IMG/VR virus record: IMGVR_UViG_3300025138_000013
Direction: 5' to 3' (one strand)
Length of the DNA stretch: 64,000 nt
Source: a virus
In this document: in pieces, positions 1-64,000 of the stretch
Position numbering within the stretch: position 1 is the first letter of the stretch
Layout: each line of letters starts with the position of its first letter
Position numbers and translations under genes: made by a program
Notes under the pieces: generated by a model
Told to the model about the DNA's origin: nothing
Databases searched by the model: none
What the model saw: the letters and a program-made list of their open reading frames with translations, nothing else

Positions 1-11
1 GATTATCTAAT

Positions 12-275
12 ATGAAATATTCAAAAAAAAGTGTAACCCCAAAACATACCACGGATTGGTATGTTAAGTGGTTGGCATGTGTATTCGTTCTTGCAGCGAT
101 GTCTCTAAGAGGTATCGATGGCATGGCACATTATGACTTAGGTCTTTCCATGGTTGGAATTGCACTTTGGTTATGGGTATCATTCTTATGGAACGATAGG
201 GCATTGATATTACTTAATGCAGTAGGTCTACTATTTTTAATTAAGAATGCCTTGACAATGGCCCTGGCTTTTTGA
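12..275 (+). CDS. small membrane protein, unknown function
   Basis: 87-aa ORF with about three hydrophobic segments. Confidence 0.6.
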   Translation: MKYSKKSVTPKHTTDWYVKWLACVFVLAAMSLRGIDGMAHYDLGLSMVGIALWLWVSFLWNDRALILLNAVGLLFLIKNALTMALAF

Positions 276-281
276 TATACT
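252..281 (+). promoter_or_regulatory. sigma70-type early promoter
   Basis: TTGACA (252-257), 18-nt spacer, TATACT (276-281) upstream of a run of small ORFs. Confidence 0.6.
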
Positions 282-314
282 ATGTATATAATGAAAAATA
301 ACAAGGAACAAATT

Positions 315-662
315 ATGAGAAACCAATATGTAATCACCACCCAAAATGTCGAAGAGTACGGCACTAACTTTCACAAGTTCAAGGGGGGTTCTGATTATGT
401 CATCGGTTTCGATGTGGAGACCCTCGTGTACGAGGAGAACGCATATGGTGAGGGTGAACACTCTTACTACCATTCACCTAGTTTGACTGAGGCTAGTGCA
501 GCTGCATTGGTCATGAAACATGTCAACAGGTACAATGGCCTGAGTGGGTCATTCGACTACATCACTTCAATCGAAGTGGTTGATAGTCCTTTCGATACAC
601 CCGACCATGCTACATGGCAGGGTGATGTAACAGAATTAATAAGTGAGGTAAATTCAATATGA
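315..662 (+). CDS. hypothetical early protein
   Basis: ORF 282-662; ATG at 315 follows AAGGA and is the likelier start. Confidence 0.6.
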   Translation: MRNQYVITTQNVEEYGTNFHKFKGGSDYVIGFDVETLVYEENAYGEGEHSYYHSPSLTEASAAALVMKHVNRYNGLSGSFDYITSIEVVDSPFDTPDHATWQGDVTELISEVNSI

Positions 663-1018
663 TAATTAAAGAATATGAAGTAGATGATGTAGGTGTTGGT
701 GGCACCTCTCTCAAAGGATACTTAACAACCACCTATGACACCCTTGTAGGTCTTTTAGGAAAACCGACTTACATGGATGCAGACCCATATGCAAAAGTTA
801 ATTGTGAATGGTGTCTAACTGTGAAGTACTTCGAAGACGAAGGTATGGAAGAGTATGACTATGACTATGAGACAGTCACAATTTATAACTGGAAGGACGG
901 ACATGTCCCTCTTAACGAGTGTTCATGGCACGTAGGTGGAAAATCCTACAATGCTACGGAACTCGCGCAAATGATTGTAGATGGTGGTATCAAAGCCGAA
1001 TACAATGCAAATTCATAG
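659..1018 (+). CDS. hypothetical early protein (acidic)
   Basis: 119-aa ORF, GAGG SD, ATGA overlap with previous ORF. Confidence 0.7.
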   Translation: MIIKEYEVDDVGVGGTSLKGYLTTTYDTLVGLLGKPTYMDADPYAKVNCEWCLTVKYFEDEGMEEYDYDYETVTIYNWKDGHVPLNECSWHVGGKSYNATELAQMIVDGGIKAEYNANS

Positions 1019-1027
1019 GAGATTAAA

Positions 1028-1240
1028 ATGAGTTTAGATTACGAAAATGCAAAACTAATTGCACACTGCACAGGCGGTAAATTATCAGCTGACGAGGTTA
1101 TGAACCTTGCTGAGTATGGTACAACTAATGCAAACGACATGAACCCTAATCAAGGTGAATTGGATTTCGATGAGAACATATGTGTCTGTGGAGAAGAGGG
1201 TTGTGAAGATGAATATGCCCATACAACGAGTGGTTACTAA
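1028..1240 (+). CDS. hypothetical small protein with C-terminal CxC..C..H motif
   Basis: 70-aa ORF preceded by AGGAG. Confidence 0.65.
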   Translation: MSLDYENAKLIAHCTGGKLSADEVMNLAEYGTTNANDMNPNQGELDFDENICVCGEEGCEDEYAHTTSGY

Positions 1241-1241
1241 T

Positions 1242-1340
1242 ATGGATATTGGTTTAACATTAGTTGTGGGGTTTATGTGTGTAATGTGCTTAGCAGTTGC
1301 TAAGATTCTTATGGAAGATGATGATGATTATAGAAACTAA
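1242..1340 (+). CDS. small single-TM peptide
   Basis: MDIGLTLVVGFMCVMCLAVAKILMEDDDDYRN; ATG one base after the previous stop. Confidence 0.45.
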   Translation: MDIGLTLVVGFMCVMCLAVAKILMEDDDDYRN

Positions 1341-1563
1341 AGAATATGCCAATGGTGTACAGGTTGTACACGAATTTCCTAACGGTTATGGTGCAAGTGT
1401 AATCAGACACGACTTCTCATATGGCGGTAAAGACGGTTTATGGGAAATGGCAGTTCTCAAAGAAGGAGATTTGTGTTATAATACACATATAACAAATGAT
1501 GTTATAGGTTATTTATCAGATGCAGACGTAAAAAGCACTCTGAAGGAGATAGAACAATTATGA
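1318..1563 (+). CDS. hypothetical phage protein
   Basis: FPNGYGASVI...SYGGKDGLWEMAVL motif seen in a common small phage protein; exact ATG uncertain (1318/1321/1324). Confidence 0.65.
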   Translation: MMMIIETKEYANGVQVVHEFPNGYGASVIRHDFSYGGKDGLWEMAVLKEGDLCYNTHITNDVIGYLSDADVKSTLKEIEQL

Positions 1564-1766
1564 GTAATTATCATTTAAACCAAAATCAGTTAAGTAGGGC
1601 CGATTTGCCTTTTGAACCAGCTGAGTGGTTTCCCGAATTAGATGAATTGCAAGAAAGTGGCGAAATCAACATGTTTGGAGCTCCCGAATGGTTGAGAATA
1701 AACTATGGGTTCAACAAAGAGCAATCTTTTGCCATTGTGAATGCATGGATGGAGTACAAATCATGA
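1560..1766 (+). CDS. hypothetical phage protein
   Basis: 68 aa, AAGGAG SD, LQESGEINMFGA motif. Confidence 0.65.
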   Translation: MSNYHLNQNQLSRADLPFEPAEWFPELDELQESGEINMFGAPEWLRINYGFNKEQSFAIVNAWMEYKS

Positions 1767-2287
1767 AAATACCAAATTCTGAATCTAAATGGTTCATCCC
1801 TATGCATATGGCCTTGATGACTATGACCCTTATTGGCGTTATTTTCGTTCAGAAGGCTTTTGCATCCGACCCAAACGGTGATATCTATTGCATGGCAAAA
1901 AATATTTACTTCGAGGCGGGAAATCAGCCTCTTGCAGGAAAAATAGCGGTGGCACAGGTTGTTCAAAATCGTGTTTCGAGTCTTGACTACCCCGATGACA
2001 TTTGTGGAGTGGTTTATCAGGCCCAATGGAAGACAAATTGGAACGGTACGTATGTACCAGTTAGAAACAAGTGTCAATTTTCGTGGTTTTGTGATGGAAA
2101 GTCAGATGTACCCGAAGATAGTGCAACTTGGGAGTTATCTCTTGACACTGCAAGACAAGTTATATGGGAAAAGTACGGTGACATCACAGAAGGTGCCACA
2201 CATTACCATAATGACCAAGTTAACCCTTATTGGGCAGACTCATTAAACGAAACAGTAATTATTAATAATCATAAATTTTATAAATGA
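1763..2287 (+). CDS. SleB-like cell wall hydrolase (Hydrolase_2) with N-terminal membrane/signal segment
   Basis: CMAKNIYFEA..., AVAQVVQNRV, ICGVVYQ, CQFSW, GATHYH, HKFY motifs; ATG at 1763 after GGAG. Confidence 0.85.
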   Translation: MKIPNSESKWFIPMHMALMTMTLIGVIFVQKAFASDPNGDIYCMAKNIYFEAGNQPLAGKIAVAQVVQNRVSSLDYPDDICGVVYQAQWKTNWNGTYVPVRNKCQFSWFCDGKSDVPEDSATWELSLDTARQVIWEKYGDITEGATHYHNDQVNPYWADSLNETVIINNHKFYK

Positions 2288-2439
2288 CAGAAAATTCTAA
2301 AAGATGGCAAGACTCATCCACTGGTTGGGTTGACACTATGACAGAATCAAAAGAAAACAAAGAGGAATACACAAAGTATTTGTCAACAACAAAAAATCCA
2401 GTCCCTTATAGAGATTGGTTAAGAGAGATTAAAGAATGA
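2284..2439 (+). CDS. hypothetical 51-aa protein
   Basis: Fills the gap exactly, with ATGA overlaps at both ends (MTENSKRWQD...WLREIKE). Confidence 0.55.
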   Translation: MTENSKRWQDSSTGWVDTMTESKENKEEYTKYLSTTKNPVPYRDWLREIKE

Positions 2440-2972
2440 ACATATTTTACTTGCATGAAGAACCCGAAATCGCTGCAGAACTACATTGTGACAAACATGT
2501 ATGTAAAATGATTATAGAATATGCTCAGCTCTTATCAACTGCACATAGAATGTTAGATGGTAAACATTATATCGACGATTCTAGTGGACGTAGAATTCAA
2601 AGATGGAGACTTGAAGGTGAAATGGACAACTTATACAAGGCTTCACATGTCAATCACCCATCTAATATATGGGTTCGTGAGAACGCAGTTCACTATCAAT
2701 TCGTATATGACCTATTTGCAGCTTTATGTAAGGAATACACCTATCGTTATGCCAGGGCCCATTTAACAGAGACAAAACTACTAGATTTACTAAACCAGTT
2801 ACCAAACAATATTGACCTTTGTGCATGGAGAGAACCACCTCAGTGTATGCCAGATGATGTCAAAATGGTTTCGAGTATAGATGGTTACCATAAATACTAT
2901 AACAAATATAAAAAAGATTTTGCAGTATGGACTGCAAGACCGACACCCGAGTTTATGAATGCCTCTATATGA
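2436..2972 (+). CDS. pyrimidine-dimer DNA glycosylase / DenV-like family protein
   Basis: MNIFYL...HCDKHVCKMIIEYAQLLSTAH, YKASHVNHPSNIWVR motifs. Confidence 0.7.
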   Translation: MNIFYLHEEPEIAAELHCDKHVCKMIIEYAQLLSTAHRMLDGKHYIDDSSGRRIQRWRLEGEMDNLYKASHVNHPSNIWVRENAVHYQFVYDLFAALCKEYTYRYARAHLTETKLLDLLNQLPNNIDLCAWREPPQCMPDDVKMVSSIDGYHKYYNKYKKDFAVWTARPTPEFMNASI

Positions 2973-3264
2973 TTTTTTAAATAATGAAACTGGTGAAGTA
3001 GAAGAGCATAATATGTCTTATACAAAACTTGACCAATTCAAAGCAGATAACCCACACCTCAAACAACAGATTCTTGCAGCTCCTATGACCGTAGGTGGTC
3101 ATGGTGACAGAGTTAAAGTTGATGGTGGATTCAGTGACGTGCTTCAGAAGATTGCTTCTACTAATATCGATTCACCTATGGGTGAAAGATATCACAGGAA
3201 GGATACTAAAGAAGTGAAGACGCGAGAGATTGTCAAGAAGCATCTTGACCTACAAGGTAAATAA
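2959..3264 (+). CDS. FmdB-like small regulatory protein
   Basis: MPLYDF...TGEVEE N-terminus; usual neighbour of the exonuclease in T4-like phages. Confidence 0.55.
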   Translation: MPLYDFLNNETGEVEEHNMSYTKLDQFKADNPHLKQQILAAPMTVGGHGDRVKVDGGFSDVLQKIASTNIDSPMGERYHRKDTKEVKTREIVKKHLDLQGK

Positions 3265-3273
3265 GAGTATAAT
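3245..3273 (+). promoter_or_regulatory. sigma70-type promoter, likely giving a leaderless mRNA
   Basis: TTGACC-17 nt-TATAAT; ATG at 3279 lies at the expected start site. Confidence 0.65.
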
Positions 3274-3278
3274 AAACT

Positions 3279-3944
3279 ATGAGTGAATTATTAGAACTAT
3301 GGGAATTAGAACACCTAGACTTAAAGACCGTTCAAAAAGACGGTAAAAGATTTTATACGGATGGTACTGAATCATTTCATTACCCAAGTGTAACAACGGT
3401 TGTTGGTTTACTCAATAGAGAACATATCAAATTGTGGAGAGAACGAGTTGGTGAAGAAGAAGCAAATCGAATCTCAACTGGTGCAGCCAAACGTGGTACA
3501 TCATTCCACCAAGTCGTAGAGGATTACTTGAGACAAGAAAAAGAAGTAGTCTTTCAAGACCTTATAGAAGAAAACAGATTCAGAGGAGTTCAGCCAGTAC
3601 TAGATGAAATAGTACCAATCTGTTTAGAGGCACCTATGTTAAGTAACAAGTTGCAAATGGCTGGACGTGTAGATTGCATTGGAGTATTCGAAGATGCTTT
3701 ATCTATAATAGATTTTAAGACCTCTTCTTCCTTTAAAGAAGAGTATATGGCAAAACCTTGGTTCCTACAAATGACTGCATATGCAATCATGGTAGAAGAA
3801 CTAACAGGAACACCCATAGAAGAAATTACTGCAATAGTAAGTCTTGAAAATGGTAACTTTCAAATATTTTCTGCAGACCCTTGTGATTATGTAGATGAGT
3901 TATTTAAGTTAAGAGAACAATATTCGAACTTACATGGAGTATAA
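3279..3944 (+). CDS. PD-(D/E)XK exonuclease
   Basis: YPSVTTV, RGTSFH, AGRVDCI, IIDFKTS, QMTAYA motifs. Confidence 0.85.
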   Translation: MSELLELWELEHLDLKTVQKDGKRFYTDGTESFHYPSVTTVVGLLNREHIKLWRERVGEEEANRISTGAAKRGTSFHQVVEDYLRQEKEVVFQDLIEENRFRGVQPVLDEIVPICLEAPMLSNKLQMAGRVDCIGVFEDALSIIDFKTSSSFKEEYMAKPWFLQMTAYAIMVEELTGTPIEEITAIVSLENGNFQIFSADPCDYVDELFKLREQYSNLHGV

Positions 3945-3946
3945 AC

Positions 3947-4183
3947 GTGATTAGTAAAAAAGAATTTACAGAACAAGTTGAAAGATTATTGATAGGTGGT
4001 AAAACGGATGTTATGGGAGCAATCATAAAAGTTTGTGATGATAACAAAGTAGAACCCGAATCAGCAAAGAGGTTAATATCCCAACCTCTCAAAGAAAAGC
4101 TAGAAGCGGAAGCAACTGGTTTGAAAATGATAAACAGGGGTTCATCAGCACAAGGAACCATCACAGGTTTCTTTAACAAGTAG
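3947..4183 (+). CDS. gp33: late promoter transcription co-activator
   Basis: GTG start; AII..C.....EPE.AKRLISQPLKEKLEAEA; upstream of gp59/gp32 as in T4-like phages. Confidence 0.85.
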   Translation: MISKKEFTEQVERLLIGGKTDVMGAIIKVCDDNKVEPESAKRLISQPLKEKLEAEATGLKMINRGSSAQGTITGFFNK

Positions 4184-4189
4184 GTAATT

Positions 4190-4498
4190 ATGAAAAAAGG
4201 TGATATCGTCACGGTAGTGGCAATTAGTGGAGAGTATGTTGGAACATTTGACAATCAGTTAGATACAACCATTACATTAACTCAACCAAAAATGATAGTA
4301 TCCAATCCCGAAGGTGGAATGGGTTTTGCTAGAGGTGTGGCTGTAACTGGAGACGAAAATCCAACAGTCATCACATTTAATAATTATGTTTTTGCAACCG
4401 AATCTAATGAAGGCGTTCAAAATGCATATCTTATTGCAACAGGACAAAAAGAAGCTCCAAGAGTTGAAGTCCCAGCAGAGAAGAAGATTATTACTTAA
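4190..4498 (+). CDS. hypothetical protein (possible Sm-like fold)
   Basis: 102 aa, IVTVVAISGEYVG...P. Confidence 0.6.
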   Translation: MKKGDIVTVVAISGEYVGTFDNQLDTTITLTQPKMIVSNPEGGMGFARGVAVTGDENPTVITFNNYVFATESNEGVQNAYLIATGQKEAPRVEVPAEKKIIT

Positions 4499-5091
4499 TG
4501 ACTTCTAGAGAAGGCTATGATGCATACACGTTATACCTTGGGATAAAGTTACATTTTCATTCCAAGGATTATGACTTCGTTAAGTATAACGGAAAAGTGA
4601 AGTCAGACATCAAGTCATTTCTTAAACGTAAAGATAAATACCATTTTGGTAAACTGTACCGAACATACAAACAAGAATTACAAGATTTCTATATTGCAAA
4701 TCTATCATACAAAGATTTCTGGGCGGGTGACCTTCTAGATAAGGAATGTGATAAGAGATACAGAGAATGGAAGAAGAGAAATCAGAAGCTTGGTTACATG
4801 TTCGAAACAGAGGTTAGTGATTTGATACGAAAGTTCAAAATACAAACACAACTTAAAGTAGTCGACGGTCAACACCCTAGATTGCTTAAAGCTTACATGA
4901 GTAAGGATGTAAGTTTAGAAACCATTTGCATCATGGATGAGATAATTGGTTTCACGAAGGATTGGGAAACACTCATATCAGAACGAGTAGTATATCCCGA
5001 CTTACACATTAAGATAAACAAGTATAAGGCATTTATAACATATGACCATCAAAAATACAAGAACAAATTGTTAGAATTATGTCAGAAGTAA
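4498..5091 (+). CDS. gp59: helicase loader
   Basis: AYTLYLGIKLHF..KDYDFVKYNGK...FLKRKDKYHF, HPRLLK, SLET motifs. Confidence 0.9.
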   Translation: MTSREGYDAYTLYLGIKLHFHSKDYDFVKYNGKVKSDIKSFLKRKDKYHFGKLYRTYKQELQDFYIANLSYKDFWAGDLLDKECDKRYREWKKRNQKLGYMFETEVSDLIRKFKIQTQLKVVDGQHPRLLKAYMSKDVSLETICIMDEIIGFTKDWETLISERVVYPDLHIKINKYKAFITYDHQKYKNKLLELCQK

Positions 5092-5795
5092 CTATATTAG
5101 GAAACGGGCCCTCGAGAGAGGGGTTTGATATCTTAGGTTGCAACCACGAAGTGTGGGGTTGTAATGCAATCTATAGAGACACTAGTGCATGTGATATAGT
5201 GTTTGCAGTAGACATTGTCATGCAAGCAGAGATAGTCGAATCAGATTACTACAGAGGTAATCTAGTTGCATTTGCAGACATTGACCCATTACCGATTGAA
5301 ATGTTGGAATTGATGAAGCCGGGCTTTGAATATTCACACGAAGTAATCGTTACAACTAAACCCGACGATACACACTTCATCATACAAGGTGATGGAGAAA
5401 CTACAGATTTTTTGGGTCTAATACGACCCGAATTAATTGTCACTTATAATGACCCACTGTTGAGAAACCTGTTTACAGGGATGTCTGCATTAGGTTATGC
5501 GATGTTACACAATTACACAACTATTAATATGGTTGGTTTTGATGCATTGGAAGGTGACAGTGCTGGAAATATTTATGCTGGTAGTGAGAACTATACACAT
5601 AAATACAATGCAGACTCTAAAGTGCTTAACGCACAAAGGAGTCAGTTCATTGCACTCTTAAAGGAGTTCAATGATTGTTCAGTATATTTCAAAAACCCTC
5701 TAGACAAAGAAGGTGCAATACGATATAATGAACTACCTTATTATGAAATAAGTGAAGAATGGATTTTAGGTCAAGGCCTGAAGTCCGAAATATAA
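5079..5795 (+). CDS. putative Maf/CstII-like (CMP-sugar-dependent) glycosyltransferase-fold protein
   Basis: ILGNGPSR, GCNAIY, FAVD, TGMSALGYA, INMVGFD pattern. Confidence 0.45.
   Translation: MSEVTILGNGPSREGFDILGCNHEVWGCNAIYRDTSACDIVFAVDIVMQAEIVESDYYRGNLVAFADIDPLPIEMLELMKPGFEYSHEVIVTTKPDDTHFIIQGDGETTDFLGLIRPELIVTYNDPLLRNLFTGMSALGYAMLHNYTTINMVGFDALEGDSAGNIYAGSENYTHKYNADSKVLNAQRSQFIALLKEFNDCSVYFKNPLDKEGAIRYNELPYYEISEEWILGQGLKSEI
5701..5729 (+). promoter_or_regulatory. sigma70-type promoter for gp32
   Basis: TAGACA-17 nt-TATAAT. Confidence 0.6.
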
Positions 5796-5841
5796 AATTG
5801 TAATAAAATGCGATATAATTGTAATAAAATAGGAGAATACA

Positions 5842-6741
5842 ATGTCAAGTAGTTTAGATAAACTAAGAGCTGCAATGGAATCAGCTTCCCCAACAGGCGG
5901 AGAAAAAAAATCCTTTAATGACGATACTATGTGGAAACCCGAACTCGATAAGAGTGGTAACGGTTACGCTGTAGTTCGTTTCTTACCAACCCCCGAGGGT
6001 GAAGAGATGCCATGGGTATCATACTTCGACCACGGTTTCCAAGGGCCAGGTGGATGGTATATTGAGAAGTCTTTAACGACTCTTAATAAACAAGACCCTG
6101 TCTCTGAATACAATACCCAGTTATGGAATACAGGTGTTGAGGCAAACAAAGACCAAGCACGTAAACAGAAAAGACGTTTACATTATGTGTCTAACATCCT
6201 TGTTATATCAGACCCTAAAAATCCTGCTAACGAAGGTCAAGTATTCAAATATAGATATGGTAAAAAAATCTTTGAAGCACTCAAGGAAGCAATCTCACCA
6301 GCATTTGAAGATGAGAAAGCAATCAATCCTTTTGACCTCAGAGACGAAGGTGCTAATTTCAAAATCAAAATCCGTAAGGTTGATGGTTACTGGAATTATG
6401 ACAAATCTGAATTTGATTCAGTTGCACCTTTATTTGATGATGAGCAAAAGCTTGTAGATGTGGTAAACAACCTACATAGCTTAAGTGGAATTATTGCACC
6501 TAGTGAGTTTAAATCTTACGAAGAGTTAAAAGAGAAACTCGATAGAGTTCTCGGATTAACAGGTGCGGTAACTAACTCTACAGCTGAGTCAGTTGCAGAT
6601 GATATGGAAGAACTTCCATGGTCAGATGTTAACACGTCTCCAGTTGCAGAAGAACCTGTAGTTGCATCAGCAGAGTCAGCACCCCAAGTGGAAGAAGACG
6701 ATGCGATGGACTACTTTAAGAAACTTGCTGCTGATAGTTAG
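5842..6741 (+). CDS. gp32: single-stranded DNA-binding protein
   Basis: DKSGNGYAVVRFLP, HGFQGPGGWYIE, YGKKIF, NYDKSEF, acidic tail. Confidence 0.97.
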   Translation: MSSSLDKLRAAMESASPTGGEKKSFNDDTMWKPELDKSGNGYAVVRFLPTPEGEEMPWVSYFDHGFQGPGGWYIEKSLTTLNKQDPVSEYNTQLWNTGVEANKDQARKQKRRLHYVSNILVISDPKNPANEGQVFKYRYGKKIFEALKEAISPAFEDEKAINPFDLRDEGANFKIKIRKVDGYWNYDKSEFDSVAPLFDDEQKLVDVVNNLHSLSGIIAPSEFKSYEELKEKLDRVLGLTGAVTNSTAESVADDMEELPWSDVNTSPVAEEPVVASAESAPQVEEDDAMDYFKKLAADS

Positions 6742-6759
6742 TAGTTAGATTTCTTACAA

Positions 6760-6925
6760 TGGGGCAGTCGTGTTTATTCAAAATGTGTCCTTGAAAATAA
6801 GACGACTGCATCACTGAGACCGTGGAAAATGATTGGGGGTACTCAGTAAGGGAAAGGTCAATAGCATATAGCGGATTGGTCGGTGAAGAACGGGTTGCTG
6901 TAAGGCGTGGGGTGACTTCACATCT
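6760..6925 (+). ncRNA. candidate structured RNA (four stem-loops) upstream of bS21
   Basis: GC-richer intergenic region with stems GCAGTCGT/ACGACTGC, ACTGAG/CTCAGT, GGTCAAT/ATTGGTC, GTGAAG/CTTCAC and a GTAA tetraloop. Confidence 0.45.
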
Positions 6926-6939
6926 ATTAGAGAAAAATT

Positions 6940-7185
6940 ATGCCTAGTGTAACACCAAAAATAAATCCAAAGAATCGGAACGTAGAAGGGTTCGACCAAC
7001 TACTTCGCAGATTTAAAAAGGATTGTGAGAAAGCAGGTATAGTTCAAGAATGTCGTGATAGAAAGTATCACATCAAACCTAATACAATTAAGAACCAAAG
7101 AAATCAAGACTTAAAGAGACGTAAGAAGTTAGATGCAAAAAGAGCATCAATGGGTAGACGTGGATTCAGAGGGCCGTTAGGTTGA
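6940..7185 (+). CDS. rpsU: phage-encoded 30S ribosomal protein bS21
   Basis: EGFDQLLRRFKKDCEKAGIVQECRDRKYHIKP matches the bS21 consensus; basic C-terminus. Confidence 0.9.
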   Translation: MPSVTPKINPKNRNVEGFDQLLRRFKKDCEKAGIVQECRDRKYHIKPNTIKNQRNQDLKRRKKLDAKRASMGRRGFRGPLG

Positions 7186-7189
7186 TAAG

Positions 7190-7408
7190 ATGGCAAATCA
7201 ATGGCACGGTGGCAAAGGTTCTAAACGTAGAAACTCTAACGAGAAGTTATACTCAGACAACTGGGATAATATCTTTGGTAAAAAAACTGAAGTAAAAGTT
7301 AGAAAGGTTACACCTTCACATGGACTTACTCAAGTCCAAAAAGATAAAACAAAATATAACAGAAAGGCAATGACTAAAGCAGAAATGCTTAAGGGCCCTC
7401 TAATCTAA
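7190..7408 (+). CDS. small basic hypothetical protein
   Basis: 72 aa, GKGSKRR...NWDNIF; converges with the minus-strand block. Confidence 0.6.
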   Translation: MANQWHGGKGSKRRNSNEKLYSDNWDNIFGKKTEVKVRKVTPSHGLTQVQKDKTKYNRKAMTKAEMLKGPLI

Positions 7409-9667
7409 CAGTAGTTGGGAAGTTCTTCCGATTGTAGGGTCAGTTGGTCTAGGGTTGGGTGAAGATGAGATTGCATTATGAGTCACATTGTTAGTAGAAT
7501 TGCTTATACCAACTCCAGTGGTATTACTTCCTTGACCACCACCGTTCATTGCAGCTTTGGTTGCTTCTCTTTGTTGCTTTAACTCATCACCAGTCATAGG
7601 AGTACCTTCAAGACCTAGATTCCTTGAATCAAGTTCTGCCTTAACTAGTGCCATGTCTTCTTCAGTTAAATCATTGTGTGAAACAATGGCCATTAAGTCT
7701 TTAGTTGGAGCGCCAGATATCATAGATGCATCTACAGTAGATTTACCTACTCTATTTTTATCGTAGAGACCACTCTCTTCTGCAGAACCAGTATCAGCCA
7801 TTATACCTTTTGCCCAATCGGGTAATAGTGAATTAACAAATCCTGCTATACCATCGAAGATTGCTCTAAATGGTGCTAAGAATAAATCAAAGACTCCACC
7901 TATTATCTTCATTAGACCATCAAAAATACCACCAAAATCACCACTGAATGCAGCGCTAAACATATCGATGAATCCACCGAAGATGTTTGTTATGGCTCCC
8001 CATATATTGCTGAAGACATCCATAATAACATTGACTATACCACTAATGGTATCAAATACAAAACCAAATACTGTAGATAAAGTCTCACCTATGATAGGGA
8101 ACTTATTAAATACTGCAACTACAGCTCCAACGAGTAAAGCAACTCCAACTGCAATTAATAATCCCATTGCAATGAATGGTAAGGCTGCTACAATCATTGA
8201 ACCCACAAACATAGTGGTTGCAACAACGAATCCTAATACAGCAGGAACAAACTTTAATGCAGATTTAACAAATGACCATGAAGATGCTAAGAAAGACATC
8301 ACCCCAGCTTTCATATTTTCTCCACTACTGAAGAACTGGCCAACTGATTTTCCAAATCCAATAACCGTATTGCCTACCTTATTAACACTCTCACCATAGA
8401 AATTTAATGCATCTCCAAATCCACCAGTAATTTTACCAAACATAGAACCTTCACCAAACACTAAGCCTCTAAAGTTTTCAGCATGACCTTTCATCTGTGA
8501 GAAATTTTCTTCCATCATCTCACCAGCTTCTGCTTGTTTGTCTGTATCACCAAACGAAAATGAACTTCTAAGAGAATTTTTAATTCCATTTAACATATCA
8601 GATATTGCACCAGCTGCTTCTATTGGAACAGAATCACTTTTGTATGTAGATAGGAACTCAGCTGATTTATCTTGGGGTGATTTCTCCATGCCCGGCAATG
8701 TTTCTTGGAGAGGTCTTCGTTCTACACTTTCAGTAGGTGTTACATTTGCAACAATGTTTGCTCCTTTAGCAAATGTCTTGGTTGCAACATCAAATTGCTT
8801 TTTGATGTTTTGTGGACTTACTGTATCAAGGACACCACCGATTCCATCTTTGATGCCTTTAAAGAAACTGCCTGCTTTCTTACCTAATGGGGTTGCAAAA
8901 TCAACAACCGATGATTCAATAATATCTTCTGATGATGTAGCTGCATATGCAGAACTAACATCTTTAACAGGGCCAACAAAATCTTCACCCATGCCAGCGA
9001 TACCACTAGGTACTGTACCTGGCGCTCCCCCTGTTCTAGTAATTTTTATTTTTCTATCAAAGACTTTTAAGTGGTCTGTTAATAGTACAACAGTCTCACC
9101 TAGACTTCCTAAGAAACTTATTAAACCAACACCTAAACTAACAATCCCTTTAAAGAAATTAGTTAGTTTACTAGACTTACCACTTAAGTCTATCAAACCA
9201 AATGTCAAACCTTCAATACCTTTAACCATATCATCAATGCCAGAAGACATTCCGTCTATACCAGTATTCATACTACCTTGAGATTTAAGGTTTTCGATGT
9301 GGTCTTTCTCTAAGTCGTTACCTTCACTTAATGATTTTTTAAACTTATCAAAATCGTCAACCAATTCTTTAGTTGCATCATTTCTTCTATTGTCTAGTTT
9401 GTATAATTCTATGTCTCGTTGAGTTTGATTATTTGCGTGTTTTTGCATAATCTTCTCACGAGACTTATCGAATTTTTCTTGTTGTGCTTCGACCTTTCCT
9501 TGATGTGTTTCTTGCCTACGAGCGAGTCTTTCTTGAGACTCTTTCATTCTTTCGTTTGCTTTAATTATTTCAGCAGACTGCTTGAAAGCAAGACCAGTTG
9601 TTACCCTGTTCAAGCTTCCAATTAAACCTTCTGTAAAATTCTTTATATCTGCGTTGGTCTCAGCCAT
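7400..9667 (-). CDS. putative tape-measure / gp29-like baseplate hub protein
   Basis: 755 aa with an N-terminal coiled coil and periodic F/W amphipathic helical repeats; downstream of gp26/gp51. Confidence 0.6.
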   Translation of the reverse strand: MAETNADIKNFTEGLIGSLNRVTTGLAFKQSAEIIKANERMKESQERLARRQETHQGKVEAQQEKFDKSREKIMQKHANNQTQRDIELYKLDNRRNDATKELVDDFDKFKKSLSEGNDLEKDHIENLKSQGSMNTGIDGMSSGIDDMVKGIEGLTFGLIDLSGKSSKLTNFFKGIVSLGVGLISFLGSLGETVVLLTDHLKVFDRKIKITRTGGAPGTVPSGIAGMGEDFVGPVKDVSSAYAATSSEDIIESSVVDFATPLGKKAGSFFKGIKDGIGGVLDTVSPQNIKKQFDVATKTFAKGANIVANVTPTESVERRPLQETLPGMEKSPQDKSAEFLSTYKSDSVPIEAAGAISDMLNGIKNSLRSSFSFGDTDKQAEAGEMMEENFSQMKGHAENFRGLVFGEGSMFGKITGGFGDALNFYGESVNKVGNTVIGFGKSVGQFFSSGENMKAGVMSFLASSWSFVKSALKFVPAVLGFVVATTMFVGSMIVAALPFIAMGLLIAVGVALLVGAVVAVFNKFPIIGETLSTVFGFVFDTISGIVNVIMDVFSNIWGAITNIFGGFIDMFSAAFSGDFGGIFDGLMKIIGGVFDLFLAPFRAIFDGIAGFVNSLLPDWAKGIMADTGSAEESGLYDKNRVGKSTVDASMISGAPTKDLMAIVSHNDLTEEDMALVKAELDSRNLGLEGTPMTGDELKQQREATKAAMNGGGQGSNTTGVGISNSTNNVTHNAISSSPNPRPTDPTIGRTSQLLLD

Positions 9668-9677
9668 TTATGTTTTC

Positions 9678-10058
9678 CTAATTAGGGTTTGTATCTGCGT
9701 GTTCTTTCGCTGCACTTGAAGTGTATAGACCAAACCAAGCTGCACCAGCACCAACCAATACGGAAATCAATCCCGATTGTTCTAGTGTTGGGTCTGTTAA
9801 GTCCATAAACCAAAAAGTCGCATAATATAATAGGTACATGTAAATACCTAGGAATGCACGAGGTATAATTCTCCATGCATCAATTGTCTTAGCTGCAAAT
9901 ATCCATTTCTGCCAAGGGTTCTTTCTATCTTCTTGAGTTAGTTCAAAGATTTCCTGTTTCAAATCACCGATTTCAGAAACCATACTCATAAACTTTTTCA
10001 AGTCAATTTCTACTTCGTTACGACTCATGTCGCCTTGAAATTTTTCCATGTCGCTCAT
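9678..10058 (-). CDS. two-TM membrane protein
   Basis: DAWRIIPR followed by two hydrophobic helices; GAGGA SD. Confidence 0.65.
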   Translation of the reverse strand: MSDMEKFQGDMSRNEVEIDLKKFMSMVSEIGDLKQEIFELTQEDRKNPWQKWIFAAKTIDAWRIIPRAFLGIYMYLLYYATFWFMDLTDPTLEQSGLISVLVGAGAAWFGLYTSSAAKEHADTNPN

Positions 10059-10086
10059 TTTTGTATCCTCTAGTTTAAATTAAACG

Positions 10087-10227
10087 TTATCTTCTCATTT
10101 TGGCTTGTTCTGCCTTCTGACGTTCTTTTTCTTCTTCTAGATGTTGCATGAGCAATTTAATATAGATTTCCCTTTCCCAAGGTATCATTGAATCTAATTC
10201 GTCTAACGAGTATTTGTGGTGTTGCAT
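10087..10227 (-). CDS. gp51: baseplate hub assembly protein (absent from the ORF track; possibly made as a -1 frameshift extension of gp26)
   Basis: MQHHKYSLDELDSMIPWEREIYIKLL; the frame stays open upstream to the gp26 stop. Confidence 0.8.
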   Translation of the reverse strand: MQHHKYSLDELDSMIPWEREIYIKLLMQHLEEEKERQKAEQAKMRR

Positions 10228-10280
10228 TAGTTGAAAGTTGGTGCTATAAAAATTAAACACCGACTCATGAGAAAGGGTTA

Positions 10281-10985
10281 TTAAAAAAAACTTTGTAGTC
10301 CTTCTAATACTCTCTCATTCAACTTACCACAAGTGTTACACTTGTATTCAATCTTACCTTGAAGTTTGGGCATACCGTTAAAGAATGCACTCAACTTCTC
10401 AATCTGTGGAAAGGTTAAACTTTCTACAAACTCTGATTTATCGTCAGCTGACATATCAGCCTCATCGTAGACATTCTCTGCATCAAAAATTTGTGTGATT
10501 GATGCCTTAAGAACTTCTATCGATTGTTGGTCTTCAGAAGCAGTAGTAATTTGTTCCATATCTTTAACCTTTGGATATCTTAATATAATACCAACGTCAT
10601 CTGATATCATTATCTTAGGGTCACCACCAGTATCTTCTGTTACTGTTAGGTCATCTAAGTTAACTACTGTTTCACCAGTTCCATTACAGTCAGTTGACAT
10701 GCAAGCCAACTTTAATGGAATCGTTTCACCTACTGATACTGCTCTGATTTTACAGAACAAGTACTCTAGGTCAAACATAGTCAATTCATTTGCATTGACT
10801 TTCTCAAACGTCACATTATTAATCAAATCCTTAACTGCACTAAGTGTAGTTTTCGGGTCTTCACTTTCTTGTGCAATGACAAGAATCTTTTGTTCCTTTA
10901 CTAGGAACGGTCTGAATTTTACTTCAGTACCAGTTGATGGCAATTCACATGTATATGTGGGGGTTGCTTGAATTGGTAAGGCCAT
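10281..10985 (-). CDS. gp26: baseplate hub assembly chaperone
   Basis: MALP...PTY..ELPSTG..VKFRPFLVKEQKIL, FDLEYLF.KIRA.SVGE, LEGLQSFF. Confidence 0.9.
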   Translation of the reverse strand: MALPIQATPTYTCELPSTGTEVKFRPFLVKEQKILVIAQESEDPKTTLSAVKDLINNVTFEKVNANELTMFDLEYLFCKIRAVSVGETIPLKLACMSTDCNGTGETVVNLDDLTVTEDTGGDPKIMISDDVGIILRYPKVKDMEQITTASEDQQSIEVLKASITQIFDAENVYDEADMSADDKSEFVESLTFPQIEKLSAFFNGMPKLQGKIEYKCNTCGKLNERVLEGLQSFF

Positions 10986-11004
10986 AATTATACTCCATAA
11001 TTAA

Positions 11005-11814
11005 TTAACCACCACCCAGTAACTTTCCTATTCCTAGGTTTTTGTACTTAGTGGCAGCGGTGTCAAGTGATGATAACTTATTAAGGTAACCACCAACTTT
11101 ATCGTTAAATCTACTTCCGACTTTTAATGCGTCTAAAGTAGAATCTAAAATCTTTCTTCCAGTATTTAGTGCAGAAGCTTCGGGAAGTTTTGGTTGCTTT
11201 GCTAGCATACCATCATATATCTCAGTGTAATTTCTATTTGGCTTCCTATCTTCTACCATGTATTCTGTATCGTAATGTCTGTATTGGAATGACATACTAA
11301 TTTCTAGTATACCACTTGAGTCTGCACCAAAACTTTGAGTATCGAATGATGATGGATATACGTCATAGTAACAATATTTTAAAGACTTAGTTTCGTCCTT
11401 TCTCAGTGCATACACTTCAAGTTGTCCGATGTATTCATCAAGATATTTCATGACTGGTATTTGTGCAGAACCTTGAGTTCCACCAGCACCACCTGTGTAT
11501 GGTGCTTCGTAAATCCATCGATGCCATGCTTCAATTAATGCACGGTCATGAAATGATTGGTCACATATAAAGGTTAAGTCAACAAACCCACCTTGGTCTA
11601 CAGTTCCGTCGGGGATTTCATATCCCGAATTGTATTGGTCTCTTGTATTAGTTCCTAAAGATGAACCTTCCATATCTACACTTCTACATCTAAGCATGTC
11701 TTCTGCAGCGAACTGAAATCCTAATCCAGCAGGTGCTATAATAGCAACATCATAATGGTCTCCTCTTGCACCTACATCAAAATTTGCTTTAAACGTATCT
11801 ATTGTTATACTCAT
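11005..11814 (-). CDS. gp54: baseplate tail tube initiator (gp19-like fold)
   Basis: LTFICD...IEAWHRWI, YLDEYIG, YP motifs; next to gp26. Confidence 0.65.
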   Translation of the reverse strand: MSITIDTFKANFDVGARGDHYDVAIIAPAGLGFQFAAEDMLRCRSVDMEGSSLGTNTRDQYNSGYEIPDGTVDQGGFVDLTFICDQSFHDRALIEAWHRWIYEAPYTGGAGGTQGSAQIPVMKYLDEYIGQLEVYALRKDETKSLKYCYYDVYPSSFDTQSFGADSSGILEISMSFQYRHYDTEYMVEDRKPNRNYTEIYDGMLAKQPKLPEASALNTGRKILDSTLDALKVGSRFNDKVGGYLNKLSSLDTAATKYKNLGIGKLLGGG

Positions 11815-12401
11815 TAGAATTTCCTTTGACTCTCTGCATACACAGTATTTGCGTTGACGTTAAATTTTGCAAGTGGTAACATCAATATTGCTTCCCATTG
11901 TTGGTAAGGTACTTCCACTATTCTTGCACCTATGTGTGTTGTTAAATATCTTTTGATACAAGGTTTTGCAAACCTTAAATCATTATTGTACTGAATGATG
12001 TTGTAATCAACTTCCATTCTAGTATCTCCATCACCCTCTATTGTATTGCCTCTTAGCTCTTCTAATAAGGGTCTGAGTAATGCAGTTCTATGTCTAGGTG
12101 CAATGTAATGTGTATTAATACCTAAGAACCCATCTTTATATTGTTCTATTGGTATCACTATTGGGTACTTATCCCAGTAAGGCAATTCATCTTGCCATTT
12201 AGCATCGTAGTGAAACATGTATACTTTACCCTGCTTAAAACTACTAGATGTAACTGCACTCAGTCCACCCATTAATCTATCGGGTCTTAGTTTAATATCT
12301 CTTACGTTAGTTCTAAACCATTCAAGACTATCTTCAGTTCCCGATTCTATATCTTCGGGTAACATTTTTGCTACTGCTGACAATAAGACTCTTGATACCA
12401 T
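11814..12401 (-). CDS. gp2: DNA end protector protein
   Basis: YMFHYDAK..LPYWDKYP, GFLGINTHYI, KPCIKRYL, LPLAKF. Confidence 0.85.
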   Translation of the reverse strand: MVSRVLLSAVAKMLPEDIESGTEDSLEWFRTNVRDIKLRPDRLMGGLSAVTSSSFKQGKVYMFHYDAKWQDELPYWDKYPIVIPIEQYKDGFLGINTHYIAPRHRTALLRPLLEELRGNTIEGDGDTRMEVDYNIIQYNNDLRFAKPCIKRYLTTHIGARIVEVPYQQWEAILMLPLAKFNVNANTVYAESQRKF

Positions 12402-12418
12402 ATAACTATTTATGTATT

Positions 12419-13135
12419 CTAGGCTACAATACTAAAATTAGTTTCTATAACTTTTCGATTAGATGGATTTATTTCTAGGAATGACCCGAGGTCTTCTTCA
12501 GTTATATGACCAGTAACGGTAACTCTACCATTTCCGAATAGATGTTTTATACTTTCATCACAGGTTCCTATGAGTCTAGGTTTCTTACCCTCATATAATT
12601 CTCTAAGTCTATAGTAGTACTCATACATTTCGGGACGGTCTTCAGATATATGAAACTCAATCATACCCTCAACATCAAAGAACCTAGTATCTCTACCCTC
12701 GGGGATAGGGAATTCATTTATCCAATCATCATAAGTGATTTGTTTATTGTTGGGTAAGTAATTGGAGTCATCCCAAACAACAAATTTTGTTTCATAAGCT
12801 TTACATTGTATCAGAGCATTTACACGAACGGAGCCTGGATGTACTCTCCATCTACCGTTTGGTTTAATCCATGCTTGTGGTGTAGAATAAAACCCTACTG
12901 TTTTGTATTGGTCTATTAACCAAACTAGTTTCTGTGCTTCGTTTCTCAGTGAATCATCGTCGGTCTTATTCTCTGCAACATTGATATGATGGATATACTC
13001 CAACAAATTCTTTCCAAACATCTTAGGGTGATATGGATGCCAATGTTTACATTCAGCTAGAGTCGCTATCTTTGGTATTGATACTCTAGATTTATTTTCG
13101 AAGGCCTCTCGTAGGCGGTCTTCAGTTATATGCAT
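12419..13135 (-). CDS. hypothetical protein with a ParB/Srx-like HPGSxR domain
   Basis: KLVWLI...G....Q...RVHPGSVR, shared with the N-terminal half of ORF 51024. Confidence 0.5.
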   Translation of the reverse strand: MHITEDRLREAFENKSRVSIPKIATLAECKHWHPYHPKMFGKNLLEYIHHINVAENKTDDDSLRNEAQKLVWLIDQYKTVGFYSTPQAWIKPNGRWRVHPGSVRVNALIQCKAYETKFVVWDDSNYLPNNKQITYDDWINEFPIPEGRDTRFFDVEGMIEFHISEDRPEMYEYYYRLRELYEGKKPRLIGTCDESIKHLFGNGRVTVTGHITEEDLGSFLEINPSNRKVIETNFSIVA

Positions 13136-13862
13136 TTATTCTATCCTCTACTAGTTTGATATCTTTAGGTGTGTCTACTGATAGACCATCATCTTCTACA
13201 TGAATCATTAGAACCTTATATCCATGTTCTAAGAATCTCAACATCTCAACCCTTTCAGCTCTCTCTAAAGTCTGCATAGGTAATGCAGAAAATTCTTGTA
13301 GACGTTCTTTAGTGAATGCATATAAACCAAGTTGTTGATGTACCCTTGCATCCTCACCTCGTGGGAAAGGTATACCAAGACGTGAGTAATACATTGCACA
13401 ATGATGTGAATCAAACACAACCTTTACTACATCGTTGTCCATGACCTTGTAAGGTTCCTCGATTGTAACATATGCATTTGCAACACCAAGATTAGGATTA
13501 AAATAATCACATAGTCTATCAATTGCTTCGGGGTCAATCAAGGGTTCGTCACCTTGAATATTAACATAGATATCTGCATCTATTTGTTCAGATGCAATTG
13601 CACATCTATCGGTACCAGTTTCACAATCATCATCAACTCTTATCACAGGTATATTGAATATCTCACAATGGTATTCAATTCTGTTATCATCCGTAACCAC
13701 GTAGACCTTGTCTAGTTTCTTCGAAGCCGATGCACGGTCATAGGTTCTTTTAATCATAGATTCACCACAGATTAATGCAAGGGGTTTACCCTCAAATCTA
13801 GATGAACCCCAACGAGCAGGTATTAAACCGACTCGATTGAATTTGCTCTGTTCCAACAACAT
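13122..13862 (-). CDS. kdsB: CMP-Kdo synthetase (3-deoxy-manno-octulosonate cytidylyltransferase)
   Basis: IPARWGSSRFEGKPL, TGTDR, NIQGDEP, VKVV, MYYSR, GLYAF, LERAERVEMLR, SVDTPKD; likely ATG at 13862. Confidence 0.9.
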   Translation of the reverse strand: MLLEQSKFNRVGLIPARWGSSRFEGKPLALICGESMIKRTYDRASASKKLDKVYVVTDDNRIEYHCEIFNIPVIRVDDDCETGTDRCAIASEQIDADIYVNIQGDEPLIDPEAIDRLCDYFNPNLGVANAYVTIEEPYKVMDNDVVKVVFDSHHCAMYYSRLGIPFPRGEDARVHQQLGLYAFTKERLQEFSALPMQTLERAERVEMLRFLEHGYKVLMIHVEDDGLSVDTPKDIKLVEDRINAYN

Positions 13863-14425
13863 TCTATATCTCCATATCCATATTCTGCATAGATGAAATC
13901 TACCCCAGCTCTGTTTGCACAATCCATATCTACTTGCATATCCCCAACATAAACTGCATCACTTGGGTCAGTATTACAATATGCAAGGGTATATAGTAGT
14001 TGGTCGGGGGATGGTTTCCCTCTCAATCCTTCAGTGGGACAACATATGATTTCAAAATTGACATTAATCTCAGCAAGAATAGCATCAGCTCGTAATTTCG
14101 ACTTCGAAGTTACCACGGCTAATTTCTTACCATCACGCTCCAATGATTGAAGGTGTTTTTCTACACCATCGTAAAACTTTATCAAGTTAGAATTCGCTGC
14201 AGAGTATCTATTGTATCTTCTCATCAACTCATCTTGGTCAGTAAGTATACCCATCTCAGTTAAGATATCCTTGAACGGTTTACCAATGTGTTTAAAATAA
14301 CTTGGGAACGTATTAGTGGTATCTTCAAAAGGTTTACCAGTGTCTAACTTGTTGAATGCCAGTTCCATGTTTGCTTTTGAGTCAATCAAGACTCCATCCA
14401 AATCAAATACATATAATTTCTTCAT
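13823..14425 (-). CDS. HAD-family phosphatase (Gph-like)
   Basis: FDLDGVLIDS, VTSK, KPSPD, YVGDMQVD. Confidence 0.85.
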   Translation of the reverse strand: MKKLYVFDLDGVLIDSKANMELAFNKLDTGKPFEDTTNTFPSYFKHIGKPFKDILTEMGILTDQDELMRRYNRYSAANSNLIKFYDGVEKHLQSLERDGKKLAVVTSKSKLRADAILAEINVNFEIICCPTEGLRGKPSPDQLLYTLAYCNTDPSDAVYVGDMQVDMDCANRAGVDFIYAEYGYGDIECCWNRANSIESV

Positions 14426-14871
14426 TTTTTTACCTTTTTTGGGAGTAAGTGGTCTTCGGTTAGTATACGGAATCCAAATTTTCTATCTTTGCAGAAGCTT
14501 TCTGCAGCTTTAAACTTTGCTTCATTGACTACATAGGTTGCAACCTCTTTGTAGTAACGTTGTGTCTTACGTTTTGGTTGTTTTGGGGGCCTAGTTTGTT
14601 TCTTAGGTTTGACCTCAATGATTTCTCGAAGTATTTGACCCGATGCATTCTTATACTTTATGTAAAAGTCGGGAAAATATCTATGTGGTCTTTTGTCTAA
14701 GGGTGAAATGTATGGTATAATGATTTCTTCACTACCCCATTCTAATACATTGCTGTTTTCATCACAGTAAACCATGAATCTACGCTCCCATAAAGACCTA
14801 TAATAGATTTTAGTGGGGTCTCCTTTGTATTTTTTGTAGTTCTTTGGTTTGAACTTACCCGAATATGCCAT
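14422..14871 (-). CDS. gp4: head completion nuclease
   Basis: KYKGDPTKIYYRSLWE, WGSEE, HRYFPDF, IEVKP, ILTE. Confidence 0.92.
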   Translation of the reverse strand: MAYSGKFKPKNYKKYKGDPTKIYYRSLWERRFMVYCDENSNVLEWGSEEIIIPYISPLDKRPHRYFPDFYIKYKNASGQILREIIEVKPKKQTRPPKQPKRKTQRYYKEVATYVVNEAKFKAAESFCKDRKFGFRILTEDHLLPKKVKK

Positions 14872-14900
14872 AAATAACAGTAACCATAATTAACAAGAAC

Positions 14901-14908
14901 TATTTATA
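14901..14908 (-). promoter_or_regulatory. T4-type late promoter
   Basis: TATAAATA on the minus strand upstream of gp4. Confidence 0.7.
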
Positions 14909-14918
14909 GGGATTCTAA

Positions 14919-16055
14919 ATGCCGAATATCAACAAAATACTAAACAAAGTAAACCAAGGGAAACAAGCAATTAAATCTCTTAAGGGAATACAAGCAAAAA
15001 TCAGTGGGACAGGTTACGACATAAAAGACATGGCAACCAAGGGGATTGAAGGAACTGCTTTTGGTGGTGTTGCAGATAAATTAGCACAACAAAAATTAGA
15101 AGCTGAAAATACACTCAACAATAGACGTGCAAGTTTACAAAAGTCTCGTGAATCAGTTAAATCAAAAGCTTACGCAAAACATAGCCCCGAACAAAGTTAC
15201 AGAGAGTTGCAATATCCAATTGGGGATGGGGTAGAAAACTTTCTTGTTTTCGAAACATTACCAAGGCAGAAAAGAGAAGGGGAAAACAACAGGAATATGC
15301 TTAGTGGTAAGGAGTCAACCAACATATATTTATATGTTCCAACTGAAATTGGAGATGACGTTAAAGCAGAATACTCAGCAACTGGAGTTGGTAAAGGTAT
15401 TAGAAGTGCATTAGAAATAAAAGATTCTTTCAATGGTAAAATGGATGGTTCCACAATGCAAGCAATGGGAACTGCATTAGAAAATGCAATACAAACAGGT
15501 ATAGATTCTATTGCATCAATGATAGTTGGCGATGCAAGTAACTTCCTTGCTGGAAGAGCAGTCAATCCTATGGAAGAACAGATGTTTCAAGGAGTAGGAT
15601 TTAGAGACTTTAGTTTTGACTATGAGTTTTATCCTAGAAATGCAGATGAAGCAAAAGCAGTTCAAGATATTGTACATCACTTTAAAACAGCAATGTTACC
15701 CGATACATATAGTAATGCAGAAGGGGATACTGCAGTAGAAAACTACTTCAACTATCCGAATATTTTCAAGCTAAGTTGGGAGGGCCCGATTGCAAAACAG
15801 TTTGATGATTTCTTACCTATGGTTTGTACAAGTGTGTCTACTAGTCATTCAACTAAACTGTTTCAAGATGGATACCCTGTATCTACAACAATGGGTATAT
15901 CATTTACAGAAATTAAAATACTCACTCAAGAAAATTATCAACAGATATCTAAATCGAGCAAAGCAGATAAGAGTATCGGTAGTGGTAATACATCTCTTGC
16001 AATGAGAAGGTCAGAAACAATAGCAGCTACCAATGCTAGTGGAGATGGTGGTTAA
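14919..16055 (+). CDS. gp48: baseplate tail tube cap
   Basis: LQYP, IYLYVP, NPMEEQMFQGVGFRDFSFDYEFYPRN..EA, F.YP..F, FTEI. Confidence 0.85.
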   Translation: MPNINKILNKVNQGKQAIKSLKGIQAKISGTGYDIKDMATKGIEGTAFGGVADKLAQQKLEAENTLNNRRASLQKSRESVKSKAYAKHSPEQSYRELQYPIGDGVENFLVFETLPRQKREGENNRNMLSGKESTNIYLYVPTEIGDDVKAEYSATGVGKGIRSALEIKDSFNGKMDGSTMQAMGTALENAIQTGIDSIASMIVGDASNFLAGRAVNPMEEQMFQGVGFRDFSFDYEFYPRNADEAKAVQDIVHHFKTAMLPDTYSNAEGDTAVENYFNYPNIFKLSWEGPIAKQFDDFLPMVCTSVSTSHSTKLFQDGYPVSTTMGISFTEIKILTQENYQQISKSSKADKSIGSGNTSLAMRRSETIAATNASGDGG

Positions 16056-16057
16056 TA

Positions 16058-16774
16058 ATGGCAAACCAATTTTTCAAGAACTTTCCTACAACCAATTACA
16101 AATTACCAAATGGTAAATGGATTACAATTAAAGACTTCTTTAGAAAGTCTACAATAGAACAAAATGCAATTAATAGTATTGTTGATTATGAGTACTATGA
16201 ATTAGAAGATGGTGAAAGACCCGATATCGTTGCAAGTAAGATTTATGGTAACGGTGACCTACATTGGACTTTATTATTAGTCAATCAAATGGAATCGTAT
16301 TTTGACTGGCATAAAGACACACAAACATTTGAAACATATTTAAAACAAAAATATCCAGGCCAATGGTTAATTTTCAGTAATACTTCTGATATGATAGACC
16401 AAACCTCGAAGTTTCTATTGGGTGAACAAATTACATCTAATGATGGTAACAAAGGACACGTCATTAAAGTGCAACCTACATATAATAGAATCGGAGTAGA
16501 AGGTACACTAGATTTTGAGGGCAATGATACTATTACTGGTGACATCTCTAGAAAGTCCGCCACAGTTTTGAATGCAATTAATCAAATAGATGGCATTGCA
16601 TATTATAAAGATAATAACGGATTAAGAAAAAACTATTTTGAAAATGGATACACTTCAGTATCACTATGGCAAGATGAGTTTGATAGAAATGATGAAAAAA
16701 GATTAATAAAAATTATTAGACCAACGTACATAAGAAAAGTAGTACAAGAGTTTGATAGAATAATGAGTTCATAA
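16058..16774 (+). CDS. gp53: baseplate wedge subunit (LysM-like)
   Basis: FFKNFP...Y, DGERPDIVA..IYG...LHWTLLLVN, NDEKRLIKI. Confidence 0.88.
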   Translation: MANQFFKNFPTTNYKLPNGKWITIKDFFRKSTIEQNAINSIVDYEYYELEDGERPDIVASKIYGNGDLHWTLLLVNQMESYFDWHKDTQTFETYLKQKYPGQWLIFSNTSDMIDQTSKFLLGEQITSNDGNKGHVIKVQPTYNRIGVEGTLDFEGNDTITGDISRKSATVLNAINQIDGIAYYKDNNGLRKNYFENGYTSVSLWQDEFDRNDEKRLIKIIRPTYIRKVVQEFDRIMSS

Positions 16775-18228
16775 TGGCCGAAGGCAATTTTATCGCAGGT
16801 GGATTTTCCATCGAAGCACTTACAATTATAAACCAACATGGTGAGACAGTCGTGGTTGATAGTGTATGCATTGGTATAACTTTATACGAATCAATCTTTA
16901 CCAAATTCTGTTCGGGTCAAGCATCATTCATCGATGGATTGGGGTTACTTAAAAATTATCGTTTTACTGGACAAGAGTTTATTCGTATATCTATAAAACA
17001 AAAAGAAGGATTTGATGAAGAAGCTGACAAAGAGTTTACTATTGATAAGACTTTTAGAATATACAAAGTAGAAAACACTCAAAGACCTAAAGAGTCTACT
17101 ATGTCTTATGTATTAAAGTTTGTTGACCCTAGACAGTTCTATGTTCAAAAGAAAAGACTTAGTAGAGTTTTCAGAGGTTCTAGAGGTCAAATGTTACAGG
17201 ATGCGTTATTAGACGAAGCAAACTTCCAACCCGAAGAATTTGATTTATGGGAAAGTACTGAAACAGCAAACCATCAATTCATTTGTCCTAATTGGTCAGT
17301 GAATAGATTTATGGATTACATTATCAACACTGCAAACTCAGAAGTAAGTGAAGGATGGAAAAACTCAATGTTCTTCTATCAGACTCTTAATGGTGGATTT
17401 AGATTTGGTTCAGTAGAAGGAATGATGCAAAGAGAATTCCCAATGGAGTTTACCTACAAACCAACTCAGAGTGATTTAGACACAGACAAAGTCGATTTGA
17501 ATGCGCCGGGCGGTCTTAATAGTGTTATACTAAGTTACTATAAACCTCAAGAGTTTGACACACTTGCTGGATTGATTGGTGGTGCATACGGTTCATCCAT
17601 GAAAATATATGACCCAGTTAGAAAACTAGAAGAAGATATTGTTTATGATTACCAAGAATCAATGTCTAAAGGTCAAAAGCATGTCTCAGGCTTTCCATTG
17701 ATAATAACAGATGACGAAGAAATTATGTTATCTGCTAACAATCAGATAGATGAGAGAGAAGCACCAAGTATAATTGAACTTGATGTAGACATTGCAATGA
17801 ATAAACAATTTGACACTAGAGTGGAATATGGTTATACGTCAAATCATTCATTTGATAATGCAGATGATATTTCAACCAATGAAATTTTTAGTGGAAGTAA
17901 AACCAAAGATAATGCAAGACTAGAAAGAAGAGCTTTACTAGAAATTTTATCACAACAAAGAATAGTTGTAACGATACCATTAAGAACAGACATCTCAGTA
18001 GGGACAGTTATTAAACTAAACATTCCAAGTGCAGAAACAATAGATGGTAATGTTAGTGATACATTGAATGATGATAGATATCTAATAACCGACCTTAGTT
18101 GTAACATGGAAATAACTTCTGCAACAGGGCATATGCATTTAGAGTGTGCAAAAGAAAGTTACACAATGAAGATTGTGGATGCGCCAGGTTTAGCAGATAG
18201 TGAGAAACCACCCAAGGAGACAACATAA
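16774..18228 (+). CDS. baseplate hub protein (gp27-like)
   Basis: IYES-type motif (ITLYESIF), FFYQT, YLIT; lies between gp53 and gp5. Confidence 0.65.
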   Translation: MAEGNFIAGGFSIEALTIINQHGETVVVDSVCIGITLYESIFTKFCSGQASFIDGLGLLKNYRFTGQEFIRISIKQKEGFDEEADKEFTIDKTFRIYKVENTQRPKESTMSYVLKFVDPRQFYVQKKRLSRVFRGSRGQMLQDALLDEANFQPEEFDLWESTETANHQFICPNWSVNRFMDYIINTANSEVSEGWKNSMFFYQTLNGGFRFGSVEGMMQREFPMEFTYKPTQSDLDTDKVDLNAPGGLNSVILSYYKPQEFDTLAGLIGGAYGSSMKIYDPVRKLEEDIVYDYQESMSKGQKHVSGFPLIITDDEEIMLSANNQIDEREAPSIIELDVDIAMNKQFDTRVEYGYTSNHSFDNADDISTNEIFSGSKTKDNARLERRALLEILSQQRIVVTIPLRTDISVGTVIKLNIPSAETIDGNVSDTLNDDRYLITDLSCNMEITSATGHMHLECAKESYTMKIVDAPGLADSEKPPKETT

Positions 18229-19526
18229 TGGATTACTTTTATGGTATAGTTGAAGATAGACAAGACCCTTTAAAGATAGGTCGAGTACGTGTACGTATAC
18301 ATGGAATCCACACTGATAATAAACAATGGATTGCAACACCCGACTTACCTTGGTGTCAAGTAATTCTACCTACAACTGCAGCTGGACTCTCGGGTATAGG
18401 AACTCAACATGGACTTATAGAAGGTTGTACAGTATTTGGACATTACAGAGATGGTGATTTAAAACAAGACCCTATCATTCTTGGAACATCAGCAGGTATC
18501 CCACAAAAAGGTTATAAGGAAACTGTGACCGATGAACAGGTTACTAGGTCAGTTGAAAGAGGTTTCAATGACCCAAGAAAATTAACCGTTGAAGATTATA
18601 AAGACACCCCCGATGGGCCTAATCCAAAACAAGATGTTAGACGAGGATTCGGAATAACAACTGCATTAGATACTGCACCAAAAACACCAAAAGAAATTAC
18701 AGTCATGTATGATGCAACTGGTTCTAAGATTACAGAGACAGAACTTACTGAAAGTGATTTACCCTTCTATCCATTATACACCGACCAATCCGATTTGTCA
18801 ACCTTTGCAAGAGGAACACTAAAAACTGGAACTTTATATGACCATAAATTATCAGACAATCTAGAGGGATTCCTAGACAGTGCAGAGGAACCAGTCTATC
18901 CATATAATAAAGTTACTCAAACAGAGTCGGGTCATTTAATAGAAATAGATGATACCCCAACTAAAGAAAGAATCAATTTACACCATAGGTCGGGAACGTT
19001 TCATGAGATACATCCCGATGGTTCAGAAGTTTCTAGAATAGTTAATGACCACTATCAAGTAGTATGTAAGGATGACAAGATTTACATCGCTGGTAATGCA
19101 GACATAACCGTAGAGAAAGGTAACGTAACTATCAATGTGAATACAGGAAATGTAACAACAAACATATTGAAGGGAGACATGACAACGACAGTGTCAGAAG
19201 GAAATGTTCTTACAACAGTATCAAAAGGTAATGTCAATCTAGATGTGACCGAAGGTAACGTAGATGCACAGATTGGTGGAACACTAAACGCAGACGTAGT
19301 GGGTAACACAACACTCACTTCACCAGCAACAACAATGACTACAAACTTAACAGTCGATGGAACAGTTCATATCACTGGAGAACAAACAAATAAGAAAGGT
19401 ATTGTTGCAGATGGCGAGATACAAACTAAGAAAGGTAATAAACCTAAGCTTTCATCTCATACACATAAAACAACTGTGAGTGGTGGTTCTAGTTCGGGAA
19501 CATATAGTTCCGTTAAACCAAGTTAG
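18228..19526 (+). CDS. gp5: baseplate central spike, without a lysozyme domain
   Basis: GIVEDRQDPLKIGRVRVR, YPYNKV.QTESGH..EIDDTP..ERI..HRSGT, beta-helix repeats, terminal HTH. Confidence 0.9.
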   Translation: MDYFYGIVEDRQDPLKIGRVRVRIHGIHTDNKQWIATPDLPWCQVILPTTAAGLSGIGTQHGLIEGCTVFGHYRDGDLKQDPIILGTSAGIPQKGYKETVTDEQVTRSVERGFNDPRKLTVEDYKDTPDGPNPKQDVRRGFGITTALDTAPKTPKEITVMYDATGSKITETELTESDLPFYPLYTDQSDLSTFARGTLKTGTLYDHKLSDNLEGFLDSAEEPVYPYNKVTQTESGHLIEIDDTPTKERINLHHRSGTFHEIHPDGSEVSRIVNDHYQVVCKDDKIYIAGNADITVEKGNVTINVNTGNVTTNILKGDMTTTVSEGNVLTTVSKGNVNLDVTEGNVDAQIGGTLNADVVGNTTLTSPATTMTTNLTVDGTVHITGEQTNKKGIVADGEIQTKKGNKPKLSSHTHKTTVSGGSSSGTYSSVKPS

Positions 19527-19541
19527 TAATAAGTAAGCGAG

Positions 19542-19549
19542 TATAAATA
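19542..19549 (+). promoter_or_regulatory. T4-type late promoter
   Basis: TATAAATA, 5 nt before the gp25 ATG. Confidence 0.75.
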
Positions 19550-19554
19550 GATAC

Positions 19555-19974
19555 ATGGCAAAGACACTAATAAATAACGGAAAAACAGTTGCAACAAAAA
19601 ATCTCTATTCTGATATGGATATTGCGTTGAAACCACATCCTGTTACTGGCGACATTACAACCAAAACAGATACAGATGCAATTCGTAGAGCAGTAAGAAA
19701 TATAGTTCTTACCAACAAATATGAAAGACCTTTCAAACCAAACTTTGGTGGGTCTATCAGAAACCTGTTATTCGAATTAGACACCGATAGAAAAGTAAAT
19801 AGAATGAAGTCTACTATGAAAGAAGTAATAGAGACTTTCGAACCAAGAGTCAAAAATGTAACAGTTTTATTTGGTGAAGTAGAAAGAAACGAGATGGAAG
19901 TAACTGTCTTTTATAACATAACCGACGGTGTAAAAAATCAAGATTTAACGTTCACCGTAACGAGGGCAAGATAA
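19555..19974 (+). CDS. gp25: baseplate wedge subunit
   Basis: YSD.D...HPVTGDI, AIRRAVRNIVLT..YERPF.P.FG, FEPRV. Confidence 0.92.
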   Translation: MAKTLINNGKTVATKNLYSDMDIALKPHPVTGDITTKTDTDAIRRAVRNIVLTNKYERPFKPNFGGSIRNLLFELDTDRKVNRMKSTMKEVIETFEPRVKNVTVLFGEVERNEMEVTVFYNITDGVKNQDLTFTVTRAR

Positions 19975-19975
19975 G

Positions 19976-21847
19976 ATGGCAACAAATAGTTCACAAATAA
20001 ACGTCACAGATTTAGACTTTGATTCGATTGCAGAAAATCTAAAAAATTATTTAAAGGGTCAAAACCAATTTAAAGATTATGATTTTGAAGGGTCAAATAT
20101 GTCGGTCTTGATTGACCTTCTTGCATACTCATCACACATTGGTGCAATCAATACAAACATAGCAGCTTCGGAATTATTCCTAGACTCTGCACAAATGAGA
20201 AAGAATGTAGTATCTCGTGCAAAGGATTTAGGATTCATTCCAGCGTCTGAATCAGCTTCTGAAGCAACAATTGATGTTGCATGTTCTAATGTAATTAATG
20301 CAAATGGAACATCTCCTACAACAGCAGAAATGCAATTGTTGAGAGGAACAGTATTTCAGACAGTATATGATGGAACTAATTTTAATTATGTAGTGACATC
20401 AACAGTAAGACCTAGTCAGAATGGAACTACTTACAATTACACGGACGTAAACCTTGTACAAGGAACTTATGCAACAGACATATACATTTTTGATAGTCAA
20501 GTTGCAAATCCAAAATTCGTACTATCAAATTCAAGGGTTGACAAATCTAAGGTATCTGTTACAGTTACATCAAATGGTACTACAAGCACATATGCATTGT
20601 CAACAAACATTTCTGCAATTACTACAAGCTCTAAAGTATATTATACTCAAGAAAATGAAGAGGGATTTGTTGAATTGTATTTTGGTGATGGTGTTCTTGG
20701 TGCAGCTCTTAAAGACGGTGATTCAATTGCAGTAACTTATATTGTGGTAGATGAAAATCATGCAGATGGGGCTAATCAATTCGCAATGGTGGGAAGTATC
20801 AACGGATTCTCAGACATAAGAACTACAAGAGTTATTGCATCCACAGGTGGTGCAGAGAAAGAATCTATAGACTCAATCAAATTTAAAGCAACAAAGTTCT
20901 ATACATCTCAGAACAGACTGGTAACACTGAATGACTACAAAGCAAAGGTCAGTGAGTATTACCCGAACGCAGATGCAGTTGCAGTATGGGGTGGTGAAGA
21001 CAATGACCCGCCTGAATATGGAAAGGTGTTCATTGCACTAAAACCTAAGAACTCAGACTATCTATCAGATACAGAAAAGGCTTCAGTACAAACAAAACTA
21101 AATGCATTGAATATGATGACGGTAAGACCTACCATCGTAGATGCAGACATAGTTAAAATTTTAATTACATGTATATTCAAATACAATGAGAATGCAACAC
21201 AATACTCTAATGGAGAATTGGTGACATTAGTTACAAGTGCAATCAATACATTTGATAATACTAACCTTGCAAACTTTGATGCAGTATTCAGACATTCAAA
21301 TCTTGTTAAGGCAGTCGATGAAACAGATAGTACAATTCTATCTAATACATGTAATATCAGATTAAGAAAAAGAACTACTATAAAGACTGGTCAAGAAACA
21401 GGTTATACAAGTTCTTTTGGTAATGCATTTTATAATCCAAACATTGGGTATAATGCAGCGGGTGGTGGTATCACCCAAACAACAGGTTTCTATACTCAAG
21501 GGGACGCAGTTAACATTCATTATTTCGATGATGATGGTAACGGTATTCTAAGAAGGTACTACTTATCAAGTGGTGCAAGAGTTTATTTGGATAATACAGC
21601 TGGTATAGTGGATTATACAAATGGGAAAATAACAATCAATGCCATCAATATTACTTCAACAAGTAATACTGATTCAACGATTGATTTCACAGTTATCCCA
21701 GCAGGTAATGATGTGGTCGCAAACTTAGGTAACTTAGTTGACATTGACCCTCTAGATGTTAAGGTAACAGGTGAAGTAGACACCATTGCAAGTGGTGAGT
21801 CGAGTGCTGGAGTTGGTTATTCATCAACATCAACCTCGTCATATTAA
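19976..21847 (+). CDS. gp6: baseplate wedge subunit
   Basis: LDFDSI..NLK.YL, FKDYDFEGS.MSVLIDLLAY, FGDG, QNRLVT..DY, WGGE.N.PP.YGKVFI. Confidence 0.95.
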   Translation: MATNSSQINVTDLDFDSIAENLKNYLKGQNQFKDYDFEGSNMSVLIDLLAYSSHIGAINTNIAASELFLDSAQMRKNVVSRAKDLGFIPASESASEATIDVACSNVINANGTSPTTAEMQLLRGTVFQTVYDGTNFNYVVTSTVRPSQNGTTYNYTDVNLVQGTYATDIYIFDSQVANPKFVLSNSRVDKSKVSVTVTSNGTTSTYALSTNISAITTSSKVYYTQENEEGFVELYFGDGVLGAALKDGDSIAVTYIVVDENHADGANQFAMVGSINGFSDIRTTRVIASTGGAEKESIDSIKFKATKFYTSQNRLVTLNDYKAKVSEYYPNADAVAVWGGEDNDPPEYGKVFIALKPKNSDYLSDTEKASVQTKLNALNMMTVRPTIVDADIVKILITCIFKYNENATQYSNGELVTLVTSAINTFDNTNLANFDAVFRHSNLVKAVDETDSTILSNTCNIRLRKRTTIKTGQETGYTSSFGNAFYNPNIGYNAAGGGITQTTGFYTQGDAVNIHYFDDDGNGILRRYYLSSGARVYLDNTAGIVDYTNGKITINAINITSTSNTDSTIDFTVIPAGNDVVANLGNLVDIDPLDVKVTGEVDTIASGESSAGVGYSSTSTSSY

Positions 21848-21945
21848 TTATGCATAGAGTGGTCTAAGACTGTAGGTTCAGTGCTTAGAGTAGCATTCCT
21901 CGAAAGGGGTTTTAATTAAATTAGTCAATTTTAGGAGAAATAAAA

Positions 21946-22419
21946 ATGGCAGATAAGAAGATAACAGCATTAACAGCAGTTGCCGATTCAGAAATCGGTG
22001 CTGATGATTTATTGCACATTGTAGACAACCCAGGCGGAACTCCTGTAAACAAAAAGATGACCATTGGTCAGATGTTTGAAAACATTCCAACTCACTTAGC
22101 AGTAGATGATATCGCTACATTGACAGCATCAGCATCAAACCTTGCATCAACTTTTGCAACGTTTATTGATGGTACTGGATTTGGTGGTGATATTACCTTT
22201 ACTTTGGATAACGGAACAGACGTAGGTCAGTTAAAAATTATCCTTGCTTCAACCGAACCAGCTTCAACTCATAAAGCTATCATTAATGTAGACAACTGGG
22301 GTTACTCAGGCACTGCAAGTGGTCAAATTAAATTGGACACTCGTGGTGAAGCAATCGTGTTAATGTGGAACGGTACTAAGTGGTTTGTCGTTGCAAATAC
22401 TGGTACAACTTTAACTTAA
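21946..22419 (+). CDS. putative virion structural protein
   Basis: MADKKITALT...DDLLHIVD...NKKMT N-terminus; AGGAG SD. Confidence 0.6.
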   Translation: MADKKITALTAVADSEIGADDLLHIVDNPGGTPVNKKMTIGQMFENIPTHLAVDDIATLTASASNLASTFATFIDGTGFGGDITFTLDNGTDVGQLKIILASTEPASTHKAIINVDNWGYSGTASGQIKLDTRGEAIVLMWNGTKWFVVANTGTTLT

Positions 22420-22434
22420 GGTTAAACTAAAAAT

Positions 22435-25400
22435 ATGTCCCACCAAGATTATACTATAGATAAGTTAAGTCAGAGACTTCCTTCATTACTTCCCGAGTAC
22501 TTGAAAAATGAATCTCCGATGTTTGAGGCTTTCCTCAATGCATACTTTGAATATCTAGAAGCAGAAATCTTGGTTCTCGATGTAGAGAGCGACATAGATG
22601 GTATTTTAAATGAAGACGGTACAGGTTCCATGTTATTGGAAGCTGGTACCGTCTCGCCATCACCCGACCAAGATAACTCATTTATAAAACTTGAAAAAAC
22701 TGATTCTAACTTTGTTGACAAACAAAACATTAATGATTCAAACAACAATCAGATTGTTGCAAACCCCTTAAAGGTAGGCGAGTATATTGTTGGTACAAAT
22801 AGTAAAACAGTTGCAGAAATTAAAGTTATAAACAATAAACCTACTGGGAATTGTTTATATCTAAAGACAATATCGGGAACAGGTTTTGCCAAAGGTGAAA
22901 CCATTACTGGACGAGAAGGAAGGCAAACAGCCACAGTAAAGTCCTATAAAGAGAATACAATTCTCGCAAACAATCGACTATTAGATTATTCTGATATCGA
23001 CCATACAACGGAAGATTTTTTAAATTACTTCCAAACAGATTTAGCACCATCTTTTGATTTGGGTCTTACAGTAAACAAAAGACTTACAATCAAAAACATC
23101 AAAGACCTATATCAACAAAAGGGTACAGAAGATTCATTAAAGTTTTTAATGAGACTTGTCTATGGTCAAGATGCAGAGGTGCGTTACCCTTACAACGAAA
23201 CAATATTTGCATCCGATTCTAATTACTCTCAGAAGAGAAGAGTAAATGTAAAGATGACAAAGCTTGGTAGTGTACCAGTTGCCACAGATAAGATAGTTCA
23301 ATATACAGACTCTTCAAAAATACAAGTTCACGCTGAATCAGTTGTTGAAACAGTCTTTGTTACAGATTTAGGTCTAGACGAATATTCATTAGAGATTACA
23401 GACAATCATAAAGGTACCTTTACTCAAGATGGTACAGTAGACTTAATTGATAGAGATGGGATAACCATCGAGACTGCAACTATTCAAGGTCTAGTGCATT
23501 CTATAAACCACGATGCATCGGCAACTTATGTTAGTGTAGATTCAGAAGATGGTATGATACTAACCGAGGCTGGTGATAAAGCAGGATTAGAATCGGGTAA
23601 TGCAGCCAATAATGTTGGTGGTGTAAATGCAGAAGCAGGAATAGGTGGAAATATACTACAAGAAGCTGTAGAGTTCGACCTACTATTTGAAGATGGTGGT
23701 GGTGTTCTACTCGAAGGTGGTAATGCTGGTTCTATGTACAGTTTTGCTGATAGAATTAATTTTACTGGTGCAAAAGACAACTCCAACACTATAGAAGCAG
23801 TATCCACGATAAGTGGATTATCTTTAGGTGGTGTTCAAAAAATATTTATTGAAACTGGTGGAACCAATTATGAAGGTGGAGAGATGGTTGTCTTTGATAA
23901 CTTTGCCACTGGTGGTTCGGGTGCAGCTGGTATTCTAGGTTCAGTAGGTGACGAGGTCATTCAAGAAAACCATGAGACATTCGGTCAGTATGAATACATT
24001 GCAGCTGCAAATCAAACACTTTTCAATGGTGATGACATTCATGGAAAGAGTCTTTTCTTTAATGATAACTCAATCACAGTATTTAAGAATGGTATAGAAA
24101 GAAAGGCTAATACTTCACATACAATTCATGACTATTCACATAAAAACGATAGAGTAGTATTCACAGAACCATGTAGTGCTGGTGATGTAATTGAGATTGT
24201 TATAGAATACTACAGAATAGTTTATGAAGATGGCAGAGTTATAAACTATAATTCTACCGATGGAAGAATCAGAGAAGTCATAATTACAGACGGTGGTGCT
24301 GGTTATCACACTCTTCCTAAATGCTATCCAGGCGGACATATTTTTGTTAAAGATGTTACAGGTTTTGTAGAAGGTGAATTATTAGAACAAAGAGAGAGTG
24401 GTAGTACAACTGCAAACGCAATAATTTTAGAAATAGATAAAAGATTAAATAGAATTACAGTTTTAAGAAACAATACACATACAGGTATATTTGTTAACGA
24501 TAAATTAATTAGAGGTAATGACTCTTTAGTAACTGCAACTATTCTGAATAACAATGTTGCAACTGGAGCTGGAGCAAAACTATTTGTATACTCAGATGAT
24601 ATCGGTGCAATTCAAGAATTAAACATTCTAGACCAAGGTAATAGATTTACTTCAGATGCAGTCGTAAGTCCTACATCTATTTTCCCTATGTTGATTACAA
24701 CTCCAACATCATCAATAAACAGTGGAACAAAGATTGTTGGTGATATTTCACGTGCAACTGCAACCGTAGTTAATTATGACCAAGACAGACACATTCTTAA
24801 GTATACAAATTTAAAAGGTTCCTTTCTACAGAACGAAAGAGTTGCATATGAAAACATAGATTCATTTACCGTAATGTTCGATGACCCTTATAATGGTCGT
24901 GGTACGTTTGGTGGTGAAGGTGTAATACAAGAACAATTCCTAGGAGACAAGTCTTGGTTAGATACAACTGCAGCCAACATACATGATAGTTTTAGATATC
25001 AATCTCACTCTTATGTAGTTAGAGTTGGTGAGTCTATTAATAAATGGAGAAGTATAGTCAAAGACTTACTACATCCAGCTGGTCATATCTTCTTTGGTGA
25101 AGTTGCAATTGAAAACGTTGTAAAATCTACAGACTTGCCTATCTATGATGGTAGATTTTCCAATGAAGAACTCAACCCCGAAAATGCAATGGCACTCACA
25201 TCATCATTTGTTCCTATGGTTATCATGCAACTACATCCTACAGATAATGTATTGTTAGAAACCTCAGATAGAAACAATGAAGACCATCTAGCATTAGAAG
25301 ACGGTTTTGCAATCGACCATGACTTATACACAACATCAAACATACATCTACTAGAGAACGAAAACTCTAGAGATAATTTTGCACATACTTCTGCAGAAAA

Positions 25401-27147
25401 ACTAAGAATCATACAACAATATCTTACAGACTATATGGTTCTTGAGAGTAAAGTAGATGGTAAGATTTACGAAGACCATCACATACTATTTGAAGACGGC
25501 ACTAAGGTTCTCCATGAATTATCGAGACCCGAGAGTAAGATTAACGATGAAAGATTCATCCCAGCTGCTAGGGTTAATGCACCAATAACATTCTATAAAG
25601 ATGCTGGTTCACCAACCTCAGATGGGGTTTTTGATACAGAATCACTTAGAGTTACAGCAATCCAAGATAGTGACGGTGATGGTAGTAACGATTCAGAAGC
25701 AATAGTCATAACAGACCCAGTACAAAAATCTACTAGATTACAATCAAGACACGTAAATATCCAAAGAATTGTTTCTAAATCAGAACCAATAGAAAGAAAA
25801 ACAACTAGAACAGATGGTAATCCGAAGAAGGTTGCTGTTCCTGTAACAGTTTCAAGTGGTAAGTTTGTAATGGGAATTGCAGATGGAGCTGGAACAATAG
25901 AAGTCCAACAAGGTTATCAATACTTCTTTACAGTACCTAAAACACATATACTTAAATTCTCAACAGTTAAAGATGGTACTCACGGTGGTGGAACTATCTA
26001 TACAACTGGTGTTATAAACTACACTCATAATAACTCAGCTGATTTATACAACATGACTCAGTTAATTGTAGATGGTTCAACACCTTCTACTCTTTACTAT
26101 TATTGTACACAACATGCTGGAATGGGTGGAAGAGCAGCTAAAATTGTTCCATCCTTTGATACTGTATTGTCATTATACCCAACAGACCAGTACGGAGACC
26201 ATGTAGAAATTTCAGGCATTGGTGGTAACGGAACAGAATCTATTTTCGACCAAACAGACCCGCCAAATCTTATACCATTACCAACAAGAACTTCTATGGA
26301 TGGTAAAGTACAGACTTCAGTACAAACACTTAATGACGAAGGACTATTATTAGAAACTGGTCATAAGATTGTACAAGAACAAGTTGATAACTTCATGAGA
26401 ATGGAACCTACTCATACACAAAATACAAATGCAGAGGAAGGAGACTTCGTTCAATTTGAAGCTGCAACTGAAGTCTTGGTAGATGGTTCACCAGTATCAA
26501 TAGGTAATAAAGCTATGCATATAGAAGACGCAACCATAGTCAGAGAAGAAGAATATTTTGTGACAGAAAGAAGTCAATCATATGCAAGAGTAGAACAAAA
26601 TTATGGTTTTGGAACAACATTAAGACGACTAAATATGTTATCAAGTCAACAGTCATATGATATATCTTTATATATGAAAGGTGAAGGTCATCGTGACTCA
26701 GATGGAACATTGATACAAGAAACTGCAAATGCAGTAAACAATTCTACCACTGTAAACTTTGGTTCAGCAATCAACTCAAGGATTGAAGTTGGTGACGAGG
26801 TGTTAGGAACTAATTTAGATACCGCTCCTACAATTGCAACCATAGTTAGTAGTACTCAAATCACTTTGAGTCATGCAATTACGATAACAAGTAAAGCTTT
26901 AACTTTTGAAGGACATGATGGTATCTGTTTAGAGAATGGAGAACCAAAAGAGATTGGCGGTTCGGCAAATTCAAAATACAATCCAAATAGCTCAGATATG
27001 GTCATGCTTGAAACACCTAAATATGAAGGACTGAGAATGTCAGAGTTTGAAACTTACTTCCCACATCGATATACAGATGAATATGAAAAGAGTTTTGCAA
27101 ACAAAAGAACAAATTTAACATATTCCGCCTACGTTAGGTCGGGTTAG
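22435..27147 (+). CDS. gp7: baseplate wedge initiator (gp7-like, greatly expanded)
   Basis: LPEYL...F.AFL.AYFEYLE, IKNIKDLYQQKGT..S.KFL, IHDS..YQ.HSYV, HPAG.IFFG; between gp6 and gp8. Confidence 0.75.
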   Translation: MSHQDYTIDKLSQRLPSLLPEYLKNESPMFEAFLNAYFEYLEAEILVLDVESDIDGILNEDGTGSMLLEAGTVSPSPDQDNSFIKLEKTDSNFVDKQNINDSNNNQIVANPLKVGEYIVGTNSKTVAEIKVINNKPTGNCLYLKTISGTGFAKGETITGREGRQTATVKSYKENTILANNRLLDYSDIDHTTEDFLNYFQTDLAPSFDLGLTVNKRLTIKNIKDLYQQKGTEDSLKFLMRLVYGQDAEVRYPYNETIFASDSNYSQKRRVNVKMTKLGSVPVATDKIVQYTDSSKIQVHAESVVETVFVTDLGLDEYSLEITDNHKGTFTQDGTVDLIDRDGITIETATIQGLVHSINHDASATYVSVDSEDGMILTEAGDKAGLESGNAANNVGGVNAEAGIGGNILQEAVEFDLLFEDGGGVLLEGGNAGSMYSFADRINFTGAKDNSNTIEAVSTISGLSLGGVQKIFIETGGTNYEGGEMVVFDNFATGGSGAAGILGSVGDEVIQENHETFGQYEYIAAANQTLFNGDDIHGKSLFFNDNSITVFKNGIERKANTSHTIHDYSHKNDRVVFTEPCSAGDVIEIVIEYYRIVYEDGRVINYNSTDGRIREVIITDGGAGYHTLPKCYPGGHIFVKDVTGFVEGELLEQRESGSTTANAIILEIDKRLNRITVLRNNTHTGIFVNDKLIRGNDSLVTATILNNNVATGAGAKLFVYSDDIGAIQELNILDQGNRFTSDAVVSPTSIFPMLITTPTSSINSGTKIVGDISRATATVVNYDQDRHILKYTNLKGSFLQNERVAYENIDSFTVMFDDPYNGRGTFGGEGVIQEQFLGDKSWLDTTAANIHDSFRYQSHSYVVRVGESINKWRSIVKDLLHPAGHIFFGEVAIENVVKSTDLPIYDGRFSNEELNPENAMALTSSFVPMVIMQLHPTDNVLLETSDRNNEDHLALEDGFAIDHDLYTTSNIHLLENENSRDNFAHTSAEKLRIIQQYLTDYMVLESKVDGKIYEDHHILFEDGTKVLHELSRPESKINDERFIPAARVNAPITFYKDAGSPTSDGVFDTESLRVTAIQDSDGDGSNDSEAIVITDPVQKSTRLQSRHVNIQRIVSKSEPIERKTTRTDGNPKKVAVPVTVSSGKFVMGIADGAGTIEVQQGYQYFFTVPKTHILKFSTVKDGTHGGGTIYTTGVINYTHNNSADLYNMTQLIVDGSTPSTLYYYCTQHAGMGGRAAKIVPSFDTVLSLYPTDQYGDHVEISGIGGNGTESIFDQTDPPNLIPLPTRTSMDGKVQTSVQTLNDEGLLLETGHKIVQEQVDNFMRMEPTHTQNTNAEEGDFVQFEAATEVLVDGSPVSIGNKAMHIEDATIVREEEYFVTERSQSYARVEQNYGFGTTLRRLNMLSSQQSYDISLYMKGEGHRDSDGTLIQETANAVNNSTTVNFGSAINSRIEVGDEVLGTNLDTAPTIATIVSSTQITLSHAITITSKALTFEGHDGICLENGEPKEIGGSANSKYNPNSSDMVMLETPKYEGLRMSEFETYFPHRYTDEYEKSFANKRTNLTYSAYVRSG

Positions 27148-27150
27148 TGT

Positions 27151-27158
27151 TATAAATA
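27151..27158 (+). promoter_or_regulatory. T4-type late promoter
   Basis: TATAAATA upstream of gp8. Confidence 0.7.
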
Positions 27159-27188
27159 GTATTATATAATTTCGGGAGAGAAATAAAA

Positions 27189-28658
27189 ATGGCAGCAATA
27201 ATCACAGAGAAGTTTCGTACACATAATGCGAAACAATTTAAAGAAGACTTCTCAGCAGCAGAAGGAGCTTCTTCAACTTATATATTCATAGGAAGGTCAT
27301 TTCCATGGCCGAACGATGCAGTTCCTACTGCACCAGCAAATTCAGTTGGTGAAGAGTTAGACGCATGGTCAGATATGATTGCACTAAAGAAAGTGCCTAC
27401 TGGCGACGTAACTCATGGTCTAGTTAGATACAACTGGACAGAAAATGTAGTCTATGATGAATATCAACACGATGTAAGTGCATCAAACACTTCAACAGCA
27501 ACTAGTGCCTCAAATATTTACGATTCTAGATTTTATGTGATGACAGAAGAGTATAACGTATACAAATGTATAAGAACAGGAAGAGATGGAAACGGTGCTG
27601 TCGTTGCTTCTACTGTTAAACCAGTTGGTACATCTTCAACTACACTTATTCAAACTGCTGATGCGAATGTTGGAACAGGTAGAGGATATATATGGAAATA
27701 TATGTATTCAATCTCAGCTTCAGATGTAATCAAATTCGTAACTAATGACTTTATTCCAGTCAAAACAATTGGTGCTCAAACAGAAATATTTGGTAATGGT
27801 ACTAACGGTGGATTAGGCACACAAGCAACTAATGATAGTACTGCACAGTGGGACGTTGAAGCAGATGCAGTAGACGGTTCAATTTTACATATAGAAGTAA
27901 CTGAAGGTGGAAGTGGACATACAAACGGAACTGGTACATACGCAGGTGTTAACATCGATGGAGATGGTATAAATGGCAAGTGTTCAGTACACGTATCGGG
28001 TGGTAAAATCACTCACGTAACAGTTACAACTCCAGGCTCTGGTTATAGAAGAGCTTCTATAGACACAGCAGGAATCAGTGGTCTTGGTGGAAGTGGTAGT
28101 GTAATTAAACCTATCCTATCACCAATTGTTGGACACGGTGCAGACCCAGTAGAAGAATTGGGTGGAAACTACATTATCATCAACTCAAGATTTGAGTTTG
28201 GTGAAGGTGGTGGAGACTTCCCAACAGATAACGATTTCAGAAGAATAGGTTTATGTCAAGACCCATTTGCAAAAGGAACTACAACAGTTGGTTCTGCAAC
28301 GTCGATGACTGCATATTCACAAATGACATTATCGGGTGCAGCTGGTCTTGCTCCCGACGACATCATCATGGATACAAGTTCAGACGGTGTTGGTGTTGCA
28401 GTATCAAGAATTGTTTCTGTAAACGGAACAGTAATTTCTCATATACCAGTCGCAAATAGTGAAGGTGGTTATGCCAACTTTGCAGCTGCAGATGTAGTTT
28501 TTAAAGCAGGTGCAAATATTGGAACTGTATCAGCAGTAAATGCTTCACACCCCGAAGTGGAACACTACTCAGGCAACATCATGTACATTGAGAACCGTGG
28601 TGCTGTTTCTAGAGCTGCTGACCAAATCGAAGACATTAAATTAATTATTGAAATGTAA
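27189..28658 (+). CDS. gp8: baseplate wedge subunit
   Basis: MAAIITEKFR..NA, YIFIGR..PW, VYKCI, YIWKYMY, GHGADP..ELG, YSG..MYIENR, QIEDIKLIIE. Confidence 0.9.
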   Translation: MAAIITEKFRTHNAKQFKEDFSAAEGASSTYIFIGRSFPWPNDAVPTAPANSVGEELDAWSDMIALKKVPTGDVTHGLVRYNWTENVVYDEYQHDVSASNTSTATSASNIYDSRFYVMTEEYNVYKCIRTGRDGNGAVVASTVKPVGTSSTTLIQTADANVGTGRGYIWKYMYSISASDVIKFVTNDFIPVKTIGAQTEIFGNGTNGGLGTQATNDSTAQWDVEADAVDGSILHIEVTEGGSGHTNGTGTYAGVNIDGDGINGKCSVHVSGGKITHVTVTTPGSGYRRASIDTAGISGLGGSGSVIKPILSPIVGHGADPVEELGGNYIIINSRFEFGEGGGDFPTDNDFRRIGLCQDPFAKGTTTVGSATSMTAYSQMTLSGAAGLAPDDIIMDTSSDGVGVAVSRIVSVNGTVISHIPVANSEGGYANFAAADVVFKAGANIGTVSAVNASHPEVEHYSGNIMYIENRGAVSRAADQIEDIKLIIEM

Positions 28659-28703
28659 TATCGGGGAGAAATCCCCTTTACATTTTTAAAAGGCTAAAAG
28701 ACT

Positions 28704-31700
28704 ATGGCAGAGAAGACAGACTTAAATATATCACCCTATTACGACGATTATTCCGAAGATAAGAAGTTCCATAAAGTTCTTTATAGGGCTGGTCGTCCTT
28801 TGCAAGCAAGGGAATTAACACAGTCTCAATCTATTTTACAAAACCAAATCGAAAGAATGGGAGACCATTTTTTTGAAGAAGGTACTATTATCCAAGGTGC
28901 TCAAACGAACATCGATATGGATGTTTACTTTGTCAAAGTAAAAGCAGCCAATCCAAACGTAGATGGTGATACTGCAGTAGAAACATACAGAGAATCATTC
29001 CATGATAAGTACGTAAGAGGACAAACAACTGGTGTTGTTGCAAAGGTAGTAACATCAACTGCAGAAACTACTGCAGACAAACTAACATTATTTGTTAGAC
29101 CAGTACAACAAGGTACCAATTCTACTAATGACTTTATGTTCTCAGCAGGAGAAACATTAGAGTTAGTTGGATATGATTCAAGTGGTACTGTTTCTGCAGA
29201 TTCATCTTCCAAGAATGATTTCGAAATACAACCTTCTTCCGAGACACCAACAGGTAGAGCATCTCTTACAGAGATAACAGAAGGTGTTATATTCACTAGA
29301 GGATTCTTTACAAAGGTAGATAAACAAACTCTTATATTAGAAAAATATAATGGAGCTCCTTCATACAGAATAGGTTTAGATATTGTCGAATCTTTAGTGA
29401 CATCAGCTGCAGATGACTCATTAGAAGATAATGCAGCGGGTACATCAAATGAAAACGCAGCTGGTGCAGACCGTTTAAAATTCAGTTTAACATTAGCAAA
29501 ACATAAATTAGACTCGGTATTGGGTACATCTTTCGTTGAACTATCAAGAGTTAACGCAGGTGTTATCACACTTAAAATAGACAAAACAAAATATGCAGAA
29601 ATAGAAAATACCCTTGCACGAAGAACATTCGATGCAAACGGAGACTTCGTAGTCACACAATTTACTGCATCATTAAGACAACATTTAGATGACGGAACTA
29701 ATTTAGGTTTCTATACGAAGAATAATGGTGGAGACGAAGGAAGATTCGTATTCATGGTATCGCCGGGCAAGGCATATGTTAAAGGTTTCGAAATTGATAA
29801 AGTTGGAACAACTACTCTAAACATTCAAAAAGCAAGAACAACAGAATCATTGAATGGTGTATCAGCACCAATCAGATTAGGAAATAAATTAAGAGTATAT
29901 AATGCTCATGGTCTACCCGAGTTCGGTAACGAAACTGGTTCAGATACTATTGACCCACACAATCCATCATTGTTATATGATAAACTAGTAACAGCTTTAG
30001 GTATATCAGATACAGATGGAGCCTTAAGTGCAACTGGTAATATTGGAACATGTAGAATTAGAAACGTAGACCTTCATGAAGGTATCGACTCAAGTGATGT
30101 CTATACAGACACAGCTCTTTGGAATTTATATCTATTTGATATCAAGATGTTTACTAAACTTACTGGTACGATTGCAAACACATTCGTAGCAGGTGATAAA
30201 GTTACTGGTAGTTCAACTGGTACAAGTGCTATCGTTCACCATGTCGAGGGAAGTAATCTCTTTGTACATGATGTACAAGGTGCATTTACAACTTCTGATA
30301 ATATATCAGCAGAAGGTAGTGGAAACACTGCAACACTTACATCTTGTAGTGCAATTAGAACTTACAACATTGACCGTGCAAGAGCAATTGCACAAAAACC
30401 TAACAATACTAACAGAGAAATTTTCACTGCAGATGTTTCATTAACATTAGACAATACCCTAACTGGAACATTAATATTCCCAGGCACAGGTGACCTCACA
30501 AAAGTCACAGGTTTTGGAACTCAATTTGTAAAAGAACTGAAAGAGGGTGACCTAGTACTAGACCTTGCTGGTGATATTAATACCGTTGCCTCAGTCGAAA
30601 CAGAAACAGCAATGACCCTTACAGCAAATAATACTGGGGCAGGAAGTTTTAAAGCAACTCGAAGACGTGCAAAACTATTTGACCAAAATCAGACTGCAAA
30701 CATACATGCATTCCCAAGAGATTTTGTTGAAAGTCATACTCCACAATCTGTAACAGTAAGAAGACAAATAGTTAAAGAAGTTGCATCTAATCAGATACGT
30801 ATAACTACTGGAGCCCATGAGACATTCAATGCACGAAATACAGACAACTTTGCAATCTCAGTAAGAGAAGCAGGCAGTGGTTATGGAGCTGGTGCATTAA
30901 TTAATGTTGAAGATTTAAACCCAAGTGTAGGTGTTTCTGGCAATACAGAAGTATTAACTTTGACTCTTACAGGTAACAATGGTGCCTTTGTTGATGTAAC
31001 ATATACAGTAACAAAAACTAGTGGTGTCGTTTCAAGAGGTAAATCATTATCCAAAGCAAGAGTTTTAAAAGTATCAAAACCTAGAAGTGATAATGGTTTC
31101 TATGGAACTGCATACGATGACAAAGATATTACATTAGGTGTTGCAGACGTACACAAAGTTATTGGAGTATTCGAAGGAATTGATGGGACACCAATTACTC
31201 CAAATGCAATTATAACCACAAGTGATACATTTGTTAACCATGAAATAATCATTGGTCAGACTTCGGGTGCAAGAGCAAGTCTTATTAATTTTGGTGGTGG
31301 TAATCTCTCATATTGGTATTACACATCAACAGATGGTGAAGTATTCTTACCAAATGAAACTGTAGTAGGACAAACATCACTTGCAAGTGGTACAATGCCG
31401 ACTTCAGAAAGTGGTGGAGTTAACGCAGGTTCCCCCGACATTAAAGACAGATACTTCTTTGACAATGGTCAAAGAGATGGATACTATGACTTATCCAAAC
31501 TAACATTAAAACCTGGCCAACCTAAACCAAGTAATCCACTTTTACTAGTGTTTGATTCCTTTACAGTATCGGGTGGTGGAGACTTCTTTGATGTAAGTTC
31601 TTATTCATCAATCGATTATAAAGACATTCCAGTTTACTCACCAAACAAGGTAGACTTAGGTGGACTAGAACCCGATGGAACATTTGAACTTTCAGATTGT

Positions 31701-34700
31701 GTTGACTTTAGACCAGTAGTAGGACAGATTTTAGGAACAGTTTCATTTTCATCTACTGTTTCTCAGAACGTAGCATCTCCAGTAGATTTATCGAACTCAA
31801 CCAGTGGAGCTGTATTTGCACCATTTGGTTATGAGAGTGGTCGTTCTTTCGCTGATGCAAGAGGTTCTCAAATTACAGATACAGGTGCTAACTCAGTAGA
31901 TGTTCCAGTAAGTGGTTCATCTCTTAAAGGTAACATTAAATTCTATGTTGGAAGAATAGATAAAGTATTCTTGCATAAGAAAGGTAAGTTCGAAATATCT
32001 CAAGGAACTCCAGCATTATCTCCAACTAAACCTACAGCTCTGGATGATAGTATACAATTATTTGAAATGAGAATACCACCGTATACCAATAGGTTAAGTG
32101 ATATTCAAATAAGAAGTTTTGACCATAGACGATATACCATGAAGGATATCGGTAAGATAAACAATAGGGTTACTAACCTTGAAAGAATTACATCTCTTTC
32201 TTTATTAGAAAAAGATACACAAACAAAACAGATTTTAGATGCCGAAGGATTTGATAGATTCAAATCAGGCTTCTTAGTAGATAACTTCAGAGGTCATAAA
32301 ATTGGTGATGTAAATCATCCCGATTACAACTGTGCTATTGATACCAAGATGGGTATGTTAAGACCTAAGTCATTTACTCAATTCTTTGGTATTACACAAA
32401 ACGTAGGTGGGTCATCAAACTTTACAAAGACTGGTGATATAATTACTTTACCATATAGTGAAGTTAGTTATGTTAATCAAGATAAAGCTTCTCGTTCAAT
32501 TAATGTCAACCCTTATCATGTATTTGCATTTATTGGTGTTGTTAAGTTAACACCCGATACAGATATTTGGCAAGACACAGACAGACTGCCAGATGTGAGA
32601 GTTAACCGTGAAGGTAACTTTGATGCTGTTATGGCTGAGAATGCAAACTCACTAGGAACAGTTTGGAACTCATGGCAAACAACATGGGTTGGAGAACCTA
32701 CAGGTGTATCAACAGAAGTTCAATCAACTTCAAATGGTTCATGGAGTGGAGACCCATTACAAGGTGGAGAATGGGTAGCAGGAATAACTGTTAGTAGAGA
32801 AATTACAGAGACACCCGAAATTCAAACAAGAACTGGTGTAACAACAAGTGTAGTTGAAGATTTTGTAGAAACAAGAAACGATAGAATTGTATCAATGTCA
32901 TTGATACCATTTATTCGTTCAAGAACAATTGAAATTGATGCAACAAATTTAAAACCAAATTCAAACCATTACTTCTATTTCGATAACATCAATGTTAACA
33001 AATTTGTAAGACCTTTCAATGCAACGTATTCACAAGACGGTGGAACAACAGTTACTTCAGAATGTAAAACAGATGGTAATGGAAGACTAAGAGCATACTT
33101 TGAATTGCCTAACAGTGCAGCTCAAAGATTCCCAACAGGTCAAAGAGACTTAAGAATTACTTCAAGTTTCTACAATATGGCAAACCCTGCTTCACAGGGA
33201 AATGGAATGTACTCTGCACAAGGTATTTTACAAGCGACTCAAACAGAAGTTGTATCAACAAGAAATGGTAGAGTAATTAGAGAAGACCACTCAGCAACAA
33301 GAGACTTCTCAAGAAGAGGTGAAAGATTAAACTCTGAAATACATGAGACTGGCCCAGTTTTCCCACCAGTAAACGAGATACCAGTCGATAACTCTATTCA
33401 AATAATTGATATACCCGAACCTATAATTCCAGAGCTTAACATTACAATACCTAACATCATGCCCGATATTAGATTTATACCACCAGTTATAACTCTTCCA
33501 ACACCGCCAATCCTACCGATAGCAGTGCCACAGATTGATAGAAGAGATGTTGTACAACGACCAATAACTAGACCTTTAATCTTTGCTTTAAATGGTGGGG
33601 AGACTAGAGGTTGGGGTGACCCACTTGCACAATCATTCTTGGTTGATGCACAAGGTGGTATGGATATGACTTCAATCGACTTATTCTTTGCAAAGAAAGA
33701 TACATTCATGCCTTGTTCAGTACAAATTAGAAACATGGTTAATGGATATCCAGGCCAGATAGTATTACCTTTCTCAGATGTTACTAAGAATCCCGAGGAC
33801 ATTAATATATCTGCAGACGGTACAGTTTCAACAACATTTACATTTGAATCAATGGTTCATTTAGAACAAGATATGGAATACTGTTTTGTTGTTTACTCTA
33901 ACTCAAATGAGTATGAGTGCTTTATTTCTAGAATGGGTGAAACAGATTTAACAACTGCAGAAGTTATAAGTGGACAACCATATGCTGGTTCATTATTCAT
34001 GTCACAGAATGCTTCTACTTGGACTGCAGAACAAACAGACGACCTTAAATTTAACATGAAGGTTGCAAAATATGAGATTGATAAAGTCGGTAATGTTAAT
34101 TTTGAAAATGATTCTTTACCATACACTAACCTACAAACAAATCCGATAGAAACTTTTGCAGATAAAAAAATTAAAGTGTATTCTTATAATCATGGTTTCT
34201 ATGACGACACCAGTAATAAAGATAACGTAACAATAGCTGGTGTTGTTGGAGACAAGAAAAATTCTGCAGTGATAGTAGCAAGTTTCTCACAGAGTGGTAG
34301 TGATGCATTACCAGCAGATGGAACAATCGATTGTACAGCTGATACTCATACTGTGGCCACTGGGAACGGTAGTGGAATCAAATGTGAAGTTATCATAGCA
34401 AGTGGTGCAATTACAGATGTAAACATTTTAAAAGTTGGACAGAACTATACTACTGGTGATGTCATTACAATTACAAATATTGGAAGTTCAAATGCAGATG
34501 TAACTGTAGTATTAGGAACACCCGAAGATACTTTAGGTGGATGTCCTATTGATGTAATTAATAGATTACATAGCACTCTTGCAGATAGAGGAATAGATTC
34601 ATTTAGATTTACTCCATCTCTCAGCGGATACTCATTCTCAAGTCTTTATGCATTCGAATCAACAGTCGGTGGTGGTGCAAATGCAACTGCAACAAGAAAC

Positions 34701-35483
34701 TATTATTTTGATTCAATTCATACAATGATTCCTTCAGTTCAATTGCAAGGAACTATTATTAGTGCAAACGTTCTTACAACTCCTCAGTATTCACCCGAGG
34801 GAATAATAAGTGGTACTGCATATCAAAGACGTTCAACAAACAAATTTGTAACATTGAATGATAACGTGTTCTTTGATGCCCCATCAATTATAGCTTCAAG
34901 TGACAATGAATCTAGAGAGATGTCATCACAGAAATCTTTCAATTTACAATTACAATTAATGTCATTCAACCCTAACATATCACCTATGATTGATGTACAA
35001 GCAGCGGGTTGTTTAGCAATTGCAAACAGAATTAACAATATAGACAGTGCAACTAGTAAGAAAAACAATGGTAGTACAAACTCTCTACCAGCTGGTTCAA
35101 CATTCGTTCCATCAACTGAATCAGAGGGTGATAATAATGCAATGGTCTATGTAACAAGGAAGGTGAATCTTAAAACTCCAGCAACATCTTTAAAAGTTAT
35201 TGCAGATATGTATAGACCACCAACAACAGAACTTAAATTGATGTTTAAAATCATCAAGAATGATGAAGAAACTTTACTAGATGATGTCGGATTTGAATAT
35301 TTCAATACAGATGGTTCACCCGATGTCTCAACAGAAGCAGATGCAAGAAACTTTAAAGAATATGAGTTCACTGCAGATAATTTACCCGAGTTTAGTGGAT
35401 TCGTTGTTAAAATAGTAGGACAAGGAACAAGTACAGCAATAGTACCAGCGGTAACGGCACTAAGATGTATGGCACTTGCATAA
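28704..35483 (+). CDS. very large virion structural protein (VrlC/DUF4815-like)
   Basis: NISPYYDDY...FHKVL.R.GRPLQARELTQ.QSILQNQ, RFKSGF.VDNF, DPLAQSF, GSLF.SQNA.TW. Confidence 0.8.
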   Translation: MAEKTDLNISPYYDDYSEDKKFHKVLYRAGRPLQARELTQSQSILQNQIERMGDHFFEEGTIIQGAQTNIDMDVYFVKVKAANPNVDGDTAVETYRESFHDKYVRGQTTGVVAKVVTSTAETTADKLTLFVRPVQQGTNSTNDFMFSAGETLELVGYDSSGTVSADSSSKNDFEIQPSSETPTGRASLTEITEGVIFTRGFFTKVDKQTLILEKYNGAPSYRIGLDIVESLVTSAADDSLEDNAAGTSNENAAGADRLKFSLTLAKHKLDSVLGTSFVELSRVNAGVITLKIDKTKYAEIENTLARRTFDANGDFVVTQFTASLRQHLDDGTNLGFYTKNNGGDEGRFVFMVSPGKAYVKGFEIDKVGTTTLNIQKARTTESLNGVSAPIRLGNKLRVYNAHGLPEFGNETGSDTIDPHNPSLLYDKLVTALGISDTDGALSATGNIGTCRIRNVDLHEGIDSSDVYTDTALWNLYLFDIKMFTKLTGTIANTFVAGDKVTGSSTGTSAIVHHVEGSNLFVHDVQGAFTTSDNISAEGSGNTATLTSCSAIRTYNIDRARAIAQKPNNTNREIFTADVSLTLDNTLTGTLIFPGTGDLTKVTGFGTQFVKELKEGDLVLDLAGDINTVASVETETAMTLTANNTGAGSFKATRRRAKLFDQNQTANIHAFPRDFVESHTPQSVTVRRQIVKEVASNQIRITTGAHETFNARNTDNFAISVREAGSGYGAGALINVEDLNPSVGVSGNTEVLTLTLTGNNGAFVDVTYTVTKTSGVVSRGKSLSKARVLKVSKPRSDNGFYGTAYDDKDITLGVADVHKVIGVFEGIDGTPITPNAIITTSDTFVNHEIIIGQTSGARASLINFGGGNLSYWYYTSTDGEVFLPNETVVGQTSLASGTMPTSESGGVNAGSPDIKDRYFFDNGQRDGYYDLSKLTLKPGQPKPSNPLLLVFDSFTVSGGGDFFDVSSYSSIDYKDIPVYSPNKVDLGGLEPDGTFELSDCVDFRPVVGQILGTVSFSSTVSQNVASPVDLSNSTSGAVFAPFGYESGRSFADARGSQITDTGANSVDVPVSGSSLKGNIKFYVGRIDKVFLHKKGKFEISQGTPALSPTKPTALDDSIQLFEMRIPPYTNRLSDIQIRSFDHRRYTMKDIGKINNRVTNLERITSLSLLEKDTQTKQILDAEGFDRFKSGFLVDNFRGHKIGDVNHPDYNCAIDTKMGMLRPKSFTQFFGITQNVGGSSNFTKTGDIITLPYSEVSYVNQDKASRSINVNPYHVFAFIGVVKLTPDTDIWQDTDRLPDVRVNREGNFDAVMAENANSLGTVWNSWQTTWVGEPTGVSTEVQSTSNGSWSGDPLQGGEWVAGITVSREITETPEIQTRTGVTTSVVEDFVETRNDRIVSMSLIPFIRSRTIEIDATNLKPNSNHYFYFDNINVNKFVRPFNATYSQDGGTTVTSECKTDGNGRLRAYFELPNSAAQRFPTGQRDLRITSSFYNMANPASQGNGMYSAQGILQATQTEVVSTRNGRVIREDHSATRDFSRRGERLNSEIHETGPVFPPVNEIPVDNSIQIIDIPEPIIPELNITIPNIMPDIRFIPPVITLPTPPILPIAVPQIDRRDVVQRPITRPLIFALNGGETRGWGDPLAQSFLVDAQGGMDMTSIDLFFAKKDTFMPCSVQIRNMVNGYPGQIVLPFSDVTKNPEDINISADGTVSTTFTFESMVHLEQDMEYCFVVYSNSNEYECFISRMGETDLTTAEVISGQPYAGSLFMSQNASTWTAEQTDDLKFNMKVAKYEIDKVGNVNFENDSLPYTNLQTNPIETFADKKIKVYSYNHGFYDDTSNKDNVTIAGVVGDKKNSAVIVASFSQSGSDALPADGTIDCTADTHTVATGNGSGIKCEVIIASGAITDVNILKVGQNYTTGDVITITNIGSSNADVTVVLGTPEDTLGGCPIDVINRLHSTLADRGIDSFRFTPSLSGYSFSSLYAFESTVGGGANATATRNYYFDSIHTMIPSVQLQGTIISANVLTTPQYSPEGIISGTAYQRRSTNKFVTLNDNVFFDAPSIIASSDNESREMSSQKSFNLQLQLMSFNPNISPMIDVQAAGCLAIANRINNIDSATSKKNNGSTNSLPAGSTFVPSTESEGDNNAMVYVTRKVNLKTPATSLKVIADMYRPPTTELKLMFKIIKNDEETLLDDVGFEYFNTDGSPDVSTEADARNFKEYEFTADNLPEFSGFVVKIVGQGTSTAIVPAVTALRCMALA

Positions 35484-35484
35484 G

Positions 35485-35685
35485 ATGGGTATTAAAGTCG
35501 AAGGACATAGTCATCTTTACAGAGAAGAAACTTCTCATGCTATTATAAATACAGATATAGAACAATATAGATTACATAAAGTTAGAAAACAGAGGTTTTT
35601 AAATCAAAAAGATGAGATAAATACTCTTAAAAGTGAAGTAACAGAGATGAAATTGATGCTTCAACAATTATTGGATAGGACATAA
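35485..35685 (+). CDS. small coiled-coil protein
   Basis: KVEGHSHLYRE..SHAIIN...EINTLK.EV.EMK.ML; ATG at 35485. Confidence 0.65.
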   Translation: MGIKVEGHSHLYREETSHAIINTDIEQYRLHKVRKQRFLNQKDEINTLKSEVTEMKLMLQQLLDRT

Positions 35686-37316
35686 TGGCAAAAACAGTAG
35701 ACACATACTCAACTATTGAACAGTTTAGAACCAAATACAACGAATTAGCTGTTGATGTTGGTGATAAGTCTGGCCTAAGAACAGAAAATACTCAAACTGT
35801 AATAGATGCACTTAATAGTTTGGAAGATAAGTCATTCTTTTTCCAAGAGTTCATCTATACTGCAACAGCTGGTCAGACAACATACACTGGTGGTGACGAT
35901 TTTGCTAATGTACTTAGATTAAGACAAGATAGATTCCAAGTATTTAAAAATTCAACTCTATTACTAGAGGGTGCAGACTATTCTATATCCCAAGTAACTG
36001 GAAACATCTACTTTAGATTAGTTCTAACTAGTGGTGCATCAGCAGGTGACAAGGTTGTTATATATTCCTTCACAGGTTCATACTTAGGAACATCTACAAT
36101 CGGTGGTCAATCAGTTGGTTTCTTTACAGAGACCGCTGCAAATACAATTTTTAATAATAACGATAGTGGATTAATTTTAAATGGTAATTTTGCAGATGAT
36201 GCTAGCAGGGTAACTACTCTTACTGGTACAAATACAATTGAAATGTATGGTAAGACCTTCCATGATGGCGACTTTACAGTAGACACTGGACATACAATCA
36301 CCGCACCAACCTTTACGGACTCTACAGCAACGATTACAGGCGGTGTGGGTACAGGTTTTAATACTATAACCTCAACAATATTCATTGGTAACTTAAGTGG
36401 TACAACTGCAGCTTTGAGTTCAACGGTAACTGCTGGTGGAGACATTACTTCATCTACAGACATAATTGCTGGAAGTGAATTTGTAATCGGAAGTGCAAGA
36501 ATAGACCAAACAGATTTAGAAAAAATCGATGACCTAGTAAACGGAACTGTAAGTGCTAGTAAAGTAGTTGTAGTAGATTCAAATAAAGATATCACTGGAT
36601 TCAGAAACGTTGGTGCAACAGGTACCATTACTGCTGGTGGAGACATTACTTCATCTACAGATATAATTGCTGGTAGTGAATTCGTAATCGGAAGTGCAAG
36701 AGTAAGTGAGGCCGAACTAGAAATACTAGACGGTGCAACTTTATCTACTACAGAGATTAACTATCTTGACGGAACTACATTAGGAAACGTTGTTGCTAGT
36801 AAAGCAGTTGCAGTATCTTCAGATAAAGATATCACTGGATTTAGAAACATTACTGCAACAGGTACCATATCAACTAGTAGTGAACTAGACGGTGGTTCTT
36901 TAGATATCAGTGGTAATGCAGATATCGATGGTAACTTAGATGTAGGTGGTAACTTAACATTCAATGGTGTAACTTTCCAAGAATACGCACAGGACAAAGT
37001 ATCGGGTCTATTAAACCATGGTTCTCATACAAACATCACTGCAACTTATGACGATGCAGCTGATAAGATTCTACTTACTGGAGTTCCTACATATGGGGAT
37101 AACGATGTCGCTGCATTGACAGTTGGCGGTACTGGTATTACTGAAACATATACTGGAGATGGAAACTCTTTGACATTTGCTACAGACCCAGGCGATGGAT
37201 TGATACATAGTGGTAGTGGAGTATCAGATAAAATTAAATTGGATTATGAAGTGGTTTCTAATGCACCTTCGAGTGTAGGTAGTACAAAAGTGGGACACTT
37301 ATGGTTCGTGGTATAA
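35685..37316 (+). CDS. tail fibre protein 1
   Basis: G/T/S-rich with an internal duplication (TAGGDITSSTDIIAGSEFVIGSAR twice); C-terminal AP..(x7)GHLWF. Confidence 0.7.
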   Translation: MAKTVDTYSTIEQFRTKYNELAVDVGDKSGLRTENTQTVIDALNSLEDKSFFFQEFIYTATAGQTTYTGGDDFANVLRLRQDRFQVFKNSTLLLEGADYSISQVTGNIYFRLVLTSGASAGDKVVIYSFTGSYLGTSTIGGQSVGFFTETAANTIFNNNDSGLILNGNFADDASRVTTLTGTNTIEMYGKTFHDGDFTVDTGHTITAPTFTDSTATITGGVGTGFNTITSTIFIGNLSGTTAALSSTVTAGGDITSSTDIIAGSEFVIGSARIDQTDLEKIDDLVNGTVSASKVVVVDSNKDITGFRNVGATGTITAGGDITSSTDIIAGSEFVIGSARVSEAELEILDGATLSTTEINYLDGTTLGNVVASKAVAVSSDKDITGFRNITATGTISTSSELDGGSLDISGNADIDGNLDVGGNLTFNGVTFQEYAQDKVSGLLNHGSHTNITATYDDAADKILLTGVPTYGDNDVAALTVGGTGITETYTGDGNSLTFATDPGDGLIHSGSGVSDKIKLDYEVVSNAPSSVGSTKVGHLWFVV

Positions 37317-37322
37317 TATGAT

Positions 37323-39068
37323 ATGTCTGAAGAAATATTTGTAAATATAGAAACGGAAATCCAGCAACCGTACAATGCTCGAGTTCCAGTAAATGGTCAA
37401 GAACCAAACATTAGACAGACACAGTCTATCTATACAGCTGAATCTCGTCAGCCCTCAACATATCAATACAGGTCTCCACATATATACACTAGGCCTGTTT
37501 CTGCACAAGAACCAAACATAAGGAATGCAAGGTCACCCTTTACTTATGCAAGACAGGGTCAGACACCTACAATCTATCAACATCAAAGTCCATTCACATA
37601 TGCAAGACAAGCACTGCAACCAGCAACATATGATTTTCAGCAACCATATCCCTATATTGCAACTGCTCAAGAACCAAATGCAAGGTCTTTACAAACTTCT
37701 TATCCTTATATTGCAAATGCTAGACAGCCTGGGTTCTACCAACACCCTAGTCCATTCATATATCAAAACCCTGTAAATGCCCAAGAACCAAACATAAGAG
37801 ATACACAACAACCATATCCTTATATTGCAGTTGCTCAAGAAGCAAATCAAGTAGCTGCACAAGAACCTAATATACGTAATAAGCAGACACCGTTTACTTA
37901 TAATCATAGGTCACCATTCACTTACAGAAATCCAGTGAATAAACAAGAACCTAATATTAGAAACCAACAAGAACCTAATATAAGAAATCAGCAAGAACCT
38001 AATATTAGAAACAGTCAAACAGCGTTTACTTATAATCATAGGTCACCATTTACATATAGGAATCCTGTATCTGCACAACAACCTACTATTAAGAATGCAC
38101 AACAGCCTACTATTAAGAACCAACAGGAACCTAATATTAGAAATGCACAAGCAGCGTTTAATTATAATCATAGGTCACCGTCTACTTATCAGACTCCTGT
38201 TAATAAACAAAATCCTTATCCCTATAGTGCAAATTCTCAGACTGCTTTTACATATCAACATAGGTCACCATTTACTTATGCAAGACAGGGTCAAACACCA
38301 ACGACTTATAATGTACAGACACCAGCAACTACAAGTTCATCAACTCCAATAATTGCCCAACAACCTTCCATATATGATGGAGTGGATGGAGAGGATGCAC
38401 CAAACAATGCAGGCAACACTACTTGGGGCCCAGGCAACAGTGCAGCGATTCATATTAACGCGGGTCAATCTCAGTCAGGCCTCACAACAACAAATAGAAC
38501 TTGGGAAACAGTAAGAACTCATTCTTCAGCTAGTGAAACAAGTGGCAGTTGCTTAATGCGATTCGATTGGCAATCCAGTGGTACCAATGCATATTCAGTT
38601 AAAGCAAAATGGTATGCAGTCGATAGCGCAGCAATGGGCCCAGTTTATGAAGACTATATTAACTTCTATGGAGACTTCCAAGGTGATAGTCAAGATGGAG
38701 ATGGTATAGAGATATCTGCTAAATGGAATTCTAGTTCTGACTTTGATGACAGTAATTTTAGTGGTTCAGTTGAATTTCCAAATGATTCAGCTAACGAAAC
38801 TGGTGCAAAAGTTAAAAACCAATACTATATGATTTGGGATGGAGAACAAAATAGTGATAGTGCAACAGCGGTAGGGTTTAAGTGGTCTGCAAATTCTGGC
38901 AATAGTAACCAATCGGGTTCTTTAGGTTATTTGCAGTCTTCAAACGTTTCAATACAATTAAAAGTTGTGAATGGTAATGATTCGGGTAATCCTACTATCT
39001 ATACAACAAACCCAACGAATCAAATGATTCGATTGTCCATGGCTAAAGGTTCGGGGGCATTATTATAA
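37323..39068 (+). CDS. repeat filament protein A (about 335 aa of Pro-delimited modules plus a ~230-aa C-terminal globular domain)
   Basis: QEPNIR / YxHRSPFTY modules; module order is the mirror complement of ORF 39068. Confidence 0.8.
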   Translation: MSEEIFVNIETEIQQPYNARVPVNGQEPNIRQTQSIYTAESRQPSTYQYRSPHIYTRPVSAQEPNIRNARSPFTYARQGQTPTIYQHQSPFTYARQALQPATYDFQQPYPYIATAQEPNARSLQTSYPYIANARQPGFYQHPSPFIYQNPVNAQEPNIRDTQQPYPYIAVAQEANQVAAQEPNIRNKQTPFTYNHRSPFTYRNPVNKQEPNIRNQQEPNIRNQQEPNIRNSQTAFTYNHRSPFTYRNPVSAQQPTIKNAQQPTIKNQQEPNIRNAQAAFNYNHRSPSTYQTPVNKQNPYPYSANSQTAFTYQHRSPFTYARQGQTPTTYNVQTPATTSSSTPIIAQQPSIYDGVDGEDAPNNAGNTTWGPGNSAAIHINAGQSQSGLTTTNRTWETVRTHSSASETSGSCLMRFDWQSSGTNAYSVKAKWYAVDSAAMGPVYEDYINFYGDFQGDSQDGDGIEISAKWNSSSDFDDSNFSGSVEFPNDSANETGAKVKNQYYMIWDGEQNSDSATAVGFKWSANSGNSNQSGSLGYLQSSNVSIQLKVVNGNDSGNPTIYTTNPTNQMIRLSMAKGSGALL

Positions 39069-40240
39069 TGGCTATTGCTCAACAACCATATAGTTTACAA
39101 CAACCTACTATAGTTTCATATAGGATGCCTTCTATAGCAAGTAAACAGAATCCTTATCCATATATTGCAGCTGCAAGAGCACCTCATATTAGAGAAGCAA
39201 GACAGCCTTCTACATATGATAGACAAGGACAGACACCTACTACATATAGAAATCCAGTGAATGCACAAGAACCTAATATTAGAGAAGCAAGACAACCTAG
39301 TACATACCAACATAGAAGTCCTTTAACATATAGTCACAGGTCACCATTTACCTATCAACATAGGTCACCGTTCACTTATAGAAGTCCAGTGGATGCACAG
39401 GAACCAAACATAAGAGAGGCAAGACAACCTAATACATATAACCATAGAAGTCCTTTAACATATAGTCACAGGTCACCGTCTACGTATCAACATCAAAGTC
39501 CACTCACATATAGAAGTCCAGTGGATGCACAGCAACCAAACATAAGAGGTGCAAGACAACCTAGTTCGTATGAACATAGGTCACCGTTCACCTATGAGAC
39601 AAGAAGTCCATTTACATATGCAAGACAAGCAATAAGACAAGTTGCATATCAACATCAAAGTCCGTTCACTTATCAGAAATCTAGTAATGCACAAACAAAT
39701 GTTGTAAAGGCAAATCAAACACCATTTACGTATCAAAGAACTGGTCAACAACCAAGTATCTATCAACATAGAAGTCCATTTACGTATGCTAGACAAGGTC
39801 AACAACCAGCTATTGGTAACCGTGATGTACCTTATCCATATATTGCAATTGGAAATCAACCTGTTGCTAGGGATAAGCAATTACCTTATCCATATATTGC
39901 AGCTGGACAAACTCCGTCAACGTATAACCATAGAAGTCCGTTCACATATCAAAGCACAGTACAAGGACAAGAACCTAATATAAGAAATACACAATCACCT
40001 TTCTTCTATAATGCTGGTTCTCAGATATCATATCAACATCAAAGTCCGTTTACCTATCAAGTGACTTACTCACATCAAAGAGTCATACCTAGATATGCAA
40101 AAGTTAAAGGTGTATTCATTAATGATAATGGAACTCTGAAAAAGGTAGAAGAAGCTTATGTAAATGATGGTGGAACTGCAAAGAAAACACATCAATCTGT
40201 ACCGACTGCTCAGTTCCCATTTGGTGAGTTTGGTGCTTAA
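39068..40240 (+). CDS. repeat filament protein B (partner of A)
   Basis: Coupled to A by a TAATG overlap; C-terminal VFINDNG/AYVNDGG hairpin repeats. Confidence 0.8.
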   Translation: MAIAQQPYSLQQPTIVSYRMPSIASKQNPYPYIAAARAPHIREARQPSTYDRQGQTPTTYRNPVNAQEPNIREARQPSTYQHRSPLTYSHRSPFTYQHRSPFTYRSPVDAQEPNIREARQPNTYNHRSPLTYSHRSPSTYQHQSPLTYRSPVDAQQPNIRGARQPSSYEHRSPFTYETRSPFTYARQAIRQVAYQHQSPFTYQKSSNAQTNVVKANQTPFTYQRTGQQPSIYQHRSPFTYARQGQQPAIGNRDVPYPYIAIGNQPVARDKQLPYPYIAAGQTPSTYNHRSPFTYQSTVQGQEPNIRNTQSPFFYNAGSQISYQHQSPFTYQVTYSHQRVIPRYAKVKGVFINDNGTLKKVEEAYVNDGGTAKKTHQSVPTAQFPFGEFGA

Positions 40241-40263
40241 TTCATAAGTAAAACTTAAAAAGG

Positions 40264-40271
40264 TATAAATA
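40264..40271 (+). promoter_or_regulatory. T4-type late promoter
   Basis: TATAAATA, 5 nt before ATG 40277. Confidence 0.75.
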
Positions 40272-40276
40272 GATAT

Positions 40277-40606
40277 ATGGCTATTCTTGCAAACATATTT
40301 ATCGACCAACATACAGACTTCAGCATTACTGTAGATGTCACCGATGCAACTGGAAATGTTCTTAACTTAACAGGTTATACTGCAGCTGCACAAATGAGAA
40401 AGACATATACTTCAACAAATGCAAGTGCAACATTCAGTACTGTAGTATCAGCGCCTGATGGTAAGGTAACTTTATTATTAACCGATACTGTTACTGGTGC
40501 ATTGGAGCCAGGCAGGTATGTTTACGATATGACTGTAACTAGTGGTTCAACAACGACTAGAGTAATAGAAGGACAAGCCATCGTAACCCCAAGTGTGACG
40601 AGGTAA
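40277..40606 (+). CDS. small virion/fibre-associated beta-sandwich protein
   Basis: NI.IDQ..DFS, LNLTGYT.AAQMRK, GRYVYD, RVIEG...VTP.VTR. Confidence 0.7.
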   Translation: MAILANIFIDQHTDFSITVDVTDATGNVLNLTGYTAAAQMRKTYTSTNASATFSTVVSAPDGKVTLLLTDTVTGALEPGRYVYDMTVTSGSTTTRVIEGQAIVTPSVTR

Positions 40607-40610
40607 TAAT

Positions 40611-40856
40611 ATGGCAATTAGAGGAACATTAAGTAGAGTTGTAACCGTCGGTGGTAAAGTCACTGGTGGTGGAAACATCAAAGCAACACAGGTTGCTATG
40701 GGTGGAACTTCTGCAGCCCAAACAGACATCACTGCAAAATCAATCAATGAACTTGCAGACGTAAATGCTTCGGAAACAGATGATGGATTACTATCATATG
40801 ACCAAGCATCAGACAAATGGACTACAACTACCGTTTTAGACGGTGGGACATTCTAA
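40611..40856 (+). CDS. small fibre-associated protein ending in DGGTF
   Basis: 81 aa, L.DV...DG.LL.YD....KW, C-terminal LDGGTF. Confidence 0.65.
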   Translation: MAIRGTLSRVVTVGGKVTGGGNIKATQVAMGGTSAAQTDITAKSINELADVNASETDDGLLSYDQASDKWTTTTVLDGGTF

Positions 40857-40999
40857 AACACTAAATAAGTGTACAAATCAAGGTTGTCGACAGTGAGACA
40901 ACGACCCACATTGTGAGTGGACAGACTATATAATGAACTCAACTTCTCGGGATAGTGAACGAGAAACATAACTAATAATTTTATTTAAAGGAAATAAAA

Positions 41000-42607
41000 A
41001 TGGCAACAGTAATTCAGATTAAAAGAAGTACAGGTGTATCTGCACCAGCTATCTCCGACTTAGCGGAAGGTGAATTAGCGTACGTACAGGATAGGTCGAA
41101 TTCGGGTGCTGGAGCAAAACTATTCATCGAATCAGTAGATTCTGATAATAGTACACCGTTAATCCAAGCAATTGGTGGTAAGTACTATACAGATATGCTT
41201 GCTGGTACAAGTGCAACTCCTGCCGACCTTAAGGTTGGTAATAGTGCAAGTACAGGTGGTAGTTTAAAGTTAATGGAAGACACAGACAACGGAACAAACT
41301 TCGTTGCCCTTAAATCTCCAAACACTTTAGGTTCTTCAGTAACGTGGACTCTTCCTTCAACAGACGGTAGTGCAAACCAAGTCATCGGTACAGATGGTTC
41401 GGGTCAACTTGCATTCTTATCAACAACATCAACCCTAGCAGGTGCAACGGATTCAGATATTTCTTCTCCAGCAGCAGGACACGTTCTTGTTCATGACGGA
41501 AGTAACTCTTTTGACAACAAACCAATAAGTGGTGATGTTACTATGGCATCTAGTGGTGCTGTAACAATCGCAAACGATGCTGTAGAAACAGCAATGATTG
41601 CAGACAGTAATGTAACAGTAGGAAAAATCGACTTCTTAGTAGACGAAGACAATATGGCTTCTAACTCTGCAGTCAAAGTTCCTTCTCAGCAATCTGTTAA
41701 AGCATATGTAGACAGTAGTGTAACCGCTTCAGACTTAGATATGGCTGGTGATAGTGGAACTGGTGCAGTCGACTTAGACTCTCAGTCAATCACATTTACT
41801 GGTGGAACTGGTGTAACAACTTCTGTTTCAGGTCAAGCAGCGACTTTCGCTATTGGTCAGGCAGTTGGAACTTCAGACAACGTATCATTCGGTAACGTAA
41901 CAGTTGGCGGAACACTAAACTCAGACGATATCACTGCAACAACATTGACTGCAAGTGGTAACGTTGTTGTAACAGGTAACTTAAGTGTTAACGGTACTAC
42001 TACAACAGTAAATAGTACAACTGTTTCTATCGCAGACCCAGTGTTTGAAATTGGTTCAGATAGTTCAGACGATAACTTAGACCGTGGTATTAAATTCAAA
42101 TATAACGATGGAGCTGCTAAACTCGGTTTCTTCGGTATGGACGAAAATAATCAGAAATTTGTTGCTCTTAAAGCTGCAACAGATTCTTCTTCAGTATTCA
42201 GTGGTACAGCGATGGACGGTGTATTCGGTGGATTAGAAGCAAGTGGTCTTGCATTAAGTGGTTCAATCACTTCTGTAGACGGTGCTGCTCCAACAGCTGG
42301 TCAAATAATGATGGGTACTGGTTCAGACTTTGCAGTTGGAACTATTACTGCTGGTGATGGAATTGATGTTACTAACGGAAGTGGAAGCATTACAATCAGT
42401 TCTGAGCAATCTACTGCATCTAATTTAGGTGTTGTAATTGTAGCAGCTGGAGATGGTATGGACGTATCATACTCAAGCGGAACAGCAACTGTAAGTGGTG
42501 AAGATGCAACAACATCCAATAAAGGTATTGCAAGTTTTGCTACAGCAAACTTTACAGTATCAAGTGGTGCAGTTTCAATCACTGGTATTGACGGCGGAAC
42601 ATTTTAA
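41000..42607 (+). CDS. tail fibre segment
   Basis: MATVIQIKRS..P..L.EGELA N-terminus, GNL.VNGTTTTVNST repeat, C-terminal IDGGTF. Confidence 0.75.
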   Translation: MATVIQIKRSTGVSAPAISDLAEGELAYVQDRSNSGAGAKLFIESVDSDNSTPLIQAIGGKYYTDMLAGTSATPADLKVGNSASTGGSLKLMEDTDNGTNFVALKSPNTLGSSVTWTLPSTDGSANQVIGTDGSGQLAFLSTTSTLAGATDSDISSPAAGHVLVHDGSNSFDNKPISGDVTMASSGAVTIANDAVETAMIADSNVTVGKIDFLVDEDNMASNSAVKVPSQQSVKAYVDSSVTASDLDMAGDSGTGAVDLDSQSITFTGGTGVTTSVSGQAATFAIGQAVGTSDNVSFGNVTVGGTLNSDDITATTLTASGNVVVTGNLSVNGTTTTVNSTTVSIADPVFEIGSDSSDDNLDRGIKFKYNDGAAKLGFFGMDENNQKFVALKAATDSSSVFSGTAMDGVFGGLEASGLALSGSITSVDGAAPTAGQIMMGTGSDFAVGTITAGDGIDVTNGSGSITISSEQSTASNLGVVIVAAGDGMDVSYSSGTATVSGEDATTSNKGIASFATANFTVSSGAVSITGIDGGTF

Positions 42608-42645
42608 TTAATATTTCATCAATCAATCAATACTAGGAGAGTAAC

Positions 42646-43473
42646 ATGGCAACAGTTATTAATTTTAAAAGAAGTTCGACTCAGAATGCAGTCCCGACTA
42701 CTAGTGATTTATCACTAGGTGAAGTCGCGATTAATACCTATCATGGTAGAATGTATACTGAAAAGAACGATGGGTCAGCAGCGGTTTCTGAAATCGGTTC
42801 TAATCCTAAAACTCTTACTGTTAATGACGCCTACTCCTTTCCATCAAGTGACGGAACATCGAACCAAGTATTGTCAACGAATGGCTCAGGCACACTTTCA
42901 TTTAGTAATCAACCATCAAGTGGAGTTGTAACATTTACCTACACTATAGGCTCAACGACAACAGTCATCACTGGAAACGATGATGATAGTAACTCGTTAG
43001 TTTATCAAGCAGGTAGTGAACAAGTTTACTTAAATGGTGTAAAACTAATTGGTGGTGGCATTGACTATGCAACGACATCCAGTTCGGTCATTACCCTTCA
43101 AGCAAATGCTTTAAGTGGTGATGTGTTAGAAATAGTTGCAATCACAGCTGCAGCGAACCTTGTACAAGGGTTCTTTACTGCAAGTGTTTTAACAGCAACA
43201 ACAGCAGACCAAGTATTATCTTCAAATGCAGTTGCAATAAAGGCAGTTAAATATGTCATTAATGCAACTCATGCTTCGGCAGGGACACATGCAAGTGAAG
43301 TATTACTTATTAATAACGGCTCGAATGCATACTTCACGCAATATGGTGATGTGTATTCAACAGCAAGTTTGTTTACATTGAGTGCAGACGTTGACTCGGG
43401 GGCAATGAGATTACTCGTTACTCCAGCCAATACAAACACTACAATTGATACATTCCAAATTAGACATTCTTAA
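42646..43473 (+). CDS. tail fibre segment / adaptor
   Basis: MATVINFKRS..P..L.LGEVAIN N-terminus, DGT.NQVL.T.GSG.L.F, C-terminal domain shared with the next two ORFs. Confidence 0.7.
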   Translation: MATVINFKRSSTQNAVPTTSDLSLGEVAINTYHGRMYTEKNDGSAAVSEIGSNPKTLTVNDAYSFPSSDGTSNQVLSTNGSGTLSFSNQPSSGVVTFTYTIGSTTTVITGNDDDSNSLVYQAGSEQVYLNGVKLIGGGIDYATTSSSVITLQANALSGDVLEIVAITAAANLVQGFFTASVLTATTADQVLSSNAVAIKAVKYVINATHASAGTHASEVLLINNGSNAYFTQYGDVYSTASLFTLSADVDSGAMRLLVTPANTNTTIDTFQIRHS

Positions 43474-43487
43474 GGGGGGATTAACTA

Positions 43488-43901
43488 ATGGCAAAATCAA
43501 ATAGTTTTAAATTAGCAGAATTAATCCGTGTCTTCCAGTACGATACATCGTCAGATAAAATCAGTACAAGTAAGACCCTTTTAGATGCAAACAGAAGTAA
43601 AGGCGATTTAACTACTACTGCAACTACCCAAGTTAACTTGGATACGTTTGCAAAAGCAAGTTATAGAGCTGCACGATATGTTATTGCAATGACTGAAGGG
43701 GGTGATTTTCATAGTACCGAACTAATGTTAGTTCATGATGGTACCAATGTAACATTAACAGCTTACGGCACGTTAAAAAGTGGTTCTGTTCTGGCAACCT
43801 TTGATGCAGATATAAGTGGGAGTGACCTCAGATTGAGAATCACACCTGCTACAACTTCATCAACCGTTACTAAATTTGATAGAACAACAGTAGACGCATA
43901 A
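43488..43901 (+). CDS. fibre adaptor domain protein
   Basis: DTFA..SYRAARY...STE....HDGT.....YG....LATF.ADI...LRL domain. Confidence 0.65.
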   Translation: MAKSNSFKLAELIRVFQYDTSSDKISTSKTLLDANRSKGDLTTTATTQVNLDTFAKASYRAARYVIAMTEGGDFHSTELMLVHDGTNVTLTAYGTLKSGSVLATFDADISGSDLRLRITPATTSSTVTKFDRTTVDA

Positions 43902-43921
43902 ACAAAAGACCAAAATCTTTT

Positions 43922-43948
43922 AAGGGGAACTTCGGTTCCCCTTTTTTT
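43922..43948 (+). terminator. rho-independent terminator
   Basis: AAGGGGAAC-TTCG-GTTCCCCTT followed by a T tract. Confidence 0.9.
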
Positions 43949-43951
43949 AGC

Positions 43952-43959
43952 TATAAATA
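43952..43959 (+). promoter_or_regulatory. T4-type late promoter
   Basis: TATAAATA, 5 nt before ATG 43965. Confidence 0.75.
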
Positions 43960-43964
43960 GAACT

Positions 43965-44798
43965 ATGGCAACTCAATCTAAATTTTTAGCAGATGTAGGG
44001 ATACAAACAGCAGGAGATACATCCATAGGTGGGAATCTTGTTGTTACTGGTGACCTAACTGTTAACGGAACCAATACAATTATTGATTCTACAACCCAAT
44101 CGGTTACAGATTCATTGATAGAACTTGCAAGTGGTAATACAACTGCAGATACTATTGACATTGGTATATATGGTAACTATAATGACGGTCTAAGTGGAGA
44201 GGGTGGTGCAAGTGAATATACAGGTCTATTTAGAGACGCGTCAGACTCCACATGGAAGTTATTTGATGGTCTAGAAGTAGAACCTTCTACCACAGTTAAT
44301 ATGAGTGGTAGTGGTTATGCATTAGCAGACTTACATGTTGGTGACTTAGTTGCAACAACATTGACTGCAACAAATAGTTTAACAGGTGCAAGTATTACTT
44401 ACCCAACTTCAGATGGAAGTAGTGGTCAAGTATTAACTACAAATGGTAGTGGAACACTAACCTTTGCAACACCTACAGGTTTAGAAGGTGGAACAGTAAC
44501 GACTACATCAACCTCTGAAGCAACTATGGATACCTTTGCAACTGGCTCTTATAGAAGTGCAAAGTATGAAGTATCTATATCAGATTCAACAAGTGGAACG
44601 TATCAGTTCACAGAACTTTCAATAGTTCATAATGGAACAACTGCAAGTGTGTCTCAGTACGGTACAGTCCTTACAGGGAATTCAGAACTTGCAACATTTG
44701 GAGTAGATATCAATATAGGAACTCTAAGAATTAGAGCAACTTCTGCTTCTTCAAATTCAACCGTCTATAAATTTAAAAAGATTTTAGTAGATGTATAA
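43965..44798 (+). CDS. tail fibre segment
   Basis: GNL.VTGDL.VNGT, YTGLFRDASD..WKLF, C-terminal YRSAKY domain. Confidence 0.7.
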   Translation: MATQSKFLADVGIQTAGDTSIGGNLVVTGDLTVNGTNTIIDSTTQSVTDSLIELASGNTTADTIDIGIYGNYNDGLSGEGGASEYTGLFRDASDSTWKLFDGLEVEPSTTVNMSGSGYALADLHVGDLVATTLTATNSLTGASITYPTSDGSSGQVLTTNGSGTLTFATPTGLEGGTVTTTSTSEATMDTFATGSYRSAKYEVSISDSTSGTYQFTELSIVHNGTTASVSQYGTVLTGNSELATFGVDINIGTLRIRATSASSNSTVYKFKKILVDV

Positions 44799-44875
44799 AA
44801 TACGATACTTATGAGTGGGCAGAATCGATAAATAAATGTATCACCCCTCAAGGTAAACCTTAAAAGGACACATAA

Positions 44876-45094
44876 ATGGCAACACAAAATACATTCGTAA
44901 TTGAGTACGGACTTACAGTTGGTTCAACAGAAGTTATTTCCTCTGCAGGAAAACTAGCTGTATCAGCAATATCTTTACTTACTTCAGATAACTTAACGGA
45001 AGGTTCTTCGAACCAATACTTTACTTCAAGTAGATTTAACACTTCATTCGATACTAGATTATCAAATGCAGTTATTGATGGGGGTACAATCTAA
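44876..45094 (+). CDS. small fibre linker protein
   Basis: FVIEYGLTVG N-terminus like ORF 45094, LTEGSSNQYFT, C-terminal IDGGTI. Confidence 0.65.
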   Translation: MATQNTFVIEYGLTVGSTEVISSAGKLAVSAISLLTSDNLTEGSSNQYFTSSRFNTSFDTRLSNAVIDGGTI

Positions 45095-47985
45095 TGGCAG
45101 GAGAAAAGAATTTTATACTGAAGAACGGTTTATCCGTAGGAACAAATGATGTTCTAGATAGTTCGGGTGACTTAGTAGCAGGTGCATTTGGTACTGCAGC
45201 TATAGAGGTCATCGATGACCACGTTGCAAATACCTTACTAACAGCAGGTGCAGGCATTGGGCTTGCATATGATGACTCTGCTGGAACACTTACAATCACA
45301 GGACAAGTTGGTGATATTACAGGAGTTAACGCAGGACTTGGTTTAACTGGTACTGCAACTAGTGGAGATGCAACATTAAACATTGGTGCTGGTACAGGTA
45401 TTACTGTAAATGCAGATGACATTGCAATCAACTTTAAAGACGAAGATAATATGGCATCAGATAGTGCCGTACATGCAGCTACTCAACAATCAATTAAAGC
45501 ATATGTTGACACTCAAGTTGCAACAGTTCCAGTTGGAGACATAACAAGTGTTGTTGCTGGAGCAGGTTTAACAGGTGGTGGAACAAGTGGTGATGTAACA
45601 GTAAATGCTATTGCTGGAACAGGTATCACAGTTAATGCAGATAGTATTGAAGCTGATATGACTGCAATTAGAGCAAGTATCGATGGTGCAGACCTTGATA
45701 TGAGTGGTAACAAAGTATTATTTGGTAACATGTATGCTCAAGAAGCAGACTTACCAAGTGCAAGTACATATCATGGTATGTTTGCACATGTACATGGAAC
45801 AGGAGCAGGTTATTTTGCTCATGCTGGTGCATGGAAAAAATTACTAGATGAGTCTAGTTCAACAACTGCAAACTTAACAGAAAACACAAACCTGTATTAT
45901 ACAGATGCAAGAGCAGATGCAAGGATTACAAATGCACTTATAGATGAAGACGATTTCTCATCCAATAGTGCTACTAAGATTCCTTCACAACAATCTACAA
46001 AAGCATATATTGCTACACAGATTGCAACTAAAGATAATTCAGACGAAATTACAGAAGGTTCAAGTAACCTTTATCACACCACTGCAAGAGCAAGAGCATC
46101 TATAAGTGCTGGTGGTGACTTAGCATACAACAGTACAACTGGTGTAATGAGTTTCACAAACGATGCTGGAGATATTTCTTCAGTAGTTGCTGGTAACGGT
46201 TTAACTGGTGGTGCAACTACTGGTGACGCAACCTTGACGGTTGGTGCTGGTACAGGTATTACAGTTAACTCAACTAACGTTGCAGTTAATATGGGTGCAT
46301 TTGATTCAGATGACTTAAACGAAGGCTCAACTAATCTATATCACACTACAGAAAGAGTTCAAGATATTGCTGGAGCAATGTTCAGTTCAAATACTGAAAC
46401 AGGTATTGCAGTAACATATGACGATGCAGACGGAACAATAGACCTTGCAGTAGACGCAGAATTTATTTCAGATACAGTTGGTAACATGGTCACTTCTAAT
46501 ACAGAAAGTGGTCTTACAGTTACGTATCAAGATGCAGATAACACTTTAGACTTTGCAGTCGGAACACTTAACCAAGATACAACAGGATTAGCAGGAACTG
46601 CTACAGCACTTGCAAGTGCAAGAACTATCTCGGGTGTTTCATTTGACGGTACAGCAAACATCACACTAAACACTGGTGGAATCACAGAGAGTGGTAACCT
46701 TTACTTTACAAACGAAAGAGTGGATGACAGAGTTAATGCATTAATTGTTGGCGGAACAAACATAACTGCAACATACGATGATTCAGCTGGAACACTTACA
46801 ATTGACGGTAACGCAGCGGACATCACAGGTGTTACAGCTGGAGACGGTTTATCGGGTGGTGGTTCAAGTGGTACAGTTACTTTAAACCTAGATGCTTCAG
46901 TAGCAGGTGACGGTCTTGCACATTCAAGTGGTGTTCTATCAGTCGGAGTAGACGATAGTTCAATCGAAACAAATTCAGATGCATTAAGAGTTAAAGCACT
47001 TGGTGTTACTAATGCCATGTTAGCAGGTTCAATTGCAAACAGTAAACTTGCAAATGACAGTGTAACAATTAACTCACAGTCAGTAGACTTAGGTGCTTCA
47101 GTTACTTTAAACACATCTCACATTGGTGAGAGTGGTAACTTATACTTCACAGATGAAAGAGTTGACGATAGAGTTAACGCTTTAATTACTGCTGGTGTAA
47201 ACGTTGCAACAACATACGATGATTCAGCTGGAACACTAGAAATTAGAGTACCTTACGAAAACATTCAAGACACAGTTGGAACTCAATTTGCTACAAACGG
47301 TTCACACACAAACATAACTGCAACATACGATGATGCTGGTGACGGTGCAATTGACCTTTCAATTACAGATGCAACAATCAGAGCAAAACACTCTGCAGTT
47401 TCAAACGGAATTGGTGGACTAGCATATAGTACTTCGACAGGTGCATATACTTACACAGGGCCTTCTGCAACAGAAGTAAGAGCTCAACTAAGTGGTGGTA
47501 CTGGTGTTGCATACAGTGGTGGTGAATTCAGTATTGGACAGGCAGTTGCAACAACTAGTGATGTTACCTTTGCAGACGTATCTGCAAGTGGTAACCTTGT
47601 AGTTACAGGTAACTTGACAGTTAACGGTTCAACAGTAACAAATAGTTCAACTAACACAACAATCGAAGATTCATTGATTGAGTTAGGAAGTGGAACAACT
47701 GGTTCTCCATCGGGTGACGCAGGTATTGTCATTGAAAGAGGTGATGAAAGTAACGTGTTTATGGGTTGGGACGACAGTGCATCAAGTTTTGCATTCGGAA
47801 CAACTACTGCAACAGGTTCTTCAACTGGTGCATTAACAGTGACACCAGCAGCGGTATCTACAGGTGCATTGACAATAACAAATGCATCCAACAGTGGTGG
47901 AACTGCAAGAAATGTTTACCAATCAACATCGGCTCCAACAGGTGGGCAAGGTGCAGTTGGTGATATGTGGATTCTTTACTCCTAA
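45094..47985 (+). CDS. tail fibre protein 2 (long)
   Basis: GDIT.V.AG.GL.GG and EG..NLY.T..R repeats; C-terminal AP..(x6)GDMWI. Confidence 0.8.
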   Translation: MAGEKNFILKNGLSVGTNDVLDSSGDLVAGAFGTAAIEVIDDHVANTLLTAGAGIGLAYDDSAGTLTITGQVGDITGVNAGLGLTGTATSGDATLNIGAGTGITVNADDIAINFKDEDNMASDSAVHAATQQSIKAYVDTQVATVPVGDITSVVAGAGLTGGGTSGDVTVNAIAGTGITVNADSIEADMTAIRASIDGADLDMSGNKVLFGNMYAQEADLPSASTYHGMFAHVHGTGAGYFAHAGAWKKLLDESSSTTANLTENTNLYYTDARADARITNALIDEDDFSSNSATKIPSQQSTKAYIATQIATKDNSDEITEGSSNLYHTTARARASISAGGDLAYNSTTGVMSFTNDAGDISSVVAGNGLTGGATTGDATLTVGAGTGITVNSTNVAVNMGAFDSDDLNEGSTNLYHTTERVQDIAGAMFSSNTETGIAVTYDDADGTIDLAVDAEFISDTVGNMVTSNTESGLTVTYQDADNTLDFAVGTLNQDTTGLAGTATALASARTISGVSFDGTANITLNTGGITESGNLYFTNERVDDRVNALIVGGTNITATYDDSAGTLTIDGNAADITGVTAGDGLSGGGSSGTVTLNLDASVAGDGLAHSSGVLSVGVDDSSIETNSDALRVKALGVTNAMLAGSIANSKLANDSVTINSQSVDLGASVTLNTSHIGESGNLYFTDERVDDRVNALITAGVNVATTYDDSAGTLEIRVPYENIQDTVGTQFATNGSHTNITATYDDAGDGAIDLSITDATIRAKHSAVSNGIGGLAYSTSTGAYTYTGPSATEVRAQLSGGTGVAYSGGEFSIGQAVATTSDVTFADVSASGNLVVTGNLTVNGSTVTNSSTNTTIEDSLIELGSGTTGSPSGDAGIVIERGDESNVFMGWDDSASSFAFGTTTATGSSTGALTVTPAAVSTGALTITNASNSGGTARNVYQSTSAPTGGQGAVGDMWILYS

Positions 47986-48036
47986 TACAGGGGTTTAGAA
48001 TTCTAATAAATAACAGTATTATTAATGGATAACTAA

Positions 48037-49527
48037 ATGGCAACAGGTTCACAAAAGGTCAAAACACCAGCAGGTTGGAATTCAACTCAAGGTGCATGGG
48101 TAAAAACAGCTAGTTCCACATGGAAAGCAGTTGACCAAATCTATATTAAAACTCCTACAGGATGGAATAATGCGTCAGGGCAGACTGCAACTCAAGTTCC
48201 TTACCCATACATTGCAAATGGACAAGAACCCAATATAAGAAACAAACAGAATCCGTATCCTTATATTGCAAATGCACAAGAGCCTAACATAAGGAACAAA
48301 CAGAATCCTTATCCATACATTGCAAATGCACAAGAACCTAATATAAGAAGCCAACAACAACCGTATCCTTATATAGCACAAGCAAGACAACCTAGTACAT
48401 ACCAACATAGAAGTCCATTTACATATAGTAATGTTGGTCAACAACCTACTACTTATCAACATAGGTCACCGTTCACTTATAGGAATCCTGTAAATGCACA
48501 AGAGCCTAATATAAGGAATGCACAAACACCGTTCACTTACAGAAATCCAGTGAATGGACAAGAACCTAATATTAGAGATGCAAGACAGCCTGCAACTTAT
48601 CAACATAGGTCTCCTTTAACATACTCACATAGGTCACCATTTACCTATCAACATAGGTCTCCATTCACATATAGAAATCCAGTGAATGCACAAGAACCTA
48701 ATATTAGAAATGCAAGACAACCTTCTACGTATCAACATAGGTCACCGTTAACATATAGTCATAGAAGTCCTTTAACGTATACTCATAGGTCACCATTTAC
48801 ATATAGAAGTCCTGTATCTGCACAAGAGCCTAACATAAGAGAAGCAAGACAACCTTCTACGTATCAACATAGAAGTCCTTTAACATATAGTCATAGGTCA
48901 CCGTCTATTTACCAACATAGGTCACCATTTACATATAGAAGTCCTGTATCTGCACAAGAACCTAATATTCGTTCTGCACAACAACCGTATCCTTATATTG
49001 CAGCTGCACAACAACCTAATATTCGTGCTGCACAACAACCTACTATTAAGAACCAACAGGAACCTAATATTAGAAATAATCAGGCACCATTTACGTACAA
49101 TCATAGGTCACCGTTCACTTATAGGAATCCTGTATCTGCACAACAACCTAATATTCGTTCTGCACAAGAACCTAATATTAGAAGTTCACAAACACCATTT
49201 ACATATAGTGCAAGGTATCCAGCGAATGCACAGCAACCTTTTACATTCCAAGCACCATTTACGTACAGGAACCCTACTAACGCAAGGCAACCTAACAGTG
49301 CAAGGAACCCATTCACATATAGACAACCTTATATAGCGAATGGAAGACAACCAAATAGTGCAAGGAACCCATTCACATATAGAGTACCGTACATTGCAAA
49401 CGCAAGAACTGGAACACCCGCTAGGTCACCAAGTATTGCACAACAACCCTCAACGTACCAGCACAGAAGTCCATTTACATACTACTTTGCTTACGGTGGC
49501 GGAGGGCAGAATTTTTATGAACCATAA
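48037..49527 (+). CDS. repeat filament protein C
   Basis: N-terminal triple (V/I)KTxxxW motif, then more than 54 Pro-delimited modules that mirror ORF 49579. Confidence 0.8.
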   Translation: MATGSQKVKTPAGWNSTQGAWVKTASSTWKAVDQIYIKTPTGWNNASGQTATQVPYPYIANGQEPNIRNKQNPYPYIANAQEPNIRNKQNPYPYIANAQEPNIRSQQQPYPYIAQARQPSTYQHRSPFTYSNVGQQPTTYQHRSPFTYRNPVNAQEPNIRNAQTPFTYRNPVNGQEPNIRDARQPATYQHRSPLTYSHRSPFTYQHRSPFTYRNPVNAQEPNIRNARQPSTYQHRSPLTYSHRSPLTYTHRSPFTYRSPVSAQEPNIREARQPSTYQHRSPLTYSHRSPSIYQHRSPFTYRSPVSAQEPNIRSAQQPYPYIAAAQQPNIRAAQQPTIKNQQEPNIRNNQAPFTYNHRSPFTYRNPVSAQQPNIRSAQEPNIRSSQTPFTYSARYPANAQQPFTFQAPFTYRNPTNARQPNSARNPFTYRQPYIANGRQPNSARNPFTYRVPYIANARTGTPARSPSIAQQPSTYQHRSPFTYYFAYGGGGQNFYEP

Positions 49528-49578
49528 GCTGATGATACATATGAATAGTAATATAAAATTTAACAGGAATAATCTAAG

Positions 49579-50937
49579 ATGCCTATAGGTAATAGACAGC
49601 AACCCGCTAGCAGATTTGCTCAAACATCTGTCAATGTACAGACGCCTTCGATTGTGCAACAACCGTTTACATATAGTGCAAGATATCCAGCGAATGCACA
49701 GCAACCTTTTACATTCCAAGCACCATTTACGTATAATGCTAGATATCCAGCGAATGCACAACAACCGTTCACATTCCAAGCACCATTTACGTATAGGAAC
49801 CCTACTAACGCAAGACAACCAAATAGTGCAAGGAACCCATTTACATATAGACAACCGTACATTGCAAATGCAAGGCAACCTAATTCATACCAACATAGGT
49901 CACCATTTACGTACAGTTATGGGTCTCCATTTACATATAGGGTTCCTGTATCTGCACAAGAACCTAATATTCGTTCTGCAAGACAACCGAGTTCATATCA
50001 ACATAGAAGTCCTTTGACGTATTCACACAGGTCACCGTTTACGTATAGTCATAGGTCACCATTTACGTATGCTAGGCAAGGTCAAACACCGTTTACTTAT
50101 AATCATAGGTCACCATTCACTTACAGAAATCCAGTAAATGCACAAGAACCTAATATTAGAAGCAATCAGCAACCTAACATTAGAAGTCAACAAGAACCTA
50201 ATATTAGAAATGCACAAGCAGCGTTTACATATAACCATAGAAGTCCGTTCACTTATAGGAATCCTGTATCTGCACAAGAGCCTAATATTAGAAACCAACA
50301 AGAACCTAATATAAGAAATCAGCAAGAACCTAATATTAGAAACAATCAAGCACCATTTACGTACAATCATAGGTCACCGTCTACTTATCAGAATCCTAGT
50401 AATGCACAGGAACCTAATATTCGTTCTGCACAACAACCTAATATTAGAAGTCAACAAGAGCCTAATATTAGAAACAATCAGACACCGTTTACGTATAGTC
50501 ATAGGTCACCGTTTACTTATCAGAATCCTAGTAATGCACGTCAACCTTCTACGTATCAACATAGGTCGCCGTTCACTTATAGGAATCCTGTAAATGCACA
50601 AGAGCCTAATATTAGAAACAGAGATACTACATTCCCTTACATCGCAGTAGCCCAAGAACCTAATATAAGGAATGCACAAACACCGTTCACATATCAAAGA
50701 ACTGGTCAGTCACCTGTAATATATTCTCACAGGTCACCATTTACGTATGCTAGACAAGGTCAAACACCAACGACTTATAACCATAGAAGTCCGTTCACGT
50801 ATCAAAGAACTGGTCAAACACCAACGACTTATCAACATAGAAGTCCGTTTACATATAATAGAACTGGTCAAACGCCTGAAGCAAGATGGGATGGAGTGGT
50901 ATCACAACAGTGGCCTGCAACACCAATTACGTCATAG
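49579..50937 (+). CDS. repeat filament protein D (partner of C)
   Basis: Module string is the reverse complement of C. Confidence 0.8.
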   Translation: MPIGNRQQPASRFAQTSVNVQTPSIVQQPFTYSARYPANAQQPFTFQAPFTYNARYPANAQQPFTFQAPFTYRNPTNARQPNSARNPFTYRQPYIANARQPNSYQHRSPFTYSYGSPFTYRVPVSAQEPNIRSARQPSSYQHRSPLTYSHRSPFTYSHRSPFTYARQGQTPFTYNHRSPFTYRNPVNAQEPNIRSNQQPNIRSQQEPNIRNAQAAFTYNHRSPFTYRNPVSAQEPNIRNQQEPNIRNQQEPNIRNNQAPFTYNHRSPSTYQNPSNAQEPNIRSAQQPNIRSQQEPNIRNNQTPFTYSHRSPFTYQNPSNARQPSTYQHRSPFTYRNPVNAQEPNIRNRDTTFPYIAVAQEPNIRNAQTPFTYQRTGQSPVIYSHRSPFTYARQGQTPTTYNHRSPFTYQRTGQTPTTYQHRSPFTYNRTGQTPEARWDGVVSQQWPATPITS

Positions 50938-50960
50938 GAACCTACCCGACAGTGAACAAA

Positions 50961-50986
50961 GACCCCTCGAAAGAGGGGTTTTTTTT
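50961..50986 (+). terminator. rho-independent terminator
   Basis: GACCCCTC-GAAA-GAGGGGTT followed by a T tract. Confidence 0.9.
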
Positions 50987-51023
50987 ATCTTACTAAATAT
51001 AGGACAGATATTATGGAGACATC

Positions 51024-52601
51024 ATGCAGAAAATTGAAACCCTAGAACAAGCAAAAGAATTAATAAAACCTTACGACCCTAAGATAACCTCACAAGAGAG
51101 ACAGGCCATAGGCAATTTTCATCTAGGTGCATTTAATATAGAACCAGGCTATTCAAAAACCTCAGAAAGTTATAAAATACTTGAATGGATGTTTGAAGAA
51201 ATTTTACCACCAGTAAAGATTGCAAAGTGGAAAGACTTTGAATATCTAAGAAAGGAAAATAGATTTGGTGGGTTCAATGGGTTAAGAAATGAGTCAGTAA
51301 CATATCATAAATTTTTACCAGTCGGTTATGCAGAGAAACCTAGAAAACCTATTCCAGGCGTAGCAGGTATGGACATGAAAGATTCCGATGGATATGTTAA
51401 TATAGATACATTAATTGATTGGGACTCAGTTGAAAACAGAGACGAACATGCAGAAGGGTCACTATTGTCTATGTACTATCACGGTGCAAAAGCACATTGG
51501 TTAATTCAAAGTATTCAAGAGGAAGGTTTAAGAGCTCCTATTCAAGGGTATGTTGTAGATAATGGTTCCAGTGGTATGAGTACTGAATCTAGTTACACAT
51601 TTAGAATACACCCAGGCTCTATTCGTTCGGGTGTCTTTGAAGAGATGCAAGATAATGATATGGAAATTATGGTAATAGATAATTTTGATGTTGTGAAAGT
51701 GGAACCATCAAGCCTTGACAGCGTATTACAGATGTGGTATAATAAGTTACAAAGACTTAATAAACCATTTCATTGTTCATTTACATATGTAGATGGTTGT
51801 ATTGAATACAATACTGCATTAATGGACTTAGATTTTAGAGATGAAGTACATGCATTTAACAAACAAGTTTATGAACTTGCAAAAGGTAAACCTCTAACAA
51901 TCTATATCGGACATGATAGTAGACATGGAGATTTGTCTAAGCTTTCTAAGTTTGCAATCCTAGAAAGTATTAAAAGCGGATTTGGTAATGGATGGATGCA
52001 TGACCAAATCAGATGGCAACCCGAAGTTAAAATACTTGACATTGCTGAGATTCCCGAGTATACTAGAGAATATGCAAATCAAAGTACTGAATTTACATAC
52101 AGTAGATTCTTAATACCTTATCTAGAGAACTATGAAGGATTTAGTATCTTTATTGATGACGATTTCATCTTTAAGAAAAGTATATTACCTATGTTTTATT
52201 ACTTAAACCCTAATGATGCTGTTGCATGTATACAATATCCACAATACAAACATGATGAAACAAAGTTTGATGGTGAAGTTAATATAGATTACCCTAAGAA
52301 GCTTTGGTCTAGTATGATGGTATTCAATAATGGACATGAAGACTGTAAGAAGCTAACACCCGAAGTTGTTAACACTTGGACAGGAAAACAGCTACATCAA
52401 TTTGAGTGGACAGATAAAATCTCTAAAATACCCGAACATTATATCTTTGTAGAAGGATATGATAACCATGAAGAAAAGTACAACTACAGTGGTATACATT
52501 ATACACGTGGTGGCCCATGGGTAAAAGGGATGGATTATTCAACCATAAATAATCTTGAAGACTTTTTAAAAGTGAAAAGAACATTGCCAATTGGCGATTA
52601 G
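51024..52601 (+). CDS. fusion of a ParB/Srx-like N-terminal domain and a GT-A glycosyltransferase
   Basis: C-half IYIGHDSR, STEFTYSRFLIPYL, FIDDDF, YPKKLWSS, LHQFEW, IHYTRGGPW; N-half KAHWLI..RIHPGSIR. Confidence 0.75.
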   Translation: MQKIETLEQAKELIKPYDPKITSQERQAIGNFHLGAFNIEPGYSKTSESYKILEWMFEEILPPVKIAKWKDFEYLRKENRFGGFNGLRNESVTYHKFLPVGYAEKPRKPIPGVAGMDMKDSDGYVNIDTLIDWDSVENRDEHAEGSLLSMYYHGAKAHWLIQSIQEEGLRAPIQGYVVDNGSSGMSTESSYTFRIHPGSIRSGVFEEMQDNDMEIMVIDNFDVVKVEPSSLDSVLQMWYNKLQRLNKPFHCSFTYVDGCIEYNTALMDLDFRDEVHAFNKQVYELAKGKPLTIYIGHDSRHGDLSKLSKFAILESIKSGFGNGWMHDQIRWQPEVKILDIAEIPEYTREYANQSTEFTYSRFLIPYLENYEGFSIFIDDDFIFKKSILPMFYYLNPNDAVACIQYPQYKHDETKFDGEVNIDYPKKLWSSMMVFNNGHEDCKKLTPEVVNTWTGKQLHQFEWTDKISKIPEHYIFVEGYDNHEEKYNYSGIHYTRGGPWVKGMDYSTINNLEDFLKVKRTLPIGD

Positions 52602-52612
52602 TATGATATAAT
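52584..52612 (+). promoter_or_regulatory. sigma70-type promoter
   Basis: TTGCCA-17 nt-TATAAT upstream of ORF 52632. Confidence 0.6.
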
Positions 52613-52631
52613 ATTACCGAGGAACTAAATT

Positions 52632-53189
52632 ATGAACGCATTTATATACGACAGTGAGGGAACTTTATTCATCCGTAAACCAAACGGACTTGAATACAAT
52701 TACGATTCTGTAGACAAACCAGCTTTTGATTTCGATTTTGATGTTATCATTTATGATGATATAGAAGTTAAAATATTAAACTACGAAGATGGTCTAGACT
52801 TTGACCGTCAACAAAAAACTGCACTTACAAAAGAAGAGTGTGAAATGATTGAACAATATATTGAGAATAGTGAACCGCCTATAGGTCACAGTCTTAATGC
52901 ACAATACATAAACAATCTTTATAGAACAACTAAAGAATTCATCGACCAAGAATGTCAACAATATAACTTTGATAGTTTATCTGAAGTTACATATGCTGGT
53001 AGGGAAGGTTCAAATCATCCACATAGAAATAATGCTCGAAGAGCAATGGAGTTTGCAGATGCAGTTAATTCTGTTCTAGACCAACTAGTTCAAGAAATCC
53101 AATCTACTAGAGAAGACTTCTTAAAGGAATATGATTCTTATGAGAGTGAATTACCTAGTCCATATACGCCAGAAGATACTAGGCCATAG
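52632..53189 (+). CDS. acidic protein resembling tail fibre assembly chaperones
   Basis: FID.ECQQYNFDSL.E..YA......A......D.V...ELP pattern. Confidence 0.45.
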   Translation: MNAFIYDSEGTLFIRKPNGLEYNYDSVDKPAFDFDFDVIIYDDIEVKILNYEDGLDFDRQQKTALTKEECEMIEQYIENSEPPIGHSLNAQYINNLYRTTKEFIDQECQQYNFDSLSEVTYAGREGSNHPHRNNARRAMEFADAVNSVLDQLVQEIQSTREDFLKEYDSYESELPSPYTPEDTRP

Positions 53190-53192
53190 TCA

Positions 53193-53897
53193 ATGGATTT
53201 AAACGTTGAGTTAGAGTTCATCAAAGAACCTTTCCATATCAAAGATATGCCTTTGAAAAAAGTATACGTTTTAGACGATTACTTATCTACAACAATGCAT
53301 CATTGTATTGATGATAAAATAACTAGAAATGCTTTTTGGGGAAAAAGTAATCAAGTAAACTCAAACAGTCCTACAGGATTACCTCATCATAGTTTTTGGG
53401 GAGCAGGTTTCTTCAGAGGCCATGACCAAGAAATAGAACATGATATGGAACCCAAAAAAACATATCTTATGAGATGGTTTAATAGAAAGTTACAAACCGA
53501 CTTTGGATTTATGTGGGAGAGATTTCAATACTTTGGTTTGAATTCTCAGACTCAAGGACTAGAGGGAACAACACATGCAGATTGTGAACCTCAAGATGAT
53601 TGGAATCTTTCATTTTTATATTATCCAAATAAATTTTGGAATGATTCTTGGGGGGGTTCTTTAAGAATGTATGATAAAATGCAACAAGGAATACACGGAA
53701 GAGCAGACCATATTAAAAATCATCAAGTTGCAGAAGTGTATTTTAAACCTAATAGATTATTAATATTTGATGGAAGAATACCACATGGTGCAGACGCACC
53801 CAAACCAGCTGCAAAGTATATGGATAGACGTTCTTTGGTTATAAGAGGGGACGAAATTAGTCTAAGGACTTTATGGGGTGAAGATGCCTACGATTGA
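53193..53897 (+). CDS. 2OG-Fe(II) oxygenase (prolyl hydroxylase-like)
   Basis: HAD (HxD), LYYPN..W...WGGSL, FKPNRLLIFDGRIPH, R. Confidence 0.8.
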   Translation: MDLNVELEFIKEPFHIKDMPLKKVYVLDDYLSTTMHHCIDDKITRNAFWGKSNQVNSNSPTGLPHHSFWGAGFFRGHDQEIEHDMEPKKTYLMRWFNRKLQTDFGFMWERFQYFGLNSQTQGLEGTTHADCEPQDDWNLSFLYYPNKFWNDSWGGSLRMYDKMQQGIHGRADHIKNHQVAEVYFKPNRLLIFDGRIPHGADAPKPAAKYMDRRSLVIRGDEISLRTLWGEDAYD

Positions 53898-54783
53898 ATT
53901 TACATGTTATGATAAAGAAACCACAGAGAATTGGAAACCAGTTCTAGCAAAGAAACTAGTTCCCGATTGGTGGAAGACTATGAAAGTTCAAGAGAATGTT
54001 CGTGGTCATAAAACTCAGACTATAAGGTCATGTCCTGCTATGGATGACTGGTTAAAGACTGGGTGGTATCTTTGTGCAAAGAAAGACATGAAAGTATTTG
54101 TAAGTGAACATTCTAGTAAATCAAGAACAGACCCACAAGACAGACTTTCATCACCAACACATCCAGCTGGACAAGCAGGTCATCAATTTACTTACTTATC
54201 TAAAGAAGATGCACCAACAAAAGATGCATTCAAAATGAAAGCACCATGGAATATTATTACTCCGCCAGGCTATTCTTGTCTATACCTAGACCCCTTTCTA
54301 TTTCAAAATAAGTATTTTGCAACATGGCAAGGTATGATTGATACAGATGCATTTAATGTGAATATGGATAACTCTCAGATTATTTTCTATCCTAAAACGA
54401 ATAAAGACTTTACAATTAAAGCTGGAACACCATTGGTTCAAATCATTCCATACAGAAGAGAAGATTGGACAGCATCATATATAACTTATGACAATAAATC
54501 GTGGCAAGAAAATAGGTCAGTTAGAACTACTCATAGAGTAGGTGAAGATGGTGGTAAGTTAAAAACAATGGATGAGTGGAATAGGTCACCCGAACTTAGA
54601 GAAGAGAAGAGGCATATCGAAGGAATGGCAGGTGCCTATAGAAGAATTAAGTATTGGAATGAGAAGGGAAGAATGTTTAAAGAAGAGAATCCACCACCCG
54701 AGTGTCCTATGCATAATCCCGATTTAGTAGAACATAAAGCAGAAGTGCAGTTGGATTTATTTGGAGACCAAGATGACAGTTAG
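53878..54783 (+). CDS. conserved phage protein (DUF6065-like)
   Basis: PDWWK, RSCPAM.D....GW, PW.IITPPGYS, G.IDTD, IKAGTPLVQIIP. Confidence 0.6.
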   Translation: MKMPTIEFTCYDKETTENWKPVLAKKLVPDWWKTMKVQENVRGHKTQTIRSCPAMDDWLKTGWYLCAKKDMKVFVSEHSSKSRTDPQDRLSSPTHPAGQAGHQFTYLSKEDAPTKDAFKMKAPWNIITPPGYSCLYLDPFLFQNKYFATWQGMIDTDAFNVNMDNSQIIFYPKTNKDFTIKAGTPLVQIIPYRREDWTASYITYDNKSWQENRSVRTTHRVGEDGGKLKTMDEWNRSPELREEKRHIEGMAGAYRRIKYWNEKGRMFKEENPPPECPMHNPDLVEHKAEVQLDLFGDQDDS

Positions 54784-55480
54784 ATTAGCATTCCCTACAT
54801 TTATATTTGAAAGAGATGTACTTGACAAAAAGTATGGTAATGCTTCAGTATCAAAAGAATACTTAACATCCCTTAAGAATGAGATGGATGCATGGAGACA
54901 AAGAGACCCAAAAGGTAGACAAATATCAAACAGATATACTGGTTGGCAGTCTCAAGATGGTGTAGAAAAACATCCAGCCTTTCAAAAGATTATTAGATGT
55001 ATTGAAGCTGCATTGAGAGATGAAGTGCAACAATTCTTTAGAGTTCATCCCGACGATTCACAAATCAAAATAGATAATACATGGGCAAACATAAATGATA
55101 AAGGTGCATGGAATACACCACATTTACACAATGGTTGTTGGTATAGTGGAGTCTTTTACGTACATGGAGACGGTGATGAAGGTAACCTTCAACTAATCAA
55201 TACAGACCCGAAGGTAGTTGCAGACCATCCTACTAACGCTAGAATGCACGAGAGTATGGGATATGGGCCTGTTACTGGAAGACTTATAATGTTTCCTAGT
55301 GGTGCAATGCATATGGTAGAACCCAATCCTACAGACAAAGAAAGATACTCAATTTCATTCAATTGTAGAGTACAACAAATAACAAATAGTCGTGAAAGAA
55401 GAGACCCTCAAGGGAATCCACCTCATGAGAATGAATTTACTTTTGAATTAGATGAATTAGGCAACCCCACACTGAACTAA
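54773..55480 (+). CDS. 2OG-Fe(II) oxygenase (TIGR02466-like)
   Basis: FPT.IF, WANIN..G.WN.PHLH..CWYSGVFYV, G.LIMFPS..MH.V.PN....RYSISFN; likely ATG near 54773. Confidence 0.8.
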   Translation: MTVRLAFPTFIFERDVLDKKYGNASVSKEYLTSLKNEMDAWRQRDPKGRQISNRYTGWQSQDGVEKHPAFQKIIRCIEAALRDEVQQFFRVHPDDSQIKIDNTWANINDKGAWNTPHLHNGCWYSGVFYVHGDGDEGNLQLINTDPKVVADHPTNARMHESMGYGPVTGRLIMFPSGAMHMVEPNPTDKERYSISFNCRVQQITNSRERRDPQGNPPHENEFTFELDELGNPTLN

Positions 55481-55497
55481 AATCTCTAAATAGTAGT

Positions 55498-55758
55498 ATG
55501 GAACTTACTATCACACCTTACATACTTTGGAATATCGTTACAGTATTTGTTATCGTACCTATTGGCTTTCTTCTTAGAAACACACTTCAAGAGGTGTCAC
55601 GACAGGGTATTCTACTCAACAAGACTCGTGAAGAGATAGCAAAAGACTATGTCACACGTGAAGAGATTGAGAGAGACATGGCAAAGTTGATAGACCAATT
55701 AAACCGTATCTCAGACAAAATAGACAAACTTACCACAAAGACTTATTTCCAAGAATAA
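55498..55758 (+). CDS. single-TM coiled-coil protein
   Basis: N-terminal TM helix, then TREEIAKDYVTR. Confidence 0.6.
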   Translation: MELTITPYILWNIVTVFVIVPIGFLLRNTLQEVSRQGILLNKTREEIAKDYVTREEIERDMAKLIDQLNRISDKIDKLTTKTYFQE

Positions 55759-55794
55759 AAAACGCATAAATAGTATTAAACAGGAAATACTATT

Positions 55795-56610
55795 ATGGCA
55801 CAACCCAATTCAAAAGCAACCCTCAAGGAGTATGTCAAGAGAAAACTAGGCGCACCTGTGTTGGAAATCAACGTTGATGACGACCAGTTTGATGATAGGC
55901 TTGATGAAGGTCTTCAATACTTTAGAGAATACTGCTATGATGGTAGTATCAAAACCTATTTAAAACATCAACTTACACAAAATCAGATAGATTCATTCAA
56001 GTCAGATGAATCACATTCAGCTGCCACAGCTGGTGGTCAAGTAATAAGTGGACAAACTTACAAAGAACAACAAAACTATCTCACTCTACCCGAACATGTG
56101 CTATCTGTTTTAAACATTTTACCATTCAACGACAAATCAAATCTTAATATGTTTGATTTGAGATATCAATTAAGATTGAATGACATGTACGACTTATCTT
56201 CAACTAATGTTTTACATTATGAAATGGTGCAACAGAACCTTTCAATGATGAATAATATTCTAGTTGGAAGAACACCTATAAGATACAACATGCATTCTAA
56301 TAGATTATATCTAGATTTAGATGCATCTAGTTTAACAGCTGGTGAATACTTAATCATTGAATGTTACAGAAAGATTGACCCAACAGATATGACAGATGTC
56401 TATGACGATATATGGTTGAAGAAATATTGTACTGCATTAGTTAAGTATCAGTGGGGTGAAAACCTATCTAAGTTTTCGGGAATTGCATTACCTGGCGGAG
56501 TCACATTAGACGCTGCACAAATGAAGTCCGAAGCTCAAGAGGAAATTACAAGATTAGAAGAAGAGTCTAGACTGAATTTTGAAATGCCAGTCATGGACTT
56601 AATGGGATAA
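55795..56610 (+). CDS. gp13: neck protein
   Basis: LKEY..RKLGAPVLEINVDDDQ..DR, WLKKY.TAL.K.QWG.NL.KF.G..LPGGVTL. Confidence 0.95.
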   Translation: MAQPNSKATLKEYVKRKLGAPVLEINVDDDQFDDRLDEGLQYFREYCYDGSIKTYLKHQLTQNQIDSFKSDESHSAATAGGQVISGQTYKEQQNYLTLPEHVLSVLNILPFNDKSNLNMFDLRYQLRLNDMYDLSSTNVLHYEMVQQNLSMMNNILVGRTPIRYNMHSNRLYLDLDASSLTAGEYLIIECYRKIDPTDMTDVYDDIWLKKYCTALVKYQWGENLSKFSGIALPGGVTLDAAQMKSEAQEEITRLEEESRLNFEMPVMDLMG

Positions 56611-56614
56611 AAAC

Positions 56615-57478
56615 ATGCCAACAAATGTATTTTTTAACCATGCAGTTAGTACTGAACAGATGTTATTTGAAGACATCGTTGTTGAGTCACTTAGAATGTA
56701 TGGACACGAAACATTTTACCTACCAAGAGAAATTGTAGAGGAAGATACTATCCTTGGTGAAGATGTGCAATCTAAATTTGGAGATGCATACTCAGTAGAA
56801 ATGTACCTAGAAAATACAGATGGATTTGAAGGTGATGGGGATTTAATGTCTAAGTTTGGTGTCTCAGTTAGGGATACTGCAACCTTTGTAATATCGCTAA
56901 GAACATGGGAAAGATTCATTTCTCTTGATTCGAACCTTACAACATCATTAAGACCTAACGAGGGAGATTTAATTTACTTCCCTATGAGTGGTTCAATGTT
57001 TGAAATCAAATTTGTAGAACATGAGAACCCATTCTATCAAGTCGGAAAATTATTTGTATTCAAATTACAATGTGAGTTGTTCGAATACAGTGGAGAGGAT
57101 TTCGATACTGGAACAGTAGTAGACTTAGTAGAAAACGAACAGGCATATACAATCGAAATGGTTGTTTCAAATACAAGTGGAGAATTTACAATTCAAGAAG
57201 CTATAAAATACAGTGGAGCTGCAACTGGTGAAGTTATTGGTTGGACGCCAGGCGCATCAGACGAGATACGTAAACTTACTATCAAGGATGTTACAAGAAC
57301 CCTTGCAGTTGGTGATACCTTAGTTGGTGCATCAAGTGGTAAGACAGTGGTCATAGAATCCATTACAGACGTTCTAACGTTTGCAAATGATGGTGATGCA
57401 CAGAATAAAGACTTCGAAGATAAAGCAGATGGATACCTAGACTTCTCAGAGACAAATCCATTTGGTGAGGTCACATAA
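56615..57478 (+). CDS. gp14: neck protein
   Basis: E..L..D...ESL..YG...YLPR, SKFG, RPNEGDLIYFP, PFYQ.GK, LDFSE.NPFG. Confidence 0.95.
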   Translation: MPTNVFFNHAVSTEQMLFEDIVVESLRMYGHETFYLPREIVEEDTILGEDVQSKFGDAYSVEMYLENTDGFEGDGDLMSKFGVSVRDTATFVISLRTWERFISLDSNLTTSLRPNEGDLIYFPMSGSMFEIKFVEHENPFYQVGKLFVFKLQCELFEYSGEDFDTGTVVDLVENEQAYTIEMVVSNTSGEFTIQEAIKYSGAATGEVIGWTPGASDEIRKLTIKDVTRTLAVGDTLVGASSGKTVVIESITDVLTFANDGDAQNKDFEDKADGYLDFSETNPFGEVT

Positions 57479-58554
57479 TGTTTGGTACATATTTTTATAA
57501 TGAAACAATGAAGAGAGCTGTATCAATTTTTGGTACTCTTTTTAATAACATAACTGTTAAGAAAGTCAAGGCAGATGGAACTGTACTCACGGAACAAAAG
57601 GTACCCATAAGTTATGGGCCGAAACAAAAGTTCCTACAAAGACTAGCAGAAGATGCTGACCTTGGTGATGGTATGAGAACTGCAATCAGTATGCCTAGAC
57701 TTGCATTCGAACTTACAGGGTTTGAATACGATGCAACAAGACAACAAAACAAACTAATTAGAAGTTCTAAATCACAACTAGAGAGTGCAGATACAGGAAA
57801 GAGAGGATTCCAGTATCAACCAGCACCATATAATTTAACATTTAGTCTATCGATTCTTGCAAAGAACATGAACGATGCACTACAAATAGTAGAACAAATA
57901 CTACCATATTTCCAACCCGAATACACAGTTACCATGAAGATGATTGACTCTATGGTTGATTACAGAGACGTACCTATCATTCTAGGTTCTGTAACAATGG
58001 AAGACCAATACGAAGGTTCATTCGAAGAAAGACGTGTGATTGAGTACACATTAGAGTTTACTATGAAGTTATATTTCTTCGGCCCAGTATATACTGGTGA
58101 AGTTATTAAGAATGTTATTGAAAGAACATACATATCAGACGGAGTGCAAGGTCAAGTTAAGACTGCAAGTGGTCTATTCACTACCAGTGAGATAGACGGT
58201 AGTGGACTGGTTAAAGAAGTCAAACATTACGAACCAGCCTTTGGAGAAACAACCTCAACTGCAGTATCTTCATCCACTACAATCTCTTTTGCAACGGCTA
58301 TAAATACTAAGATAAGTGCAAACGATGAAGTATTCGGTACGAACTTAGCAACGAATCCAACTATAGCTTCGATTGCTGAGGATAAAAAGAGTATTGTTGT
58401 ATCAAGTGCAGTGACATTAGATGCAAAAACTAAACTTAAATTTGTTGGTTCGGTTGACCCAACTGATACATTCGTCGTTGCAGAAACGGTAACATTTTAT
58501 GATGATGGTTCTACAAGAAGCTTTGCAGACGATAGGACTACAGATGCGAGTTAA
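57478..58554 (+). CDS. gp15: tail sheath stabiliser / terminator
   Basis: YFYN...R.V..FGTLFNNI, VPISYGPKQKFL.RL, PR.AFE, QIVEQILPYFQP. Confidence 0.95.
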   Translation: MFGTYFYNETMKRAVSIFGTLFNNITVKKVKADGTVLTEQKVPISYGPKQKFLQRLAEDADLGDGMRTAISMPRLAFELTGFEYDATRQQNKLIRSSKSQLESADTGKRGFQYQPAPYNLTFSLSILAKNMNDALQIVEQILPYFQPEYTVTMKMIDSMVDYRDVPIILGSVTMEDQYEGSFEERRVIEYTLEFTMKLYFFGPVYTGEVIKNVIERTYISDGVQGQVKTASGLFTTSEIDGSGLVKEVKHYEPAFGETTSTAVSSSTTISFATAINTKISANDEVFGTNLATNPTIASIAEDKKSIVVSSAVTLDAKTKLKFVGSVDPTDTFVVAETVTFYDDGSTRSFADDRTTDAS

Positions 58555-58556
58555 TA

Positions 58557-58973
58557 ATGACAAAAGACACGATAGATAAACAGTTAGATGATGTCTTAGA
58601 CATTCATACTGAAATCAAAACAGAAGTAGAAATACTTCCCAAAAAATTACCTACTGTTAAAGACAGGGGTGAATCAATAGTAAACGACTACAAATATGCA
58701 AGAGAAAATCTCTATGGTCTTGTAGAGCGTGGGCAAGATGCAATTGAAGGTATCTTAGATGTTGCAAAGGAAACAGAACATCCTCGTGCATATGAAGTTG
58801 CTGGACAACTACTTAAAACGGTTGGTGATACTGCAGAAAAATTATTAGACGTGCAGAAGAAATTAAAAGAATTAGAAAAAGACGACGAAGAAAAAAGGAT
58901 TGGAACACAACACAATCATCTCTATGTCGGTTCAACATCTGAGTTGCAGAAATTTCTAAAGAAGAATAAGTAA
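58557..58973 (+). CDS. gp16: terminase small subunit
   Basis: DYKYARENLY, HPRAYEVA, YVGST.ELQK.L. Confidence 0.93.
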   Translation: MTKDTIDKQLDDVLDIHTEIKTEVEILPKKLPTVKDRGESIVNDYKYARENLYGLVERGQDAIEGILDVAKETEHPRAYEVAGQLLKTVGDTAEKLLDVQKKLKELEKDDEEKRIGTQHNHLYVGSTSELQKFLKKNK

Positions 58974-60562
58974 TGGTACAACCTACAAACGAGGGATACT
59001 TAGGTAACAACCTCATCAAACGTTCGGGTATAGAACATCAATATACCGAAAAAGAGCTTGCAGAATACATGAAGTGTTCTGAAGACCCATGTCATTTCAT
59101 TGAAAATTACACACAAATTATATCACTAGATGAAGGTATGGTACCTTTTAAGCTTCGTGGATATCAAGATAAACTTATAAAACATTACGATAGTAATCGT
59201 TTTAATGTAGTACTTGCATCAAGACAGAGTGGTAAATCAATCACATCATGTGCATACTTATTGTGGTATCTAGTGTTTCATCCCGAGGTTACTGTAGCAG
59301 TTCTTGCAAACAAAGGTGCAATTGCAAGGGAGATGATTGCACGTATTGTTACCATGTTAGAATCAGTTCCGTTCTTTTTACAGCCGGGCGTTAAGATTCT
59401 CAACAAAGGTTCGATAGAATTTGCAAACGACTCGAAGGTTGTTGCAGCTGCAACGTCCTCATCATCCATTCGTGGTATGTCTATCAACCTACTATATTTG
59501 GATGAGTTTGCATTCGTAGAAGACGCTGCAACATTCTATACTGCAACATATCCAGTGGTAACATCGGGTAAAGATTCAAAGGTTATTATTACCTCTACTG
59601 CAAACGGTGTAGGTAATATGTTTCATAAGATATATGAGAGTGCAGTACACGGACAATCAGAGTACAAAGACTTCCTTATTAATTGGTTTGATGTGCCAGG
59701 CAGAGATGAAGAATGGAAAAAACAAACCATTGCAAATACATCGGAAGCACAGTTTGAACAAGAGTATGGTAACTCGTTCTTAGGAACTGGTAATACTCTT
59801 ATTAATAGTAACACACTATTAGAGATGAAAGCAGTAGACGGTGAATGGATGAGAGACGGTTTCACAATGTATAATAAACCAATAGAAGGTCATGAGTACA
59901 TAGTAACAGTCGACGTGGCAAAGGGTAGAGGGATGGATTGGTCGACGTTTACTATCTTCGATGTGTCTACACAACCCTTTAAACAAGTGGCTGTGTACAG
60001 AGATAACATGATAAGTCCCCTTCTCTTCCCCGATATTATAAATAAGTTTGTAACACCTTACAATAAGCCAATTGTAATAATTGAGAATAATAACGAAGGT
60101 GCTATGGTGGCTAATCAACTACACTATGATATAGAGTACGAAAACGTCTTTACTCAAGGTTTTGCAAAAGCAGAAGACATTGGAGTTACGATGTCGAGAA
60201 AGATTAAACGTATCGGTTGTTCTACAATGAAAGAGTTGTTGGAAGAACACAGATTAGAGTTAGTGGATAGACCTACAATCACGGAGCTTATGACCTTCAT
60301 AAATAAAGGTACTAGTTTCGAGGCTGATAGAGGATATCACGACGACATGGTAATGAATGTCGTAATGTTCAGTTGGTTTATCACCACAGAATACTTTTAT
60401 CACTTGACTGATACACAAGTCAAAGACTTGTTGTATGCAGAACAACAGAAGATAATTCAAGACGACTTGCTACCAGCGGGAGTCTTTGGAGATGTTTCAC
60501 AACAGGAAACATCATTTGTTGATAATCAAGGTGATAGATGGTATCACAAAAACATGGAATAG
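58973..60562 (+). CDS. gp17: terminase large subunit
   Basis: SRQSGKS Walker A, LYLDEFAF Walker B, STANG, DVAKGRG.D, HDD.VM. Confidence 0.97.
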   Translation: MVQPTNEGYLGNNLIKRSGIEHQYTEKELAEYMKCSEDPCHFIENYTQIISLDEGMVPFKLRGYQDKLIKHYDSNRFNVVLASRQSGKSITSCAYLLWYLVFHPEVTVAVLANKGAIAREMIARIVTMLESVPFFLQPGVKILNKGSIEFANDSKVVAAATSSSSIRGMSINLLYLDEFAFVEDAATFYTATYPVVTSGKDSKVIITSTANGVGNMFHKIYESAVHGQSEYKDFLINWFDVPGRDEEWKKQTIANTSEAQFEQEYGNSFLGTGNTLINSNTLLEMKAVDGEWMRDGFTMYNKPIEGHEYIVTVDVAKGRGMDWSTFTIFDVSTQPFKQVAVYRDNMISPLLFPDIINKFVTPYNKPIVIIENNNEGAMVANQLHYDIEYENVFTQGFAKAEDIGVTMSRKIKRIGCSTMKELLEEHRLELVDRPTITELMTFINKGTSFEADRGYHDDMVMNVVMFSWFITTEYFYHLTDTQVKDLLYAEQQKIIQDDLLPAGVFGDVSQQETSFVDNQGDRWYHKNME

Positions 60563-60594
60563 TAATAAAGCTATTAAGTTAGGAAATTAAAAGT

Positions 60595-60602
60595 TATAAA
60601 TA
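60595..60602 (+). promoter_or_regulatory. T4-type late promoter
   Basis: TATAAATA upstream of gp18. Confidence 0.75.
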
Positions 60603-60641
60603 AAACAGTAAACAACTTTTTACATTAACAGGAGAAAAAGT

Positions 60642-62642
60642 ATGGCATTTCAAGTATCACCAGGCGTACAGGTCAAAGAGGTAGACCTTACAAATGTTGT
60701 ACCAGCAGTATCAAGCACAACTGGTGCTTTCGCTGGTTCATTCCAATGGGGCCCTGTTGATGAAGTTAAGACAGTTTCAGATACAAAGGGTTTAGTCGAT
60801 GAGTTTTACGAACCAGCTAATACACTTGCAGGAGCAGAAGACTTTTATTCAGCAGAAGCATTTTTAAGATATGGTTCATCTCTTAAAGTAGTTAGGATTA
60901 ACACCACAGGTTTGTTTAGTGCAAATACTGGTGGTTCTACATCATCACTTTTAAAGAATCATGACGAATATGTTCAATCATACGAGAGTGGAGCTCTCGG
61001 TGGAACAGTAGGTAAATGGATTGCAAGATGCCCTGGCGTCTTAGGTAATTCATTGAAAGTTTCTGTATGTGCATCCTCAGATGCATATTACAATGATGCA
61101 GCGACAACAACAGGTGCCGAAGAGGCAGCTGGTCAAACCGTTATAACACTTTCGAGTGGTGGCGGTGCATTAGTACAAGTCAGAGACATCATCACATTTG
61201 GTTCAACAACTCAACAATATAGAGTTCTAGCAATCAACTCAGACAATATCACAATCGAAGCATTAGGACAACCAACAGGAACAGGTCTAGTAGCAACCGT
61301 TGCAAACAATACTGCAGTTAATAGATACTGGGAATTCTATGCATCATTCGATAAAGCTCCAGGCAAGTCTGCATCAGCAACAACAGCTAGTGGAACAACA
61401 GACGAAATTCACGTAGTCGTAGTAGACGAAGAGGGTTTAATCACAGGAGTTCCACACACAATGTTAGAGACTTATGGATTTGTTTCTCTTGCCTCAGACG
61501 CAAAAGATACAAGTGGTGAGTCTAACTACTACAGAAATGTAATAGGAAACAGTTCAGAGTGGGTATATTGGGGACAACATTCAACTGCAATGGTTAACAG
61601 TGCAGCGGAACATAGAACACACGCAGTATCAGCGACTACGGGTAAAGCATTCTTAAGACCAACATTGGCAGAAGTTTCATCTTTAGATAAAGGTAGTAAT
61701 GGAAAAACTGCAACTGCAGCTCAGAAGTACGGTGCATGGGAAACCCATTTTAAAGATGGTGAAACATCTGATATATCTTTCCTAATTACAGGTTCATCAA
61801 GAACTGCTGATTCAAGCGGTAATGACCAAGACATTCTTGCAGACTGGACTACTCTTGCTAACCAAGCAGTTATGATTGCAGAAGGTAGAAAGGATTGTAT
61901 TGCAGTAATATCTCCAAGACGTGCAGACGTTGTTGGTATTACTTCAGAGTCATCACAAGCAGCTAACGTTATCACAACTGCTAACACTATGTCTTCAAGT
62001 TCATATGCCGTAATTGACAGCGGTTGGACATATCAATATGACAGATACAACGATAAGTACTGTTACGTACCTGCTAACGGACATACAGCAGGCATAATGG
62101 CACGGTCTGACCTACTAAGAGATGCATGGTTCTCACCAGCAGGATTCTCTAGAGGACAGTACCTAGGAATTACTAAACTTGCGTTTAACCCTTCACAAGC
62201 ATCTAGAGATGACTTGTACAGAGCAAGAGTTAATCCAGTAGTAACATTCCCAGGCCAAGGAACAATTCTTTACGGTGATAAGACAGCATTAACTTCTCCA
62301 TCAGCATTTGATAGAATTAATGTCAGAAGATTATTCATAGTATTAGAGAAGGCAATATCAACTGCAGCTAAATCACAACTCTTTGAATTCAATGATGCAT
62401 TCACAAGAGCTCAGTTTAGAGCAGCGGTAGAACCTTTCCTAAGAGATGTAAAAAACAGAAGAGGACTAGTAGATTTCTCAGTAGTTTGTGATGAAACAAA
62501 CAACACTGATTCAGTCATCGATAGAAACGAATTTGTATGTTCTATCTTTGTGAAACCTTCTAGAAGTATTAACTTTATCACTCTTAACTTCGTGGCTGCA
62601 AGGTCGGGTGTTGAGTTTAGTGAAATTTATGGTGCAGTTTAA
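60642..62642 (+). CDS. gp18: tail sheath protein
   Basis: SPGVQVKEVDLT, FQWGP, WFSPAG..RG, SAFDRINVRRLF, KP.RSINFI.LNF. Confidence 0.97.
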   Translation: MAFQVSPGVQVKEVDLTNVVPAVSSTTGAFAGSFQWGPVDEVKTVSDTKGLVDEFYEPANTLAGAEDFYSAEAFLRYGSSLKVVRINTTGLFSANTGGSTSSLLKNHDEYVQSYESGALGGTVGKWIARCPGVLGNSLKVSVCASSDAYYNDAATTTGAEEAAGQTVITLSSGGGALVQVRDIITFGSTTQQYRVLAINSDNITIEALGQPTGTGLVATVANNTAVNRYWEFYASFDKAPGKSASATTASGTTDEIHVVVVDEEGLITGVPHTMLETYGFVSLASDAKDTSGESNYYRNVIGNSSEWVYWGQHSTAMVNSAAEHRTHAVSATTGKAFLRPTLAEVSSLDKGSNGKTATAAQKYGAWETHFKDGETSDISFLITGSSRTADSSGNDQDILADWTTLANQAVMIAEGRKDCIAVISPRRADVVGITSESSQAANVITTANTMSSSSYAVIDSGWTYQYDRYNDKYCYVPANGHTAGIMARSDLLRDAWFSPAGFSRGQYLGITKLAFNPSQASRDDLYRARVNPVVTFPGQGTILYGDKTALTSPSAFDRINVRRLFIVLEKAISTAAKSQLFEFNDAFTRAQFRAAVEPFLRDVKNRRGLVDFSVVCDETNNTDSVIDRNEFVCSIFVKPSRSINFITLNFVAARSGVEFSEIYGAV

Positions 62643-62654
62643 GGAGTATAAAAC

Positions 62655-63152
62655 ATGGCAACAATAGACCAATTTAAAGCACAACTAATCGGTGGTGGCC
62701 CAAGAGCAAACCGTTTTAGAGTATTCTTACCAAGAGCTGGAAACAATATCGAGTTCATGTGTAAAGGTGCAAACATCCCAGCTGCAACCTTAAGTGAAGT
62801 TGTAATACCTTTTAGAGGAGCAAACTTAAAGTTAGCAGGAGAACGTTCTTTTGCAGACTGGTCAGTTACTATTATCAATGATATGGAATTTTCAGCAAGA
62901 ACTGCTTTAGAAGCATGGCAGATGGAAATCCAAGCAATGGATAGTGGTGAAGGGTCTACTACACTTGATTACTTACTATCAAGAGGATTTGTAGAACAGT
63001 TAAATAAAGACGACTCAGTTCTAGCGAGATACGAGTTCTTCAACATGTTCCCTAAAAACATCGGTGAAATAGCATTAAGCTATGAAACAGTAGATGCATT
63101 AGAAGAATTTACAGTTGATTTGACTTTCTCTCACTGGGAAAGAGTTCTTTAA
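62655..63152 (+). CDS. gp19: tail tube protein
   Basis: GG.RANRF, F.CK.A..P, FRG..LKLAGER.F.DW.VTI.ND, EEF.V. Confidence 0.95.
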   Translation: MATIDQFKAQLIGGGPRANRFRVFLPRAGNNIEFMCKGANIPAATLSEVVIPFRGANLKLAGERSFADWSVTIINDMEFSARTALEAWQMEIQAMDSGEGSTTLDYLLSRGFVEQLNKDDSVLARYEFFNMFPKNIGEIALSYETVDALEEFTVDLTFSHWERVL

Positions 63153-63181
63153 ACAAAGTGAAAAACCCACTTTTAGAGTGG

Positions 63182-63189
63182 TATAAATA
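63182..63189 (+). promoter_or_regulatory. T4-type late promoter
   Basis: TATAAATA, 5 nt before the portal ATG. Confidence 0.75.
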
Positions 63190-63194
63190 TTAGT

Positions 63195-64000
63195 ATGGAA
63201 ATTTTAGGATTTGAAATATCCCGTAAAAAGGATGACTTAAGAACAAAGGAGTTGCCTCAGGCACCTTCTTTTGTTCCACCAGTTGATGATGACGGTACAC
63301 CAGTCATACAACAACAAAGTGGATTCATAGGTGGCGGAGCATATGGTGCATACGTCGATATGGAAGGCGGTATCAAGAACGAGGCAGAACTCATTCGTCG
63401 ATATCGTGAAGTGTCTTTGGTGCCAGAATGTGATTCTGCAATCGAAGATATAGTTAATGAGTGTATCACATCGGATAGTTCTGATAGGATAGTCACACTC
63501 GACCTCAGAGATGTTAAGCTCTCTGACAGTATCAAAGGTAAGATACAAGACGAGTTTTACAGCATCCTATCAATGATGAAGTTCAATCAGAACTCTCATG
63601 AATTATTCAGAAAATGGTACGTAGATGGAAGAGTATACTTCCACAAAGTCGTTGACGCTAAAAATACCAAAAGAGGTATAGTAGACTTAAGAAACATTGA
63701 CCCGATTAAGATTAAGAAGGTCAGAAACATTGAAAAAGAAAGAGACCCTAAGACTAAAATCGAAAGGATTTCAAAAATAGAAGAGTTCTATGTTTTCAAT
63801 GATAAAGGATTTGATAAATCCAGTGCAGCGGAAGGAAACACTGTACGAATTGCACCCGAGGCAGTTACATATACGACTTCGGGATTACTTGATTACACTA
63901 AGAATGTAGTCATCGGGTATCTGCACAAGGCATTGAAGACTGCAAATCAGTTATCAATGATGGAAGATGCACTTGTTATCTACAGGATTTCAAGAGCTCC
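63195..64000 (+). CDS. gp20: portal protein (5' part, runs off the window)
   Basis: MEILGFEI..., LIRRYRE..L.PECDSAIEDIVNE, FRKWYVDGR.YFHK, YLHKA.K.ANQL.MMEDALVIYR.SRA. Confidence 0.95.
   Translation, partial: MEILGFEISRKKDDLRTKELPQAPSFVPPVDDDGTPVIQQQSGFIGGGAYGAYVDMEGGIKNEAELIRRYREVSLVPECDSAIEDIVNECITSDSSDRIVTLDLRDVKLSDSIKGKIQDEFYSILSMMKFNQNSHELFRKWYVDGRVYFHKVVDAKNTKRGIVDLRNIDPIKIKKVRNIEKERDPKTKIERISKIEEFYVFNDKGFDKSSAAEGNTVRIAPEAVTYTTSGLLDYTKNVVIGYLHKALKTANQLSMMEDALVIYRISRA

What the first reader, a model, noticed from the sequence alone, without database searches (positions are those of the whole stretch)
37323..40240. Second, independent complementary pair (A/B): same code, different module order
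SEEN: A (37323) read backwards from IIAQQP to YNARVP matches B (39068) read forwards from YSLQQP to YSHQRV for 43 consecutive modules (about 332 aa). The 6/8/10 length pattern is identical and the pairing rules are the same, e.g. FTYARQGQTP/YPYIAAARAP, FTYQHRSP/HIREARQP, YPYSANSQTA/STYDRQGQTP, VNKQNP/TTYRNP, NIRNQQEP/LTYSHRSP, FTYARQALQP/YPYIAIGNQP. Some module boundaries lack the Pro and were placed by length. Degenerate modules face degenerate partners (NQVAAQEP/FTYETRSP, GFYQHPSP/VVKANQTP, ATYDFQQP/AIGNRDVP, YTAESRQP/FFYNAGSQ), which looks like compensatory co-variation. The genes are coupled by a TAATG overlap, consistent with 1:1 stoichiometry. INFERENCE: a second pair with a different order makes coincidence very unlikely, and module order may act as a barcode that keeps A:B and C:D apart.
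Basis: partly seen in the sequence, partly recalled or inferred. Interest (0 to 1): 0.92.

Follow-up and report, generated by a model that had tools for sequence, protein, structure and literature searches.

The report
Mirror-complementary phage fibre protein pair
Two overlapping genes of a marine T4-like phage encode proline-punctuated repeat proteins whose module strings are exact mirror-complements over about 330 residues; dozens of related phages and fused single-chain versions keep this pattern, which points to an undescribed fold-back fibre stalk held together by a binary pairing code between two protein strands.

Summary
A (37323-39068) read C-to-N aligns without a single gap to B (39068-40240) read N-to-C over 329 residues. 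Prolines face prolines (32 of 43). Every Tyr-type module (F class) faces a non-Tyr module (N class) of the same length. Shuffling A's modules gives z = 24.

The rule holds in 41 distinct adjacent gene pairs from related uncultured phages, with 35 different module strings and arms of 182-538 aa. F faces N in 1341 of 1420 equal-length module pairs; F faces F in 9. Partner lengths covary (r = 0.999 in one subgroup). The rule survives swapped gene order. In a syntenic relative one 458-aa protein, whose N-arm mirrors its C-arm, replaces A+B.

All 197 Pro-Pro spacings in the four window arms are even.

Best reading: A and B are the two arms of a split fold-back stalk, most likely a two-stranded antiparallel beta-ribbon. 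Conserved termini form the base and A's beta-sandwich domain sits at the tip. Physical pairing is inferred, not shown: structure predictors gave no usable answer.

No Pfam, PHROG, PDB or literature precedent was found.

The parts
35685..37316 (+). Upstream fibre-like gene (543 aa) that forms a conserved three-gene cassette with A and B. Its C-terminus carries a conserved Trp-containing motif.
   Evidence: In all 38 assessable loci the pair is directly preceded by a large gene ending in this motif. A-type and C/D-type pairs each have their own variant. It is orthologous to the gene upstream of the single-chain form in L092. No Pfam hit.
37323..39068 (+). Gene A, 581 aa: base segment, repeat arm and tip domain.
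   Evidence: ORF, translation. No Pfam, PHROG or PDB relative.
37323..37370 (+). A residues 1-16: conserved N-terminal 'base' segment.
   Evidence: Nearly invariant among 13 A-type homologues. The same N-terminus heads the single-chain forms.
37371..38375 (+). A repeat arm (residues 17-351): Pro-delimited modules of 6, 8 or 10 aa in two classes.
   Evidence: Mirror-complementary to the B arm. All 41 Pro-Pro spacings are even. Holds 2.7 copies of a 132-nt (44 aa) tandem unit at 37859-38210.
38376..39065 (+). A tip domain (residues about 352-581): all-beta globular domain.
   Evidence: AlphaFold2 gives pLDDT 75-90 for residues 366-581, with 12 strands. Fold matches are weak only: Z <= 4.3 to pilin/adhesin-type beta-sandwiches. 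The domain is shared with other family members such as P0100 and P0060.
39066..39070 (+). TAATG: stop codon of A overlaps the start codon of B.
   Evidence: Read directly from the sequence.
39068..40240 (+). Gene B, 390 aa: repeat arm and base domain.
   Evidence: ORF, translation. 430 metagenomic relatives at E <= 1e-5, none of the 120 listed carrying a descriptive name.
39077..40084 (+). B repeat arm (residues 4-339).
   Evidence: Faces the A arm in reverse, F against N. All 39 Pro-Pro spacings are even. Holds 2.6 copies of a 132-nt unit at 39242-39579.
40085..40237 (+). B C-terminal 'base' domain (residues 340-390), made of two copies of a short Asn/Asp-Gly hairpin-like motif.
   Evidence: Holds 13 of the 31 invariant columns of the 11-sequence B-type alignment. 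The same domain ends the single-chain forms. The motif recurs in small phage proteins of phrog_13729.
45094..47985 (+). Upstream fibre-like gene of the sister cassette (963 aa), with the C/D-type C-terminal motif.
48037..49527 (+). Gene C, first chain of the sister pair.
   Evidence: Reversed C 55-481 aligns gaplessly with D 7-433 (427 aa, 582 bits). 54 of D's 59 prolines coincide. Module shuffling gives z = 41.
49579..50937 (+). Gene D, second chain of the sister pair.

Best explanation
A and B are the two arms of a split fold-back (hairpin) fibre stalk of a pelagimyophage-like T4-type phage.

Each arm is a string of proline-terminated modules of 6, 8 or 10 residues in two classes. F modules have Thr-Tyr at positions 2-3. 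N modules lack it. The arms lie side by side, antiparallel and in one fixed register over about 330 residues. Each F module faces an N module of equal length, and prolines face prolines.

The most likely conformation is a continuous two-stranded antiparallel beta-ribbon. The prolines would sit on the outward, non-hydrogen-bonded edge, and one face would carry the class-specific side chains: Tyr over Ala/Gly, Gly under Tyr, Phe with Glu/Gln, His with Arg.

A's conserved N-terminus and B's conserved C-terminal domain meet at the virion-proximal base, probably docked to the fibre protein encoded just upstream. A's beta-sandwich domain and B's N-terminus meet at the distal tip, where the domain probably binds the host.

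The irregular order of 6-, 8- and 10-residue modules fixes the register and favours the cognate partner.

Shown: the sequence complementarity, its conservation and co-variation, the parity rule, and the fused orthologue. Inferred: physical pairing, beta conformation, base/tip polarity and function.
For: 1. A single gapless reverse diagonal of 329 aa, z = 24 against module shuffles, with a unique register (324 bits against 131 when slipped).
2. Class rule over 41 distinct pairs: 1341 of 1420 equal-length facing modules are F/N, 9 are F/F and 70 are N/N.
3. Co-variation. There are 35 distinct module strings and arm spans of 182-538 aa, and a median 93% of arm prolines face a proline. Partner lengths track each other: in the Hint subgroup (n = 9) lengths run 452-774 against 242-562 aa, differences 197-212, r = 0.999. 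In the subgroup without Hint the difference is about 44-46. A-type orthologues have different central module orders, each matched by its own B. The cognate partner ranks first in 26 of 41; in most of the rest the higher-scoring partners come from loci with the same or nearly the same protein lengths, taken as orthologues without measuring identity.
4. Pairing does not depend on gene order: D-like-first pairs in L061-L071 are still complementary.
5. Fused single-chain forms exist (P0010, P0011, P0008, P0030, P0034 and others). Their N-arm (about 16-160) mirrors the C-arm (about 300-440) around a non-repeat domain of about 140 aa. P0034 sits in the exact syntenic slot of A+B, between orthologous neighbours of 46% and 67% identity.
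6. Strict two-residue parity: 197 of 197 Pro-Pro spacings are even in arms A-D, and 121 of 122 in a divergent dialect. This is what a continuous beta-ladder requires.
7. Within-class covariation is confined to odd positions, i.e. one face. Corrected MI is 0.6-0.9 bit for facing modules and 0.1-0.3 when the partner is shifted by one or two modules. Even positions give about 0.
8. No DNA-level inverted repeat could generate the pattern.
9. Base ends are the conserved parts and tips are the variable parts, as is usual for proximal and distal fibre ends.
Against: - No direct evidence of binding or of any structure.
- Part of the odd-position covariation may reflect junction context and the joint inheritance of 44-aa units, rather than residue contacts.
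- N-class modules have only moderate beta propensity (my own judgement).
- Phage fibres are normally parallel homotrimers, so a two-stranded heteromeric ribbon would be unusual and may be only one element of a larger assembly.
- A few metagenomic pairs (L015, L027, L031) are mismatched by exact multiples of 44 aa.
- About half of the single-chain homologues show no clear gapless self-register.
- Two divergent dialects (L091, P0151) keep equal or similar arm lengths and parity, but not proline-to-proline facing.
Confidence: 0.7

Rival explanations
1. The two arms do not contact each other in register. Both lie, in opposite directions, on a third component such as the trimeric fibre encoded upstream, or inside a larger multi-chain bundle. 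The mirror-complementarity would then reflect the symmetry of that scaffold.
For: Every pair is preceded by a conserved fibre gene. Phage fibres are usually trimeric (general knowledge). Structure predictors did not fold the heterodimer.
Against: A scaffold does not explain why F must face N of equal length at every one of more than 1300 module positions. It also does not explain why covariation is specific to directly facing modules. Arm lengths vary from 182 to 538 aa; whether the upstream gene varies in step was not tested.
Confidence: 0.12
2. There is no ordered pairing. The arms are flexible or disordered spacers that only need equal contour length because both ends are tethered at base and tip. 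The module classes reflect composition or solubility constraints.
For: AlphaFold2 gives pLDDT 25-35 for all arms. The divergent dialects keep arm length and parity but not proline facing.
Against: An equal-length requirement does not predict class complementarity (9 F/F against 1341 F/N). It also does not predict a unique register, strict even parity, or non-canonical stretches facing non-canonical stretches.
Confidence: 0.08
3. The pairing is real but the conformation is not a beta-ribbon. For example, two extended polyproline-II-like strands, or a kinked ribbon wound into a compact solenoid.
For: Regular prolines. 2OG-Fe(II) oxygenase genes of the family that includes prolyl hydroxylases lie in the same cluster, and one lies between the two genes in L076.
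Against: PPII has a three-residue period, whereas every spacing is even and 8 and 10 are not multiples of 3. There is no Gly-X-Y or Gly-rich pattern.
Confidence: 0.1

Closest known systems
Streptococcal antigen I/II (SpaP/SspB) stalk: A-region alpha-helix paired with P-region polyproline-II helix (from memory, Larson et al. 2010)
   Same: Two different repeat regions pair antiparallel to form a long thin fold-back stalk that presents a globular adhesive domain at its tip. The number of repeats on the two sides is matched.
   Different: AgI/II is a single chain with one arm all-alpha and the other all-PPII, in 82- and 39-residue repeats. Here both arms contain both module classes in short 6/8/10-residue units with a position-by-position binary complement. 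The parity points to beta. The stalk is often split into two polypeptides. There is no sequence relationship.
Antiparallel coiled-coil hairpin stalks (SMC/Rad50 arms, dynein stalk)
   Same: Fold-back stalks in which two antiparallel segments of matched length pair in a defined register and carry a functional domain at the tip.
   Different: Those use heptad-based alpha-helices. Here there is a proline every 6-10 residues and no heptads.
Phage and viral beta-structured fibre shafts (adenovirus/reovirus triple beta-spiral; T4 gp34-gp37 long tail fibre)
   Same: Repetitive, proline/glycine-punctuated beta-rich fibre shafts encoded in the host-recognition gene cluster of a T4-like phage (PMC7029224). 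Distal segments are chained onto proximal ones.
   Different: Known shafts are parallel homotrimers with repeats of about 15 residues or irregular repeats. None shows two chains, or two halves of a chain, with reverse-complementary module order. There are no Pfam or PHROG matches to those families.
Cross-strand pair preferences in antiparallel beta-sheets, such as 'aromatic rescue of glycine' (from memory, Merkel and Regan 1998)
   Same: Tyr of F modules faces Ala/Gly of N modules, and Gly of the 10-residue F module faces Tyr of the 10-residue N module.
   Different: That is a local statistical preference in globular proteins. Here it would be used as a repeating code over hundreds of residues.

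Membership tests
Triple beta-spiral fibre shaft (adenovirus/reovirus type) | Pseudo-repeats of about 15 residues with conserved hydrophobic positions and a Pro/Gly turn, in a parallel homotrimer. | tested here: not met
   Module lengths are 6, 8 and 10 only. The arms are complementary between two different chains in reverse orientation.
Collagen-like phage fibre | Gly-X-Y triplet repeats. | tested here: not met
   No Gly periodicity in the translations. Pro spacing is even, not a multiple of 3.
Antigen I/II-type alpha/PPII stalk | An Ala-rich heptad-containing A-repeat arm and a Pro-rich 39-residue P-repeat arm flanking a V domain. | tested here: not met
   Both arms are mixtures of the same two short module classes. 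No Pfam match.
T4-type long tail fibre proteins (gp34-gp37 families) | Sequence-profile match to the known tail-fibre families. | tested here: not met
   No Pfam hit for A or B. In PHROGs, A has no hit and B has only a weak hit to an unknown-function family on its last 35 residues. No PDB sequence relative for A; B was not searched.
Hint/intein-like autoprocessing domain (PF14890 and relatives) | A C-terminal domain of about 150 aa that starts with Cys after the cleavage site and ends in His-Asn. | tested here: not met
   Absent from A, B, C and D of the window. Present in homologues of the first chain: P0040, P0076, P0081, P0098, and by sequence reading P0072 and P0110.
Cementoin / trappin transglutaminase-substrate repeats (PF10511) | Tandem hexapeptide Gln/Lys substrate repeats scoring above Pfam's gathering threshold. 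| tested here: not met
   No hit on A or B. Only C scores 27.4 against a cut-off of 27, on one 27-residue stretch, which is probably compositional.
Proposed new family: mirror-complementary F/N module stalk | Two arms, on adjacent genes or in one chain, whose Pro-delimited even-length modules are reverse-complementary in class and equal in length. | tested here: met
   A/B. Family-wide.
Proposed new family: mirror-complementary F/N module stalk | Direct antiparallel physical pairing of the arms. | not testable with these tools
   Structure predictions were uninformative (see Tried and rejected). This needs biochemistry or cryo-EM.

The most novel reading that the evidence does not exclude
These phages use a protein analogue of nucleic-acid duplex formation. 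A binary module alphabet (F/N) in three lengths lets two polypeptide strands zip antiparallel over 180-540 residues in a unique, sequence-addressed register. This gives thin fibres of roughly 60-180 nm if fully extended, whose length and partner specificity evolve by coordinated gain and loss of 44-aa units. In many relatives a Hint domain at the tip would process the hairpin end, or even ligate it to the partner's N-terminal Pro, and cluster-encoded 2OG-Fe(II) oxygenases may modify the regular prolines.
Probability: 0.4. Interest if true: 0.95.

Novelty: categorically new. Interest (0 to 1): 0.88.

Why it matters
If the arms really pair as the sequences imply, this is a new principle of protein architecture. 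It would be a long, register-specific, heteromeric (or fold-back) strand pairing encoded by a simple binary module code, evolved naturally and tunable in length.

It would explain a set of abundant, unannotated genes in the host-recognition cluster of phages that infect some of the ocean's most numerous bacteria.

It would give protein designers a ready-made addressable 'protein duplex' vocabulary.

It offers a clean natural experiment in inter-chain co-evolution: 35 architectures, split and fused forms, and apparent one-unit mismatch intermediates.

It is also a class of ordered-by-pairing sequence that current structure predictors score as disordered.

Tried and rejected
Structure prediction:
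- AlphaFold2 on the natural single-chain hairpin P0010 with an 18-sequence alignment gave mean pLDDT 35 and unfolded arms.
- The complex prediction of A(1-352)+B gave no verdict: score 0.00, controls not run. It is neither support nor evidence against.
- AlphaFold2 on A folds only the C-terminal domain. Foldseek against the PDB gave no match at E <= 0.001, and VIA-align gave Z <= 4.3 to pilin/adhesin-like sandwiches, so the fold is unassigned.

Database searches:
- PDB sequence search with A and D: nothing at E <= 1.
- Pfam and PHROGs: nothing for the arms.
- ESM Atlas: only unnamed viral clusters.
- Cluster look-up: only 'hypothetical protein' or 'uncharacterized protein'.
- blastn of the locus against 50,697 phage records: no match.
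- Genome collection of 185,579 species: one hit, in a MAG contig.
- Literature searches for fibre, beta-ribbon, Hint and pelagimyophage terms found no description of this. PMC7029224 only defines the hypervariable host-recognition cluster.

Rejected explanations:
- Antisense or inverted-DNA origin. There are no long inverted repeats, and the minus-strand ORF translations listed over genes A and B show no F- or N-type modules.
- Chance or low complexity.
- Trivial self-palindromy of the 44-aa unit. A's unit has one F8 and three N8 and B's has the converse. A:A and B:B reverse scores are only 107-115 bits against 324 for A:B.
Full report
**Context.** The window is the structural region of a T4-like myovirus. 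PHROG profiles identify baseplate wedge and hub proteins, tail sheath and large terminase. Pfam identifies a neck protein, a gp15-like protein and a 2259-aa DUF4815 protein. The record is a 70-kb IMG/VR contig. Notes from the same genome report a curli csgG/csgF operon. Pelagimyophages are described as carrying such an operon, and as having a hypervariable 'host recognition cluster' between the giant VrlC gene and the neck gene (PMC7029224). On that basis I take the 2259-aa protein to be the VrlC equivalent; this was not tested. A/B and C/D lie in that interval, among fibre-like genes.

**The observation.** A (581 aa) and B (390 aa) overlap by TAATG. Both are built from modules that end in Pro and are 6, 8 or 10 residues long.

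The modules fall into two classes:
- F modules have Thr-Tyr at positions 2-3. Typical forms are FTYQHRSP, FTYRNP and FTYARQGQTP.
- N modules lack it. Typical forms are NIRNAQEP, VNAQEP and YPYIANAQEP.

I first tested the claim without any tokenising. With A reversed, 32 of B's 43 prolines coincide on one gapless diagonal, against 22 on the next-best diagonal and 22 for the best forward alignment. For C/D the count is 54 of 59.

I then used a residue-pair matrix learned only from C/D-type pairs in other loci. The local gapless alignment covers A 23-351 against B 4-332 (329 aa, 324 bits). The forward alignment scores 14, A:A and B:B score 107-115, and a register slipped by one 44-aa unit scores 131. 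Shuffling the order of A's modules 300 times gives mean 57, sd 10 and maximum 91, so z = 24. For C/D, scored with a matrix from A-type pairs, z = 41.

There is no DNA inverted repeat longer than 22 nt, and the minus-strand ORF translations listed over the two genes show no F- or N-type modules. The pattern therefore cannot be a by-product of nucleic-acid symmetry.

**Comparative evidence.** Two scans of IMG/VR returned 82 loci. They contain 41 distinct complete adjacent pairs, and all show the same gapless reverse proline coincidence.
- Of 1420 facing modules of equal length, 1341 are F against N, 9 are F against F and 70 are N against N.
- There are 35 different module-length strings and arm spans of 182-538 aa. 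A median 93% of arm prolines face a proline.
- Partner lengths co-vary. In the nine pairs whose first chain carries a Hint domain, lengths run 452-774 and 242-562 aa with a constant difference of 197-212 (r = 0.999). In most pairs without Hint the difference is 44-46.
- Orthologous A-type pairs at 54-89% identity have different central module orders, and each is mirrored in its own B.
- In an all-against-all test the cognate second chain is the top partner in 26 of 41 cases. In most of the others the higher-scoring partners come from loci with the same or nearly the same protein lengths; I took these as orthologues without measuring identity.
- In six pairs the gene order is swapped, D-like first and C-like second, and complementarity persists.
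- Nearly all module-rich genes in these loci have such a neighbour. The apparent singletons are mostly pairs separated by a small inserted gene or a non-ATG start, or genes cut by locus ends; L080 is a lone single-chain-type protein with little self-complementarity.

**Fused forms.** Among 430 metagenomic homologues of B are proteins of about 450-520 aa that begin like A and end like B. In P0010, P0011, P0008, P0030, P0034 and several others, the N-arm (about 16-160) is the gapless mirror-complement of the C-arm (about 300-440), around a non-repeat domain of about 140 aa. About half of the 21 examined give a clear register; the rest are ambiguous.

P0034 lies on a 146-kb Tara scaffold in exactly the slot of A+B. 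It sits between orthologues of the window's upstream fibre gene (46% identity) and the downstream 109-aa gene (67% identity). A+B is therefore the split version of a single fold-back protein. Other relatives (P0100, P0060) have runs of F8 directly followed by equal runs of N8 ahead of an A-like C-terminal domain, which reads as tight intrachain hairpins.

**Structural inference.** All 197 Pro-Pro spacings in the arms of A, B, C and D are even, as are 121 of 122 in a divergent relative. A strict two-residue period over hundreds of residues is what a continuous beta-ladder needs, and it is not the three-residue period of polyproline II.

With prolines facing prolines at constant parity, every proline can occupy a non-hydrogen-bonded (outward) site of a two-stranded antiparallel ribbon. 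That costs no inter-strand hydrogen bond and blocks lateral sheet growth. This is inference from standard beta-sheet geometry.

The facing residues are:
- On the other parity: Phe with Glu/Gln, Tyr with Ala/Gly, His with Arg, Ser with Asn.
- On the proline parity: Thr with Gln, Arg with Ile.
- In 10-residue modules: Gly faces Tyr.

Within-class covariation is confined to the odd positions. Corrected mutual information is 0.6-0.9 bit for facing modules, 0.1-0.3 when the partner is shifted by one or two modules, and about 0 for even positions. Part of this may come from junction context and the joint inheritance of 44-aa units, so I treat it as consistent with one interacting face, not as proof.

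Non-canonical stretches tend to face non-canonical stretches: phi is 0.42 against 0.08 when shifted, and 0.20 for A/B.

**Polarity.** A's first 16 residues and B's last 50 are the most conserved parts, and they are shared with the single-chain forms. The other end is variable. It can be A's beta-sandwich domain (AlphaFold2 pLDDT 75-90, weak pilin/adhesin-like matches), a different domain in P0010, a Gly-run in C, or a Hint domain.

Every pair is also preceded by a large fibre-like gene whose product ends in a conserved Trp motif, with one variant for A-type and another for C/D-type pairs (38 of 38 assessable loci). I therefore place the base next to that fibre and the variable tip distal, as the likely host-binding end. 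This is inference.

**Specificity.** Only the cognate pairs are complementary over the full length. However, A:C and B:D share 125-132 aa of good complementarity through their common 44-aa units. Both genes of each pair carry similar copy numbers of a 132-nt tandem unit. The 'barcode' idea is plausible but not absolute.

**Limits.** Binding, stoichiometry and conformation are not shown, and the structure predictors gave nothing usable for the arms. Three metagenomic pairs are mismatched by exact multiples of 44 aa. These are either assembly errors in tandem repeats or natural intermediates. Two divergent 'dialects' keep parity and equal or similar arm lengths without strict proline facing.

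**Novelty.** No Pfam, PHROG, PDB, Atlas or source annotation names these proteins, and none of the papers found describes them. The nearest concepts are fold-back stalks made of other elements, such as the antigen I/II alpha/PPII stalk and antiparallel coiled-coil arms. None of them uses a binary, position-by-position module complement.

Noticed in passing
Homologues P0040, P0076, P0081, P0098, P0072, P0110; loci L005-L011, L053-L056, L063, L091: Many first-chain homologues, C-like and some A-like, end in a Hint/intein-like domain (PF14890, E down to 8e-15). It starts with Cys right after a Gly-run at the predicted hairpin tip and ends in His-Asn plus a short tail with no Cys/Ser/Thr at +1. 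The partner chain then starts Met-Pro. This suggests autoprocessing at the tip, or possibly ligation to the partner. The window's C ends in the Gly-run without Hint.
   Followed up: partly
window 35685-37316 and 45094-47985; all loci: Each pair is preceded by a large fibre-like gene whose product ends in a conserved Gly-x-x-Trp motif. A-type and C/D-type pairs have different variants. It looks like a conserved three-gene cassette.
   Followed up: partly
window 53193-53897 and 54761-55480; L076 5917-6663: Two 2OG-Fe(II) oxygenase genes (PF13640, PF13759) lie 2-4 kb downstream of D. In L076 a PF13759 oxygenase gene sits directly between the two hairpin genes. They may modify these Pro-regular proteins post-translationally.
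   Followed up: partly
L061, L064-L067, L071: Gene order is inverted (D-like first, C-like second) in a subgroup with short arms (209-233 and 260-291 aa). Complementarity is kept.
   Followed up: yes
L015, L027, L031: Pairs whose length difference deviates from the family norm by exactly one or two 44-aa (132-nt) units. These are either tandem-repeat assembly errors or natural one-sided unit indels.
   Followed up: partly
L091 3848-7744 (MAG contig labelled Rhodobacterales); P0151: Divergent 'dialects' of the family. L091 uses 40-aa units with different internal proline positions in the two chains, but the same 211-aa length difference and even parity. P0151 is a single chain with 16-residue modules in one arm and 14-residue modules in the other.
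   Followed up: partly
window 40085-40237 (B residues 340-390): B's base domain is two copies of a short Asn/Asp-Gly hairpin-like motif. The motif also occurs in 2-3 copies at the N-terminus of small (160-200 aa) phage proteins of phrog_13729, whose function is unknown.
   Followed up: partly
L046, L051, L054, L073, L074: In a subgroup the first chain carries yet another C-terminal tip domain of about 150 aa, and a gene of about 95 aa is inserted between the two hairpin genes. The arms are still complementary (283-297 bits).
   Followed up: partly
window 51024-52601: The 525-aa protein just downstream of D has a weak glycosyltransferase family 8 match (E = 8e-4, below the cut-off) and matches phrog_28018. 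This agrees with the glycosyltransferases reported in pelagimyophage host-recognition clusters.
   Followed up: no
window 48037-49527 (C): A borderline Pfam Cementoin (transglutaminase-substrate hexapeptide) hit, 27.4 bits against a cut-off of 27, on one 27-residue stretch. Probably compositional.
   Followed up: no

Follow-up and report, generated by a model that had tools for sequence, protein, structure and literature searches.

Two adjacent genes of a marine phage, here called C and D, encode proteins built from short, proline-closed modules whose order in one chain mirrors that in the other: when C is read from its N-terminus and D from its C-terminus, facing modules agree in length and belong to opposite classes. 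The mirror code is conserved in homologous pairs from other marine viruses, partners change length in a mirrored fashion, and residues in facing modules covary. As read from these sequences, C and D are probably two antiparallel chains of a single elongated heteromeric structure, whose register would be set by the module code. The window, i.e., the whole stretch of 64,000 nucleotides that was analyzed (IMG/VR record IMGVR_UViG_3300025138_000013), belongs to an uncultured marine T4-like, pelagimyophage-like phage.

Genes C and D and their mirror register

Both open reading frames are found at the predicted places on the plus strand, which also carries all other features described below. Gene C, the upstream partner or X type (48037-49527, 496 aa), and gene D, the downstream partner or Y type (49579-50937, 452 aa), share a reading frame and are separated by a 51-nt spacer (49528-49578) interrupted by five TAA/TAG stops. 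The D start is preceded, at a distance of ~12 nt, by a Shine-Dalgarno-like AGGA. C begins with a highly conserved, Trp-rich non-repeat domain (aa 1-55, 48037-48201), with many invariant columns among 23 homologues, followed by the paired repeat region (aa 56-451, 53 modules, 48202-49389). This region includes a self-complementary (palindromic) block of module strings (aa 388-439, 49198-49353), directly homologous at that level to a block at the start of D. The tail of C (aa 452-496, 49390-49524) carries poly-Gly and is located at the gene-junction ("turn") end. Many C homologues continue beyond the poly-Gly into a Hint/intein-like domain (PF14890, PF01079, PF14623); C of the window stops there and carries no such domain. 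D contains its own palindromic block of module strings (aa 30-101, 49666-49881), a paired repeat region defined by proline register and module classes (aa 37-432, 49687-50874) and a conserved C-terminal tail (aa 433-452, 50875-50934) with invariant R, W, D, W, and P. In the mirror register this tail and the N-terminal domain of C share one (open) end. Glycine is scarce in both proteins (8-14 of ~450-500 residues, 2-3%). The paired regions are strongly basic, with net charges of +33 in C and +31 in D; unless compensated, such charges would be expected to disfavor close pairing.

Cutting C and D at proline yields modules of 6, 8, or 10 aa in 85-90% of cases (a YP dipeptide is joined to the next 8-mer and counted as a 10-mer), in agreement with the predicted excess of even lengths. 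The register also emerges without any tokenization, from cross-correlation of the proline positions of C with those of reversed D: a single ungapped antiparallel offset, with C residue c opposite D residue 488-c, brings 54 of the 59 D prolines onto C prolines. The runner-up offset gives 34 coincidences and the forward orientation 33, and shuffled module orders, the control proposed with the original prediction, give 19.2 ± 2.8 (maximum 30). All facing intervals in this register are equal in length, and its two "double" intervals mark boundary prolines lost in D (P to A, P to T). Equal length is combined with opposite class in 54 of 56 facing modules, compared to 29.1 ± 3.7 opposite-class modules (maximum 44) under a length-preserving null of 20,000 shuffles; parallel, self, and non-cognate pairings have near-chance scores. 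The original prediction had put the run of identical lengths at 54 modules or more. The run is real and comprises 53 modules (C 56-451, ~396 aa), the 54th position setting a 10-mer in C against an 8-mer in D, with the classes still opposite. All six predicted module pairing rules are present in the register, as is the stretch of facing modules that had been worked out as an example.

The module code among homologous pairs

Modules are 4, 6, 8, or 10 residues long, each closed by proline, and Pro-Pro spacings are even in 94.7% of 4,747 cases. The T modules have an aromatic x-T-Y start, with one histidine per T8 module, and the N modules are small and polar, starting with NIR, VNA, or YIA. Sub-types also match specifically, e.g., NIR-type modules are found opposite the His-Arg-Ser type, and YIA-type modules opposite the Ala/Asn-Arg type. 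Regular β-sheets do not usually contain a proline every 6-10 residues.

Homologues of C occur in 78 viral contigs, and every complete locus has an adjacent partner ORF. For 54 distinct homologous pairs found on marine viral contigs, the comparison used a gapped alignment in which the extra proline of the YP dipeptide was masked, because it otherwise aliases the register and creates false 8-aa gaps. Boundary prolines coincide in 92% of cases. T stands opposite N in 1,996 of 2,108 facing modules (95%), with the sub-type rules, and 13,766 residues fall in opposite-class modules vs. 660 in same-class modules. The median fraction of coincident prolines is 0.90 for cognate and 0.48 for non-cognate partners, the cognate partner ranking first for 46 of the 54 pairs. 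Unmirrored insertions or deletions in homologues had been named as evidence that would speak against the pairing. Most pairs (47 of 54) give an antiparallel alignment that is free of internal gaps and covers 214-539 aa, with ~30 different span lengths matched between partners. Five singleton contigs (L001, L003, L015, L049, L067) do differ from near-identical matched relatives by whole repeat units on one side only, which reflects either misassembly or genuine unmirrored variation. Tree-based independent contrasts employ a crude measure of repeat span and are used qualitatively only. C/D-type pairs are a natural case in which the repeat numbers of two genes co-evolve in a compensatory manner.

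Covariation of facing residues is anti-diagonal and located on odd positions. The excess reaches 0.81 bit for T1-N5 and 0.67 bit for T5-N3, and a shift of the partner by one or two modules leaves no more than 0.1-0.3 bit. These values are inflated by shared ancestry and repeat duplication, only part of which is removed by the shifted-partner control. Side-chain volumes compensate one another: F occurs with A or G, L with Q, V or A with Y, and H or Y with R. Covariation combined with volume compensation indicates direct side-chain contact between the X and Y chains.

A second pair in the window consists of gene A (37323-39068, 581 aa), whose N-terminal ~350 aa are repeats antiparallel to B, and its partner gene B (39068-40240, 390 aa). 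A/B follows the C/D rules at one ungapped offset over ~320 aa, and three diverged A/B-type pairs in other contigs obey the same mirror rules. The C-terminal ~230 aa of A form a β-sandwich at the turn end. AlphaFold2 of full-length A leaves the repeats unstructured (pLDDT about 28) and renders the C-terminal domain all-β (pLDDT about 75). This model has no Foldseek match in the PDB at E ≤ 0.001, and a wide VIA-align search retrieves generic β-sandwiches only (best Z 4.6). Similarity between the N-terminal domain of C and the C-terminal domain of B is not significant.

No family, solved structure, or paper covering the C/D mirror code was found. Pfam and PHROGs contain no family for these proteins. 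One 27-residue stretch of C reaches the Trappin cementoin profile (PF10511) at 27.4 bits against a cut-off of 27; the match is absent in A, B, and D and is probably compositional. PDB chains give no match at E ≤ 0.01, with either a single sequence or a family profile, and all ESM Atlas scores lie within the chance range. Searches of isolate phages with C and with the A C-terminal domain (tblastn) return no match, the nearest isolates, HTVC008M and Mosig, lack a D homologue, and public protein clusters bear "hypothetical" names only. A search for fused single-gene forms reveals none longer than 868 aa. The literature yields no description of such proteins, an absence that is weak evidence because most subscription journals lie outside the coverage.

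Proposed structure and competing explanations

The genomic context points to a role in the virion. A T4-type late-promoter core, TATAAATA (43952-43959), lies 5' of a gene for a 277-aa protein and is the probable start of a unit comprising this gene, a gene for a 963-aa Gly/Thr/Ser-rich fiber-like protein (45094-47985), C, and D. In 76 of 78 loci the 963-aa gene directly precedes the pair. An intrinsic-terminator-like hairpin with an 11-bp stem and a T run (50958-50983) directly follows D. A GT8-like glycosyltransferase gene (51024-52601) is found directly downstream in 76 of 78 loci and, as a lead only, is a possible modifier of the pair; a 2OG-Fe(II) oxygenase gene (PF13640, 53193-53897), conserved downstream, is likewise a lead only. 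Judged by comparison with the host recognition cluster of pelagimyophages (PMC7029224), C/D appears to be part of a late operon of such a cluster. The structure formed by C and D is probably a virion fiber of the host-recognition cluster, given this gene context.

The original prediction proposed antiparallel association of C and D in a register set by the module code. Comparative evidence strongly supports this core: in ~50 natural gene pairs, length changes are mirrored, cognate partners are specific, and residues opposite one another covary; the five singletons are exceptions. In the proposed structure, C residue c would adjoin D residue ~488-c, the chains lying side by side in opposite directions, and a T module of given length would always face an N module of equal length. 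The irregular order of the modules leaves a single register in which all pairs are satisfied, so the register is set by the sequence itself. Geometrically, a two-stranded antiparallel β-ribbon is most likely, possibly bundled as three X and three Y chains, in the manner of a split T4 gp37 needle. Even module lengths would hold all prolines on the outward, non-hydrogen-bonded edge, and side chains at odd positions would pack against each other between the strands, large against small and Arg against His or Tyr. Even spacing, equal residue numbers in facing modules, and odd-odd covariation are consistent with such a β-zipper contact. The conserved N-terminus of C and C-terminus of D would meet at what is probably the attachment end of the structure, and the gene-junction end would be a turn or tip, which in the paralogous A/B carries the β-sandwich domain. 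A fully extended fiber would measure ~130 nm. Structure predictions for C with D are uninformative on this point and speak neither for nor against binding: a read-through construct of C 310-496, the spacer (stops as Gly), and D 1-178, modeled on an alignment with 15 in-frame homologous junctions, has a pLDDT of 37 and no secondary structure, and complex prediction for C 1-245 with D 243-452 scores 0.00 with two alignments, the fold of the partner being itself uncertain.

It is unlikely that D pairs with C only during assembly, as a chaperone or length ruler, and is absent from the finished structure. The covariation evidence is equally compatible with transient and with stable pairing, and phage fibers often need dedicated chaperones encoded alongside them; gp38 and gp57A of T4 are named in PMC6957217. 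However, this partner is as long as its client, its conserved far terminus co-locates with that of the client, and a chaperone made at full length and in stoichiometric amounts to act as a template would be expensive. The sole difference from the stable structure proposed above is the duration of pairing. C and D might also form separate homo-oligomeric (e.g., parallel trimeric) fibers packed in opposite directions, or both line a third partner such as the 963-aa protein, and this seems about as improbable as a transient template. Most known phage fibers are parallel homotrimers. T4 gp37, for instance, forms trimers (PMC6957217). Such arrangements would agree with this commonest fiber form and with the near-constant presence of the fiber-like gene ahead of the pair, but they leave unexplained the covariation with volume compensation at specific facing positions; self-pairing scores are at chance, and a common third partner would not need the strict T-opposite-N rule.

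In a further explanation, the repeats are unpaired, disordered, proline-punctuated spacers, and the mirror pattern has arisen as a side effect of the way repeats evolve. The composition is of low complexity, and the repeats of A remain unstructured in the model described above. Still, this explanation is very improbable: the matched lengths of ~30 different spans and covariation specific to the facing module argue against it, and there is no inverted DNA repeat. We know of no mutational process that reverses module order and swaps class between genes on the same strand. Finally, the C/D mirror pattern is not a nucleic-acid effect, and the chance that it stems from a long mRNA or DNA hairpin, or from D being an inverted copy of C, with the protein pattern secondary, is next to nil: although antiparallel base complementarity over all offsets peaks only 6 nt from the protein register, the peak (36.5% Watson-Crick, 45% with G-U) is far below duplex level and is accounted for by amino acids and codon usage, since synonymous-codon shuffling gives 35.2 ± 0.6%, no inverted DNA repeat connects C and D beyond two 15-nt inverted matches, and the antisense translations are unrelated to the partner protein.

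Relation to known paired and fibrous proteins

Long antiparallel rods are formed by SMC/Rad50-type arms and by the α/β-spectrin heterodimer, which are α-helical and based on heptads or 106-residue repeats. Like these, C and D have length-matched halves with changes mirrored over evolution; in contrast, their units comprise 4-10 residues and use a binary, complementary alphabet. The C/D repeats contain no helix-compatible heptad segments of the kind seen in coiled-coil fibers (fibritin, SMC-like arms), and a proline every 4-10 residues excludes helices. In the stalk of streptococcal antigen I/II, an Ala-rich helix of a single chain is wound with a Pro-rich polyproline-II helix. Two antiparallel repeat types, a long stalk, and matched repeat numbers are common to both systems, whereas the antigen I/II repeats differ in residue length and facing C/D modules are equal, from which an identical rise per residue follows for the two chains.

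In the tandem β-zipper, disordered bacterial fibronectin-binding repeats associate with the folded F1 modules of fibronectin, a host protein. There, too, a repeat chain adds an antiparallel strand, and motif order is matched to module order; unlike in that system, C and D are both repeat chains, come from adjacent phage genes, and carry reciprocal classes. The triple-stranded β-helix of T4 gp5 and collagen heterotrimers consist of parallel chains with Gly-based repeats. The likeness lies in very short periodic units (octapeptides and triplets, respectively) and, for collagen heterotrimers, in a register set by sequence. C/D differs in being antiparallel, in its two complementary classes, and in its low Gly content. 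The gp5-type octapeptide V-x-G-x-x-x-x-x is not recovered, the 8-mer consensus having no V-x-G and a proline at position 8, and Gly-X-Y triplets are absent from C/D, whose periods are 4, 6, 8, and 10 rather than 3.

A further comparison is offered by the T4 gp37 needle (domains D10-D11, PDB 2XGF), in which the chain runs to the tip and back: D10 comprises residues 811-881 and 1010-1026, outgoing and returning segments are antiparallel, and both ends lie at the proximal collar (PMC6957217). The needle is long, thin, and β-structured, lies distally in a T4-type fiber, and has its receptor-binding part at the turn. The mirror register would give C and D jointly the same out-and-back antiparallel topology, split over two genes, if the turn is the gene junction, and A bears its β-sandwich domain exactly at the turn. 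However, gp37 is the product of one gene, a homotrimer with seven His-coordinated iron sites, whereas the C/D counterpart is split between two genes, with no fused form found, and HxH motifs are absent from A, B, C, and D. Pfam and PDB searches show no similarity to gp37, gp12, or gp10 domains; the one borderline, probably compositional Pfam match is that of C to PF10511. The paired part is also 5-10 times longer here and has an explicit two-class module code.

Somewhat less firmly than the antiparallel association itself, we favor the view that these pairs represent a natural protein "duplex," in which the choice of partner and register is dictated by module order rather than by a folded interface. 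The code would consist of two classes, four lengths, and sub-type pairs, A/B and C/D would be orthogonal, and length would change by compensatory unit insertion in both genes. If so, the pairs would embody a new principle by which proteins recognize one another and a new architecture for the host-recognition fibers of a very abundant marine phage group. They would also provide a ready-made programmable scaffold, with orthogonal, length-programmable β-heterodimer modules for protein design in dozens of natural variants. If the chains do pair, their association would be sequence-coded and register-specific over ~400 residues and closer to base pairing than known protein interfaces.

Register and module classes of C and D

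The window is the late structural part of the genome of an uncultured marine myophage of the T4-like type. The phage's tail sheath shares 45-49% identity with the sheaths of the Pelagibacter phages HTVC008M and Mosig and the Methylophilales phage Melnitz. Genes C (48037-49527, 496 aa) and D (49579-50937, 452 aa) are neighbors with a common strand and reading frame, separated by a 51-nt spacer with five stop codons. Proline accounts for about 13% of the residues of both proteins, and cuts after proline give modules that are nearly all 6, 8 or 10 residues long. Module class is set by one rule on positions 2-3: 'T' modules start with x-[T/I/S]-[Y/F] (e.g., xTYxHRSP, FTYRNP, FTYxRxGQxP), and all others are 'N' (e.g., NIRxxQxP, VNAQEP, YPYIAxxQxP).

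When the proline positions of C are cross-correlated with reversed D, without tokenising, 54 of the 59 D prolines coincide with C prolines at a single ungapped offset, which places C residue c opposite D residue 488-c. The runner-up offset gives 34 coincidences, the best forward orientation 33, and shuffling of the D modules 19.2 ± 2.8 (maximum 30). The mirrored module string of the original prediction is thus borne out, and its six pairing rules and worked module example are all found in this register. Every facing interval is equal in length, two seeming double modules being places where D has lost a boundary proline; the long run of identical lengths is real, comprising 53 modules rather than the 54 first counted. 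Class follows the same register: opposite classes face each other in 54 of 56 modules, against 29.1 ± 3.7 (maximum 44) in 20,000 permutations of D modules among equal-length modules only, with the length string fixed. Opposite-class modules hold 392 of 452 residues, compared with roughly half in parallel, self- or wrong-paralogue pairing, all of which score close to chance. The super-repeats are truly complementary (C, T6 N6 N8 T8 T8 T8; D, T6 N6 N8 N8 N8 T8).

A nucleic-acid origin of the mirror pattern is rejected: the two genes share just two inverted matches of 15 nt, neither gene's antisense translation resembles the partner protein, and antiparallel base complementarity over all offsets (48037-50934) peaks at 36.5%, 6 nt off the protein register. 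Synonymous-codon shuffling reproduces this peak (35.2 ± 0.6%), so the encoded amino acids and the codon usage account for it.

The paired regions of C (48202-49389) and D (49687-50874) carry a strong positive charge (net +33 and +31, with 45-46 Arg each), and D lacks Lys. For two chains so charged to pack closely, the charge must be offset, for example by stacking of Arg on aromatic residues, by modification or by an anionic ligand; it may also be relevant to cell-surface binding. A borderline Pfam match in C (48487-48567; 27.4 bits, cut-off 27) to Cementoin, a family of hexapeptide repeats that serve as transglutaminase substrates, is probably compositional, although the N modules are rich in Gln.

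Mirrored lengths and covariation in homologous loci

A search of IMG/VR with C returns 78 loci, and all complete ones contain two adjacent same-strand, proline-periodic ORFs (295-739 aa and 238-584 aa). The upstream protein was aligned with the reverse-complemented class string of its neighbor, the extra proline of YP dipeptides being masked. In the 54 distinct pairs, the boundary prolines match up in 2,372 of 2,571 cases, opposite-class modules account for 13,766 residues vs. 660 for same-class modules, and T faces N in 1,996 of 2,108 facing 6-, 8- or 10-mers. The median share of partner prolines that coincide is 0.90 for cognate and 0.48 for non-cognate natural pairs, and the cognate partner ranks first in 46 of the 54. 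Some lineages (L047, L048 and relatives) also contain a 4-mer pair, FTYP/ARQP, that obeys the same rule; these loci carry arrays of eleven 10+8 units in both partners, with perfect complementarity.

The original prediction implied that module indels in one gene would be mirrored in the other. This stands for 47 of the 54 pairs, which align with no internal gap; their spans run from 214 to 539 aa and take about 30 different lengths. Each of these lengths requires that both genes changed, so mirrored length changes must have been numerous. Five singleton contigs (L001, L003, L015, L049, L067) are exceptions, in which one partner has gained or lost whole tandem units, always just one or two (44 or 18 aa). 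Each has a near-identical, perfectly matched relative, and three of these relatives occur in several contigs each. The one-sided differences are either repeats collapsed or expanded in short-read assembly or real slippage variants representing intermediates in compensatory evolution. Other apparent gaps have trivial causes (a non-ATG start of a D homologue, a small extra ORF between the pair, a frameshifted contig). An ORF of ~85 aa separates the partner genes in L020, L021, L023, L034, L035 and L072, where the upstream protein carries an extra, unpaired C-terminal extension.

Over unique facing module pairs, mutual information sits on odd positions and runs anti-diagonally, with an excess in 8-mers of 0.81 bit for T1-N5, 0.57 for T1-N7, 0.67 for T5-N3 and 0.55 for T7-N1, and in 6-mers of 0.68 bit for T1-N3. 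Replacing the true partner module by its neighbor reduces the excess to at most about 0.1-0.3 bit. The facing residues show compensation in volume and pairing of aromatics with Arg: L stands opposite Q; S, A or T opposite N, S, K or Q; in 6-mers, V, A or R opposite Y; and H or Y opposite R, whereas N or A is opposite A. Counts, which are inflated by shared ancestry that the shifted-partner control removes only in part, reach 640 for F opposite A or G in 8-mers. Pairing is also specific by sub-type, with counts of 505 for the His-Arg-Ser type with the NIR type and 324 for the Asn/Ala-Arg type with the YIA type, vs. 32 and 0 for the cross combinations.

The second pair and the gene neighborhood

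Genes A (37323-39068) and B (39068-40240) obey the C/D rules at one ungapped offset over ~320 aa, and the register is kept even across stretches that have lost prolines. The same rules hold in three diverged pairs of A/B type (52-73% identity) on other contigs, with 30-36 coincident boundary prolines vs. 15-19 at the runner-up offset. A/B and C/D are not complementary to one another along their full length. The two operons look paralogous because the 543-aa gene ahead of A and the 963-aa gene ahead of C have motifs in common (conserved repeat motif, E 4e-5). Both late units (35544-40240 and 43952-50983) show the same layout of TATAAATA, fiber-like protein (543 or 963 aa) and mirror-coded pair; in the second, this late-promoter core, TATAAATA, lies at 43952 ahead of a 277-aa gene. 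The C-terminal ~230 aa of A (38355-39065) are predicted to form an all-beta sandwich (pLDDT about 75). Structural comparison yields no specific relative (best Z 4.6), and this domain is kept down to ~30% identity in A-like proteins. The predicted sandwich lies at the turn end of A/B, where a receptor-binding tip would be expected.

A strong terminator directly follows D. The 963-aa fiber-like gene lies directly upstream of the pair in 76 of 78 loci, and a GT8-like glycosyltransferase followed by two 2OG-Fe(II) oxygenases lies directly downstream in 69-76 of 78 (in the window, 51024-52601, 53193-53897 and 54761-55480); the A/B locus has no such neighbors. One oxygenase belongs to PF13640, the group that includes prolyl 4-hydroxylases. 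One testable idea is that the periodic prolines or threonines are hydroxylated or glycosylated. The C/D region is the counterpart of the hypervariable 'host recognition cluster' known from pelagimyophages (PMC7029224), a paper in which the mirror-coded proteins are unmentioned.

Proposed geometry and relation to known systems

Comparative sequence evidence strongly supports the core of the original prediction, an antiparallel, module-coded pairing of C and D, while its physical details we infer. Because facing modules are equal in residue number, both chains should have the same rise per residue, and prolines every 4-10 residues exclude helices. Proline-proline spacings are even in 94.7% of 4,747 cases. 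A two-stranded antiparallel beta-ladder would give equal facing lengths, even proline spacing and odd-odd covariation. Whether a residue of such a ladder is odd- or even-numbered determines both the face its side chain is on and the way its backbone NH points; even spacing would put every proline on the outer, non-hydrogen-bonded edge, and prolines at sheet edges are well established as negative design that keeps a sheet from extending. The chains may also bundle to a higher order, e.g., three of each.

At one end of the register lie the N-terminal domain of C and the C-terminal tail of D, both highly conserved. The opposite end is the gene junction, where C carries a poly-Gly tail (49390-49524). 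Many C homologues (L024, L031, L032, L033, L056, L060, L076) continue after the poly-Gly, through a Gly-Cys junction, into a Hint/intein-like autoprocessing domain (PF14890, PF01079, PF14623), located exactly at the end opposite the partner's N-terminus; C of the window ends just past the poly-Gly and has no such domain. The domain might self-cleave after assembly or join in a covalent link.

For the mirror-coded proteins, Pfam and PHROG hold no family, solved structures include no relative, no homologue is named, and a literature search found no description of such pairs. Antiparallel coiled-coil arms and spectrin have matched lengths like C/D but are helical, and the antigen I/II stalk has two repeat types but of unequal residue lengths; the tandem beta-zipper is another of the nearest concepts. 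Neither these nor the T4 gp37 needle has a reciprocal two-class module alphabet in both chains. The needle differs in being one chain with iron sites; the mirror-coded pairs lack its defining HxH iron sites and any sequence similarity to it, and no fused single-gene form of a pair was found. However, the proposed polarity of C/D would match the out-and-back topology of the gp37 needle, in which the tip lies at the turn (PMC6957217).
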